Assembly: GCA_963704165.1 (NCBI GenBank)
Contig: CAVPHD010000009.1
Span: forward strand, 325,866 to 389,865
DNA length: 64,000 nucleotides
Source: an uncultured delta proteobacterium
GTDB lineage: Bacteria; Myxococcota_A; UBA9160; SZUA-336
Direction of reading: 5' to 3'
Position numbers and translations under genes: made by a program. Below are positions 1 through 64,000 of the stretch, piece by piece (position 1 is the first letter of the stretch; each line of letters starts with the position of its first letter). The notes under the pieces are model-generated. The model was given only the letters and a program-made list of their open reading frames with translations, was not told the DNA's origin and searched no databases.

Positions 1-741
1 CGCGGAAGCGCGCCGCGTCGGTCAGCCCGCCGCTCGACTGCATGATCGCAGCCGGCTGCCGGGCAGCTCGCGCGCGAGGCCCGCCACGTAGTCGCGCAGC
101 AGCGGCGTCAGGTAGGCGTCGACGCAGGCCGTGTCGCCGCGCGCGAGCAGGCCGATCTCGGCGGCGACCTCGTGCGAGAGCGCGACGTGCGTCGAAGCCG
201 ACCTCGCGCGCGAGCTCGCCGATCTCGCGCTCGAGCTCGCCCGCGCGGTACGCGTGCAGCACGACGACGGCGAGGCTCGTCGAAGCCGCGCTCGCGAGCC
301 GCGCGAGCTCCGCGCGCAGCGCGCGCGGGGTCGGGACGCGCGAGCACGCGGCCGCTCGCGTCCGCGCGCGCGTCGATCTCGATCACCTCGCGGTAGAGCA
401 GCTCGGGCTTTCGGATCTCGAGGTCGAAGATGCGCGGCCGCGCCTGGTTGCCGATCGCGAGCAGGTCGCGGAAGCCGCGCGTGATCGCGAGCGCGAACGG
501 CGCGCCCTTGCGCTCGAGCAGCGCGTTGGTCGCGAGCGTCGTGCCCATGCGGATGTCGCAGGCGGGAATCGGCGCGTCGGCCGCGAGCCCGAGCAGCTGC
601 GCGGATCGCCTCGAGCGGCGCGCGATCCGACGAGAGCACCTTGGCGACGTGCAGCCGCCCCGTCGCGGGATCCCGGCCGATGCAGTCGGTGAACGTCCCG
701 CCGCGGTCGATCCAGAACTCCCACCGCGGCGGCTCGGCCAT
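1..741 (-). CDS. 5-oxoprolinase / hydantoinase A family protein, 5' part (frameshifted; runs off window start)
   Basis: Motifs [42 protein letters not shown] and [13 protein letters not shown] are spread over more than one reading frame. Confidence 0.85.
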
Positions 742-753
742 TCGGGCAGCGTA

Positions 754-1695
754 CTACTGCAGGAAGTCGATCGCCTCCGCGCAGCGCGCCCGTACCACGG
801 GATCCGTGGCCTGTGCGCAGTGCTGCTGGACGATCGGCGCGACCGTGTCGTCGCAGGCGAACTCGACGCCCTCGAGCGCGTGCAGCACGACGGCCGGCTC
901 GGGGTCGCCGAGCGCGTCGAGCAGGCCCGCGCAGGCCATGAAGCCGTCGGCCTCGCCGCCCTGCTCCGCCGCCTTCGCGCGCACGCGCGGGTCCGGGTCG
1001 GTGCGCAGGATTTCGAGCAGCGCCATGAGCGCGGCCCCTTCGGGGTCGAGCCCCGCGACCGCCTCGATGCGCATCTCGGGGTTGCTGCTGCGCAGCTGCT
1101 CGAGCAAATCCGCCTGACTCAGCGCTCGCTCCTCGCGACGAGCCGCGATCTCGGCCTTCCGGGCTTCGCTGCCGCGATCCTGTTCCCGCCGTTCGCGAAC
1201 CTGCTTCCGGAGCGCGTCGGCCAGCTCGCGCCGCTTCGCCTTCGCCGCTGCGGTCGCGGCGGGCGGTTCCGCCGACGCCGACGAGACCTCGCCGACTTCG
1301 AGTCGCTCGAGGTCGTGGCGATCGGACTTCGTGTCGAAGCGCCAGTGCGCGCGGTACTTCAGGTCGTCGAGCAGCGCCGCGAGCACCGTCTCGAGCGGCT
1401 GGTTCCGGATCTCGAGCGTGAGCGGCCGAGCATCGAGCTCACCGATCAGCTGAAAGCGACCCGCACGCGCGAGCTTTTCGAGCAGAAGACCGCGCGGCGC
1501 CGCCTGACACTCGATCGTGACGCGCCCGTCGACCACGTCCACGCGCGCGTCGCCGGGGCCGATCGGATGGCCGGTGGACGGTGTCGGCGAAGCGGGAGCC
1601 GCCAGCCGATTCGAGTCGTCCGGCCCACAGGCCGCGACGAACCCGAGCGCCGCGACCACGGCGAAGGTGCGAATCCAAACGAATCGTACGGCCAA
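754..1695 (-). CDS. Putative lipoprotein with STN-like domain and C-terminal HEAT repeats
   Basis: TTG start just downstream of tRNA-Arg; lipobox-like [22 protein letters not shown] resembles STN; HEAT-like [42 protein letters not shown]. The ORF-track start (1746) lies inside the tRNA. Confidence 0.65.
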
Positions 1696-1716
1696 CTCGC
1701 GCTTCTCCCGACTGAA

Positions 1717-1792
1717 TGGCGCGCCCGGAGGGACTCGAACCCCCAACCCTCTGATCCGAAGTCAGATGCTCTATCCATTGAGCTACGGGCGC
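1717..1792 (-). tRNA. tRNA-Arg (anticodon TCG)
   Basis: GCGCCCGTAGCTCAATGGATAGAGCATCTGACTTCGGATCAGAGGGTTGGGGGTTCGAGTCCCTCCGGGCGCGCCA; 76 nt cloverleaf with encoded CCA. Confidence 0.96.
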
Positions 1793-1801
1793 GGACCGGC
1801 G

Positions 1802-1807
1802 ATTATA
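1802..1807 (-). promoter_or_regulatory. -10 box (TATAAT) of tRNA-Arg(TCG)
   Basis: Perfect TATAAT 9 nt upstream of the mature tRNA 5' end; no clear -35. Confidence 0.5.
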
Positions 1808-1816
1808 GGGACACAG

Positions 1817-2665
1817 ATGGAACTGCCACTCCCCCTCGCACTGCGCGCGCTCTCGGACGAGGTCGACGAACGGCTCGCCCGCATTCCGACGACGCTGAAC
1901 GAGTACGGCTACGACCCGTTCGGCGCGAGCATCGAGTTCGCGCGCACGACCGGCACCATCGGCGCGTTCCTGTACCGGTACTATTTCCGGGTCGAGACGA
2001 GCGGGATCGAGAAGGTTCCCGACGGGCGCGTGCTCCTCGTCGCGAACCACGCCGGGAACACGATCCCCATGGACGGGGGGCTGCTCGGGCTCTCGATGCT
2101 GCTCGAGGCGGAGCCGCCGCGGCTGGTGCGCGCGATGGCCGAGTTCTACCTGCCGCGGATCCCGTGGTGGAGCGAGCTGATCCACCGCGCCGGAGCCGTC
2201 GTCGGCACCCCGGAGAACTGCGCACGCCTGCTCGAGCGCGAGGAGGCGATCATGGTCTTCCCCGAGGGCTCGCGCGGATTCATCAAGCCGTTCTCGCAGC
2301 GCTACAAGCTGCAGCGATTCGGCACGGGATTCGTCCGGCTCGCGCTGCAGACGAAGACGCCGATCGTGCCGGTGGGAATCGTCGGCTCCGAGGAGCAGAG
2401 CCCGGGGCTCATCGATTCCAAGGCGCTCGCGAAGCTGATCGGCGCGCCCGCCTTTCCCGTGACCTGGTTCTTCCCGTGGCTCGGCCTGCTCGGCTACCTG
2501 CCGCTGCCGGTGAAGTACCGGATCCACTTCGGCGACCCGATCCGCTTCGAGGGTGACGCGGGCGAGGACGACGAGGCGATCGCGCGCCACGTCGGCCGCG
2601 TGAAGGACGAGATCTCGCTCCTGATCGAAGAGGGACTGGCGCTGCGCAAGGGCTGGTTCAGTTGA
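1817..2665 (+). CDS. Lysophospholipid/glycerol acyltransferase (PlsC-like)
   Basis: LLVANHAGNTIPMD (HX4-6D block I), VFPEG, PIVPVGIVG. Confidence 0.88.
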   Translation: MELPLPLALRALSDEVDERLARIPTTLNEYGYDPFGASIEFARTTGTIGAFLYRYYFRVETSGIEKVPDGRVLLVANHAGNTIPMDGGLLGLSMLLEAEPPRLVRAMAEFYLPRIPWWSELIHRAGAVVGTPENCARLLEREEAIMVFPEGSRGFIKPFSQRYKLQRFGTGFVRLALQTKTPIVPVGIVGSEEQSPGLIDSKALAKLIGAPAFPVTWFFPWLGLLGYLPLPVKYRIHFGDPIRFEGDAGEDDEAIARHVGRVKDEISLLIEEGLALRKGWFS

Positions 2666-3348
2666 ACGGGCTCGAGCCCGTGATGTGGCTGGTCGTCTTC
2701 GTCATCTCGGTCACGGCACACGAAGCGGCGCACGCCTTCGCCGCGTACCTCGGCGGCGACCCGACCGCGTATCGCGGCGGACAGGTCTCGCTCAATCCCC
2801 TGCCCCACATGCGCCGCGAGCCGTTCGGCATGGTGCTGGTGCCGCTGATCTCGACCTTCAGCGGGGGCTTTCCGATCGGCTGGGCGAGCACGCCCTACGA
2901 TCCGCGCTGGGAGGAGCGCCACCCGCGGCGTGCGGCGTGGATGGCCGTCGCGGGGCCGGCCGCGAACCTGACGCTGGCGCTCGCGGCGCTGATCGCGCTT
3001 CGAATCGGGCTCGACGCGGGGGTCTTCTCTTCGCCGACGCAGCTCGACGCCACACGGCTGGTCGTCGCGAGCGGCGATTCGATCGACGGCCTGGGGCGGT
3101 TCCTCTCGATGACGCTCGTGCTCAACACGATTCTGTGTCTGTTCAATCTCGCGCCCGTGCCCCCGCTCGACGGCGCGAGCGCGATCACGCTGCTGCTGCC
3201 CGAAGACGTCGGGCTACGCGTGCGCCGGGCCCTGCACCAGCCCGCGCTCGCGATCGCGGGGCTCTTCGCGGTCTGGTTCGGATTCAGCGAGATCGTCCGG
3301 CCGGTCTTCCGGATTCTGGTCCGGCTCGTGCATCCGGACTTCGGGTAG
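2662..3348 (+). CDS. Site-2 protease family (peptidase M50) membrane protein
   Basis: HEAAH zinc motif, AGPAAN, FNLAPVPPLDG. Confidence 0.9.
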   Translation: MNGLEPVMWLVVFVISVTAHEAAHAFAAYLGGDPTAYRGGQVSLNPLPHMRREPFGMVLVPLISTFSGGFPIGWASTPYDPRWEERHPRRAAWMAVAGPAANLTLALAALIALRIGLDAGVFSSPTQLDATRLVVASGDSIDGLGRFLSMTLVLNTILCLFNLAPVPPLDGASAITLLLPEDVGLRVRRALHQPALAIAGLFAVWFGFSEIVRPVFRILVRLVHPDFG

Positions 3349-3375
3349 GCCCGCCGCTCGGACGGACTTCGGCGA

Positions 3376-4092
3376 CTATCGCGCCCGCGCGAGCGCCAGG
3401 CTGCTCGCGCGCTCGTCCCAGTTGGCCTGCGGCAGACCGTAGCGTCCGCGCGTCCACCCCGGCGAGAGCGCGCCGAGCCCCTGGACGAGCAGCTCGCCGA
3501 GAACCGGTACCCGCGCGAGGCGCGACACGAGGCCGGATTCGAGAAGCGAGTCGTCCTCGATCACCGTCGAGCGCACGCGTTCGGGCGCGAGCCGGACGAG
3601 CCGGATCGCGATCCGCGCGCTCGACTTCGAGACGATCAGCTGCACGTCGCGAAGATCGAGCGCTTCGACGAGCGCCGCCAGATCCGCCGCGTGCGCCTCG
3701 ATCACGTCCGCCGACGGGCTCGCGGGTTTCTCGGACAAGCCAAACCCGATCAGATCGGGCGCGATCACGCGCGCGTTCGCGGAGCGGTTCCGCAGAACGT
3801 CCGCGCACTCGAGCGACCAGCTACCGTTTCCGTGCAGGCAGAGCACGACGTCACCGGCGCCCCGCTGCGTGTAGTGCATGCGCCCGTGCGGCGTCAGCAG
3901 GAATCGGCTCGCGAACGGGTAGGCGTGTGCGAGCCCGAGCCGCGAGAGCGATCGCGAAGCCTCCTCGGGCGTGCGCGGCTGCGTCGAGACGTAGGGCCGG
4001 GTCGAGGCGACCGCGTAGATCCCGAGCCCGACCGCGTAGGCGACGAGCGCCAACCCCAGGGCAGATGCGATGGCGAACCCGAGCTTGCGCAT
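3376..4092 (-). CDS. Alpha/beta-hydrolase fold protein, haloalkane-dehalogenase-like, N-terminal TM, apparently degenerate
   Basis: RMHY, LHGNGSWS, IAPDLIGFGLSEKP; the usual HDWGG elbow is replaced by VSKSSA and the C-terminal half is short. Confidence 0.65.
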   Translation of the reverse strand: MRKLGFAIASALGLALVAYAVGLGIYAVASTRPYVSTQPRTPEEASRSLSRLGLAHAYPFASRFLLTPHGRMHYTQRGAGDVVLCLHGNGSWSLECADVLRNRSANARVIAPDLIGFGLSEKPASPSADVIEAHAADLAALVEALDLRDVQLIVSKSSARIAIRLVRLAPERVRSTVIEDDSLLESGLVSRLARVPVLGELLVQGLGALSPGWTRGRYGLPQANWDERASSLALARAR

Positions 4093-4109
4093 CGAGCCGC
4101 GAGCTTAGC

Positions 4110-6761
<2,652 letters not shown>

Positions 6762-6782
6762 GCTGCTGCGAAGAAAAGCACC

Positions 6783-6798
6783 TGCTCCGGGGTGTCAA
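6783..6798 (-). promoter_or_regulatory. Putative heat-shock promoter element TTGACACCCCGGAGCA upstream of clpB
   Basis: Perfect TTGACA; 14/16 identical to the element upstream of groES (57485-57500). Confidence 0.55.
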
Positions 6799-6898
6799 CC
6801 CGCGGAAACGGAGCCGGCGGGCCCGTGGCACGGGGCAAGAGATCCTCTAAGATGGGCGCCCGTTCGGGTGCGCGCGCGGGCCACGGCCCGCGCTTCAT

Positions 6899-6976
6899 GG
6901 TGGATGTAGCTCAGTTGGTTAGAGCATCGGGTTGTGGTCCCGAGGGTCGGGGGTTCGAATCCCCTCATCCACCCCA
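6899..6976 (+). tRNA. tRNA-His (anticodon GTG)
   Basis: GGTGGATGTAGCTCAGTTGGTTAGAGCATCGGGTTGTGGTCCCGAGGGTCGGGGGTTCGAATCCCCTCATCCACCCCA; G-1:C73 identity pair and CCA. Confidence 0.97.
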
Positions 6977-7094
6977 TTCGCGCAGGTTGGAGTCGACCCG
7001 GGTTCGTGGCCCCCTGGGCGTTTGGAATCCGCAAGCTCGAGCTGGCAAGGCTGCGGCGGCGTGAGGTCCCGAGAACCCCCGTACGCCAGCGCGT

Positions 7095-8264
7095 TCAGCG
7101 CGCCGGGGTCGCGTAGACCGCGCGCTCGAACTTCTCGAGCGTGTCGATCACCTTCGGATCGTTCGCCGGCAGGAGCTGCATCATCAGCACCGCCGTGCGG
7201 CGACGCGCGGGATCGACCCAGAAGAAAGTGTTGTGCACGCCCGCCCAGGTGCAGCTTCCGGCGGCGCGCCCCCCTGGCACGTCTTCCGTGTTGAGCATGT
7301 ACGCGAGGCCCCACCGCTTGATCTGTCCGGGCCAGAACTCGTACGGAATCGCCAGCGCGGGATTGTCGCTTTCGAGCGGCGGAACCGCGATCTCGCCGAT
7401 CGCATTCTCGCCCATCCGCTTCACGGTCGCGGCTTCGAGCACACGCGCGCCGTCGAGCTCGCCGCCGCCGAGCAGCATGCGCGTGAAGCGCAGGTAGTCG
7501 GGGCCGGTCGAGAAGAGACCTCCGCCGCCCATGTGGAAGTCGGCGTCCTGCGGGAACTCGAGCTCGATGCGCGCGATCGCGCCGTCGGGCTGGCGCTGTG
7601 TCGTCGCGACGATCCGCGGCTTCATGTCGTCGCGCAGCAGGAAGCTCGTGTCGCGCATGCCGAGCGGCGCGAAGAACTCGTCCTGAAGAAAGCGCTCGAG
7701 TTTCCGACCGCTCACCGCCTCGACGATCTTGCCGACCCAGTCGATTCCGATCCCGTACTCCCAGCGCTCGCCGGGCTCGAAGAGCAGCGGCGCGCGCAGG
7801 GACGCGTTCATGCACGTCGCGATCGAGGGCAGACCCGCATGCGTCATGTACCGGGCGACGTCCGCGTTGAACAGGTCGTAGGAGAGCCCGGAGGTGTGCG
7901 TGAGCAGGTGTCGGAGCGTGATCGCGCGCTGCGGCTTGCGCGTGCGCGGCTCTCCATCGTCGTCGAAGCCGAGCAGGATCACGGCCTCGCCGAGCTCGGG
8001 CGCGACTTCGGCCATCGGCTGCTCGAGCCCGAGATGGCCCTGCTCGACCAGCTTCATCGCCGCCGCCGACGTGATCGCCTTGGTCATCGACGCGATCCGG
8101 AAGACCGAGTCGAGCGCGACCTTCGCGGCTCCGTCCGGGCCGGTCCGGCCGCGCGCGCCCTGGTAGACGACGCCGCGGTCGTCCGCGGCGAGCGCCACGA
8201 CGCCGGGAGCGACGCCACTCGCGATGGCGTCGTCGAGAACACGGTCGATCGGATTCATGGTCAT
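7095..8264 (-). CDS. Serine hydrolase, class C beta-lactamase-like/esterase family
   Basis: FRIASMTK (SxxK), LRHLLTHTSG, PGERWEYG, GGGGLFST. Confidence 0.9.
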   Translation of the reverse strand: MTMNPIDRVLDDAIASGVAPGVVALAADDRGVVYQGARGRTGPDGAAKVALDSVFRIASMTKAITSAAAMKLVEQGHLGLEQPMAEVAPELGEAVILLGFDDDGEPRTRKPQRAITLRHLLTHTSGLSYDLFNADVARYMTHAGLPSIATCMNASLRAPLLFEPGERWEYGIGIDWVGKIVEAVSGRKLERFLQDEFFAPLGMRDTSFLLRDDMKPRIVATTQRQPDGAIARIELEFPQDADFHMGGGGLFSTGPDYLRFTRMLLGGGELDGARVLEAATVKRMGENAIGEIAVPPLESDNPALAIPYEFWPGQIKRWGLAYMLNTEDVPGGRAAGSCTWAGVHNTFFWVDPARRRTAVLMMQLLPANDPKVIDTLEKFERAVYATPAR

Positions 8265-9136
8265 GACCTCCGGCTGCCTGCGATCGAGTCCGCCGGGTCG
8301 AGGTCGCTCGCGGAGTGGCGCTCGCGCACGCGCTCCTCCTCGGGTCCCCAGACGCGGTTCACGCGCTGACCGCGGCGCACCGCGGGGCGTTTCTGGATCT
8401 CGGAGGCCCAGCGCACGACGTTCGTGTACGACTTGGCGTCGAGGAAGACCTCGGCGTCGTAGATGTTGGCGAGCACCACGGCGCCGTACCACGGGAAGGT
8501 GGCGATGTCGGCGATCGTGTACTCCTCGCCGATCAGGTAGCGACGCTCCGCGAGGTTGCGGTCGAGCACGTCGAGCTGGCGCTTCACCTCCATGGTGAAG
8601 CGGTTGATCGGGTACTCGTACTTCGCGGGCGCATACGCATAGAAGTGTCCGAAGCCGCCGCCCAGGTACGGCGCGCTGCCCATCTGCCAGAACAGCCAGG
8701 ACAGGCACTCGGCGCGCCGGGCCGGGTCGTTCGGCAGGAAGGCGCCGAACTTCTCCGCGAGGTAGACGAGGATCGCACCCGACTCGAAGACCCGCGTCGG
8801 CGGCGACGCGCCGTGGTCCACGAGGACCGGGATCTTCGAGTTCGGATTGGCCGCGACGAAGCCGCTTCCGAACTGTTCGCCCTCACCGATGTCGACCAGC
8901 CAGGCGTCGTAGTCCGCCTGCTTCTTTCCGAGCGCCAGCAACTCCTCCAACAAGACGGTGACCTTCACACCGTTGGGTGTGGCGAGCGAATAGAGCTGCA
9001 GCGCGTGCCCACCGACCGGCAGCTCCTTCTCGTGTGTCGGCCCCGCGATGGGACGATTGATCTTCGCGAAGCGACCGCCGCTCTCGGCGTCCCACGTCCA
9101 GATCTTCGGTGGCGTGTACTGCGGTGCGTCGCTCAT
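8261..9136 (-). CDS. yghU: Glutathione-dependent disulfide-bond oxidoreductase (Nu-class GST) YghU
   Basis: YTPPKIWTW, INRPIAGPTHEKELPVG, LYSLATPNGVKV, NPNSKIP, FESGAIL, WQMGSAPYLGGGFGHFYAYAP. Confidence 0.92.
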   Translation of the reverse strand: MSDAPQYTPPKIWTWDAESGGRFAKINRPIAGPTHEKELPVGGHALQLYSLATPNGVKVTVLLEELLALGKKQADYDAWLVDIGEGEQFGSGFVAANPNSKIPVLVDHGASPPTRVFESGAILVYLAEKFGAFLPNDPARRAECLSWLFWQMGSAPYLGGGFGHFYAYAPAKYEYPINRFTMEVKRQLDVLDRNLAERRYLIGEEYTIADIATFPWYGAVVLANIYDAEVFLDAKSYTNVVRWASEIQKRPAVRRGQRVNRVWGPEEERVRERHSASDLDPADSIAGSRRS

Positions 9137-9290
9137 GGGTGGCTTCCTCAGTCCGGTGTGGGTCGTGAGCGGATGTCGGACCCGATCATGCACGAGTCGC
9201 GGAGCCGCGGCGAGCCGCGGAGCGCTGACACCGAGAGGGCAGTCCGCCTCCCATTTTGGGGGGCCGTCCGCCCTCACGGACCGGCGCCCG

Positions 9291-9308
9291 CGACGCAGAT
9301 CTGCGTCG
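9291..9308. repeat. Perfect 18-bp palindrome CGACGCAGATCTGCGTCG in the divergent yghU/fabH intergenic region
   Basis: Sequence equals its own reverse complement. Confidence 0.6.
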
Positions 9309-9447
9309 GTCTTGCGCAGGAGTTTCGGGCTCGCGATGGCTCGGGCGCTTCTCCATCCTCTCGCGCCGGAGCAGGTGACGAATTCCGGCTCGGAACGGAT
9401 CTCGCATTCAGCTCCCCCCGTTGAACCGACTTGCGGGTGGATTGCCG

Positions 9448-10485
9448 ATGCTGCCGCGCCGTGTCTTCCTCGATCACGTCACGCACTACGTCCCCGAGGG
9501 CGTGCTCGACAACCACTTCTTCGAGGGGATCCTCGAGACGACCGACGCGTGGATTCGCGGTCGGGTCGGGATCGCGGAGCGCCGCGTGATGAGCGACTAC
9601 CGCGGCAGCTTTCCGGTCTTCGAGATCGGGAAGCGCGCGGTCGAACGACTCGTCGAGACGACCGGATTCGATCTAGGCTCCGTCGATCTGATCCTGTCGG
9701 CGAGCTGCACGGACGATCTGCAGTATCCGGGACCCGGCAACATGATCTCGCAGCACTTCGGGCTGCGCGTGCCGGCGTTCCAGCTCAAGAACGCGTGCTC
9801 GTCGGTGGTCTACGCGCTCGAGGTCGCGCGCGGGCTGCTCCAGCTCGGCAGCTACCGCAGGATCCTGATCGTGAATGGGGAGCCGTTCACGATCCAGACC
9901 GATTACGCGGACCGCACGTCGGCGATCCTGTTCGGAGACGCGGCGTCGGCGATGGTCGTCTCGAACGAGCCGGGCGCGCTCGAGCTTCTCGACGTCGCGA
10001 TCGGCGGGCGCGGCGCGTGCGTGATCAACGGCACCGCGCCGGGCGCGTCGCCCACGCGCTCGATCCGCGACGTCTGCCCGGCTCCGCCCGGCGCCGCGGA
10101 CGACGCGTACTTCGGCGGCATCGAACCGCGCTTCGGCCGCTTCCAACAGGCCGGCCGCGAGGTCTTCGATTTCGTCGTGAACGACATGCCGGGAGAAATC
10201 CAGGCCTTCCTCGCCCGGCAACAGGTCTCGATCGACGAGATCGACTGGTTCATCGGCCACCAGGCGAACCTCTCGATGCTCGACGCGCTGTGCAAGAGCC
10301 TCGGCGTCGACGCCGACAAACACCTCTTCAACATCGACCGCTACGGCAACACGAGCTCCGCGGGCTGGGTGACCGTGCTCTCGGAGGCGCTCGCGGACGG
10401 CCGGTTCGAATCGGGCGATCAGGTGCTGGTCTCGGCCTTCGGCGGCGGGCTCGCGTGGGGATCCCTCCTCGCGCGGGCGGCCTGA
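9448..10485 (+). CDS. 3-oxoacyl-ACP synthase III (FabH-like)
   Basis: TTDAWIRGRVGIAERR; catalytic NACSS (Cys), GHQAN (His), YGNTSSA (Asn); LFGDAA; FGGGLAWG. Confidence 0.88.
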   Translation: MLPRRVFLDHVTHYVPEGVLDNHFFEGILETTDAWIRGRVGIAERRVMSDYRGSFPVFEIGKRAVERLVETTGFDLGSVDLILSASCTDDLQYPGPGNMISQHFGLRVPAFQLKNACSSVVYALEVARGLLQLGSYRRILIVNGEPFTIQTDYADRTSAILFGDAASAMVVSNEPGALELLDVAIGGRGACVINGTAPGASPTRSIRDVCPAPPGAADDAYFGGIEPRFGRFQQAGREVFDFVVNDMPGEIQAFLARQQVSIDEIDWFIGHQANLSMLDALCKSLGVDADKHLFNIDRYGNTSSAGWVTVLSEALADGRFESGDQVLVSAFGGGLAWGSLLARAA

Positions 10486-10500
10486 GTCGGGGGCAGGGAC

Positions 10501-11352
10501 ATGACGATCTCGAAGATCGGAGTGGTCGGCGTCGGTCTGATGGGCAGCGGCATCGCGCAGGTCGCGGCGCAGTCTGGATTCACGGTCGTCGCGTGCGATC
10601 AGAATGCGGAGGAGAACGAGCGCGCGCGCATCGGACTCGAGAGACAGCTCGCGCGGCAGGTCGAGCGCGGCAAGCTCGCGTCCGCGGACGCCGAGGCCGC
10701 GATCGCACGGATCGAGTTCCGCCTCGGCACGGAAGCGCTCGCGGACTGCGACGCCGTGATCGAGGCGATTCCCGAGGATCAGCCGGCAAAGGAAGCGCTC
10801 TTCCGCGCGCTCGACGCGGCCTGCGCCCCGTCAGCCCTGCTCGTGACCAACACCAGTTCGATCTCGGTCACCGCGCTCGCCGGCGTGACGCGGCACCCCG
10901 AGCGCGTGCTCGGCATGCACTTCTTCAATCCGGTCCCGCAGATGAAGCTCGTCGAGGTCGTGCGCGCGCTGCAGACCGACGACGCATCGTTCGACCGCGC
11001 GTGCGCGCTCGGGCGATCGCTCGGCAAGGAAGTCGTGTCCGTGAAGGACTCGATCGCGTTTCTCGTCAATCGCACGTTCCTGCCGTTCGTGAACGAGGCG
11101 ATCTTCGCGCTCGCCGAGGGCATCGGCACGGCCGAGGACATCGACCGCTCGATCAAGCTCGGTCTGAACCACCCGATGGGACCGCTCGAGCTCTGCGACC
11201 TGATCGGTCTCGACACGCTGCTCCAGGTGATGGAGACGATGCACCGCCAGTTCGGCGAGTCGAAGTACCGGCCCTGCCCGCTCCTGCGCAAGCACGTCGA
11301 GGCCGGCTGGTACGGCCGCAAGTCCGGACGCGGCTTCTACAGCCATCGCTAG
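10501..11352 (+). CDS. 3-hydroxybutyryl/3-hydroxyacyl-CoA dehydrogenase
   Basis: GVGLMGSGIA, TNTSSIS, GMHFFNPVP, HPMGPLELCDLIGLD, GRKSGRGFY. Confidence 0.93.
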   Translation: MTISKIGVVGVGLMGSGIAQVAAQSGFTVVACDQNAEENERARIGLERQLARQVERGKLASADAEAAIARIEFRLGTEALADCDAVIEAIPEDQPAKEALFRALDAACAPSALLVTNTSSISVTALAGVTRHPERVLGMHFFNPVPQMKLVEVVRALQTDDASFDRACALGRSLGKEVVSVKDSIAFLVNRTFLPFVNEAIFALAEGIGTAEDIDRSIKLGLNHPMGPLELCDLIGLDTLLQVMETMHRQFGESKYRPCPLLRKHVEAGWYGRKSGRGFYSHR

Positions 11353-11397
11353 GCGCGGCTCGGATCACCCGCGACGGATGCTAAGGTCGGGTTCGTG

Positions 11398-12477
11398 ATG
11401 AGGATGCGCAGATCGCTGACCTCGGGCCTCGTCGCACTCGCCCTCCTCTTCGCCGGCACCGCGGCGAGTGATCCCTTTCCGCTCGGACCGCCGACGAGGG
11501 ACGGACCCGTACCGATCCGTGCCCGCTTCGACCTGCGCGATCTGAACAACGTCGACGAGGAAGCCGAAACCTTCGAGTTCGAAGGCGTGCTGACGATCTC
11601 GTGGCACGACACGCGGCAGGCGTTCGATCCGTCGCAAGCCGGCGTGGACGAGAAGGTCTTTCAAGGCGCCTACCAGTTCAACGAGGTCTTCGACGGCTGG
11701 TTTCCGCAGGTGCTGCTCGTCAACGAGTCCGGGGTCCCTGGGACGCAGGGCGTCGTGCTCCGCGTGAAGCCGGACGGCGAGCTCACGCTGATCCAGACCC
11801 TGAACGCGACGGCCGAGACCGATCTCGACCTGCGGCGCTACCCACTCGACCGCCAGCGACTCGACGCGGTCTTCGAAGTCCTCGGATTCGACGAGACGGA
11901 GATCGTCTTCCAGCTCGGCGCCGCCGAGTCCGAGCTTCGCGACCGAGCGATCCACTTGCCCCAGTGGGCCGTCCACCAGGTGCGAACCTCGGTTCGGAGT
12001 CGCCCCGCTCCCCATGCCGGTCGCACGGGGACGGCGTCCGCGCTCGTCGTCAGCGTGGATCTCGAGCGCGAATCCTTCTTCATGGTCCGCCTCGTGATCC
12101 TTCCGCTGGTCCTGATGGTGATGCTCTCGTGGTCCGTGTTCTGGATGGAGCGATCGTCGCTCGGCGACCGCATCAGCGTCTCGTTCATCGGAATCCTGAC
12201 GGCGGTCGCCTATCAGATGGTGGTGAGCGAGATCATGCCGCAGATCTCCTACTTCACGCTGATCAACGGCATTCTCAACCTGAGCTTCGTGCTGATGTGC
12301 GCGACGGTCGTGATCAATCTGGTCGTCGGCGCACTCGACAAGGTCGGCAAGATCGAGATGGGCGATCGCGTCGATCGGCGCTGTCGGGTGATCTTCCCGC
12401 TCGTCTACTTCGGGCTCGTCCTGCTGATGGTCATCGCCTCATTCACGCTCGTGCCCGAGACGCGATACGGGTCCTGA
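11398..12477 (+). CDS. Bacterial pentameric ligand-gated ion channel (GLIC/ELIC-like)
   Basis: Signal peptide; WFPQVLLVN; Pro-loop LRRYPLDRQ; four C-terminal TM helices; M2 GDRISVSFIGILTAVAY; M2-M3 loop MPQISYFT. Confidence 0.85.
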   Translation: MRMRRSLTSGLVALALLFAGTAASDPFPLGPPTRDGPVPIRARFDLRDLNNVDEEAETFEFEGVLTISWHDTRQAFDPSQAGVDEKVFQGAYQFNEVFDGWFPQVLLVNESGVPGTQGVVLRVKPDGELTLIQTLNATAETDLDLRRYPLDRQRLDAVFEVLGFDETEIVFQLGAAESELRDRAIHLPQWAVHQVRTSVRSRPAPHAGRTGTASALVVSVDLERESFFMVRLVILPLVLMVMLSWSVFWMERSSLGDRISVSFIGILTAVAYQMVVSEIMPQISYFTLINGILNLSFVLMCATVVINLVVGALDKVGKIEMGDRVDRRCRVIFPLVYFGLVLLMVIASFTLVPETRYGS

Positions 12478-12505
12478 GTCCGCCCTTCGACGAGGACCTC
12501 GCCGG

Positions 12506-13030
12506 TCAGCGCCGCGAGTAGCCGAGCTCTCCGAGTTTCCGCGCGATGTCCTGACCGGCGGTTGCGGTCTTCACGTTCTTGTCGATCGCGCGCACGACGC
12601 CCGCCTCGTCGATGTAGAACGTCCAGCGCTTGGCGAAGAAGCCGCCAAGACCCGAGACGCCGTACGCCTTCGCCGCTTCTCCGGTCGGGTCGGAGAGAAG
12701 CACGTGCTTCGCCTCGAGCGACTTCGCGAACTCGGCGTTCTTCTCCGCCGAGTCGAGGCTGACCATGAACACGGTCGCCCGGAAGGCCCCGATCACCTCG
12801 GCGCTGTCACGCAGCGCCGCGAGCTCGGCCGTTCAGCCGGGCGTGAACGCCTTCGGGAACCAGGCCAGCACGACGCCCTCTTTCCCGAGGAACTCCGCAA
12901 GCGAATGGGTCTTGCCGTCGGAGCCCTGAAGCGTGAAGTCCGGCGCGCGCGAACCGACGTCGGGATCGGCGGCGCGCGCGCCGTCCGCGACGCCGAAGAG
13001 AACCGCGAGCGACGCGAGCACGCGCTTCAT
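12506..13030 (-). CDS. Selenocysteine-containing peroxiredoxin (BCP/PrxQ-like), exported; Sec66 at TGA 12833-12835
   Basis: FPKAFTPG-TGA-TAELAAL places TGA at the peroxidatic Cys of PxxxTxxC; the frame continues into VSLDS, LLSDP, AKAYGV, KRWTFYID; SECIS-like hairpin follows. Confidence 0.85.
12799..12819 (-). promoter_or_regulatory. Candidate bacterial SECIS element
   Basis: CGGCGCTG-CGTGA-CAGCGCCG perfect 8-bp stem; apical loop starts 21 nt after UGA with G at loop position 2. Confidence 0.7.
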
Positions 13031-13446
13031 CCGGCGAGCGCCTTCCCGTGCTTGGCCATCCACTCGCCCATCGCCTTCTGCGCGGCCGGATCGAAGTCAT
13101 CGCGAAGCAGCGCGATCCGATCCCCGTCGAACTCGGCCGTCTCCACGCCGGAGATGACGAGATCCGGAAGTCCCTTCTTCGTGTAGGACACGGACCACGT
13201 CATCTTCAGCGTGTTTCCCTTCACCGTCGGCCTGGCGAAGTCGGGCGTGCGGCTGTCCATTCGGCGGTCGAAACCGTCGACTCCCGCCTTGAGCTTGGCG
13301 AGCACGGCGTCGCGACCGCGCGCGGCGGGGTCACCTTCGTAGACCGCGCCCGGCGTGAAGTAGGTCTCGAGTCGTGACCAGTCGTCGTCGACGAGGCTCT
13401 CTTCGAATGCGTCCGCGTAGGCGAGATAGCGATCCAGGATGGTCAT
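13027..13446 (-). CDS. SnoaL-like / NTF2-like family protein
   Basis: Short protein with FTPGAVY, GRDAV and C-terminal FDGDRIALLRD pattern. Confidence 0.7.
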   Translation of the reverse strand: MTILDRYLAYADAFEESLVDDDWSRLETYFTPGAVYEGDPAARGRDAVLAKLKAGVDGFDRRMDSRTPDFARPTVKGNTLKMTWSVSYTKKGLPDLVISGVETAEFDGDRIALLRDDFDPAAQKAMGEWMAKHGKALAG

Positions 13447-13464
13447 GTCGGTGTCCTCCTCGCT

Positions 13465-15061
13465 TCAGTTTACCCTGCGGCCACCCTTCCAGTACTTCTC
13501 GCGCAGCACGAACTTCTGCAGCTTGCCGGTGGCGGTGCGCGGCAGCGCGTCGACGAAGTCGACCGAGGTCGGGCACTTGAAGTGGGCGAGGTGCTCGCGG
13601 CAGAAGGCGATCAGCTCCGGCTTCGGTCGCCGTCGCGCCCGGCGCGCAGGACGACGAGCGCCTTCGGCGTCTCGCCCCACTTCTCGTGCGGCACGCCGAT
13701 CACCGCGCACTCGAGCACCGCCGGGTGCTGGTAGAGCGCGTCCTCGATCTCGGGCGAGCTGATGTTCTCGCCGCCGGAGATGATCACGTCCTTCTTGCGG
13801 TCGACGATGTGGATGTTGCCGATCTCGTCCCAGACGCGCGAGGTCGCCGGTGTGGAAGTAGCCGTCGTAGATGGCCGCGGCGGTCTCGTCGGGCTGCTCC
13901 CAGTAGCCCTTGAAGACGACGTTCGAGCGCGCGCAGACCTCGCCGACGGCGTTGCCGTCCCTGGGCACGGGCTGGCCGTCGTCGTCGAGCACGCTGGATC
14001 TCGACGCCGATCGCGGCGCACGCCGGCGCGGGCGCGGCGCGCCCAGTCGCTCGCTGCCGGTGTCGCGAAGTCGGGCTGCGAGACGGTGAGCAGCGGCGCG
14101 GTCTCGGTGAGCCCGTAGATCTGGATGAACTCCCAGCCGAGCTCCTTCTCGAGGCGCTCGATGAACGCGGCCGGCGGCGGCGCACCGGCGACGGTGAAGC
14201 GCGGCCGGGTGCGTGATCGCGTGCTTCGCCTTGTCGGGGTAGTCGAGGATCGTGCGCAGCACCGCCGGCGCCATGCAGGCGAAGGTCACGCCTCTCGTCG
14301 CTCGATCAGCTCGATAGATGCCGCTGCGCGTCGACCGCGCGCAGCACGACGTGGGTGCCGCCCATGCCGGTGAGCGCGTAGACGCCGCCCCAGCCGTTGC
14401 AGTGGAACATCGGCAGCGTCCAGAGCTCGACGTCGTCGTGGCGAGATGCGCAGGTGGGCGATGAGGTTGTAGGCGTTCATGTAGCAGTTGCGGTGCGTGA
14501 GCATCACGCCCTTGGGCCGCGCGGTGGTGCCCGAGGTGTAGTTGATCGAGACGACGTCGTTCTCGTCGTGCTCGACGCGCGGGCGGCGCGGTCGTCGGGC
14601 TCGGCTTCGATCAGCGCGTCCCAGTCCAGCCAGCCGGCGGGCGCGGCGCCGGTCGTCCTGCGCGACGATCCAGTGCTCGACGCTCGCGCAGCTGCGGGCG
14701 GATCTCGTCGACGACGCTCGGTGTACTCGTAGTCGACGAGCACGGCGCTGCACGCCGGCGTGGTTGAGGATGTACTCGTGGTCGGCGGCGACCAGGCGGT
14801 AGTTGAGCGGCACGAGGATCGCGCCGATCTGGGCTGTCGCCGTAGAAGCTCTCGAGGAAGAAGTGCGAGTTGGGACTGAGGATGCAGACGCGGTCGCCCT
14901 GCTCGACGCCGAGCCGAGCAGCGCGTGCGCGAGCTGGTTCACGCGCGCCTGAAGCTCGCGGTAGCGTGAAGCGCCGCTCGCCGTCGACGATGGCGAGTCT
15001 TGTCCGGGTAGAGCTTCGCGGCGCGGCGCAGGAAGTCGTCGACGAGCAGCGGGACTTCCAC
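13465..15061 (-). CDS. Long-chain acyl-CoA synthetase / AMP-binding protein (multiple frameshifts)
   Basis: GTG start [74 protein letters not shown]. Confidence 0.88.
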
Positions 15062-15073
15062 CGCTTCCCGCCC

Positions 15074-16156
15074 CTAACTCATCATGATGACGCTGCGCGC
15101 CACCTCGCCCGTCTCGAGCGCTTCGAAGGCCGCGTTCACGTCGGTGAGCTTGATCCGGCGCGAGACCAGGTCGTCGAGGTTGAGCTTTCCGTTCAGGTAC
15201 ATGTCGACGTACTTCGGCATGTCGGTGCGGAAGCGATTGCTGCCCATGCTCGAGCCCTGGATCTTCTTCTCGAAGAGGAAGTCGACGCCGGGGAGCTCGA
15301 CCTTCTGGCCGAGCGGGATCATGCCGATCACCGTCGCGGTGCCACCGTTCTTCAGCATCGCGAAGGCCTGTTCGGCAGCGATCTTCAGACCGATCGCCTC
15401 GAACGAGTAGTCCACGCCACCGCTCGTCAGCTCCTTCACCTGATCGACCGGGTTGCCCTTCTTCGCGTTCACGGTGTCGGTGGCGCCGAACTTGCGCGCG
15501 AGCTCGAGCTTCGAGTCGAGCATGTCCACCGCGATCACACGCCCCGCGCCCGCGATCGCCGCGCCTTGCACGGCCGAGAGCCCGACGCCCCCGCAGCCGA
15601 TCACCGCCACCGTCGAGCCGGGTGCGACCTTGGCCGTGTTGAAGACCGCGCCGACGCCCGTCGTCACGCCGCAGCCGATCAGCGCGGCGCGGTCGAGCGG
15701 CATGTCCTTGCGGATCTTCACGATCGCGTTCTCGTGCACGAGCATCTGCTCCGCGAACGAGGAAAGGTCGAGGAACTGCCACACGGGCGTGCCCCCCTTC
15801 GAGAGACGCGGGGCGTCGGTCGGCGCGCGGCGAAGCCCCTCTTTCGCGCAGAGCGCCGGACGGCCCGACAGGCAGAACTCGCAGAGCCCGCAGAAGACCG
15901 AGAGGCAGGTGATCACGTGGTCGCCGGGCTCGACGTAGTGGACCTCGGAGCCGACCTGCTCGACGACGCCCGCCGACTCGTGCCCGAGCACCGCCGGCAG
16001 CGGGTACAGATAGGCGCCCGTCTGGAAGTGCAGATCGCTGTGGCACACGCCCGCAGCGACCGTCCGCACGAGCACCTCGCGCGGCCCGGGCTTTGAGATC
16101 TCGATGTCCTCGATCGAGAGAGGCTGCTTCACCCCTCGCAAGACCGCTGCCTTCAT
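15074..16156 (-). CDS. Zn-dependent alcohol dehydrogenase (class III-like)
   Basis: GVCHSD, LGHESAG, CGLCEFC..C, GCGVTTG, GCGGVG. Confidence 0.92.
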
Positions 16157-16243
16157 GACGTCCCTTTCCTTCGCGCGGCGTCGCGCGGCTGCGATTCTGA
16201 AGCGATACGCGCTCCGGGTCAAAGCCGTCTAGAATCCCGCGCG

Positions 16244-17134
16244 GTGATTCCCGAGCACGAGATCCGACGCGAGCGACTCCAGCTTCCCGGTCGCGGCGTC
16301 ACGCTCGCATCGGTCGATTGGGGCGGAGAGGGTCCGCTGGCCCTGCTCTCGCACGCGAACGGGTTCTGCGCCGACGTGCTCGGCCTGCTGGCCGAGCGGC
16401 TTCGCCCGCGCTTTCGCGTGATCGGCTTCGATTCGCGCGGCCACGGCGATTCCGAGAAGCTCGAGGCGCCCGGCGCGTACGCCTGGGAGGACTTCGTGCT
16501 CGACGCGATCGCGGTGACCGAGCACGTCGTCCACGAGTTCGGCGCCGCGCGCGTCGCACTCGGTCTGGGCCACAGCTTCGGGGGCACGTGCATCCTCGCC
16601 GCGGCATCGCGGCGACCCGATCTCTTCGAGCGGATCGCTCTGCTCGATCCGGTGATCCTGCCCCGCGCGGACGACCCGAGCGGTTGGCGACCGCCGACGA
16701 ACGCGCCCCACCCCGCGGCCGAGATCGCGCGGAAGCGCGCCCACGTCTTCCCGTCGCGCGAGGCGGCACGCGAGAAATGGCGCGCGCGCGGAACCTTTGG
16801 CGATTGGGATCCACGCGCGCTCGACCTCTACCTCCGCTACGCCTTCGCGGACCTGCCGGACGGCCGCATCGACCTCAAGTGCCCGGGCGAGGTCGAGGCC
16901 GCCGTGTACGAGCAGGGCGGCGGCTTCGATTCCTGGCGCGAGATCGCCGAGCTCCGCGTTCCGGGGCTTTTGCTGCACGCCGGACGCGGGAACTTTCCGC
17001 TCCCGTTCATCGAGAAGTTCTGCGCGCAATCCAACGCGCTCGAGTGTCGCTCGCTCGACGCATCCCACCTGCTTCCCATGGTCGCGCCGGATCTCGTCGC
17101 CGACGAGCTGCTCGGCTGGGTTGGAGCGGCGTAG
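16244..17134 (+). CDS. Alpha/beta hydrolase
   Basis: [19 protein letters not shown] nucleophile elbow, C-terminal SHLLP. Confidence 0.85.
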
Positions 17135-17138
17135 CGCG

Positions 17139-19489
17139 ATGGCGAACGGCAGCGCCCCTGGAGCGTTGATCGGCGGAGGGCTCGGAACCGGACGCGCGGG
17201 CTTCGGAACCGGCGCGGTCTTCCTGACCACGCTCTCGACGATCCTCGGCGCGATCCTGTTCCTGCGGCTCGGCTACGCCGTCGCACACGTCAGCCTGCTC
17301 GGGACGCTGGCGATCATCGTGCTCGGGCACCTCGTCACCGTGCCGACCTCGATGGCGATCGCGGAGATCGCCACCAACCAGCGCGTCGAGGGCGGCGGCG
17401 TCTACTTCATGCTCTCGCGTTCCTTCGGCCTCGTGATCGGCGGCGCGATCGGAATTGCGCTCTACCTCTCGCAGGCGATCAGCATCGCGTTCTACGTGAT
17501 CGCCTTCGCCGAGGCGTTCAAACCGGTCTTCGCCTGGCTCGACGCCGCCTACGGCATCGCACTCCTCGATCTGCGCATCGTCAGCGTTCCCAGCATGCTC
17601 GTGATCGCCGCGCTCATGCGCGCGCGCGGGGCGGCCATGGGACTCAGCGTGCTCTACGTGGTGATCGCGACGCTCTTCGCGTCGCTCGCGCTCTTCTTCG
17701 CCGGGCCTGCCATCCAGAGCGTGGACTTCGACGTGGCGGTCGCCACCGTCGAGAACTCGGACTCGTTCTTCAGGGTCTTTGCGATCTGCTTCCCGGCCTT
17801 CACCGGACTCACCGCGGGCGTGGGTCTCTCGGGAGATCTGCGCGACCCGAAACGCTCGATCCCGCTCGGAACCCTCGGAGCCGTCGTCACGGGCCTCGCG
17901 GTCTACCTGCTCGTCGCCTGGAAGCTGGCCTCCTCGGCCACACCGGATCAGCTCGCCGGCGACGCGCTGATCATGTCGCAGATCGCGCTCTTGGTCCGAT
18001 CATCCCGATCGGGCTCGCGGCCGCGACGCTCTCGTCGGCGCTCGGCTCGGTCTTGGTCGCGCCGCGCACGATCCAGGCGGTGGCGATCGACGGCGCCTTT
18101 CCGTCACGTGGCATCGGAGGCTGGCTCGCGAAGACGCGCGAGCGCGACGACGAGCCGGTGAACGCGTCATTGGTGACCTGTGCGATCGCGCTCGTCTTCG
18201 TGCTGATCGGCGACGTCGACTTCGTCGCCCAGATCATCACGATGTTCTTCATGGTGACCTACGGCGCGATCTGCCTGGTCTCGTTCTTCGAGCACTTCGC
18301 CTCCGATCCCTCGTATCGCCCGGCCTTTCGCTCGCGTTGGTGGGTCTCGCTTCCCGGTGCCGTCCTGTGCGCGATCCTGATGGTGCAGATCAGCGTCGGC
18401 TACGCGGTGCTCGCGGTCGCGCTTCTGCTCCTGCTCTTCGCGGTCGTCCGACAGTACCTGCGCGACGTCACGAGCCCGGTCGATCTCTTCCAGGGCGCGA
18501 TCTTCCAGGTGAGCCGCCGGCTGCAGCTCCGGATCCAGCGCACGCAGCGCGGCCGCGAGAGCGTGAACTGGCGTCCGGCCGCGGTCTGTCTCTCGGACTC
18601 GAGCTTCCGGCGCACGGGCGTGCTCGACGTCCTGCGCTGGATCGCCCACCGCCACGGCTTCGCGACCTACATCCACTTCCTGGAAGGCTATCTCTCGAAG
18701 AGCACGCACGAAGAGGCGCAAGAGATCCTCGAGCGCGTGATCCGACTCGTCGAGGGCAGCAAGGGGAACATCTACGTCGATACGATGGTGAGCCCTTCGT
18801 TCACGTCGGCGTTCTCGCAGCTGATCCAGCTTCCCGGAATCGCCGGGAAGGACAACAACCTGGTGATCTTCGACTTCGAGAAGTCCGACCCGTCGCCGCT
18901 CGACCACGCCGTCGAGCACATTCCGATGGCGCTCGCGACCGACTTCGACGTCTGCGTCCTGGGGTTGGCCGAGCGCGGCTTCGGCTACCGGCGCGAGATC
19001 CACCTGTGGATCAAGCCGGGCGACTACGAGAACGCGAACTTGATCGTGCTGCTCGCGTACATCCTGGGCGCGCACCCCGACTGGCAGCAGGCCGAGATCA
19101 AGATGTTCGAGATCGTGCCCGAGAGCGAACGCGAGCAACGCGGCGAGGAGATGCGGGCGCTGGTGACCTCGGGCCGGTTGCCGATCTCGCCGCGAAACAT
19201 CGAGGCGATCGCGCCCAAGAACGGCGAGGATCCCTCGTCGATCATGGCGGAGCGGTCTCGCGACGCGGATCTCGTGATCATGGGCTTCCGACGCGAGATC
19301 CTGCGCCGCCAGGGCCGTGCGCTCTTCGAACGCTACAGCGAGCTGCCGACCACGCTCTTCGTCTGCGCGGTCGCCCAGATCGAGATGGAACGAAGCTCCG
19401 CGCCCGCCGGGTCCGACAGCGGTGAAGAGCCGGCGGGCGAGGACGACTCGGCACCGGACGCGCGCGCCGAAGCCGGACGCAGGGCTTGA
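17139..19489 (+). CDS. Cation-chloride cotransporter (SLC12)-like APC permease; single frameshift near 17990
   Basis: STILGAILFLR, GGGVYFMLSRSFG, FPAFTG..AGVGLSGDLRDPKRSIPLGT, TLSSALGS, NWRP; cytoplasmic C-terminal domain. Confidence 0.82.
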
Positions 19490-21705
19490 GCGAAGAGGAT
19501 TCGAACCGGACGCTCGGTCTCTTCGGTGCGATCGGCGTCGGCGTCGGAGCGATCGTCGGAGGAGGCATCCTCGCGCTCGCCGGCGCCGCCTTCGCGGCCA
19601 CCGGTCCGAGCGCGATCGTCGCCTTCGCGGCGAACGGCGCGATCGCCCTCGTCACCGCCCATAGCTTCGGTCAGCTCGCCTCGCGGTTTCCCGAATCCGG
19701 CGGCACGTACACGTTCGCGAAGAAGGTCCTCTCGGTCGAAGCGGCGTTCCTGGTCGGATGGGTGGTGTGGTTCGCCTCGATCGTCGCCGCGGTTCTGTAC
19801 GCGCTCGGCTTCGCGGCGTTTGCGCTCGTCGTGATCGAGCGCCTGCTCGAGGCTTCCGGCGCGGGCTTGCCGGGCTGGCTCTCGGGGCGCGAAGCGCTGG
19901 TCGCGTTGGCCGCAGCCGCGACGCTGTACTACGCGCTGAGCCTGTGGCGCCGGAGCGCCGGCGGCGGCCCGTGGGTCTCGGTCGCGAAGGTGGGGGTCTT
20001 CGCGCTCGTCATCGCCGGCGGCATCTTCGCGTTCGCGACCGCACCGCCGCCCGATCTCGGCGCGCAGCTCACCCCGTTCTTCTCCGGCGGCGCGCTCGGG
20101 CTGATCTCCGCGATGGGGTACACGTTCATCGCTCTGCAGGGCTTCGACTTGATCGCGGCCGTCGGCGGCGAGGTCCGGGATCCCGAACGGAACCTGCCGC
20201 GCGCGATGCGGATCTCGCTCGTGATCGCGCTCGCGATCTACCTGCCCCTCCTGTTCCTCGCGACGACGGTCGGGATCGAGCCCGGGGAATCGATCGCCGC
20301 CGCAAGCGCCGCCGCTCCGGAAACGATCGTCGCGCGCGCGGCCGAGCGCTTCCTCGGCCCGCTCGGGTACTGGCTCGTGGTCGTCGCGGCGATCCTGGCG
20401 ATGCTGAGCGCGCTTCAGGCCAATCTCTTCGGAGCCTCGCGCGTGGCGCTCGCGATGGCACGCGACCGCACCCTGCCCGAGGTCGTCGGCCGACTCCGAT
20501 TGGTGTCGGGGACTCCGGGCAACGCGGTGCTCGCGACGAGCGCCGCCGTGATCGCGATCGCGATCGCGATTCCCGACGTCAGCGACGCGGGCGCCGCCTC
20601 GAGCCTGATCTTCCTGATCACGTTCGCGATCGCACACTGGACGAATCTCCTGGTGTTGCGACGATCGGGCGCGGCGCTGGCTCCCGGCCTGCGCGCGTGG
20701 CCCGTCCTTCCGATCCTCGGCGGCGTCGCGTGCCTCTCGCTCGCGGCCTTCCAGGGTTTCGCGGTCACGTCGGCCGGTGCGCTGACCGCGGTCTGGCTCG
20801 TACTCGGCTTCGCGTTCTATCTGACCGTGCTCGCACCGCGTGCGCGCGTCGCCGATGCCGCCGCGTTGGCCTTCGATCCGAATCTCGTTCAGCTCCGGGG
20901 CCTGAGCCCGCTCGTCCTGGTTCCGATCTCCAACCCCGCGAGCGCGCGGGGGTTGATCGGCGTGGCGGGCGCGCTCGTGACGCCCCACGTCGGCCGGACG
21001 CTCGTGCTCTCGGTCGTGCATCCCCCGGACGATCCACGCCTCGAGGATCTGAAGCGCGTTCGCGATCTGCTCGAGCTTCTGTCCGAATCGTTTCACGCCT
21101 CGTTCGAACGAGAGCTGACTCCGGAGACGTTGATCACCGTCGGCGCGGATCCCTGGATCGAGATCGCGCGCGTCGCGCGCTCCCATCGCTGCGAGAGCCT
21201 GCTGATCGGACTCAGCCGCCTCGAAGGCAAGGTCGTGGCCGCGCGCATCGAGGAGCTGATGGCGCGGGTCGCGTGCGACGTCGTCGTCCTGCGCGCCGCG
21301 CCGGAGTGGCGTCTGATCAGCGCGCGCCGCGTGCTCGTGCCCGTCGGCGGCCGCCGCGACCAGAGCCTCGTGCGCGCGCGCCTGCTCGGAAGCATGCTGC
21401 GCACGGCGCCGCGCGAGGTCTGCTTCCTGCGCGTGATGTCCCCGCGGGCCAGCGATGGCGAATGCGCGCTGGCCGAACGGGAGCTTCGCTCGCTCGCGCG
21501 CGACGAGCTCCCCGGAGCCGCGAAGTTCGAGCTCGTGCGCGCCGACGATCCCGGAAGCGAGCTCGTGCGCCGTGCCGCGGACTACGATCTGGTGGTGCTC
21601 GGAGCGCAGCGTCGGCACCGCCACGACAAGGCCTTCGGCGAGATCCCGATGCGCATCGCGCGCGAGACCGACCGCGCGCTGATACTGATCAGCCGAGCGG
21701 GCTGA
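19486..21705 (+). CDS. APC-family amino acid permease with C-terminal USP-like domains
   Basis: GVGAIVGGGI, FPESGGTY, GFDLIAAVGGEVRDPERNLP; C-terminal VLVPISNP and VLVPVGG USP-like segments; overlaps the upstream stop. Confidence 0.85.
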   Translation: MSEEDSNRTLGLFGAIGVGVGAIVGGGILALAGAAFAATGPSAIVAFAANGAIALVTAHSFGQLASRFPESGGTYTFAKKVLSVEAAFLVGWVVWFASIVAAVLYALGFAAFALVVIERLLEASGAGLPGWLSGREALVALAAAATLYYALSLWRRSAGGGPWVSVAKVGVFALVIAGGIFAFATAPPPDLGAQLTPFFSGGALGLISAMGYTFIALQGFDLIAAVGGEVRDPERNLPRAMRISLVIALAIYLPLLFLATTVGIEPGESIAAASAAAPETIVARAAERFLGPLGYWLVVVAAILAMLSALQANLFGASRVALAMARDRTLPEVVGRLRLVSGTPGNAVLATSAAVIAIAIAIPDVSDAGAASSLIFLITFAIAHWTNLLVLRRSGAALAPGLRAWPVLPILGGVACLSLAAFQGFAVTSAGALTAVWLVLGFAFYLTVLAPRARVADAAALAFDPNLVQLRGLSPLVLVPISNPASARGLIGVAGALVTPHVGRTLVLSVVHPPDDPRLEDLKRVRDLLELLSESFHASFERELTPETLITVGADPWIEIARVARSHRCESLLIGLSRLEGKVVAARIEELMARVACDVVVLRAAPEWRLISARRVLVPVGGRRDQSLVRARLLGSMLRTAPREVCFLRVMSPRASDGECALAERELRSLARDELPGAAKFELVRADDPGSELVRRAADYDLVVLGAQRRHRHDKAFGEIPMRIARETDRALILISRAG

Positions 21706-22264
21706 CCGCTCTTCGCGCGACGATCCGCGCCTGGCAGCGGTCGTGCAGCCAGCCCTCCCGGTAGTAGACGACCTCGAGCGAGGCGCAGAGGCGGAGCAGT
21801 TCGTTCGGTTCGAGGAGGAATCGCCGCGACGGCCTTGCGTGTCTCTCCAGGTTTCGAACGGTCGAGATCTCGCAGACCAGAACGCCGCCGGGTTCGAGCC
21901 GCGCACCGAGCCCGGCGAAGAGATCGCGCTGCAGGTAGTGGAAGCAGCTGATCGCGTCGAAGGCCAGAGCCGGTAGCGACTCGGTCTCGAGGTCGAGCGC
22001 GTGGGTGCGGAGCTCGAGCCCCTCTCGCGACGCGGCGACGCTCGCGCGTTCGAGTCCTGCGGCCGAGATGTCGGCCGCGTGCGCTTCCATCCCGCGACGG
22101 GCCCAGTAGAGCGCCATGCGGCCCGCGCCGGCGGCGATGTCGAGCGCGCGTCCGGCGCGCGGCAGCTCGGCATCGACCTCGAGCAGCCATTCCGGCGCGG
22201 CTTCGCCCTCGTGCGCGTTCTCGCGCCAGATCCGGTCCCAGCGCTCTCGCTCCGCGTCCGCCAT
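21689..22264 (-). CDS. Class I SAM-dependent methyltransferase (TehB-like)
   Basis: ERWDRIW, ALDIAAGAGR, ADIS, FDAISCFHYLQR, LEPGG. Confidence 0.85.
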   Translation of the reverse strand: MADAERERWDRIWRENAHEGEAAPEWLLEVDAELPRAGRALDIAAGAGRMALYWARRGMEAHAADISAAGLERASVAASREGLELRTHALDLETESLPALAFDAISCFHYLQRDLFAGLGARLEPGGVLVCEISTVRNLERHARPSRRFLLEPNELLRLCASLEVVYYREGWLHDRCQARIVARRAVSPLG

Positions 22265-22269
22265 CCGGA

Positions 22270-23079
22270 CTAGCGCCCTTTCCAGACGGGCTTGCGCTTT
22301 TCGACGAACGCGCGCTGCGCCTCGCGCGCGTCTTCGGTCTTGCGCAGTGGACGTCCGAGCTCCTCCTGGCGGCGCCAGGCCTCGTCGAGCGGAAGCGCGA
22401 GCAGCTCTCGTACACCGGATCGCGTCGCACGCACCGCGAGCGGAGCGTTGGCGGCGATCGCATCGGCGTAGGTGAAGGCCGCGTCGAGCAGCGCCTCGGC
22501 CGCCACGATCCGGTTCACGAGGCCGATCTCGAGCGCACGGTTGGCCGGAATGGGCCGGGCCGTGAGCAGGAGCTCGTGCGCGTTCACCCAGCCGATCTGC
22601 CGCGGCAAGAGCACCGTCGCGTTTCCGGTCGGGTACAGGCCGATCGCGACCTCTTCGAGTGCGAAGCTCGCGTGCGGCACCGCGACCCGAAGCTCGGCGG
22701 CGAGCATCAGATCGAATCCGCCGGCACGAGCGTGGCCGTTGATCGCCGCAACGAGCGGCTTGCCGAGATCGAAACCCGCGAGCAACGCCGTCGAGACGTC
22801 GCGCAGCCCTTCGAAGGCCTCGGGATCGATGCGCTCGCCGCGCGCGAGCGCCTGCGCGACGGGGATCGTCTCGCGCATGTCCATGCCGGAGCAGAACACG
22901 CGCGGACCCGCCCCCGTCACGACCGCGCAGCGGATCTCGTCGTCGCGCGCGATCTCGCGCCAACCGTCGGCGAGTGCACGCAGCGTCTTCGGATCGAGCG
23001 CGTTCGCACGCTCCGGACGGTCGATCGTCAAGAGCGCGACGCCCGGATGATCTGCGGGTCGTTCGAGGCGCGCGGTCAT
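22270..23079 (-). CDS. Enoyl-CoA hydratase/isomerase (crotonase) family
   Basis: DRPERANAL, FCSGMD, KPLVAAINGHARAGG, AFVEKRKPVWKGR. Confidence 0.9.
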   Translation of the reverse strand: MTARLERPADHPGVALLTIDRPERANALDPKTLRALADGWREIARDDEIRCAVVTGAGPRVFCSGMDMRETIPVAQALARGERIDPEAFEGLRDVSTALLAGFDLGKPLVAAINGHARAGGFDLMLAAELRVAVPHASFALEEVAIGLYPTGNATVLLPRQIGWVNAHELLLTARPIPANRALEIGLVNRIVAAEALLDAAFTYADAIAANAPLAVRATRSGVRELLALPLDEAWRRQEELGRPLRKTEDAREAQRAFVEKRKPVWKGR

Positions 23080-23082
23080 CGG

Positions 23083-24253
23083 CTAGTGGTGGAAGAGGCG
23101 AAGCTGGGTGTGGACCATCGCGATGCCGTACTCGCGGCACGCCGCCTCGATCTCGTCGTCGCGCGTCGAGCCGCCCGGCTGCGCGATGAACTTCACGCCG
23201 TGTTCGCGCGCGTGGTCGATGTTGTCGCGGAACGGGATGAACCCGTCGGAGACGAGCGAGACGCCGTCGAGCCGCGCGATCCACGCGCGGCGCTCGTCCT
23301 CGGTGAGCAGCACGAGCGGCTCGTCGAGGACGTCGCGCAGCGCGGCCTCCTCGGACGCGGTCAGATCGCCCTCGATGTAGCGGACGCGCCAGTTGATGCG
23401 CTGCTGCCGCTTGACGCCCGGGCTTGAAGCGCGAGGCCCAGCACCTTCGGGTGTCGGCCGAGGTGCCAGACGTCGGCCTTCGCGCCGGCGAGCTTCGTGC
23501 AGTCGACGCGGCGACTGCTGTCCCGCGCCGATGCCGATCATCTGTCCGTCGAGCGCGTAGCCGACCGAGTTCGACTGCGTGTACTTGATCGCGATCAGCC
23601 CGAGAAGGAGGTCGCGCCGCGCGTCGTCGGTGAGCGTGCCGCAGACCGACGTTCGCGAGGTGGCCTGGCGTCACGCGGCGGTTGTTGCGGTCCTGCACGA
23701 GCCGCATGCCGAAGAGCTCGCGCGCCTCGCGCGTCCGGCGGCTCGAAGCCGGCGTCGGCCTGCAGGACGATGAACGACCCGCCCTTCTTGCTCGCAGAGC
23801 GTGCGCAGCGCCACCGCGCTCGTAGCCCGGCGCGATGATCCCGTCGCGACACGACGCCCTTCAGGAAGTCGGCGGTCGCCTCGTCGACGACGTCGCGAGA
23901 GCGCGACGAAGTCGCCGAACGAGCACTTCGGATCCGCGCCGCGCGCGCGCACGTAGGCCGTCGCGGCGGGCGTGAGCGACTGTCCGTCGCACCTCGTAGG
24001 CGCGCACGAGATCGTCGGGGAGGGCGACGGCCACCGCCGCGCCCGGCGGGCGAGACGTGCTTGAAGCTCGCGGCCGCCGGCCAGCCCGAGCGCCTCGCGC
24101 AGCTTCCGCGACGAGCTGCCAGGCGTTCAGCGCGTCGAGCAGGTTGATCAGCGAGGGCGTACCGGAGAGCAGCTCGACCGGGAGCTTCCCGCCGTGGATC
24201 GGCTCGAGCGCGGCGAAGCTCTGATGGGGATTGCAGCCGTACTTGAGTCGCAT
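23083..24253 (-). CDS. purH: AICAR transformylase (short PurH lacking IMP cyclohydrolase domain; multiple frameshifts)
   Basis: MRLKYGCNPHQ, INLLDALNAWQLV, FKHVSP, SFGDFVAL, KYTQSNSV, GIGAGQQSR, SDGFIPFRDNI, QPGGS, RLFHH. Confidence 0.85.
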
Positions 24254-24406
24254 CGACGCGGATCCTCCGGGAAAGGCCGGCAGAGCATGCGCGATGCGCG
24301 GCGATTCCTCAACGCGCGGGGAGCCGAGCGGAGCAGCCTCGCTGCACCTGCTGCGTGCGCGCTGCAGCCCCGTGCCGCGTCCGGCTCCGGGCTCGCGTCA
24401 CGCGTC

Positions 24407-24422
24407 TGGCATCGGGGTTGCA
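24407..24422 (+). promoter_or_regulatory. Sigma54 (-24/-12) promoter TGGCATCGGGGTTGCA
   Basis: GG(24408-9) and GC(24420-1) correctly spaced; near-consensus TGGCAC-N5-TTGCW. Confidence 0.65.
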
Positions 24423-24456
24423 ATTCCCTTCGACCGTTCCACTCGGGAGATCCGAA

Positions 24457-24594
24457 ATGAGCCCATCCGATCCTCCACCGGCCGAGCCGACGATCCCGGC
24501 GAGCGGTCGGGCGCGCGCGGGCGAGACGATCGTCGAGCTCTCGTTCGCGCTTCTGCTCGTCGGCGTCTGGCTGGTGACGTGCCTCGCGGGCTGA
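24457..24594 (+). CDS. Small (45 aa) protein with a C-terminal TM helix
   Basis: GGGAGA RBS then ATG; MSPSDPPP...IVELSFALLLVGVWLVTCLAG; lies behind the sigma54 motif. Confidence 0.5.
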   Translation: MSPSDPPPAEPTIPASGRARAGETIVELSFALLLVGVWLVTCLAG

Positions 24595-24608
24595 TCGCGG
24601 CCTGACGT

Positions 24609-24911
24609 TCAGTCGGAAAGGATCCGGATCGCGAAGCCGTCTTCGGTCGTGCGAACGAACTCGCCGCGAAGCGGCTTCGGGGCGACGCCCTTCGCCGCGG
24701 CGTAGTGGATCTCGACGGGGGTGCCGGGCTCGAGCCTGAGTACGGGGCCGACGATCCGAGCGCCGCTCGGAGAGACATCGGCGATCGCCGCACGCTCGAT
24801 CCGGCCGGCAACGTGAACGTCGACCAGGATGCGCGATCGGCAGCGGGGCGCGGCCCGCGTCGAGGCGACCTCGGCGGGTAGCGGATCGGGAGCGGGCTTC
24901 GCGATGGCCAT
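24609..24911 (-). CDS. Single-domain PilZ (c-di-GMP-binding) protein
   Basis: RAAPR (RxxxR) and DVSPSG (DxSxxG) motifs; C-terminal EFVRTTEDGFAIRI. Confidence 0.8.
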   Translation of the reverse strand: MAIAKPAPDPLPAEVASTRAAPRCRSRILVDVHVAGRIERAAIADVSPSGARIVGPVLRLEPGTPVEIHYAAAKGVAPKPLRGEFVRTTEDGFAIRILSD

Positions 24912-24922
24912 CCTTGGAAAGA

Positions 24923-24948
24923 ATCGGCGCGACGCCGGGATGGCTTGA
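24923..24948 (-). promoter_or_regulatory. Sigma28-like promoter TCAAG-N15-GCCGAT upstream of the PilZ gene
   Basis: Resembles FliA consensus (TAAAG/TCAAG...GCCGAT); 11 nt before ATG. Confidence 0.55.
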
Positions 24949-24980
24949 TATCCTGCGCGCCCCCCGAGGGAGGATCCCGA

Positions 24981-25829
24981 TTGCGCTTCACATTGGCCGC
25001 GCTCCGACTCCTGCCGCGGAACTCGATCTCGCGAGCCGCAGGGCGCTTCGCGGCCGTGCGTTGGCCGGGTCCGCTCATGCGCGCCGGAATTCGGCTCTTC
25101 GCGCGCGCCTTCGGCGTCGATCTCGACGAGGTGCGCGATCCGCTCGAGAGCTTCGGCTCGCTCCAGGAGTTCTTCACGCGGGCGCTCCGCGAGGGCGCGC
25201 GGCCGATCGACCCGGCGAGCGAGGCGCTGGTGTCGCCGTGCGACGGCGCGTTCGGCGAGTCGGGAATCGTGCGCGGCGGGCAGGTTCTTCAGCTGAAGGG
25301 TCGCCCGTACGGACTGCGCGAGCTGCTCGGGAGCGAGGCGGATGCCGCATCCTTCGAGGGCGGCGCCTACGCGACGCTCTACCTCTCGCCGCGCGACTAC
25401 CACCGCTTCCACTCGCCCTGCGCGCTCCGCGTCGAGCGGCTCCGCTACCTGCCCGGGACGCTCTGGCCCGTGAACCGGATCGGGCTCGAAGGCGTGGACG
25501 CGCTCTTCGCACAGAACGAGCGCATCTGCGCGTTCATGCGCACCCCGCGGGGGGACGCCGTTCTGTGTCTGGTCGCGGTGGGCGCGACGATGGTCGGAAA
25601 GGTGCGGGTCGAGTTCGATTCGCTCGAGACCAACCTGCCGGGCGCCCGCGCCACCGAGCGCAGCTATCCGGACGGGATCCCGCTCGACAAGGGAGCGGAG
25701 TGGGGCCGGTTCGAGTTCGGTTCGACCCTCGTGCTGCTCGCGAAACCCGGCGCGGTCGAGCTCGAGATCCGCGCGCCCGGCACGCCCGTGCGCCTCGGCG
25801 AGCGGATCGGCCGCCTAGCGCTTGCGTGA
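24981..25829 (+). CDS. psd: Phosphatidylserine decarboxylase proenzyme
   Basis: FFTRAL, SPCDG, YLSPRDYHRFH, NER, VGATMVG, FEFGST self-cleavage site; GGGAGGA RBS before TTG. Confidence 0.92.
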   Translation: MRFTLAALRLLPRNSISRAAGRFAAVRWPGPLMRAGIRLFARAFGVDLDEVRDPLESFGSLQEFFTRALREGARPIDPASEALVSPCDGAFGESGIVRGGQVLQLKGRPYGLRELLGSEADAASFEGGAYATLYLSPRDYHRFHSPCALRVERLRYLPGTLWPVNRIGLEGVDALFAQNERICAFMRTPRGDAVLCLVAVGATMVGKVRVEFDSLETNLPGARATERSYPDGIPLDKGAEWGRFEFGSTLVLLAKPGAVELEIRAPGTPVRLGERIGRLALA

Positions 25830-26201
25830 GCCCCGCGGCGCCCGTGCGCGACGCGAAAGCGCCGCCCGCTTCGCCGCCCCGTGCGCGAGCTCGAGCCAGC
25901 ACCGCAGCTCGTCGGGATCCTCGAACGCGTCGGCAGGCGCCTCGAAGTAGGACATCACGACCGGTTTTGCGCGCGCGCTCGACGAGTACTCGAACGGCCG
26001 GCTGCCCGCCGCTTCGAAGCGCGCGCGCGTCTCGGCGTCGGTCTTCAGGTACAGGACGTCCGCCGCGACGAGTCCCACCATGAGCTCTCCGAGGTACAGG
26101 CCGTGACCACCGAACATCGCGCGCGCACTCGCGCGGCCGAGCCCCGTCGTCACCTCGCCGACGAGCAGCTCGAGCAGGTACGCGACGAATCCGCTCGCCA
26201 T
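25815..26201 (-). CDS. TfoX/Sxy N-terminal-domain protein
   Basis: RAMFGGHGLY, LYLKTD, PFEY, MSYF. Confidence 0.85.
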   Translation of the reverse strand: MASGFVAYLLELLVGEVTTGLGRASARAMFGGHGLYLGELMVGLVAADVLYLKTDAETRARFEAAGSRPFEYSSSARAKPVVMSYFEAPADAFEDPDELRCWLELAHGAAKRAALSRRARAPRGSRKR

Positions 26202-26241
26202 CCACTTCCTCCTCGCCGCTTTCGATTGTAGAGTCCGACGC

Positions 26242-26610
26242 ATGGAATTACTCGAAGGCGGCTGTCACTGTGGCGAGGTGAGATTCCGCGTCCGAGTCGA
26301 GGCACTCGAAGCGAGCGACTGCAACTGCTCGGTCTGCACGAAGAAGGGCTTCCTCCACCTGATCGTCGCGCCCGATCGCTTCGAGCTTCTGAAGGGTGCG
26401 GACGCGCTCTCCACCTACACGTTCAACACGGGCGTCGCGAAGCACCGCTTCTGTCGGCGCTGCGGAGTGCACCCGTTCTACACGCCGCGCTCCCACCCCG
26501 ATCAGATCGATGTCAACATCCGCTGTCTCGACGGCGACGCGTGGCGGCGATTCTCGCTACGGGAGTTCGACGGCAGGAACTGGGAAGCGAGCATCGCGTC
26601 GATCCGCTAG
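26242..26610 (+). CDS. GFA / CENP-V family protein
   Basis: GGCHCGEVRF, CNCSVC, FCRRCG, PRSHP, VNIRCLD. Confidence 0.92.
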   Translation: MELLEGGCHCGEVRFRVRVEALEASDCNCSVCTKKGFLHLIVAPDRFELLKGADALSTYTFNTGVAKHRFCRRCGVHPFYTPRSHPDQIDVNIRCLDGDAWRRFSLREFDGRNWEASIASIR

Positions 26611-27542
26611 CGGGCGAGCGCGTCGTAGCGCACGCCGGTCTGCTCCTCGGATAGCTCCCAGAGCCTTCGCGCGTCGACCTCGGACCGGGCGCGCGCGGAG
26701 CAGCCGACCTTCTTCGGCGAGCCCCGCATCTCGCCGAACCCGTCGGGGCCGATGTAGTCGCCGCCACGGACGTCGGCAGCGAGCGCGGCGTAGAGCGTCG
26801 GCCCTGCGCCAGCGGCGGCGCTCTGCGCGAAGATGCGGTTGCCGATCCGCGCGGCCGAAGCGAAGAGCCGCGAACCTTCCATCCTCGAGGCGACGAACTG
26901 CAGGTCGGTCGCTGCGTAGCCCGGGTGACACGCGACACAGATCTGCGTCCGTGGCCGCAACGCAAGTCGCCGCTGGAGCTCGTGCGTGAAGAGCAGATTC
27001 GCGAGCTTGCTCTGACCGTAGGCCGCCCAGCGTCGGTAGCGCTTCGCCGAGTGCAGATCGTCGAAGTCGATCCGGCCGAAGCGATGCGCGCCGCTGCTGA
27101 CGTTCACGACTCGCGCCTCGGGCGTCCCGAGCAGCCTCTCGAGCAGAAGACCGGTCAGTGCGAAGTGCCCGAGATGATTCGTGCCGATCTGCATCTCGAA
27201 GCCGTCCGCCGTCTTCCGCTCTGGAATCGCCATCACCCCCGCGTTGTTCACGAGCAGGTCGAGGCGGGTGTATCGCGACGTGAACGCGCGCGCGAACTCC
27301 CGCACCGAACGCAGATCGGCGAGGTCGAGCGCGAGGATTTCGACCTCGGCGGCTGGAGCGGTCTCCAGGATCAGGTCGAGCGCGGACTTCGCCTTTTCCG
27401 GATTGCGGCACGCAAGCACGAGCCGCGTGGATCTTCGAGCGAGGGAACGCGCGGCCTCGAGGCCGATCCCGGAGTTCCCGCCGGTGACGACCGCGACCCG
27501 GCCCTTCGGATCGCGCGCGCTTTCGACGTCGAAGCCGGCCAT
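26607..27542 (-). CDS. Short-chain dehydrogenase/reductase (retinol-DH-like)
   Basis: TGGNSGIG, NNAGVM, GTNHLGHF, YGQSK, HPG. Confidence 0.92.
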   Translation of the reverse strand: MAGFDVESARDPKGRVAVVTGGNSGIGLEAARSLARRSTRLVLACRNPEKAKSALDLILETAPAAEVEILALDLADLRSVREFARAFTSRYTRLDLLVNNAGVMAIPERKTADGFEMQIGTNHLGHFALTGLLLERLLGTPEARVVNVSSGAHRFGRIDFDDLHSAKRYRRWAAYGQSKLANLLFTHELQRRLALRPRTQICVACHPGYAATDLQFVASRMEGSRLFASAARIGNRIFAQSAAAGAGPTLYAALAADVRGGDYIGPDGFGEMRGSPKKVGCSARARSEVDARRLWELSEEQTGVRYDALAR

Positions 27543-27551
27543 TCCCGTGCG

Positions 27552-29030
27552 TCAGCCGCGTTTCTGGACTTCTGCGAGTCGGACGAGCTCGGCGAACGAT
27601 ACCCGGAGATCGTCGATCAGATCCCAGACGTCGGGCACGAGGTCGCGGCAGGCGATCAGCCCGAAGTCGAGGTGATCGAGGTAGCTCTGCACGGTGATGT
27701 TGAGCCCCTGCCCCTCCGCGACCGCCGACACCGGGTAGTAGGTCAGCATCTGCGCTCCGCCGAGATACAACGGGTGCCGCGGCCCGGGCACGTTCGAGAT
27801 CACGATGTTGAACGGCGGGTTCATGCGGTCGGCGATTCGCGTTCGCGCGACGATGCGAGCGGCCTGTCCCGCGAGGTTCGGCGTCGCGAACTGCGTGAAA
27901 TCCTGGAGCAGGTTCGCGGGAATCGCCTGCTGCATGCGCTTGGCCGACTTCATCGATTCGTGTATGCGGAACAGGCGCTGCACGGGATCCTTCTCGTTCG
28001 TCGCCAGGTCCGCGAGCACGCTCGAGACGCGATTGCTGTAGGTCGCCTTCTCGTCCGACGAGCGCACCGATACCGGCACCATCGCGATCAGCGGATCCTC
28101 GGGGAGCGCATCGATCCGCTCGAGGTAGCGGCGCAGCGCGCCGGAGCACGCGGCCATGACGACATCGTTCAGTGTCGTGCCGAAGGTGTTCTTCACGAGC
28201 TTCGCGTCGGCGAGCGGAATCGAGCAGAACGACCAGCGACGGTGCGACGTGATCGAGCGGTTGAACGGTGTCTTCGGCGCGCGCGTCTGCGGAATCAGCG
28301 GCGCATCGACCTGATCTCCGCGTCGCCGGAAGAGCCCGCCCACCACGGGCAGGCGATCGAGGCCGATCGCGTCCCGCGCCAGCGGCCCGATCTCGGGGCT
28401 CTGCGCGAGGCTGCGCGCCGCACGCGCGGCGAAGCGCAGCGCCCGCCCCGGGCGCAGGATCGCGGCGCCGACTCCGCGCCGAAGCAGCTCGAGCTCTCCG
28501 GGAATCGCGTCGGGTGTCCAGGCCTCCTTCGGCGGTTCGATCGCGCCCGCCGTCGGCGACGTGTCGAGCAACGTCGAGGTCAGCTCGGCGCCGGAGACGC
28601 CGTCGATCGTGCAGTGGTGGATCTTGATGTAGAGCGCGACCAGGCCGTTTTCGAGGCCCTCGATCACGTAGATCTCCCAGAGCGGACGCTCGCGGTCCAT
28701 CGGCCGGCCGTGGATGCGCGAGACGAGCTCGGAGAGCTGCAGATTCGTGCCCGGGGGAGGCACCGCGATGTGTCGCAGGTGGAAGTCGAGGTCGAAATTC
28801 GGATCCTCGATCCAGTACGGGTGATCGAGGCCGAGCGGTACCTGCACGAGACGGCGGCGGAACGGCGGCAGCAGGTGCATGCGTTCGGAGATCGACCTGC
28901 GCATCACGTCGTAGAGCGATCCACCGGGCGTGGCCGATGGGTCGTAGAGCGTGACCGACCCCACGTGACCGAACTGTCCGCCGGTCTCCATGTACAGGAA
29001 GCTCGCATCGAGTCCGGTGAGCTGTTGCAT
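27552..29030 (-). CDS. Wax ester synthase / diacylglycerol acyltransferase (WS/DGAT)
   Basis: LDASFLYMET, RPLWE, HHCTIDG (HHxxxDG), TLNDVV, ISNVPGP. Confidence 0.93.
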   Translation of the reverse strand: MQQLTGLDASFLYMETGGQFGHVGSVTLYDPSATPGGSLYDVMRRSISERMHLLPPFRRRLVQVPLGLDHPYWIEDPNFDLDFHLRHIAVPPPGTNLQLSELVSRIHGRPMDRERPLWEIYVIEGLENGLVALYIKIHHCTIDGVSGAELTSTLLDTSPTAGAIEPPKEAWTPDAIPGELELLRRGVGAAILRPGRALRFAARAARSLAQSPEIGPLARDAIGLDRLPVVGGLFRRRGDQVDAPLIPQTRAPKTPFNRSITSHRRWSFCSIPLADAKLVKNTFGTTLNDVVMAACSGALRRYLERIDALPEDPLIAMVPVSVRSSDEKATYSNRVSSVLADLATNEKDPVQRLFRIHESMKSAKRMQQAIPANLLQDFTQFATPNLAGQAARIVARTRIADRMNPPFNIVISNVPGPRHPLYLGGAQMLTYYPVSAVAEGQGLNITVQSYLDHLDFGLIACRDLVPDVWDLIDDLRVSFAELVRLAEVQKRG

Positions 29031-29043
29031 GATCCGTGTCTCC

Positions 29044-29823
29044 TTACGGCTTCGAGTGCGCGGCCACGAACTCCTCGACGATCCGATTGAAGCGCGCCGC
29101 GTCCTCGAAATAGGGCGAGTGACCCGAGCCCGCGAAGTCGACGACGTTGCAACCTGGAATCTGCGAAGCCGCCTCCTTCAACGCGTCGGGCGGAAAGAGC
29201 TGGTCGTGCTCGCCCGAGATCAAGAGCGTCGGAACCGAGTAGCCGGCGAGCTCGGCGGGATCGACGCGCGCTTCCGCGAGCGACGCGAGCGCGCTCGGTG
29301 CGAGCGCGGGGTTCAGCGCGCTGATCTGATCGTACAGGTGCGTGAGCTCGGGCTCGCGCGTCGGGAAATCGGGTGCAAGCGCCGGCGCGGCGCGCACGCC
29401 CTCACCCGCGGCGATCCGTCCGATCCGCTGAAGCGCTTCGACGACGCGGGGCGTCAGGATTCCCGCGGGCGTGCCGGAGAGCACGAGACACGAAATCCGC
29501 TCGGGTCGCGCGAGCGCCGCGCGCAGACCCGTCCAGCCACCCATCGACTGGCAGACCAGCGCGGCGCGCTCGATTCCCGCGTGATCGAGGATCGCGAAGA
29601 GATCGGCTTCGAATTCGCGCGCGTGAAACTGGCCCTCCGCGCAGAGCGAGCGGCCGAAGCCACGGTGATCGAACGTCAGCACGCGCCGTCCGCGCGCGAA
29701 GTGCGGAATCTGCTGCCACCAGATCAGCGTGTTGCCGCCGGCGCCGTGCGCGAACACGATCGGCGCGCCTTCGCCGTGGGACTCGTAGTAGAGGGTCGTG
29801 GAGGATCGCTGGACGAACGGCAT
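29044..29823 (-). CDS. Alpha/beta hydrolase
   Basis: HGAGG, DHRGFGRS, QSMGG, GEHD, SGHSPY. Confidence 0.88.
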   Translation of the reverse strand: MPFVQRSSTTLYYESHGEGAPIVFAHGAGGNTLIWWQQIPHFARGRRVLTFDHRGFGRSLCAEGQFHAREFEADLFAILDHAGIERAALVCQSMGGWTGLRAALARPERISCLVLSGTPAGILTPRVVEALQRIGRIAAGEGVRAAPALAPDFPTREPELTHLYDQISALNPALAPSALASLAEARVDPAELAGYSVPTLLISGEHDQLFPPDALKEAASQIPGCNVVDFAGSGHSPYFEDAARFNRIVEEFVAAHSKP

Positions 29824-29888
29824 GGTGCCTCACGGGTTGAGGAGTTCCGAGCGATGATACGCCGATGGCGCCCGCGGCGCGGCTTCGT

Positions 29889-30383
29889 TCAGCGCACGTC
29901 GGCCTCGAGCACGATCGGAATGAACTCGCCCGGCCGGATCGTGAGCCGCTTCTCGCGGCGCTGGCCGTCGCTCTCGAAGACGACCAGGAAGGCCACCGAC
30001 GTCACGTCGACGCCGCAGCCTTCGGGCGGGAAGTCCACGCCGATGCGGTAGCGCCCCGGCACGGCCCGCGCGAACTCGACGGTCTCCACGCGCGGCGATG
30101 GATCGTCGCAGCGCACGTCGCGCTCGAGGCGACCGCCGCTGCGAGAGGGCGAATTCGCGAAGTAGACCGTCTCCTGATGCGGATCGGTGACGTAGAGATC
30201 GAGGTCCGCGGCGTCTCCGAACACGAGCCTCGCGCGGATCCGGCCGGCCTCGAATGGCGCCCCCGGGCTCGCGGCGAATCGGGCCGCGAGCGCATTCGCC
30301 TCGGCTTCGCGCGCCTGCCTCTCCGCGAGCGTCGGACCCGCGTCGCTCGCGCATCCCGCGATCACGATCGCGGTTAGCAGCAC
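29889..30383 (-). CDS. Hypothetical lipoprotein (YfaP-like DLDLYVTDP domain)
   Basis: Lipobox IAGC; ADLDLYVTDP, GGRLERDV, PGRYRIGV; start uncertain. Confidence 0.6.
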   Translation of the reverse strand: MLLTAIVIAGCASDAGPTLAERQAREAEANALAARFAASPGAPFEAGRIRARLVFGDAADLDLYVTDPHQETVYFANSPSRSGGRLERDVRCDDPSPRVETVEFARAVPGRYRIGVDFPPEGCGVDVTSVAFLVVFESDGQRREKRLTIRPGEFIPIVLEADVR

Positions 30384-30411
30384 GAAACCGCGAGGTGTAA
30401 CCTGCCCGGTC

Positions 30412-32217
30412 ATGAGACTCATCATCACGCTCGCGATTCTAGCCGGACTTGCCGCGACTTCCTCCGCGCAGGGGATCTTCACGGGACGCATCCACGACGC
30501 GCTCGGTGTACCGGTCGAGGGCGCGCTTGTCTCGTTCACGCACGGAGATCCACCGCACTCGATCACCGTCTACAGCGGGACCGACGGGCGCTACCGCACG
30601 CCCGCGCTCGCGGGAGAAGGTCCCTGGTCCGTGCGCGTGCGGCGAATCGGCTGGAGGGATCTCGAGCGGACGGGACTCGAAGCGCGCGGCGCGGCGACAT
30701 CACTCGACCTCGTGACGGAACGTGAGACCGATCCGGCCTCGGTCGCGGGACAGCTGCCCGCGAATCGCTGGTACGCGCTCCTGCTCGCGAAGCTCGACGA
30801 TCCGGCGCAGCGTGAAGAGCTGGTGCGACAGTGCACCTACTGCCACCAACAGGGGAACTGGGCGACACGCCTGCAGCGCCCGGACGAGCAGTGGGAGAAG
30901 GTCCTCTCGCTGATGGCGCGAATGGGCGCCGGTCTATCGCCGGAGCTGCGCGCTCAGGTGCCGGCGCTGTTCACGGCCGCGTACGACCCGACGACGGCGG
31001 TCGCGGCGCTCACCGCGAACATGACCGCGCCCGATTTCGCGCCGGCTCCCGCCGCGGAGGTGCGCGAGGCGATGATCGAGGAGTGGGTGCTCGGCGGTCC
31101 GGCTTCGATGCAGCACGACCTCGCCGTTCATCCCGACGGCAGCATCTACTCCGTCGACATGATGCAGGACAAGCTGTTCCGACTCGACGCGTCCGTGCCG
31201 GGCGGCAAGTCCGAGTCGTTCGACGTTCCCCAGGGCGACCTGCCGCTCGGCGGGGTCTTCGCGGGCGCGGGCTCGCCCGCACCTCCCAACGCCAACGCCC
31301 ACGTCGGTCCGCACTCGCTCCAGGTCGCGCCGGACGGCGCGATCTGGATCACGCTCGCGCTCGGCAATCAGCTCGCGCGCTTCGATCCGGGGACGAAGAA
31401 CTGGACGATCCATCCGCTCGAGCAGGGGTACTACCCGCACACGCTGCGCTTCGACGCCAAGGGGCGCATCTGGTACAGCGTGGCCGCGTCGAACCACATC
31501 GGTGTATACGATCCGAGCGACGGCTCGCATCGCTGGATCCAGCTGCCCGCGCCGACCTGGGGACAAGCGTTCGCGTCCCGCGCCATGCCCTTCTTCCTCT
31601 GGGTCGGCCAGTACGTCGATCTCGGGGGTGCGAGCGGGGGCGAGGGTTTGAGCGCGCCGGTGCCCTACGGCATCGACATCGCACCGGACGGCGGTGTCTG
31701 GTTCAGTCAGCTGAATGCCCACCGGATCGGACGCATCGAGCCGGAGACGCTCGAGATCGAGCTCATCGACACGCCCTTCACGGCACCACGGCGGCTCCGC
31801 TTCGACGGCGAGGGAAAGCTCTGGATCCCCGGCTTCTCGTCGGGTCTGCTGGCGCGCTTCGACCCGGAAACGCGGAAGTTCGAGTCCTGGCCGATCCCGA
31901 TCGAGCCGCTCGGCAGCGAGACGCCCTACGCGCTGAACGTCGATCGCGAGCGGAACCTGGTCTGGATCTGCGGCACGAACAGCGACACGCTGATCCGCTT
32001 CGATCCGCGCACCGAGCGCTTCACCGTCTATCCGCTGCCGACACGCGTCACCTACACACGCGAGCTCGACTTCGACGCGGAGGGCCGCGTGTGGACCTCG
32101 AACTCGAACCTTCCCGCCTGGCAGATCGAGGGAATGCTGCCGCGCGTGCTGCGACTCGACCCGCAGGCGCTACCAGCCGCGATCGCCCTCGACGCGAGCC
32201 GCGAAACGTCTCCGTGA
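30412..32217 (+). CDS. Exported protein: carboxypeptidase-regulatory-like domain + c-type heme (CTYCH) + Vgb-like beta-propeller
   Basis: Signal peptide; GRIHDALGVPVEGALV; CTYCH; repeated PH/PY..xPDGxIW propeller blades. Confidence 0.75.
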   Translation: MRLIITLAILAGLAATSSAQGIFTGRIHDALGVPVEGALVSFTHGDPPHSITVYSGTDGRYRTPALAGEGPWSVRVRRIGWRDLERTGLEARGAATSLDLVTERETDPASVAGQLPANRWYALLLAKLDDPAQREELVRQCTYCHQQGNWATRLQRPDEQWEKVLSLMARMGAGLSPELRAQVPALFTAAYDPTTAVAALTANMTAPDFAPAPAAEVREAMIEEWVLGGPASMQHDLAVHPDGSIYSVDMMQDKLFRLDASVPGGKSESFDVPQGDLPLGGVFAGAGSPAPPNANAHVGPHSLQVAPDGAIWITLALGNQLARFDPGTKNWTIHPLEQGYYPHTLRFDAKGRIWYSVAASNHIGVYDPSDGSHRWIQLPAPTWGQAFASRAMPFFLWVGQYVDLGGASGGEGLSAPVPYGIDIAPDGGVWFSQLNAHRIGRIEPETLEIELIDTPFTAPRRLRFDGEGKLWIPGFSSGLLARFDPETRKFESWPIPIEPLGSETPYALNVDRERNLVWICGTNSDTLIRFDPRTERFTVYPLPTRVTYTRELDFDAEGRVWTSNSNLPAWQIEGMLPRVLRLDPQALPAAIALDASRETSP

Positions 32218-32245
32218 CCGAGACGGGAATCTGCCTGTACGCGGC

Positions 32246-33256
32246 TCAGCCCATCTCCGCGACGACCGCGACCACGCGTTCCGCGCTCGGCAGGAATGCG
32301 TCCTCGAGCACCGGGCTGAAGGGCACGGGTGAGTGCGGCGCCGTCACCCGCTTCACGGGCGCCCGCAGGTAGTCGAAGCCGCGATCGACGCAGAGCGCCG
32401 CGATGTCGGACGCGATCCCGCAACGCGGCGGCGCCTCGTCGATCACGACCAGGCGTCCGGTACGCGCGAGCGCTTCGAGGATTCCCTCTTCGTCGAGTGG
32501 CTGCAGCGAACGCAGGTCGAGCACGAGCGCGCTCGTTCCGCTCGCCTCGAGCGACGCCGCCGCCTCGATCGCGGTCTGCACCGTCCGACCGACACCGACG
32601 AGCGTCACATCCGAGCCGTCGCGCACGACGTTCGCCTTGCCGAGCGGGATCATGTAGTCCTCCTCGGGCACCTCGGACGTCGAGAACAGGAGCGACTTCG
32701 GCTCGCAGAAGACGACCGGATCGTCGTCGCGGATCGCCGAGAGCAGGAGTCCCTTGGCGTCGTATCCGTTCGACGGACAGATGGTCTTCAGCCCGGGAAT
32801 CGAGGTCGTGATCCCGTACAGCGTCTGCGAGTGCTGCGCGGCCGCGCGAAGTCCGGCGCCGACGAGCGTGCGCACCGTGAGCGGCACCCGCGCCTTGCCG
32901 CCGAGCATGTAGCGGAGCTTCGCCGCCTGGTTGAGCAACGGGTCGAGCGACACGCCGAGGAAGTCCATGAACATGAGCTCGACGATCGGTCGCATTCCCG
33001 TCGCGGCGGAGCCGACCGCGGTCGAGAGGAATCCCATCTCGCTGATCGGGGTGTCGAGCACGCGATCGGGGCCGAATCTCTTCAGCAGACCCTTGGTCAT
33101 GCCCATGATTCCGCCCCAGGCTTCCTCGATGCCCTGCTCTTCTCGGCCGCCACCGCCCGCGACGTCCTCTCCGAGCAGGATCACGTCGGGGTCGCTGGCC
33201 ATCGCGATGTGCATCGCCTCGTTGATCGCCTGGAGCATCGTGATGCTGCGCCCCAT
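32246..33256 (-). CDS. acoB: Acetoin/2-oxoacid dehydrogenase E1 beta subunit
   Basis: GEDV, DTPISE, GMRPIVELMFMDF, NQAAKLRYM, AAQHSQ, DLRSLQPLD. Confidence 0.85.
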   Translation of the reverse strand: MGRSITMLQAINEAMHIAMASDPDVILLGEDVAGGGGREEQGIEEAWGGIMGMTKGLLKRFGPDRVLDTPISEMGFLSTAVGSAATGMRPIVELMFMDFLGVSLDPLLNQAAKLRYMLGGKARVPLTVRTLVGAGLRAAAQHSQTLYGITTSIPGLKTICPSNGYDAKGLLLSAIRDDDPVVFCEPKSLLFSTSEVPEEDYMIPLGKANVVRDGSDVTLVGVGRTVQTAIEAAASLEASGTSALVLDLRSLQPLDEEGILEALARTGRLVVIDEAPPRCGIASDIAALCVDRGFDYLRAPVKRVTAPHSPVPFSPVLEDAFLPSAERVVAVVAEMG

Positions 33257-33259
33257 CGC

Positions 33260-34231
33260 TCAGCGCTCCGTCACGTAGACGTCGGTCGTGACCTGATCCG
33301 CCGTCGGAAACGGACTCGCCTCGGCATAGGCGACCGACTCCTCGAGCAGTCGCACGACGTCCCCATCGACCGTGCGCAGACTCTCCGCATCCACCAGGCC
33401 GGCCTCGCGGACGCGGGACTCGAAGAGGTCGAGCGGGTCGCGCTTCTGCTTCCAGGTCTCCATCTCTTCCTTCGAGCGGTAGGCCATGTTGTCGCCGACG
33501 TAGTGCCCCATGAAGCGGTAGGTCTTGCACTCGAGGAGCGTCGGGCCGTGTCCTGCGCGCGCGCGCTCGATCGCGAGACCGGCCTTCTCGTACACGTCGA
33601 AGAAATCCATCCCGTCGGCGATCACGCTGTTCATCGCGTAGGCCTTCGCGCGCTCGGCGATGTCGACCACCGACGTGACGAACTCCATCGGAGTCGCCTC
33701 ACCGTAGCCGTTGTTCTCGCAGACGAAGACCACCGGGAGCTTCCAGATCGCCGCGATGTTCATCGCCTCGTGGAACTGGCCCTGGTTGCTCGCGCCATCG
33801 CCGAAGAACGCGATCGACACGCCACCGGTCTTCTTCAGCTTCGCCGTGAGCCCCGCGCCCGCGGCCAGGCCGAGCCCCCCGCCGACGATGCCGTTCGCGC
33901 CGAGCATGCCGCGGTCGAGATCGGCGATGTGCATCGAGCCGCCCTTGCCCTTGCACGTGCCGGTCGAGCGGCCGAAGAGCTCCGCCATCATTCCCGGAAC
34001 GTCCACGCCCTTCGCGATGCAGTGACCGTGTCCTCGGTGCGTCGACGAGACGATGTCGCGGTCGGAGAGGTGCGTGCACACACCGACGGCGACGGCCTCT
34101 TCGCCGGCGTACAGGTGCAGAAATCCCGCGAGGCGGCCCGCACCGACGAGCTCGACGAGCTTCTCCTCGAAGCTGCGAATCGTGCGCATCTGCCGATAGA
34201 CCTCGACGAGATCGTCGCGACCGAGATTCAT
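33260..34231 (-). CDS. acoA: Acetoin/2-oxoacid dehydrogenase E1 alpha subunit
   Basis: GFLHLYAGEEA, STHRGHGH, GKGGSMH, GDGA...ENNGY TPP motif, TYRFMGH. Confidence 0.85.
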   Translation of the reverse strand: MNLGRDDLVEVYRQMRTIRSFEEKLVELVGAGRLAGFLHLYAGEEAVAVGVCTHLSDRDIVSSTHRGHGHCIAKGVDVPGMMAELFGRSTGTCKGKGGSMHIADLDRGMLGANGIVGGGLGLAAGAGLTAKLKKTGGVSIAFFGDGASNQGQFHEAMNIAAIWKLPVVFVCENNGYGEATPMEFVTSVVDIAERAKAYAMNSVIADGMDFFDVYEKAGLAIERARAGHGPTLLECKTYRFMGHYVGDNMAYRSKEEMETWKQKRDPLDLFESRVREAGLVDAESLRTVDGDVVRLLEESVAYAEASPFPTADQVTTDVYVTER

Positions 34232-34310
34232 CGAGTGATCCTCCGAGACCGGTTGAGGCATTGTAGACGCTCTGCCACTCTGCCGTCCGGCCAGGGCGCC
34301 AGGAGACGGG

Positions 34311-35603
34311 ATGCCGTTCGCGATCGCGATGCCGAAGCTCGGGATGACGATGAAGGAAGGAACGGTGCTCGAGTGGCGCGCCGCCCCTGGCGACGCGGTG
34401 ATGAAGGGCCAGGTCGTTCTCCTGATCGAATCGGAGAAGACCGAGGTCGAAATCGAGTCTCCGGCGAGCGGCGTGCTGCGGCACGTGTATGTCGAGCCGG
34501 ACTCACTCGTGCCGTGCGGAACCTTCCTCGCGGTGATCACCGAGCCCGCGGACGAGGGCTTCGACGCCGAGTCGTTCCGCGCGCAGAACGAGCGCGCGGA
34601 AGTCCGGCCCGCCGCGGCCCCGAAGCCGGCGGCCAGAGCCGCGGCCAGCGTCGGCGCGGCCACGACGGCGCTCCCCCGGCCGGCGGAACCGCCCGTCGTT
34701 CCCGCCGCACGCAGACGCGCGAAGGACCTCGACGTCGATCTCGCGCGCGTCGTCGGCAGCGGCGTGAACGGCCGCGTCAGCGTCGAGGACGTCGAGGCGT
34801 ACGCTTCACAGATGGGCGAGCGCGTCGAGGTCGCCCCGGGCGTCCGGCTCGAGGTGGCGAGCCAGGGCACGGGCGAGACGGTGCTGCTGCTGCCGGGCTT
34901 CGGCTCGGACGTATCCGTGTTCAGTCCTCAGATTCCCGCGCTCGCGCAGTCCTACCGGGTGCGCGGCGTCAATCCGCGCGGTGTCGGTTTCTCGAGTGCA
35001 CCCGGCGGCGAGCGCGACGACGTATCGACCGCGGCATCCGATGTCTCGGCCGTGATCGACGCGCCCGTTCACGTGATCGGCGCGAGCCTCGGCGCTGCGG
35101 TCGCGATCGAGCTGGCACTCATGCGTCCCGAGCTCGTCCGCTCGCTCGTCCTGATCACGCCCTTCGTGACCGCGACGCCGCGACTGCTCGCCGTCGCCTT
35201 CGCCTGGGCCCGTGTCGCCGAGGACGCGAAGCCCGAAGCGCTCGCGGCGATGCTCCTGCCCTGGCTCTACGGAAACGCGTTCCTCGCCGATGCCGGCGCG
35301 GCACGGCGCGCTTCGAAGGCGCTCGCGGACGCCGCGTCTCGAGTTCCGGCCTCGACGCTGCTCCGACAGGCCGAGGGTCTGCGCGCCTGGTCGGGCACGC
35401 GCGCGACCGACCTCGGCCGACTGCGCGCGCGTACGCTCGTGATCGCCGCCGAGGACGACCTGCTGACTCCCGCTGCGGCGGAGATCGCCGGGCTCGTTCC
35501 CGGCGCGAGGCTCGAACTCGTTCCGGGCGCGGGACATGCCGTCGGGATCGAGGCGGGCGACGCGGTGAGCCGGGCGATCCTCGCGCACCTCGCGAGCGAC
35601 TGA
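34311..35603 (+). CDS. AcoC-type E2: lipoyl domain + peripheral subunit-binding domain + alpha/beta hydrolase
   Basis: MPKLGMTMKEG, ESEKT (lipoyl Lys), PAARRRA...GSGVNGRV, GASLG, EDDLL, GAGH. Confidence 0.8.
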   Translation: MPFAIAMPKLGMTMKEGTVLEWRAAPGDAVMKGQVVLLIESEKTEVEIESPASGVLRHVYVEPDSLVPCGTFLAVITEPADEGFDAESFRAQNERAEVRPAAAPKPAARAAASVGAATTALPRPAEPPVVPAARRRAKDLDVDLARVVGSGVNGRVSVEDVEAYASQMGERVEVAPGVRLEVASQGTGETVLLLPGFGSDVSVFSPQIPALAQSYRVRGVNPRGVGFSSAPGGERDDVSTAASDVSAVIDAPVHVIGASLGAAVAIELALMRPELVRSLVLITPFVTATPRLLAVAFAWARVAEDAKPEALAAMLLPWLYGNAFLADAGAARRASKALADAASRVPASTLLRQAEGLRAWSGTRATDLGRLRARTLVIAAEDDLLTPAAAEIAGLVPGARLELVPGAGHAVGIEAGDAVSRAILAHLASD

Positions 35604-35618
35604 GCGCCGTACACGCGA

Positions 35619-36599
35619 ATGCAGCGGCTGGATCGCGCCGAATTCGAAGCCGCTGGCGCGGCCTACGACCGGGCGGTGGCCGCGGATCGGACGATCGATC
35701 GCTTCTGCTCGCGCAGCGCCTGGATCCTCTCGTTTCACGACGCCTTCCACCCGCGCGCGAAGCTCTGCATCGCGCGCGTGGACGACGACTTCGTCGCGCT
35801 CGCGGCGGTGGACGAACCCGGACTCGGCATCGTCCTCGAGCCGCTCGAGGCGATGTGGGGCTTCGCCTCGCCTCTGGTCGGAGACGGTGGCGCGGATCTT
35901 CTGCGACGACTCCTCGAACCGTCGGCGGATCACTTCGAGCGCGCGCCGCTCCTGCTGCGGGGCCTTCCCGTCGTGCGCTCGCGCCTGGAGCCGCTGCTTC
36001 GCGTGCTCGAGGCGCGCTTCGCGTTCCGGCCCATCACCCACACCGTTCGGTTTCAGGCCTCGCTCGAAGGCGGATTCGACGGCTGGCTCGCTCGACGGAG
36101 CCCGCGGTTCAGGAAGAACCTCCGCGCGGCGCGAAGTCGGACACGCGCGGCCGGCGTCCGCTTCGAGTGCATGACCCCGCTCGACCCGCTCGCGACGTCG
36201 GCCCTGTACGAACGCGCGCTCGCGATCGAGCGAGACAGCTGGAAGACGCGCAGCGGAAATGGTGTCGACCGCGGACCCATGCGCGAGTTCTACGCGCGCA
36301 TGCTGCCCCGGCTGGCCACGGCCGGCGCGCTTCGCGTGCTGCTCGCCGCGCGCGACGGCGTCGATCTCGGCTACCTGTACGGCGGGGTCGCGGAGCGGTC
36401 GTTCCGCGGACTGCAGTTCAGCTTCCGCGAAGAAGTTCGGGATCTCGGACTCGGCAACGCGCTTCAGGCCGAAATGCTGGAACGGCTCTGCGCGGAGGGG
36501 ATCGAGAGCTACGACCTCGGATCGCAGTCCGACTACAAGCGACACTGGGCCGAAGTCGGCCAGATCACGACCGGACTTCTGGCCATTCCGCGCGCCTGA
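35619..36599 (+). CDS. GNAT family acetyltransferase (CelD/BcsL-like)
   Basis: FDGWLARRSPRFRKNLR, SWK, LGLGNAL, YDLG..DYKRHW. Confidence 0.7.
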   Translation: MQRLDRAEFEAAGAAYDRAVAADRTIDRFCSRSAWILSFHDAFHPRAKLCIARVDDDFVALAAVDEPGLGIVLEPLEAMWGFASPLVGDGGADLLRRLLEPSADHFERAPLLLRGLPVVRSRLEPLLRVLEARFAFRPITHTVRFQASLEGGFDGWLARRSPRFRKNLRAARSRTRAAGVRFECMTPLDPLATSALYERALAIERDSWKTRSGNGVDRGPMREFYARMLPRLATAGALRVLLAARDGVDLGYLYGGVAERSFRGLQFSFREEVRDLGLGNALQAEMLERLCAEGIESYDLGSQSDYKRHWAEVGQITTGLLAIPRA

Positions 36600-36627
36600 T
36601 CGAAGCGGACCGGCGTCGAGAAGAAGC

Positions 36628-37812
36628 TCAGCTCCGAGGCAGTCCGAGCACGCGTTCCGAGAGGATGTTGCGCTGGATTTCGCTCGACCCGCCGTAGATC
36701 GTGTAGGCGCGCGACCAGAGCTCGCGCCATTGCCAGATCCCCGCGTCGATGCCGCGCGGGCCGTCGTGCCAGAGCTGTCCGTAGGCGCCCTGCACGTCGG
36801 TGGCGAGTCGCATCAGTCGCTGCTCGAACTCCGATTGCTGAAGCTTGTAGCGACTCGATTCCGGGCCCGGGGGTCGGCCGTCCTTGAGATCCTCCATCGC
36901 CTTCAGCACACCCTGACGCAGGGCCTCGAACTCGATCCGAAGCGCCGACCAGCGCTGGCGGAAACGCGGGTCGTCACTGATCCGCGTCGTTCCCCGGCGG
37001 GACGACCGCGCGCGATCCGCGATCTCGTCGAGCAGATCGCCGTAGCGAAGCACCGTGATGTCCGCACCGCGCTCGTGGCGGAGCACGTGATTGGCGATCT
37101 GCCAGCCCTGCGTCGGCGCTCCGACCATGTTCTCCGCCGGCACGCGAACGCCCTCGAAGAAGACCTCGCAGAAGTCGCGGTCGGTCGTCGCGTTCACGAT
37201 CGGCCGGACCTCGATGCCCGGCGTCGCCATCTCGATCAGCAGGAATCCGATGCCCTCCTGCTTCTTCACCGCCGGGTCGGTGCGCACCAGGCAGAAGATC
37301 CAGTCGCCGTGGATTCCGTTCGTGGTCCAGATCTTCTGCCCATCGACCCGGTACTCGTCGCCACTTCGCGTGGCACGCGTCGTGAGGCCGGCGAGGTCCG
37401 AGCCCGCTCCCGGCTCGGAGTAGCCCTGAACCCAGATCTCCTCGGCCGAGAGGATCTTCGCGAGATGGCGCTGCTTCTGCTTTTCGCTTCCGAACTCGAG
37501 CAGCGCCGGAGCACAGAGCGTGAGTCCGATCACGTTCACGAGCGGCGGCGCCTTCGCGTGCTGGAACTCCTCGGCGCGGATCAGCTCGTGCGCGAGCGAG
37601 AGCCCCTGCCCTCCGTACGCCCGGGGCCAGAGCAATCCCATGTATCCGGCACGGAAGACCGTGCGCTGCCACTCGCGCAGGTCGGCGAAACGGCTCTCCG
37701 ACACCTCGAAGACCGTCGCCCAGCGCTCCGCGCGCCACCACGCGGGGATGTTCGCTTCGAGCCAGCTCCGCAGCTCGAGGCGCCAGGCATCGAGCCCTTC
37801 TTCAGCGCGCAC
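36628..37812 (-). CDS. Acyl-CoA dehydrogenase family protein
   Basis: WVQGYSEPGAGSDLA, GQKIWTT, FCEVFF, TIYGGSSEIQRNILSERVLGLP. Confidence 0.92.
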   Translation of the reverse strand: MRAEEGLDAWRLELRSWLEANIPAWWRAERWATVFEVSESRFADLREWQRTVFRAGYMGLLWPRAYGGQGLSLAHELIRAEEFQHAKAPPLVNVIGLTLCAPALLEFGSEKQKQRHLAKILSAEEIWVQGYSEPGAGSDLAGLTTRATRSGDEYRVDGQKIWTTNGIHGDWIFCLVRTDPAVKKQEGIGFLLIEMATPGIEVRPIVNATTDRDFCEVFFEGVRVPAENMVGAPTQGWQIANHVLRHERGADITVLRYGDLLDEIADRARSSRRGTTRISDDPRFRQRWSALRIEFEALRQGVLKAMEDLKDGRPPGPESSRYKLQQSEFEQRLMRLATDVQGAYGQLWHDGPRGIDAGIWQWRELWSRAYTIYGGSSEIQRNILSERVLGLPRS

Positions 37813-38455
37813 CTGACTTCATCCTCTCCGCCATCGCAGCGCTCATCTCGTCGAGCGCCTTCGCGACCGCCGGGTGCTTCGCAACGGTCTCGCCCACGCG
37901 CGCGAGCCGCGGCCGTCCTTCGAGCGGGTTCTTGCCACCGAGCATGGGAATCACGCGCGTCAGGAAGAAGAAGACCGGACAGAGCGCACAGTCCGCGAGC
38001 GTGAGCTCGGGACCCGCTGCGTACGGCCCCTCGGGCGCGACGAGCGACTCGAGCTGGTCGAGCCGCGTCGAGAGATCCGCGAGCTTCTCGTCGACGATCT
38101 TCGGATCGCGCGTCGCCGGATTCATCTGCCCGAAGAGCGCGCTGAGCGGGGGCGCGAGGTACAGGTCCGAGAAACGCGAGAGCGTTCGCATTCGCGCGCA
38201 TGCGAGTGGATCGGCCGGGCGCAGCGACGGTGTCGGGAAGCGGTCCTCGAGATACTCGACGATGACTTCCGACTCGACGATCAGAGCGCCGTCGGCATCG
38301 AGGGCGGGCACCTTGCCGAGCGGATTGAGCCGCTTGAATTCGCTCGAGCCCGTTCCGCCCGGCGGCGGAAGGATCTCGACGGGCAGGTTCTTCGCGTAGA
38401 TCGCGATCCGCACGCGAGCGCTGTAGGGCGAGAGGTTCGAGTTGTACAGCTTCAC
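37802..38455 (-). CDS. Glutathione S-transferase
   Basis: GGAGG RBS and GTG start; SPYSARVR, NPLGKVPAL, ESEVIVEYL, TLAD. Confidence 0.9.
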   Translation of the reverse strand: MKLYNSNLSPYSARVRIAIYAKNLPVEILPPPGGTGSSEFKRLNPLGKVPALDADGALIVESEVIVEYLEDRFPTPSLRPADPLACARMRTLSRFSDLYLAPPLSALFGQMNPATRDPKIVDEKLADLSTRLDQLESLVAPEGPYAAGPELTLADCALCPVFFFLTRVIPMLGGKNPLEGRPRLARVGETVAKHPAVAKALDEMSAAMAERMKSGAR

Positions 38456-38580
38456 GTTGCGTCCTCCGGGTGGATGGCCTGCGGGTTGGCGGTGCGGCGC
38501 CGATCCTACACGAGCGCCGACGCCGATGGCGGACCTGGCCGTCGCTGACGCGCCCGACACCCGGAGCGGGTTCCGCGAGC

Positions 38581-38606
38581 TAAATCCCCGGGGGCGCGGC
38601 TCCGAT
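38581..38606 (+). promoter_or_regulatory. Sigma28-like promoter TAAAT-N15-TCCGAT upstream of the TPR kinase
   Basis: Same spacing as the motifs at 24923-24948 and 43920-43945; 10 nt before ATG. Confidence 0.4.
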
Positions 38607-38616
38607 CTGCGAAGGA

Positions 38617-41600
38617 ATGCGCATCGCTCTACCTCTGACGCGAGCCATCGCGCTCGCTTTGGCCCTGGTTGCGTGCACGGCGGCATCGAGCGCGGTCGCC
38701 CAGTCGGAGCCGCCCGCCGTCCGGACCGCGGTCGTTCCGGCCGCCTTCCCGTCCGACCTCGACTTCGCGCGCGAGTCCCTCGCCGAGCACGTGCGCCTGC
38801 GTCTTCGCGCGGGTGGCGTCGAGGTGATTCCCGGGGATCGGCTCCGTGCTCGACTCGGCGGGGCGCGAGCCGGAGAAGCGACGCAGACCTGCTCGCTCGT
38901 CTCGATCGCGGCCTCGGACGGGGCGACCCACGTCGTGATCGCGGATCTGCGTCGGACCGAGCGGGGAATCGACGTCGCGCTTCGCGTCTACGCGCCGCAC
39001 GACTGCAAGCTCGCGAGCGCCGTGCGGATCCCGGGAACCGCAGCCGAGCTCGGTCCCGCGCTCTCCGAGGCGGTCGCGCGCACCGTGCCCGCGCTCGGGG
39101 GCTCGAGCGCCCGGCTCGCTCCGTCGTCGCTCGAACTCCGCGCACTCGATGCCGAGAGCCGGGCGCTCGACCAGATCGATGAGCGCGAGCTCGCGCGCGC
39201 ATTTCGCACGCTCGACGGCGACGCGTCCCCACTCGCATCGCTGCTTCGGAGCCGAATCGACAGCCTCGCGGCGGAGCGTGAGACGCCGGCCTCGGAGCGG
39301 GTGCGACTCTCGATCGCTCGCGACGACCTGACACCAGGCGACGTCACCGCGCGGCAGATCCTGATGCAGGCTGCCCGGTCGCTCGAAGGGGACCCGATGG
39401 ACGCGCGCGTGCTCCTCACCGCGGGTGAGCTTCAGCTCGCGCGGGGCGAAGCGGCCGAGGCCCGCCGGTACCTCGAACGGGCGGCGACGCTCCTTCCCTC
39501 GAATCCAGAAGTCGAGCTCGGATACGGACGCGCGCTCGCCCTCCTGCACGACGACGCCGGAGCGCGAGCTCGCTTCGAGCGCGCGGCCGCGCTCGCGCCC
39601 GATTCGCCCGTCGCGCTCGAAGACCTCGCCGATCTCGAGAGCGCCGACCCCGAACGACAGGCGGCCGCTCTGCTGCGGGCCGGCGAGCGGGCGTCGCGCT
39701 CGTACGACGCGCCTCGCGCGCAGGCCAACTTCGCGCGCGCGCTTCGCGTGGACCGGAACTCGGCGCCGGCCGCGAAGGAGGGAATCGCCGTCCTCTATTC
39801 CCGGCTCTTCGACCCCGAGAAAGCACGGGCGAGTTTTCGCGAGGCGATCGACGCCGGTGGCATGACGCCGGCACGGGCCCTCGGTCTGGCACGGACGAGT
39901 CGCGCGCTCGGCGATTCGGTCGCCGCCGAGGCCGCGTTCCGTCAGGCCGTGGAGCTCGATCCGAAATCCGCCGAGGCCGCCCTCGGTCTCGGTCAGGTCT
40001 ACACCGGAACGGGTCGCTTCGACGAGGCCCGGCCGTGGCTCTCCCATGCCGTCGTGCTCGAACCTGGAAATCCCGAAGCCCGACGCGAGCTCGCGATCGT
40101 CCTCGATCACGCCGGTGAGTCGGCTGCGGCGCTGGAACTGCTGCAGGCCGCGGAGCTCGCGATTCCGCTCGGCCCCGACGGCCTGCGCACGCGCGCGGGC
40201 ATCCTGCGGGCGCGCGGCGACACCTCGGGCGCACGAGCGAGTCTGCGCTCGGCGGTCGATCTCGACCCGATCGACGCCGGATTGCGCCTCGAGCTCGCCG
40301 ACGCGCACGAGCTCGGCGGCGATCTCGAGGCGGCCGCACTCGAACGCGAGCATGCCGCGCTGCTTGCGACCGCCCCGCTCGCGACCGAGACGGCCAAGGC
40401 GAACCTCGCGCCCGAGACGGATGCTTCGACCGCGACGCCCACCGACCTCGGACCGGTCGACCCGACCCTCGAAGCGCTGGTGAAGAGCTTCGAGGCGGTG
40501 GAATCGGAGACCGGGCGGGTCGCCGTCGTCGGCGTCCGCGAACGGGTCGACTTCGCCAGCGCGCCGTTGGATTGCATCCGGTCGCCGCTCGCGTGCCTGA
40601 CGCTTCGCGTTCCCGACCGCGCGCGTCTCGACGGCGCGCTGGCGCGCGTGATCCGCGAGCAGTACGCGCTGGTGCCGCGTGAGGAGCTCGAGAGATCCCT
40701 CGACAATCTCGCCACCGGATCGCTCGTCGGAGCGCTGCTCCGATTCGAGAGCGGAGCGTCGCGCGACGCGGACGCGGTGAATCACCTGAACCTGACGCTG
40801 GGAAGCGACGCGGTGTTCCTGGCGCGGATCGAGCGCACGCCCTCGCCCGGCGGCGAAGACGCCGCGCGTTGCGGCGGAACGACACCGTGGCGTCTCGAGC
40901 TCCGCCTGCTCGCCGGACGTTCGCCGCGGACGACGCGGATGCTCGGCAATGCGCTCTGCCTCGACGCGCGCGGCGAGTACTCGCGACTGAACCGCGTGAC
41001 GCTCTCGCTGATCGGGATCGTCGCGCTGGCGTTGGCGTTCCAGCTGCTGCGCGGCTGGGGTGGCGTCACCGTCATGGTCGAGCTGCCGCCGCAGACGCGC
41101 GCACTCTTCAGCATCAGCCTCTCGCGACGACCTCGAAAGCTGAAGGCGGCCAAGAGCCAGAAGACCCGCGAGAAGGCGAAGTCGCTGATCGAGGACGGGC
41201 TGCGCCGGATGAACCGGTACGAGCGTCCGCTTCGCCAGGGAAGCCCGACGGAGTTCACCTGGATTCCGGCGCGCTGGCGTCCGTTCTACGTGACCGTGCG
41301 CGGGCCACTGCAGAACACCGTGACGGGCGAGCTGATCGGCGACTTCCTCGAGGAGCACACGGTTCGCGTGCGCCGGGGGAAGTCGGTCTCGGTGAAGTTC
41401 GATCTGCGCCCGAAGGAGGCAGTGGTCGAGATCATCGTCAACGCGGGAGAGAAGGCGGAGGGTCCGGTCGCGCTCGCACTGCGCGGCGACCCCTCGTCGC
41501 TGCGCTACGCGAACGAAGGCGGCGTGTTCCTGTATCTGCAGCCCGGACCCCACGTGCTGCTCGTCGCAACGGGCGACCACCTGTTGGAGCGGATCTTCGA

Positions 41601-43230
41601 GATCCGCTCCTTCGACCCGATCCGGCTGACGATCGACCTCGCGCGCGAGCGCGACTGGCTGATCCGCGGCTCGGAGCCCGCGGTCGAAGCCTATCTCGAG
41701 GGCGACTTCGGGCGGGCGATCGAAGAGCTCGAGCGCGTCGGGGAGACGAAGGCCGCGAGCCGGATCCGCGCGAAGTTGCTCCGCGCGAACACCGAGCCCG
41801 AAGACTCCGCGCGTCCGGACACTGCCGGGATCCGAGAGGCCGCACGCGACCCCGCGGTGGCGGCGTCGCTCTTCGAAGAAGCGGGCGAATTCGCGAGCGC
41901 CGCGGACGCCTACCGCGACGCCGGCAATCACGCAGCCGCCTCACGCGCGTACGAGCGCGCCGGCGACCTCGCGAGCGCGATCGAAGCCGCCAAGCAGTCC
42001 GGCGACGCCGAGCACCTGCTCGCGCTCTACGAGAAGAGCGGCGACTCGTTCGAGGCGGGGGAGCTCGCGCGCGGCGCGGGCCAGGTGCAGCGCGCTCTGC
42101 AGGCGTTCTCGCTCGTGGATCGGATCGATCCGAACTACCGCGCGGCGTGTCAGCGACTCGTCGAGCTGCACGCGGGACGAAACGAGTTCCGGCCCGCGCT
42201 CGAGAAGCTCGAAGAGCTCGTCGGGTTCGAGGGCGGAGACGAGGCTCCGTTGCCGCTGCGCTCGATGCAAGCCCGCCTGCTCGAGAGCCTCGGCCGGGGC
42301 GAGGATGCGCTCCGCGTCTGGGAATCGATCGAAGCGCGCGATCCCGGTTTCCACGACGCCACCGAGCGCGTCGCGACGCTGCGCGGGACGCACCGCGCGG
42401 AGCCGGTCGCGGCCTCGACCTCGACCGCGCCCGGCGACGGAGCGGCGGAGAGCCGCTACGAGCTGCTCGAAGAGCTCGGACGAGGGGCGATGGGTGTGGT
42501 CTTCAAGGCGCGGGACCAACGTCTGGGCCGAATCGTCGCGCTCAAGCGTCTGACCGACAGCCTGCGCGGCCACCCGACCGCGATCGCCTACTTCGAGCGC
42601 GAGGCGCGTTCGGCCGCGGTGCTCACGCACCCGAACATCGTCGTCGTCTACGACGCCGGCCAGGAGAACGGCGAGTACTTCATCACCATGGAGTACCTCG
42701 AGGGGAGGACGCTCGAGCAGATCCTGCGAAAGCGCGGCCCGATGAGCGCCTCGGTCGTCGCCTCACTCGGCATCCAGATCTGCGCCGGCCTTCAGTACGC
42801 GCACTCGAGCCGGATCATCCACCGCGACATCAAGACCGCGAACCTGTTCTTCACGCGGGAGCGCGTCGTCAAGATCATGGACTTCGGTCTCGCGAAGATG
42901 ATCGAGGAGGTTCGCAAGGGCGCGACCATAATCGGCGGCACACCCCACTACATGGCGCCCGAGCAGGCGCTCGGCCTCGACGTCGATCATCGCACCGACC
43001 TGTACGCGCTCGGCGTCACGTTCTTCAATCTGCTGACGAACACGCATCCGTTCGAGTCGGGCGACATCACGTACCACCACGGCCACACGCCCGCACCCGA
43101 CGTCCGCACACGCGTCTCGGCCGTGCCCGAGGAGATGGCGCGGCTCGTCGCCAAGCTGATGGCCAAACGCCCCGAGGACCGCTACGCGAGCGCGGCCGAG
43201 GTCGCGCGGGTTCTGCAGCCGCTGGCCTAG
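38617..43230 (+). CDS. Large membrane Ser/Thr protein kinase with extensive TPR repeats and C-terminal kinase domain (1537 aa)
   Basis: Signal peptide, TPR arrays, one TM (about nt 40990-41060), more TPRs, then [31 protein letters not shown]. Confidence 0.9.
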
Positions 43231-43910
43231 CTTCGGGATTCGTCGAGCCGGCGGCTCGTCTCGAGCAGAAGCTCGGTCATCGAGATCTCGAGCGTGCGCT
43301 CGGGCAAGGGCGCGCCCGCGTCGAAGTGAAAGCGTCCGCGCGTGGCGCCGATCAGCACGAGCGCCGCATCGAGTCCCTCCGCCTTCTCGGTCGCCGCGTG
43401 CAGCGGCTCTCCGCTGCCCACCCAGATCCGTGCCGGCCCCTGGTCCGTCTCGACCTCGAGAAGTCCGGTCTTGTGGCCCATCTCGAGCATCTGCAGGACG
43501 ACGAAGGTCGGCATCTCGGCGAGATCGCCCGCGAAGGCGGCTCCCGCCCGCTTCTCGGTGAAGAGCGCCGTCTCCTGGCCGGAGGGATCGGACAGGAAGC
43601 CGTCGAGCGATCCCTGCACCCGACAGAACGTGATCACGGCCGAACCGACGCCGATCCGATCGCCCGGCTCGAGCGCGCGCGGACCCCCGATCAGCTCGCC
43701 GTTCACGAACGTGCCGTTCCTGCTCAAGAGATCCCGGACGATGAAGAGCCCGTCATCCGCGTACACCTCGGCGTGCCGGCGCGACGCGTCGTCGGTGCAG
43801 ACCGGAAATCCGCAGTCCCGGCCGCGGCCGACCGAGACACGGCCGTTGGCAGGAATCGTCACGGGCGCGAGCGGCGGGCAGAAGAGCAACGCGGTTCGGT
43901 CGGCACTCAT
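43227..43910 (-). CDS. FHA domain + DUF4388 protein
   Basis: VGRG, SRRHA, SRNGTFVNG (FHA); GDLAEM..VLQML..KTGLL, GRFHF, LLLETSRRLDE (DUF4388). Alternative start 43970. Confidence 0.85.
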   Translation of the reverse strand: MSADRTALLFCPPLAPVTIPANGRVSVGRGRDCGFPVCTDDASRRHAEVYADDGLFIVRDLLSRNGTFVNGELIGGPRALEPGDRIGVGSAVITFCRVQGSLDGFLSDPSGQETALFTEKRAGAAFAGDLAEMPTFVVLQMLEMGHKTGLLEVETDQGPARIWVGSGEPLHAATEKAEGLDAALVLIGATRGRFHFDAGAPLPERTLEISMTELLLETSRRLDESRS

Positions 43911-43919
43911 TCGCTTCGA

Positions 43920-43945
43920 CTCGGCACCGTCCGCGGTCGGCTTGA
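43920..43945 (-). promoter_or_regulatory. Sigma28-like promoter TCAAG-N15-GCCGAG upstream of the FHA gene
   Basis: 9 nt before the ATG at 43910; same geometry as the PilZ motif. Confidence 0.5.
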
Positions 43946-43966
43946 GCCGGGTGCGGGTCCGCGACG

Positions 43967-45889
43967 TCATCGCATCGTGCGGAGTCCGTCCATGAACGCC
44001 GCCTGTACCGGCGGCAGGAACATGTTGCCCAGATGGCCGCCACTGGGGAAGACGGTGATGCGCCCGGCGAAGACGTCTTCGAGCCAGGCGAGATCGCTCG
44101 GCTGCAGGATGAAGTCGTCCTGGTTCGTGAAGACGGCGATGCGCGGGTCGTCGCGCAGCCCGGCCTCCTGGCTGTACAGGTTGGCGGCTTCGAAGAGCTC
44201 CTCGGCGGAGCGGACGCCGCCCTCCTTGTCGACGAAGTGCGGGATGGCGAGCTCGTCCATGTAGCGCCGCAAGGTGTTGCTCTCGACCTCGATCGCGAAC
44301 GGGCCGTCGGGCATTCCCGGCGCGGAAGGCACGCGCGTCAGATCTCTACCGCCGCGCTGCCGGGCCGCCGCGATCGCCTGGATCGTCGTCGCCCGCGACG
44401 AGAGACCGATCAGGAAATCCGATCCGGGACGCGTGAACGGCAGCCGCTGGTACCTGCGCAGCTTCGCGGTGTCCTTCTCCCCACCCTGCGCGATGACGAA
44501 GGCGTTCTTCACCGTCTCCAGCATCCGATCGAGCCGAACCTCCACCGGCCACTTCCGAGGTGAGTCGAAGAAGTCGTCGAAGAGGTCGGCCGCATAGCGC
44601 AGATCGACGGCCGGGTTGATCGCGACGATCCGTTCGAAGTGCAGCGCGTCCGGCGCGGTCGACTTGCGTTCGATCTGCGAGACGAAGAGCGCCGCGATCC
44701 CACCGAGCGAGTACCCCATGAGCGACGCCGACTCGATCTTCCCGGGCGTCCGCTTCTCGATGTCGGCGCGAATCTCGCCGAGCGCCCGATAGAGATCCTC
44801 GGCATCGCTGGGCGTATAGCCCGGATAGGTCGAGGAGAGCCCCGTCAGGATGAACTCGGGGTTGAAGGGATTGCTGACGATCACGGCCGAGTAGCCCCGT
44901 CCCCATGCGGACTCGGCGAGCTTGACCGCGTTGGTCGCGGAGCGGTGCGAGCCGATTCCAGGAACGATGAAGACCAGCGGCGCGGGCTTCTCCTGCAGCC
45001 AGAGCGAGTACGGCAGAGCCCTTCCCGTCACGGAGCTCTCCACCTCGCCGCGATCCTGTTCTCGCGGGAAGCTCGGGTCGTCGAGCTTGGTCAGCATGAT
45101 GCCGAGCGACGGGTTCGGGTCCGCATCGGCCCACGCGATCTCGGGGATCTCGTAGTCACTGACCTGGATCTCGCGGTTGATGGCCCAGAGCGTGCGCACG
45201 GGCAGATACAGGTCGGTGCCGCTCTCGGTCAGCATGTCGTAGGTGCGAACCCGCGAGCTGAAGGCGTTGAACGTGAATACGAGCCCGGCGCCGGGCACGT
45301 AGGTCGCGGGCGAGAGGGCCGTGTCGAAGATCCGCCCGAGCCCGTCGCGGCCGCTGCTCGGACCGAGGATCGGGACGAACAGGTAGAAGCCCGGATCGAA
45401 GCCCCACTTCCCGAACGCCTGCCCGACGTCCTCCTTGTACGTCGGGATGCCGAGCGGCTTCGCGACGTCGAAGAAGCCCGCGACCCCGGCCGTGGTGTTG
45501 ACCAGGAAGTGACCGGTCTCGATTCCCGCCTTCACCGGCTCGCCCTGCAGCAAGAGGCTCACGAAGCGATCGGGCCAGGCGATGTTGTACGCGAACCGGT
45601 CGATGCTGCTGCGGACCGGTTCCGGGAAGACGGTGCGCCAGCCGATCGCGATCGGCCGCACGAAGTAGTCGACGATGGCCTTGGTGAAGCCAAAGCTACC
45701 GCGATTGAAGCCTTCGATCGGATCGTTCACGTACTGCATCAGCTCGTACGTGTCGCCGCTCGTCACCCGCCGGTGCTCGTCGACGCCGATCATCGTCGTG
45801 TTGTGCAGCCGGGGCGGCGCGTCGTTCGATGCACAGCCGAGCGCGAGCGCGCAGACGACGAGCCATGCGAGCGGAATCGGAAGCTTCAC
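43967..45889 (-). CDS. MlaA/VacJ lipoprotein fused to an alpha/beta-hydrolase (lipase) domain
   Basis: Lipobox [45 protein letters not shown] (MlaA); then [29 protein letters not shown]; single intact 640-aa ORF. Confidence 0.85.
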
Positions 45890-45916
45890 CTGGGTTCCTC
45901 GAGCGATGGGATCGAG

Positions 45917-45993
45917 TGGCGCGCCCGGCTGGACTCGAACCAGCGACCTGCGGATTAGAAGTCCGCTGCTCTATCCAGCTGAGCTACGGGCGC
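45917..45993 (-). tRNA. tRNA-Arg (anticodon TCT)
   Basis: GCGCCCGTAGCTCAGCTGGATAGAGCAGCGGACTTCTAATCCGCAGGTCGCTGGTTCGAGTCCAGCCGGGCGCGCCA; 77 nt. Confidence 0.97.
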
Positions 45994-47320
45994 GCGGGTG
46001 CGGAGAATAGCCAACTCGGCTTCGCGACGGGACACGGGCTCTCGGGAAAGCAGTCGTCGTTCCGCCAGTCCGTGAAGCGCGCGTAGGCGCGGATCTCGCT
46101 CGCGGCGAGGATCCGCTCCGCGTCGGAGCGAAGTCCCGGCGTGACCACGAGCGCGGTCCGCCCGCGCAGCACGACCTCGGGCGTTCCCGAGAGCCTGGAG
46201 TTCGAGGCGACGGCATCGGCGATGGCGCGGTAGGCCGAGGCGAAGGCGATCGCCCCGGACTCGGAGTCCCAGCGCGTCAGCCAGACGAGGTCCCAGGTCT
46301 CGCCGCAATCGATCTGAAGGAAGCGATCCCCGGTCCACGCGCGGCGCAGCTCGCGGAGGTCGCCCGGGTGACCGTAGTGGTCGAAGAGCACCTCGAGCGT
46401 GAGCGCGCCCGCGACGTTGTCGATGCCGAGCGCGCAGCCGCGTGCGTTCGCGCGCTCGGCGAGCTCGACCTCGGGCAGGCGGATGAATTCGACGGGATCG
46501 CTCTCGTCCGGCTCGAGCACGCGCGCGGTCGACAGCGGCGGATCGCGCAGCACCGCGTCGAGTCCGGCGAGGCCGCCCGCGGCGTAGCTTCGGGCCGTGG
46601 CCGGAGTCCCGTGCGCGTACGGAAAGATCAGCGATTCGCGCAGAAGCGGCGGCGCGCCAGCCAGCGGTCCGTCCGACCGCGTGCGCTCGGCGAGCATGTT
46701 CTCGCGCACGCGCGAAGCGGTCGCTTCGTCGCGGCCACCGGCATCGGGAATCGCTTCGCGCACGCCGAGCATCGGTGAACGTCGCGTCGCCCTCGATCGC
46801 GGCCGAGAGCGCACCGACCACGTCGTCCTGGTGGCGAAGCCCGGTCAGCAGCTCGAGCGCCTCCGGAAAGTGTTGCTGCTGGAGCGCGTGGACCAGCTCG
46901 TGAACGACGATCGTCGACCGACCGAGAACGCCGTCCGGCAGCGGAGTCGCGAAGCGAGTCGAGAACGTAGAGCGTTCGGCTTCGCGGGCTGTACAGCCCG
47001 GCGATCGAGCGCGACTGCAGCGCGATCATCGTCTCGACGAGGTCGAGTCCGGGCGGAAAGACGCCGAGCGCCGCGTAGCCATCGCGATAGCGCCGAGCGG
47101 TCTCGATCGTGAACTGGCCCTCGACCTCGGCGCGAATCAGGTCGGGAAGTTCGGCTTCCGAAACCCAGACGAGTTGCAGAGGCGCCTCGAATTCGAGTCC
47201 GCGGAGCTCGCTCGCCTGCGCCTTCCAGGCCTCGAGGCGCGGATCCTGCGGTCCGCCGACGAGCGTCGCACACGCAGCGCTCGCCCCGAGAACGAGCGCG
47301 AGCAGAATCCGCGCGCGCAT
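45984..47320 (-). CDS. Putative lipoprotein zinc metallopeptidase (HExxH; frameshifted)
   Basis: Lipobox [47 protein letters not shown] across three frames. Confidence 0.65.
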
Positions 47321-47325
47321 CCCGC

Positions 47326-48975
47326 CTAGACGCCCCAGCCGCTGCGGTGGACGATCGGGATGCGCCGGCCGCTGCCGTACGCCTTCTGGGAGACGCGCAG
47401 CACGACCGGTGCCTGACGACGCTTGTACTCGTTGCGGTCGATCTGGCGCAGGATCCACGCCACCGTCTCGCGCGTGGCCCCGTGCGGTGGCTCGATCTCG
47501 TCGCCGGGCAGGCCGAGCTCGATCGCCTGATGCAGAACCTCGTCGAGCACCGGGTACGGCGGCAGCGCGTCCTCGTCCTTCTGCCCCGGCGCGAGCTCGG
47601 CCGAAGGCGGCTTCTCGATCGACCCGAGCGGTATGCGCAGACCGGCGCGGTTCGAGTGCCGTGCCAACGCGTAGACGTCGCGCTTCAGCACGTCGCCGAT
47701 CACCGCGAGTCCGCCGACGAGGTCACCGTAGAGCGTGGTGTAGCCCACCGAGAGCTCGCTCTTGTTCCCGGTCGCGAGGACGATCCGGTTCTCGAAGTTC
47801 GAGACCGCCATCAAGAGCGCGCCGCGGATCCGCGCCTGGATGTTCTCCTGCGTGAGCCCGTAGCTCTCGCGCGCTCCGAACAGATTCCGGAACTGCTCGA
47901 GGTAGTCCTTGTAGAGCGTGTCGATGCGCACCGTGCGCGTCTCGATGCCGAGCGCGCGGGCGAGCGCCTCGGCGTCGGTGATGCTGTGCTCGGAAGAGAA
48001 CGGCCCGGGCATCAGCACGCCGAGCACGTTCTCGGGACCGATCGCGCGGGCGGCCAGGTGCGCGGTGACGGCGGAGTCGATTCCACCGGAGAGGCCGATC
48101 ACCGCCTGTCGCATGCCGAGCTTGCCCAGGTAGTCGCGGATGCCGAGCACGAGCGCGCGCTCGAGCAGCTCCACGTCGGGCTCGGTGGCACCGACCTCGG
48201 GCGCGCCGGTCGCGAACGGATCGACGACGGCGAAGTCCTCCTCGAATCGCGCGAGCCGCGTCGTGACGCGCGCAGCGGAATCGACGCAGAAGCTCGTGCC
48301 GTCGAAGACCAGCTCGTCGTTGCCACCGACCAGATTCACGAAGACGAACGGCACGCGGTGCCGCCGCGCGGCGTCGCGAACCATGGCCTCGCGCAGGCTC
48401 ATCTTGCGCTGGTCCCAGGGCGAGGCGGAGATCGCGAAGATCACCTCGGCTCCCTGCGCGACGAGCTCCTCGATCGGATCCGTCGGATAGGGACGCCGCG
48501 GACCCCAGAACTTCCCGTTCCACAGGTCTTCGCAGATCGCGAGGCCGATCGTGCGCTCGCGAAGACGGAAGACGCGCCGCTCCGCCGCGGGCTGGAAGTA
48601 GCGCGACTCGTCGAAGATGTCGTAGGTGGGGAGCAGCGTCTTCGCCTGCACGTGCGCGATCTCGCCGCGATCGAGAAGCACGGCAGAGTTCGAGATCCGC
48701 TTCGGTCCGCCCTCCGGCGCGGGCAGGATCGCGCCGGTCAGGATCGCGATGTCGCGCGACTCGACCACGAGCTCCTCGAGCGCGCGCGTGTGGTCGCGCA
48801 GAAAGCTCGGGCGCTCGAGCAGGTCACCGGGCGGATACCCCGAGATGCCGAGCTCCGGCAGGATCAGAAGATCCGCACGCTCCGAGCGGGCACGCGAGAG
48901 CGCCGCGCGGATCTTGCGGAGATTCCCCGCGAAGTCCCCGATCGTGAGATTCGTCTGCGCGAGTGCGACCCGCAT
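47326..48975 (-). CDS. nadE: Glutamine-dependent NAD+ synthetase
   Basis: Nitrilase domain (PEL..GYPP, LLPTYDIFDE, ICEDLW) plus GLSGGIDS, ENIQARIRG, TGNKSE, PPSAELAPGQ. Confidence 0.95.
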   Translation of the reverse strand: MRVALAQTNLTIGDFAGNLRKIRAALSRARSERADLLILPELGISGYPPGDLLERPSFLRDHTRALEELVVESRDIAILTGAILPAPEGGPKRISNSAVLLDRGEIAHVQAKTLLPTYDIFDESRYFQPAAERRVFRLRERTIGLAICEDLWNGKFWGPRRPYPTDPIEELVAQGAEVIFAISASPWDQRKMSLREAMVRDAARRHRVPFVFVNLVGGNDELVFDGTSFCVDSAARVTTRLARFEEDFAVVDPFATGAPEVGATEPDVELLERALVLGIRDYLGKLGMRQAVIGLSGGIDSAVTAHLAARAIGPENVLGVLMPGPFSSEHSITDAEALARALGIETRTVRIDTLYKDYLEQFRNLFGARESYGLTQENIQARIRGALLMAVSNFENRIVLATGNKSELSVGYTTLYGDLVGGLAVIGDVLKRDVYALARHSNRAGLRIPLGSIEKPPSAELAPGQKDEDALPPYPVLDEVLHQAIELGLPGDEIEPPHGATRETVAWILRQIDRNEYKRRQAPVVLRVSQKAYGSGRRIPIVHRSGWGV

Positions 48976-49033
48976 CCCCGTGGGCACGATAGCCGACTTC
49001 GCCTCGCTGGCATCCGCGGGCGGGCGGGTTCGG

Positions 49034-49468
49034 TCAGTAGGAGCCGTCGATGTAGCGGCGCAGCGACTCGACGTCGGCGGAGCGTTCCTCGAGCTCGCCG
49101 AAGATCAGGTCGCGGATCGACAGCATGTCGACGACCGCACCGTGCAGGACCACGGGCAGGTGCCGGCAGCCGACCGCGTCCATCTTGCGCACCGCCAGCG
49201 CCTGCCCGTCGCTGGGCGAGGCCGTGAGCGGGTCACGCGTCATGACCTCGCCGATCTGCGTCTTCTCGGGCGCGCGGTTCACCCACACGACCCGCCGCAC
49301 CACGTCGCGCTCGCTGAAGATGCCGATCAGCCGGCCATCCTCGACCACGGGCAACGCGCCGACCCTGCGCGAGGCCATGATCGCGACCGCGTCCGCGACC
49401 GTCTGCTGCGGGCTCACGATGTGGATCACCGGTGAGCGCTTCTCCAGGAGCTGAGCGATCAGGCCCAT
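49034..49468 (-). CDS. CBS-domain pair protein
   Basis: VGALPVV, GIFSERD, VMTRDP, RHLPVV, SIRDL; GAGGAGG RBS. Confidence 0.9.
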   Translation of the reverse strand: MGLIAQLLEKRSPVIHIVSPQQTVADAVAIMASRRVGALPVVEDGRLIGIFSERDVVRRVVWVNRAPEKTQIGEVMTRDPLTASPSDGQALAVRKMDAVGCRHLPVVLHGAVVDMLSIRDLIFGELEERSADVESLRRYIDGSY

Positions 49469-49496
49469 GGGCGACCTCCTCTTCTGGCTCCTTCGC

Positions 49497-49525
49497 ATTG
49501 TCCCGGAGTGTGCGAAAAACGTCAA
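49497..49525 (-). promoter_or_regulatory. Sigma70-type promoter TTGACG-N17-GACAAT for the CBS gene
   Basis: 5/6 matches at both -35 and -10 with a 17-nt spacer. Confidence 0.6.
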
Positions 49526-50648
49526 CGAATTCCTGTGAGTACGCGAATGAGTTCGACCACCTCGGTGTGGCTCGATCCACGCGCCCAGCGGCACCAGGGT
49601 CGCAGCGTCGAGCGCGCTCGGAGCGACCGGGGCGGCGAGCGCGAGCGACTCGAGCTGGCGCTCGGTGAGCGCGGCGAGCGCGGGCCGGAGCTGCGACTCG
49701 AGATCGAGCGCCGGAGCGTCGGCGACCGCTCGCGCCTGGACGCGCTTGGCGAGCTCGATCTGGAACGCGAAGAGCGCGCGCACCGCCGACCGGATCGAGC
49801 CCGAGCGCCTCGGCCCGGGACGCGACCCCGTCGAGCACGCGGGCCTCCTGCACCGGGGTCCGCGATCGGGCGTCCGTGGGCACGCTTCCAGGCGCCGACC
49901 GCGGGCATGAAGGCGAGCCGCCGCGCGATCAGATCGACCAGGCGATCGGTCTCGTCGATCGGCTGCGCCGCGCCGAACCACTTCTCGCGCAGCTTCGCGA
50001 GCTCGGGCTCGCGCGCGCGCACGATCGGATCGAGCGCCGGGCCGAGCTCCGCCTCGCTCGCGCGGGCGTCACCCACCAGACCTTCCGGTCGCGCGCCGGC
50101 TCGCAGTGCCGCGCGTCGTCCGCGCGCGCGAACGCGCCGACCTCGAAGCTGTCGGTCACGATCGCCTCGACCGCTCCGCTCGCGAGCCGCGCGGGGAGCG
50201 AGAGATTCGAATCGACGGTCTCGATGCGCGCGTCGGGGAAGTGCGCCCGCGCGAAGCGCTCGAGCACGCCGCCGCGATTCACGGCCACGCTCTTCGGTGT
50301 AGCGGCTCCGAGCCAGCACGGACCGCCGATCGCGACGACCAGGCTCATGCGCCCGATCACATCGCGCTCCGGTCGCCAGGTCACGCCACCCATCGCCAGA
50401 TCGAAGTCGCCGCGGGCGACCTGCGCCGAGAGATCCGGCCAGCGGAACGGAACGAGCACGAGCTCGCGACCCAGATCGGCCGCGACGAGCGCGGCAGCAT
50501 CGATGTCGAAGCCCTGCCCTGCCCTCGAGAACGGCGCGTAGTCGTCGCTCGTGCCGACTCGAAGCGTCGGACGCGGAGCGTCCGCGTGCGCGAGCGAGCC
50601 GACGACGCAGAGCAGTGCGACGGCGCAGAGGAAGCGACGCGATCGCAT
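49522..50648 (-). CDS. Exported cyclohexadienyl dehydratase (SBP fold)-chorismate mutase (AroQ-gamma) fusion (frameshifted)
   Basis: Signal peptide; LRVGTSDDYAPFS, GFDID, WPDL, DLAMGGVT, VTDSFE; then LIARRLAFMPAVGAWK, PIADP..EARVL, FAFQIELAKRVQ, LDLESQLRPAL. Confidence 0.75.
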
Positions 50649-51200
50649 CTACTCGTCCGTGGTGTGCAGCTCGAACCAGTAGAGCGCGGCGATCACGAGC
50701 GCGGAGCTGATCCGTCCCGAGCGCGCCTGAGCTCGCAGCTCCGAGCGCGGGATCAGCTCGACCACGGTCTCCTCGGTCTGGCCGTTTCGGATCTCGGCCA
50801 CGCGCCGCACGCCGCGCGCGACGTAGGTCTCGGTGCGGTTGCCGAACAGGGCGGGGTTGGGATTCACGGTGCCGAGCCGGACGACGTCTCCCGCCAGGTA
50901 GCCGGTCTCCTCGAGCAGCTCGCGCGCGGCGGCCTCCGCGCTGTTCTCGCCCGGATCGACGATCCCGCCCGGGATCTCGAGCGTCACGTCGCGTTCGCCG
51001 TGCCGGTACTGGCGCACCATCACGATCTCGTCCTGATCGGTGAGCGCGAGGATGTTGACCCAGTCGGCGGCGTCGATCCGATAGAACGGATGGGGCTCGC
51101 CCGTCTGCGGCGAACGCGCGAGCGTGCGACTCACCGTGAATACGCGGCAGTCCTGCAGGAGCAGGCTCTCGAGCTCCGCCCAGGGCCTCGGCTTGGACAT
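50649..51200 (-). CDS. NUDIX hydrolase (ADP-ribose pyrophosphatase-like)
   Basis: VRQYRHG, EIPGGIVDPGENSAEAAARELLEETG (Nudix box). Confidence 0.92.
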   Translation of the reverse strand: MSKPRPWAELESLLLQDCRVFTVSRTLARSPQTGEPHPFYRIDAADWVNILALTDQDEIVMVRQYRHGERDVTLEIPGGIVDPGENSAEAAARELLEETGYLAGDVVRLGTVNPNPALFGNRTETYVARGVRRVAEIRNGQTEETVVELIPRSELRAQARSGRISSALVIAALYWFELHTTDE

Positions 51201-51275
51201 GAAACGAACATAGCGGGGCGAGGGCGTGGGGACAGACGAGGCCGCTCGGCCGGAATCCGGACGAATCGGAGTCGC

Positions 51276-51313
51276 TGCCCAGTCTTGGTGCGCGCGTGTT
51301 CGAGATCTGGGCA
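51276..51313 (+). promoter_or_regulatory. Two candidate NtrC-type enhancer sites (51276-51292, 51297-51313)
   Basis: TGCCCAGTCTTGGTGCG and TGTTCGAGATCTGGGCA are 17-bp partial matches to TGCAC-N7-GTGCA, upstream of the sigma54 promoter. Confidence 0.4.
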
Positions 51314-51352
51314 GGGCGCGAAGCGCGGTGGCCGCCCTGCCAGTGCGTGGAT

Positions 51353-51368
51353 CGGCACGGCGCTTGCT
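51353..51368 (+). promoter_or_regulatory. Sigma54 promoter CGGCACGGCGCTTGCT of amtB-glnK
   Basis: GGCACG-N4-TTGCT with exact -24/-12 spacing upstream of an ammonium transporter. Confidence 0.8.
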
Positions 51369-51411
51369 CTCCGCCCCGTCGGGGTCGCGAAACCGTCGGA
51401 GGGAGCACACC

Positions 51412-55250
<3,839 letters not shown>

Positions 55251-55254
<4 letters not shown>

Positions 55255-57419
55255 CGCGAACCGCCGGGAACTTCGAGCTGCTGCGCGATCCACGCGCGCA
55301 GCTCGGCCTCTCGCGCCGGCGTCTTCTGCAGCGCGAACTCGAGGAGTCGGCGTCCCTCCGCATCCCGGCCGCTCTGGATCGCGACGCGGCCGAGCGCGAC
55401 GAGCTCGTTGTAACCGACACCGGGCGCGTAGATGTCGGGGAGCGCGCGCCGCGATGCGCGATACGCCTCCTCGAAGCGGCCGAGCTCGACCAGGCAGCCC
55501 CAGAGCTGTCCCTCCAAGTACGGCCGCTGCGCGGGACCCCCGGGGTCGTCGCCGAGTCGAGCGATCGCGAACCGATACGCCTCGGCCGCCTCGGCGAAGC
55601 GCCTCGCGCGGTACAGCGCGTCCGCCTGCAGCCGGTTCGGTTCGGACCGGTCGGCGTGGGTTCTCTGCAGCTCGGCCGCGCGACGCAGTGCGGTGTCGAT
55701 GTCGCCGCGCTGGAGCGCGATCACGCCCTCGAAGATCCCCGTGCGACCACCCGTCGGGTGGATCTCGTTCATCCTGCGCAGCTCGGACGCGGCGCGAGCG
55801 AGCGTGTTCGGATCGTCGAGCGGTCCGGTCACGTCGAGCGCGAACGGATCGATCTCGCGCAGCCGGTAGCGCTCGACGAGGTCCGGATTCTGCGCGGCGC
55901 TGGCGTAGAGCACGCTCGCATCGTCGACGAAGACCGGTGCGTAATCGGGAAAGCCCACGCCGATCGCCGGGAATCCGCGCATCTCCCGCGGCACGACCAG
56001 GAACCCCGGCCGGTACGCATCGACGAGCGTCCCGAGCACGACCGGATCCTGGAACGCCTGGTCCGCCGCGAAGATCGCACCGTCGGGAAACAGGAATGGC
56101 GTCTGCAGATCGACGAAGATCTTCTGGCGCGGGAAGAGCTCCCACTCCAGATAGCCGCCGTTGTTCGGATGGTTCAGCACGTCGCCGGTGGCGCCGACGT
56201 GATCGAGAAACGCGACCGCTCCGTCGGGCAGCGCGCGCTTGCAGACGGGGAATTCGCAGCGCGAGTCGAAGATCTGCACGAGATACCGGAAGGGCAGGCT
56301 CGCCAGCAGCACGGCGACGCCGATCGCCAGCCAGCGCGGGACGGCGCCGAGTCCGAGCGACGGCGGGCGGAAGGCCGCGAGCAGCGGCAGCGCGAGCAGT
56401 ACGAACTCGATCGAGAAGCGCTGCATGCGCAGGAGCAGCACGGCGCCACCCGCGAGCAGAAGCAGGTGCGCGGGGCGCAGCGTCGTCCTTCGCAGGCTCG
56501 AGAGCGCCGCCACGCCCGCGAGCAGCAACAAGAGACTGCGAATCGTGGCCTGGGTGACGAGCCACCCGGTCTGAGACAGGACGATGAGCGACCCCGGATC
56601 GACCGGCCGCAGCTCCTCGATGTACTGCCCGGCGAACGAGACCGACGTGAACGGCGTCAGCAGCAGCGCGAAGCCGTGCGGCGTCACGAGCACGCAGAGC
56701 ATCGCGAGCCCGACGGGGATCATCTCGCGTGGCGTCGCCGCGCGGGCCGCGGGCGCCGCGCCGAGCCGGGCGAGGATCCACTCGCCGAGATACGCGCCGA
56801 GGATCAAGAGCATCACCGGGTACTCGATCCCGTGCAGGTTCACCCAGAGGATCGCGAGCGGCGGCAGCGCCCGAAGCGCGGTCCGCGACTCGAGCAGGTA
56901 CAGGAAGACCGCGATCAAGAGGTAGCTCGCCGCGTGCGGGCGGATCGCGAGGTAGCGCTCGAGCACGAAGAGCGCGGCCAGCGTGAAGGCGAAGGCCGCG
57001 TACGGCAGCCCTTCCCGCCCGCGGCCGCTGCGCAGGACCCCGAGCACGAACCCGAGCGTTCCGAGCGCGAGCACCGCGCGAAGCCCCACCAGCGCGACCG
57101 GTCCGCCGACCCCGTGCGCGCCGTAGAAGCCGAGCTGGCTCAGCCAGTAGTAGTCGAGCCAGGCCGGGCTCGGGCGAAGGAACGAGAAGAACGCGTGCGT
57201 CGGGATCGCCCAGTCCGTCGCGATCTGGCGCCCGGCGTTCAGGTGGTACCAGAGGTCGGTATCGACCGCGACGATCGGCCAGCGCGCCGCGCCGACCGCG
57301 ACCGCCGCGAAGAACGCGGCCAGGTACAGGAGCGTGAGCTCTCGCGCCGAGATCCGGCCGCGGACCAGGTTGCCGAGGGCCGCCCTGAGCTCCACGCCTG
57401 TGTTTGCGACCCTGCTCAC
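55251..57419 (-). CDS. Polytopic membrane protein (GT-C-like) with C-terminal TPR region
   Basis: DTDLWYHLNAGRQI, RPH, LWVNLHG, TPHG, IEEL.P, GGYLEW; TPR-like C-terminus. Confidence 0.65.
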
Positions 57420-57484
57420 GATCCGCGGGATGGCTCGTTCCTTCCTGGAGGCGCGCGGGAGGGTAACAGAATACCCCCGTCGGC

Positions 57485-57500
57485 TTGACAGCCCCGAGCA
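57485..57500 (+). promoter_or_regulatory. Putative heat-shock promoter element TTGACAGCCCCGAGCA upstream of groES
   Basis: Perfect TTGACA; 14/16 identical to the clpB upstream element. Confidence 0.55.
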
Positions 57501-57546
57501 CAGTACCTAGCCAAGGCCCCGCATTTCCATCACAAGGAGAGTGAAC

Positions 57547-57834
57547 GTGAAGGTTCGGCCCCTGCATGACCGGATCCTCGTCCAGCGTCTGGACGCCGAG
57601 ACGAAGACCGCCGGTGGCATCATCATCCCCGACACCGCCAAGGAAAAGCCCCAGGAGGGCAAGGTCGTGGCCGTGGGAGCCGGGAAGATCGGAGACGACG
57701 GCAAGCGCCGGCCGATGGGCGTGAAGACCGGAGACCGGATCCTGTTCAGCAAGTACGGCGGCAGCGACGTCCGGATCGACGGCAATGAACACTTGATCGT
57801 TCGCGAGGAAGACGTCCTCGCGATTCTCGAATAG
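57547..57834 (+). CDS. groES: Co-chaperonin GroES
   Basis: [43 protein letters not shown]. Confidence 0.97.
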
Positions 57835-59493
<1,659 letters not shown>

Positions 59494-59525
59494 GCCGCCG
59501 AGGCCTCGCGTTCGCCTGAAACAGA

Positions 59526-59566
59526 ACGGGCCCCGGAGATCGATGTCTCCGGGGCCCGTCGTTTTT
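59526..59566 (+). terminator. Rho-independent terminator after groEL
   Basis: ACGGGCCCCGGAGA-loop-TCTCCGGGGCCCGT 14-bp stem followed by CGTTTTT. Confidence 0.85.
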
Positions 59567-59579
59567 CGTCGCGCTCGCG

Positions 59580-60420
59580 CTACCGGCCCGTGAAGACCGG
59601 CGTGCGCTTCTCGACGAAGGCCTGCGCGGCGTCGCGGTGGTCCTGCGTCAGGCCCGTGTGCACGTGGTGCGTGGCCTCCATGTCGAGACACTCCTCGAGC
59701 GACGCGCCCGAGAGCGCGCGCCCGATGTTCTCCTTCATGTAGCGGTAGGCGATCGTCGCTCCGCTCGCGATGCGCGTTGCGAGCGCGCGCGTCTCGCTCT
59801 CGAGCGCGGCGTCGGCGACGACCCGGTTCACCAGGCCCAGACGCTCGGCCTCCTTCGCGTCGACTCGATCCGACAGGTAATAGAGCTCGCGCGCCTTCGC
59901 CGCGCCGATCAGCTGGGTCATGAAGAACGTGCCGCCGTAGTCGCCGCTGAAGCCGACCTTCGCGAACGCCGTCGTCAGGATCGCGCTCTCGGCGGCCACG
60001 CGAAGGTCACACGCGAGCGCGAGTGACAAGCCGGCGCCCGCAGCCGCGCCGGGAAGCGCGGCGATCACGGGTTTGGGCATGCGCCAGATCCGGCCCGCGG
60101 TCTCGCGCTGGCTGAGTCGCTGGCGATGGATGCGCTCGTCGAGCGTGAGCGAGCCGCCCGCGGCGCGGGCACCCCGAGGCGGCGGCCATTCCCTTCACGT
60201 CCCCGCCCGCGCAGAACGCGCCGCCGGCGCCGGTCAGCACGACGCACGCGACGTCGGTCGCGGACTCGGCCTCGCGAAGCGCGAGCGCGAGTCCCGCGAG
60301 CATCTCGTCGGAGAGCGCGTTGCGCCGCTCCGGCCGGTTCATGGTGAGGACCGCGACGCGGTCCTCGATTCGCGCGAGCAGATGCTCCGTTCCCGTCTCG
60401 ATCGTCCGTCCCTGGGCCAT
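59580..60420 (-). CDS. Enoyl-CoA hydratase/isomerase family (frameshift near 60160-60180)
   Basis: [53 protein letters not shown]. Confidence 0.88.
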
Positions 60421-60458
60421 CCCGCCTCCTTGCGTGCGGCCCATTCTACGCCGATCGA

Positions 60459-60554
60459 CTACGAGAGGCCGATCAGGTGCAGGACGTACAGCCCGTGCAG
60501 GAGCAGGAAGCCACCCATCATCAGAGCGAACGCGACGTTCTCGAAGGTGCTCAT
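60459..60554 (-). CDS. Small hydrophobic protein (31 aa)
   Basis: GAGGAGA RBS then ATG; MSTFENVAFALMMGGFLLLHGLYVLHLIGLS, a single TM. Confidence 0.45.
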   Translation of the reverse strand: MSTFENVAFALMMGGFLLLHGLYVLHLIGLS

Positions 60555-60649
60555 GTCGTCTCCTCGATCTACGTTTCGAAGACGACTCGAATTTCGCGCC
60601 GACGCGGCGACGCGGCTGTGAAGGACTTCACCCCGCGATGCGGATTTCC

Positions 60650-61091
60650 CTAGTCGAGCCCTCGCCCGTCGAAGCTCGCGAGCCGTCGCCCGTCGGCGTC
60701 GTAGAGCTCGAGCGATCCCGCGACGATCGCCCAGCTTCGACGTCGCCCCGAGCGCCGCGGCCAGCGCGATCTCGACGTCCGATCCGACCTCGCACGCCAT
60801 GCGGGTCGACGCGATCAGCCCGAACTCGATCTCGTCCCCGCGAAGCTCGTAGCCGCACGTGATCCGATTGCAGCCGTCCGATCCCGTCACGCGGCCCGGC
60901 ACCGTGCCGAACTCGAGCCACGGCTCGGACTGCGTCCTCGAGACCGGCGCGCGATCCTCGCCGAGGCTCGAAAGCGTCCAGTGCGCGCCCTCGGGCGAGA
61001 CCGGAGTGAAGCCGATGCCGGCGACCGCACACGCGAGCGAGAGCGCGCAAAGCGCGATCGCCGCAGATCCGCGCAGAGCATCCACTTTCAT
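60650..61091 (-). CDS. META/HslJ domain protein (one frameshift near 60735)
   Basis: WTLSSL, VTGSDGCNR, IASTRMAC; the C-terminal LELYDADGRRLASF is in another frame. Confidence 0.8.
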
Positions 61092-61205
61092 CGTCGGCTC
61101 CTCCCGTCGTCGATCCTCATTCCGAAAGGGTAGCCGCGTCGGCCGGTCCGTGGGGGCAGCTCCCGCGGATCCACTGCCGTAGAATCGCTCGCAGATGGTG
61201 ACCTC

Positions 61206-61835
61206 GTGCTGAAGCGTGCGGCTCGTCTCGTCGCGGCCGTCTTCGCGCTCGTCCTCGCGATCGTCGTCGTCGTGCTCTTCGTCTGGCCGCGCCCGCACGA
61301 CACGACCGACGCGCGCATCTTCGCCGGCGATGCCGCCGACGTCGATCACTGCGCCCTGCCCCTCCTGGACGGACACGGCGTGCGCGCCGACGACATCCCG
61401 AAGGCGTTCACGCCCGGTTGCGGCTACGAGCGATTTCCACGGCCGGTGCTCGCGGACTGCCGCGAGCCGCTCGCGCCCGGCGTCGTCGACATTCGCGGCC
61501 TGTGGCTGGCCGTAGGTGGACCCCTCCCCGGCCACGTCGAACGCATCGAGCAGTGCGGCGACCGCACGATCGTGACCGCGGGCGGCGTGATCCACGACTT
61601 CCGCACCGACGGCACGCTCGCGCGGGGCTCGCGCGACGTGGAGCCGCCGTTCTGCGTCAACACCTGGGTGTCGATCGAGTGGGTCGACGGGGTCCTCCGC
61701 TTCCACCCCTTCGGTCTCCCGTACACGATCGTGACCCGACGCCGCGACGGCGACGAGCTCGTCTGGACCTACCCGCGCTTCCCCGGCGAGATCCGCATGA
61801 AGCCGATCTGCCGCGTGCCGGAGCGGCTGCTCTAG
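61206..61835 (+). CDS. Hypothetical protein with N-terminal TM anchor
   Basis: Clean 209-aa ORF with hydrophobic N-terminus and typical codon usage; five Cys. Confidence 0.65.
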   Translation: MLKRAARLVAAVFALVLAIVVVVLFVWPRPHDTTDARIFAGDAADVDHCALPLLDGHGVRADDIPKAFTPGCGYERFPRPVLADCREPLAPGVVDIRGLWLAVGGPLPGHVERIEQCGDRTIVTAGGVIHDFRTDGTLARGSRDVEPPFCVNTWVSIEWVDGVLRFHPFGLPYTIVTRRRDGDELVWTYPRFPGEIRMKPICRVPERLL

Positions 61836-61875
61836 TCCGCGATCCCCGGTGAGAAGATGGGGAATACGTGTAGCC

Positions 61876-62550
61876 ATGAAGCGATTTCACCAGAACCTGG
61901 GATTGGGGCTCGGCCTCGCGCTGGGCGCGGTGGCGCTGACGGTGTTGCTCTGGCCCGAGCAGGAGGCTCTGCACGCTCGCGGTCCGATGAACACCGGCCA
62001 CGAGGATCTCCGCTGCGAGCACTGCCACGTGCCGGGGCGGGGCACGTTGCGCCAGCAACTTCAGGCCAACGCGCGTCACCTGCTGGGCCTGCGCGAGACC
62101 GCCGCCGACTTCGGGCTGCAGCGCGTCGCAAAGGAGCGGTGCCTCGCCTGTCACGAACGTCCCGACGACCGGCATCCGGTTTTCCGGTTCACCGAGCCGC
62201 GTTTCGAGGCGGCGCGTCGCGCACTCCAACCCGAATCCTGCGTATCCTGTCATCGGGAACACCAGGGCATGCGCACGACCGTAGCGACTACCGACTTCTG
62301 CCAGCATTGCCACGAAGAGACCCGCCTGAAGAACGATCCGATCGACCTATCTCACGAGTCTCTCGTCGCCTCCGAGAGGTGGGACACCTGCCTGGGCTGT
62401 CATGACTTCCACGGAAATCACCTGATGGAGACTCGACAGACGATCGACGACGTCATTCCTCCGGGACGCATCCTCGAGTATTTCCGTGGCGGCGATTCGC
62501 CTTACTCGACCGAGAAGCGATACGAGGCGCGCAAGGAGCCGGTGCAGTGA
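61876..62550 (+). CDS. Multiheme (5x CxxCH) cytochrome c
   Basis: CEHCH, CLACH, CVSCH, CQHCH, CLGCH; N-terminal TM/signal. Confidence 0.88.
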   Translation: MKRFHQNLGLGLGLALGAVALTVLLWPEQEALHARGPMNTGHEDLRCEHCHVPGRGTLRQQLQANARHLLGLRETAADFGLQRVAKERCLACHERPDDRHPVFRFTEPRFEAARRALQPESCVSCHREHQGMRTTVATTDFCQHCHEETRLKNDPIDLSHESLVASERWDTCLGCHDFHGNHLMETRQTIDDVIPPGRILEYFRGGDSPYSTEKRYEARKEPVQ

Positions 62551-63392
62551 AGGCTGGGGGATTCGTCGTCACGTCGCTCGGATTGTGTGCGCTGATCGTG
62601 TACCTGTTCGCGAGCGCACCGCCCCCGCTTCCGGAACGGGTCGGCCCGGACGCGCGCATCGCGGTCGAGCGGATCTTCGAGCTGGCGGAGCACGAGAATG
62701 ACGCCGTGCGCAGCCTGTGGACCCAGGAGATCGTCGGCGCGGGACAGAAGGTCGGACTGAGGTTCAGCGAGGACTGGCGCGAGCGCGGTGAGGACGCCGG
62801 ACCGCTGCCGGCGCTCTTCCTGCGCGAGACGGCACGGAATCTGGAGCGAGATCCGGTTCGGCTCAGCCTGTTCCTCGGCTCGGACTCGCCCATCAATCCG
62901 GCCAACGGGTTCCAGGGCCTGCAGCAGGAAGCGTTCGCCCGGATTCGCGAGACGGGCGCACCGCAGTTCTTCCAGATGCCAGATACGGAGCTTCACACGG
63001 CGATGTTTCCCGACGAGGCGATCGCCGAGCCCTGCGTGACGTGCCACAACGAGCACAAAGACAGTCCCCGGAGTGACTGGAAGCTGCACGACGTGATGGG
63101 TGCGACGACCTGGTCACATCCGGACGCGCGGTTGACCGCCGACGAGATGCTCGACGTGCTCGTCGCGCTGCGCAAGGCGTTTCGCGACTCCTACCAGGGG
63201 TACGTCGACAAGGCGGAGACGTTCGAGTCGCCACCGGAGATCGGTGCGCGCTGGCCGCGGGACGGCCGTTACCTGCCGTCCGCCGACGTGTTCATGGACG
63301 AACTCGGCGTGCGGACGGCGCGCGGGACCGTCGCTGCCCTGCTGCAGGCCGCCGATGAGGCGACGCCAGCCGCGGGGACCCCGGCCAAGTAG
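62547..63392 (+). CDS. DUF3365-like periplasmic monoheme protein
   Basis: N-terminal TM; LPALFLRE, GSDSPINPAN, CVTCHN..SPRSDWKLHDVMGA; GTGA overlap with the upstream gene. Confidence 0.75.
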   Translation: MKAGGFVVTSLGLCALIVYLFASAPPPLPERVGPDARIAVERIFELAEHENDAVRSLWTQEIVGAGQKVGLRFSEDWRERGEDAGPLPALFLRETARNLERDPVRLSLFLGSDSPINPANGFQGLQQEAFARIRETGAPQFFQMPDTELHTAMFPDEAIAEPCVTCHNEHKDSPRSDWKLHDVMGATTWSHPDARLTADEMLDVLVALRKAFRDSYQGYVDKAETFESPPEIGARWPRDGRYLPSADVFMDELGVRTARGTVAALLQAADEATPAAGTPAK

Positions 63393-63489
63393 GTGCGTCG
63401 GAGAATGAGCGCGACGCAGCTGCCCCGACATCGAATCGGACCCGGCCCCGCCGGGCTGGCGCCGAGTTCCCGAAGTCGAGACCGCCGCG

Positions 63490-63945
63490 ATGCTGGCCGG
63501 CCTGGCGCTGGTGATGGCGTTCGCCGTCCAGGAGATCTGGGACTGGCGCTTCGCCTGGCTCTCCGCGCTGCAGGAGGGCGAGCTCTACAAGCGACTCACC
63601 GGCCTCGCCCTGGTCGTGTTCCTCGCGATGCAGTGGCGGCTATCGGCGGCGCGGATGAGCGGTGCCACGCAGCCGGCGCGCCGATTGCTCGCTTCTCATC
63701 GCAACTTCGGCGCCCTGGCCCCCCTGCTCTTCTACGTGCACGCGGAAAGCCTTGGGCATGCCTACATCAAAGCGATGAGCCTCGCGTTCTTCGCGCTCGT
63801 GTCGCTGGGGCTCCTGTACCGACCCACCGTCGGGCTCAAACGCCGCTGGCTGACCGCCTCCTGGCTGGTGGTCCACGTGGGGCTCGCGGCGATGCTGGTC
63901 TTCCTCGTCGGCTACCACGCCTTCAACGCGTTCTATTACGAGTAG
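63490..63945 (+). CDS. Four-TM membrane protein with His residues (possible heme-b/quinol-interacting)
   Basis: YKRLTG, HRNFG, YVH, WLVVHV, GYH in or near hydrophobic helices; start uncertain. Confidence 0.65.
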   Translation: MLAGLALVMAFAVQEIWDWRFAWLSALQEGELYKRLTGLALVVFLAMQWRLSAARMSGATQPARRLLASHRNFGALAPLLFYVHAESLGHAYIKAMSLAFFALVSLGLLYRPTVGLKRRWLTASWLVVHVGLAAMLVFLVGYHAFNAFYYE

Positions 63946-64000
63946 CGGAGTCCGGTCCGAGAACTGCCACGCACGTCGGTCGTTTCGGGGCGGCCGGATT

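Follow-up and report, generated by a model that had tools for sequence, protein, structure and literature searches.

In the peroxiredoxin (Prx) family, a catalytic selenolate reduces the peroxide, is converted to a selenenic acid, and then needs an outside reductant. The experimental prototype of the selenocysteine (Sec) forms reportedly comes from Eubacterium acidaminophilum and is said to have been described by Sohling in 2001. The TxxU peroxiredoxin is a listed bacterial selenoprotein family (PMC1088965, PMC9312934, PMC13188914), of which the Sargasso Sea set contributed 43 genes (PMC1088965), and the accessible text of these three papers makes no mention of export of a Sec-Prx. A resolving Cys is missing from roughly one in three members of PrxQ, and in 1-Cys peroxiredoxins a small thiol or another protein takes the resolving role (PMC4749874, accessible text). 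Among solved structures, Mycobacterium tuberculosis AhpE (PDB 1xvw, 1xxu) likewise has no resolving residue, as is the case for the 1-Cys BCP/PrxQ proteins.

We analyzed a Prx gene within a 64,000-nucleotide stretch of DNA from an uncultured bacterium (hereafter, the window), which belongs to an 84% complete genome (G000, the host genome). The predicted protein shares with the Sec-Prx family (COG1225 Bcp / PF00578) the PxxxTxxU motif, an in-frame UGA, a 3' SECIS, the existence of Cys homologs and the PF00578 domain, but it adds a predicted export signal and has no Cys. With the periplasmic PprX of Caulobacter crescentus, compared here by its published description and not by sequence, it shares a 20-residue signal, a BCP-like fold, PxxxTxx(C/U) and the Arg, and the ScsB-type, PrxL-like and TlpA-like genes described for that system are also present in the host genome; PprX, however, has a Cys that pairs in a disulfide with a second Cys far from it, where the window protein has a predicted Sec and no second Cys (PMC3322552, accessible text). 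The structural model has a TM-score of 0.77 to AhpE and of 0.73-0.77 to BCPs, and the differences from AhpE and from 1-Cys BCP/PrxQ are Sec in place of Cys and the predicted export signal. Our literature search by title and start of abstract, mainly among freely accessible papers, turned up no report of an exported Cys-free form, nor of any Sec-Prx that is exported or comes from Myxococcota. The parts (Sec-Prx, periplasmic Prx and 1-Cys Prx) are each published, and this probably exported Cys-free branch is a modest variant of them. It extends the Sec-Prx to a likely envelope location; knowledge of Sec decoding is unchanged by it.

Gene structure and peroxiredoxin identity

The minus strand of the window reads from the ATG at 13030 to the stop codon at 12508-12506 as a single frame of 174 codons plus the stop (Table 1). 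The sole in-frame TGA is codon 66, in the context FPKAFTPG-U-TAEL, and GC3 is coding-like on either side of it (0.87 and 0.91). An open reading frame lister breaks the gene into 12833-13063 and 12506-12796, and a public protein collection lists the two fragments (65 aa and 96 aa) as proteins in their own right, neither of them named. Thus, the first-pass annotation was right to join the two fragments into one gene with TGA at the peroxidatic position, and to expect that gene callers would split it; the public annotation is to be corrected to one gene. There is no alternative start in codons 5-45, and the overlap of the start codon with the stop of the upstream SnoaL-like gene (ATGA) supports the assigned start. 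On the other side, a plus-strand homolog of prokaryotic pentameric ligand-gated ion channels (11395-12477; PF02931 and PF02932) is convergent with the Prx gene.

Table 1. Features of the Prx locus, in window coordinates
Feature	Position	Strand	Basis or remark
Whole gene, BCP/PrxQ-like peroxiredoxin with predicted Sec66	12506..13030	-	Pfam PF00578, AF2 model, Foldseek
Predicted Sec/SPI signal peptide, residues 1-20, predicted cleavage after A-R-A	12971..13030	-	sequence pattern, conservation
Active-site motif P59-x-x-x-T63-x-x-U66	12833..12856	-	alignment
In-frame TGA, predicted selenocysteine 66	12833..12835	-	TGA in 75 of 105 class matches, TGC/TGT in 30
Leu70, +4 position	12821..12823	-	Cys in sister U/C-x-x-x-C group
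Bacterial SECIS hairpin, 8-bp stem, loop CGUGA (12811-12807)	12799..12819	-	core conservation, folding
Arg135, conserved catalytic arginine of peroxiredoxins	12626..12628	-	invariant; aligns with Arg of solved BCPs
SnoaL-like gene, upstream; stop overlaps Prx start	13027..13446	-	not among recurrent neighbours

The identification of the product as a peroxiredoxin is strongly supported: it matches Pfam AhpC-TSA (PF00578; E 4e-30), and P59 and T63 are invariant both in the 121-row alignment and in 73 of 73 TGA orthologs. The superfamily signature, PxxxT/SxxC(U) plus Arg, is found as P59, T63, U66 and R135. The AF2 model (pLDDT 91.5, with residues 1-20 low at 53) is predicted to adopt the Prx variant of the thioredoxin fold, and its best Foldseek matches are Bcp1, BcpB and AhpE (TM 0.73-0.78; Bcp1 E 2.5e-15); by sequence, the closest solved proteins are Bcp1, Bcp4, BcpB and AhpE. 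The named database homologs are called peroxiredoxin Q/BCP, three of them from Myxococcota. No NCBIfam model reaches its cut-off: the BCP model (PRK09437) scores 76.6 versus 140, and the PrxU equivalog (NF040737) 47.9 versus 270 bits, and the protein is not PrxU. Because the BCP score is under its cut-off and AhpE is about equally close in fold, the subfamily label is loose, and 'BCP/PrxQ-like' is a statement of resemblance, not of certified subfamily. From its family, the product is predicted to act as a peroxide-reducing enzyme.

The in-frame TGA and the downstream hairpin

The host genome encodes selA, selB, selD and tRNA-Sec (anticodon UCA), all over curated cut-offs, and the selD gene itself carries a TGA; the four genes that the first-pass annotation had named for checking (selA, selB, selC and selD) are thus all present. 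Orthologs were counted at E <= 1e-38 among 201 genomes of the class and were found in 98 of them, with 105 matches, and a comparison of homologs at the catalytic codon, which had also been proposed, gave the division into TGA and TGC/TGT entered in Table 1. Among these uncultured bacteria, a class probably of the Myxococcota, the Sec form predominates. selA is present in 71 of the 72 genomes with a TGA ortholog, and the exception (G132, 85% complete) has tRNA-Sec; three selA-negative genomes of the class, identified by elimination, hold no ortholog. In the genus itself, the TGA form occurs in selA-positive genomes (G000, G007, G008 and G010) and the Cys form in the selA-negative G001, G002, G004, G005, G006 and G011, the copy in G005 being frameshifted, and also in the selA-positive G003. 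It should be noted that kin genomes are not independent, so that these counts are to be read as patterns and not as p-values. Beyond the class, a pattern scan of GTDB gave at least 119 TGA stretches, and those listed are titled Acidobacteriota, Planctomycetota, Verrucomicrobiota, Gammaproteobacteria, Myxococcota and others.

In 120 database homologs, column 66 holds C in 118 and W in 2. Eleven of the C-column homologs keep the SECIS-encoded peptide, and some of the C-column homologs may be Sec forms stored as C; therefore, the codon counts were taken from DNA loci only. The two homologs with Trp at the Sec column (P0040 and P0109) also have the SECIS-encoded peptide and are probably Sec genes translated with TGA as W.

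The hairpin at 12819-12799 consists of 8 Watson-Crick pairs, and its loop begins after 21 nt past the UGA. A bacterial SECIS model specifies a loop of 3-9 nt with an early G[G/U], a stem of 4-16 bp, a spacing of 16-37 nt and an MFE <= -7.5, and on every one of these counts the hairpin falls within the model as given in the accessible text (5-nt loop with G and U at positions 2-3, 8-bp stem, spacing of 21; PMC13188914). Its own MFE is -14.5 kcal/mol, and a comparable 8-bp hairpin follows 165 of the 69,621 TGA triplets of the host genome (0.24%). The hairpin forms when the 57 nt after the UGA are folded, as well as in the fold of 12740-12870, with pair probabilities of 0.96-0.99, but the region 12770-12840, folded whole, gives another MFE structure without the hairpin (z = -0.53, not significant). 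Because this one folding window disagreed, the support for the hairpin comes from conservation more than from energy.

Conservation separates the two forms of the gene. The counts for the hairpin, the N-terminus and the Cys residues refer to the 104 of the 105 class matches that were extracted, the last being read separately. All 74 TGA copies that were scored contain the 15-nt hairpin core, which none of the 30 Cys copies has; in the 75th TGA copy it was seen by eye. Synonymous sites of the hairpin are frozen in the TGA copies: Leu is always CTG, the preceding codon is always NCG, Asp is GAC, and Ser is AGC or AGT. For example, the loop Arg codon in the TGA copies is CGT (57) or CGG (17) and never CGC, a codon that accounts for 56% of the Arg codons in the host genome and for 11 of 15 at this position in Cys orthologs without a second Cys. 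These results bear out the earlier assignment of the hairpin as a SECIS. The closing pair is G-C in the class (74 of 74) and C-G in 78 of 96 distinct copies of a sister group described below, so that both bases of the pair have changed.

A nonsense pseudogene or a sequencing error would leave a similar split gene, and the assembly does show other apparent errors, namely, a ClpB-like gene broken across frames (window 4110-6761, minus strand) and a TGA within a glyA-like gene (G000:C3:116412). Both are probably assembly errors, and both names are ours, presumed from motifs. Such an origin of the Prx TGA is extremely improbable, given that the same TGA recurs in the GTDB stretches from several phyla as well as in 71 further genomes of the class, that the SECIS is confined to TGA copies, that GC3 is coding-like on both sides, and that the Sec machinery is complete. 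The conservation refutes a nonsense pseudogene. In one sediment DNA run, two exact 151-nt pieces of the locus were found, neither of which covers the TGA, and a low-depth contig of a relative from the same run spans the TGA codon with no difference there; we place no weight on this run. Taken together, the full machinery, the conserved TGA and the SECIS limited to TGA copies strongly support the earlier reading of Sec recoding, and UGA 66 is almost certainly read as selenocysteine.

A FastTree phylogeny was built from 155 rows with the trait columns masked; one truncated row of the class and one duplicate were omitted, and the sister group was represented by 35 rows. In this tree, Cys forms without a second Cys nest inside Sec forms four times, each time on well-supported branches, suggesting repeated replacement of Sec by Cys within the clade. 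The base of the tree is poorly settled, such that the direction (gain or loss) of the Cys at position +4 is not readable from it.

Predicted export and the absence of a second cysteine

The N-terminus has the layout of a Sec/SPI signal, with MKR followed by 12 hydrophobic residues and A-R-A; the call is heuristic and uses charge, hydrophobicity, A-x-A and conservation. Of the 104 class orthologs, 101 begin with a hydrophobic extension, as do 115 of 120 database homologs, and solved BCP and AhpE chains align only from residue 24 onward. The earlier proposal of an exported protein thus holds as far as the sequence pattern and the conserved extension carry it, and export of the peroxiredoxin to the periplasm is very likely. 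One other reading is that the product is a selenoprotein that is either membrane-anchored, through an uncleaved N-terminus, or cytoplasmic. A cytoplasmic role is conceivable, because no other BCP or AhpC was found in the host genome at its 84% completeness. Yet C6:6154 holds a cytoplasmic Prx5-like gene, there is no in-frame start near residue 21, and A-x-A follows a short h-region in 103 of the 120 database homologs, none of which has a lipobox or a Tat motif. This makes an anchored or cytoplasmic product very unlikely, and we retain export as the preferred reading. Searches of the host genome for other peroxidases gave no AhpC/Prx6 C-terminal domain, and GPx only under the cut-off.

The 174-aa product contains no Cys at all. 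As an observation in its own right, this was rejected as surprising, the chance of zero Cys at the Cys frequency of the genome being p ~0.24. The resolving Cys of the 2-Cys types of BCP/PrxQ, located in helix 2 or 3, is absent, and the mature part is free of Cys in 72 of 74 TGA orthologs, in agreement with the claim of the first-pass annotation that there is no resolving residue. The surprise that it attached to this was overstated: the TxxU Prx is already a listed family, and many PrxQ proteins, as well as Cys orthologs of the clade, are without a resolving Cys. Since a second Cys is also absent from 15 Cys orthologs of the clade, the trait belongs to the clade and is not specific to selenium. 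The protein offers a small Cys-free scaffold, of which Sec and Cys versions both occur in nature, and with which the benefit of selenium in the absence of a resolving residue, in an oxidising compartment, can be tested.

The sister group is an exported U/C-T-x-x-C group (Acidobacteriota, Planctomycetota, Verrucomicrobiota and Gammaproteobacteria). It shares with the clade of the window protein the WFPKAFTxG-U-T motif, a signal-like N-terminus, and a SECIS at the equal place with the same loop, whereas it differs in having Cys at position +4 and a closing pair that is mostly C-G instead of G-C. The +4 Cys is found in none of the 74 TGA copies of the class and in 105 of the at least 119 stretches of the broad scan; among these 105, the N-terminus is hydrophobic in 102. 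The scan loci (L038-L156) thus include widespread exported U-T-x-x-C peroxiredoxins, in which the second Cys is at +4, unlike the +5 of classical BCP. Five of the loci (L046, L066, L072, L119 and L151) are Actinomycetota Sec-BCPs with neither a signal peptide nor a second Cys, which have the same CGUGA loop in another stem register. A separate signal-less Sec-BCP with the classical U-x-x-x-x-C (L034, G019:C100) is encoded in a relative of the same family.

Candidate recycling routes

Our preferred explanation as a whole, to which we give moderate confidence, is as follows. SelB and tRNA-Sec would recode UGA 66 at the SECIS, as the machinery and the conserved hairpin suggest, and the protein would then be exported through the Sec pathway and cleaved after A20. 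By analogy to the family, a selenolate held by P59, T63 and R135 would attack H2O2 or an organic peroxide, yielding a selenenic acid. Because there is no resolving residue, recycling would most likely fall to an exported TlpA/ResA-like CxxC protein, whose N-terminal Cys would act via a mixed selenenylsulfide, and this donor would in turn be fed from cytoplasmic thioredoxin through a ScsB-type membrane conduit. The candidate genes for the recycling step are encoded in the host genome, and their pairing is proposed by analogy with Caulobacter, where electrons pass from ScsB through TlpA to PprX (PMC3322552, accessible text). Taken alone, this ScsB/TlpA route is reasonably probable.

ScsB is marked by a Lys that follows the first membrane Cys at a distance of eight residues (PMC3322552, accessible text). 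There are two ScsB-type genes in the host genome, both with Lys at Cys+8, and three exported or anchored WCxPC (TlpA/ResA-like) proteins are encoded at C12:189706, C11:28656 and C9:102759. One of the ScsB-type genes is followed by a gene that we take to be PrxL-like, from a motif and from the description in the Caulobacter paper. Hence, the earlier description of the periplasmic reductant as unknown went too far. A ScsB-type match was found in 73 of the 98 Prx-positive versus 42 of the 103 other genomes of the class, an association confounded by kinship and assembly quality. Of the 25 Prx carriers without a ScsB match by the query used, 24 have a DsbD/CcdA-family gene (PF02683), in a tally confined to Prx-positive genomes, and such genes serve other purposes too. 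These counts show availability, not pairing. No recurrent redox partner was seen among the 25 most frequent neighbour clusters (class plus scan loci, +/-1.5-2.5 kb), and the clustering of neighbourhoods reflected lineage-level synteny only. A neighbour near 6 loci is presumably glutathione-reductase-like, judging by a motif.

The lack of a linked partner gene would also fit an exported selenoprotein that a DsbG-like protein or a small-molecule thiol recycles, or one that cycles little and serves as a redox sensor or a near-stoichiometric sink for peroxide, and the resolution of 1-Cys peroxiredoxins by a small thiol or another protein is a precedent (PMC4749874, accessible text). We regard this as rather unlikely, considering that the full catalytic set is invariant and that all but one of the 98 carriers (97) have a gene for a membrane electron conduit.

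Alternatively, the same exported Sec-Prx could be recycled by selenium, either as a Sec-Sec homodimer or by a selenoprotein redoxin such as a membrane U-x-x-C protein. The 1-Sec MsrA of Clostridium oremlandii, which forms a dimer through the catalytic residue and relies on glutaredoxin for its resolution, provides a precedent (PMC4479559, accessible text). A membrane-anchored redoxin with three hydrophobic segments, H-W-U-P-F-C and a SECIS-like hairpin is encoded in the host genome (G000:C1:383907-384647, minus strand; L242:1408-2148); it has TGA in 15 of 15 class copies, reaches no NCBIfam cut-off, and is a possible selenoprotein substrate of ScsB. Within the genus, this redoxin is confined to the four Sec-Prx genomes, and in G124, G158 and G172 it adjoins a scsB-type match. 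Against this, it was found in just 9 of the 72 TGA-Prx genomes and also in 4 genomes without a Prx match, and it was rejected as an obligatory partner on the first of these counts. Moreover, genomes that lack selA still hold Cys orthologs with no second Cys, and there a sulfur-only route must suffice. Recycling by selenium is therefore unlikely, and the TlpA/ScsB route remains our preferred reading of the reductant.

A bolder version extends the selenium route to the whole class, as an envelope selenoperoxidase with one selenium and no sulfur that is recycled through a Se-Se dimer or the scsB-adjacent membrane selenoredoxin. We consider it fairly unlikely; if true, electrons would be relayed from selenium to selenium outside the cytoplasm by an enzyme that annotation overlooks, and the natural replacements of Sec by Cys, four at the least, would serve as comparisons.

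The host genome contains several other TGA-containing redoxins and candidate selenoproteins. Five such loci (C5:23912, the C7:167237 region, C2:119981, C4:200490 and C5:172728) encode W-U-G-C, W-U-P-P-C and G-U-I-F-C redoxins, a U-P-V-C protein and a C-F-Y-U protein that we take to be AhpD-like, all of these family names being presumed from the motifs.
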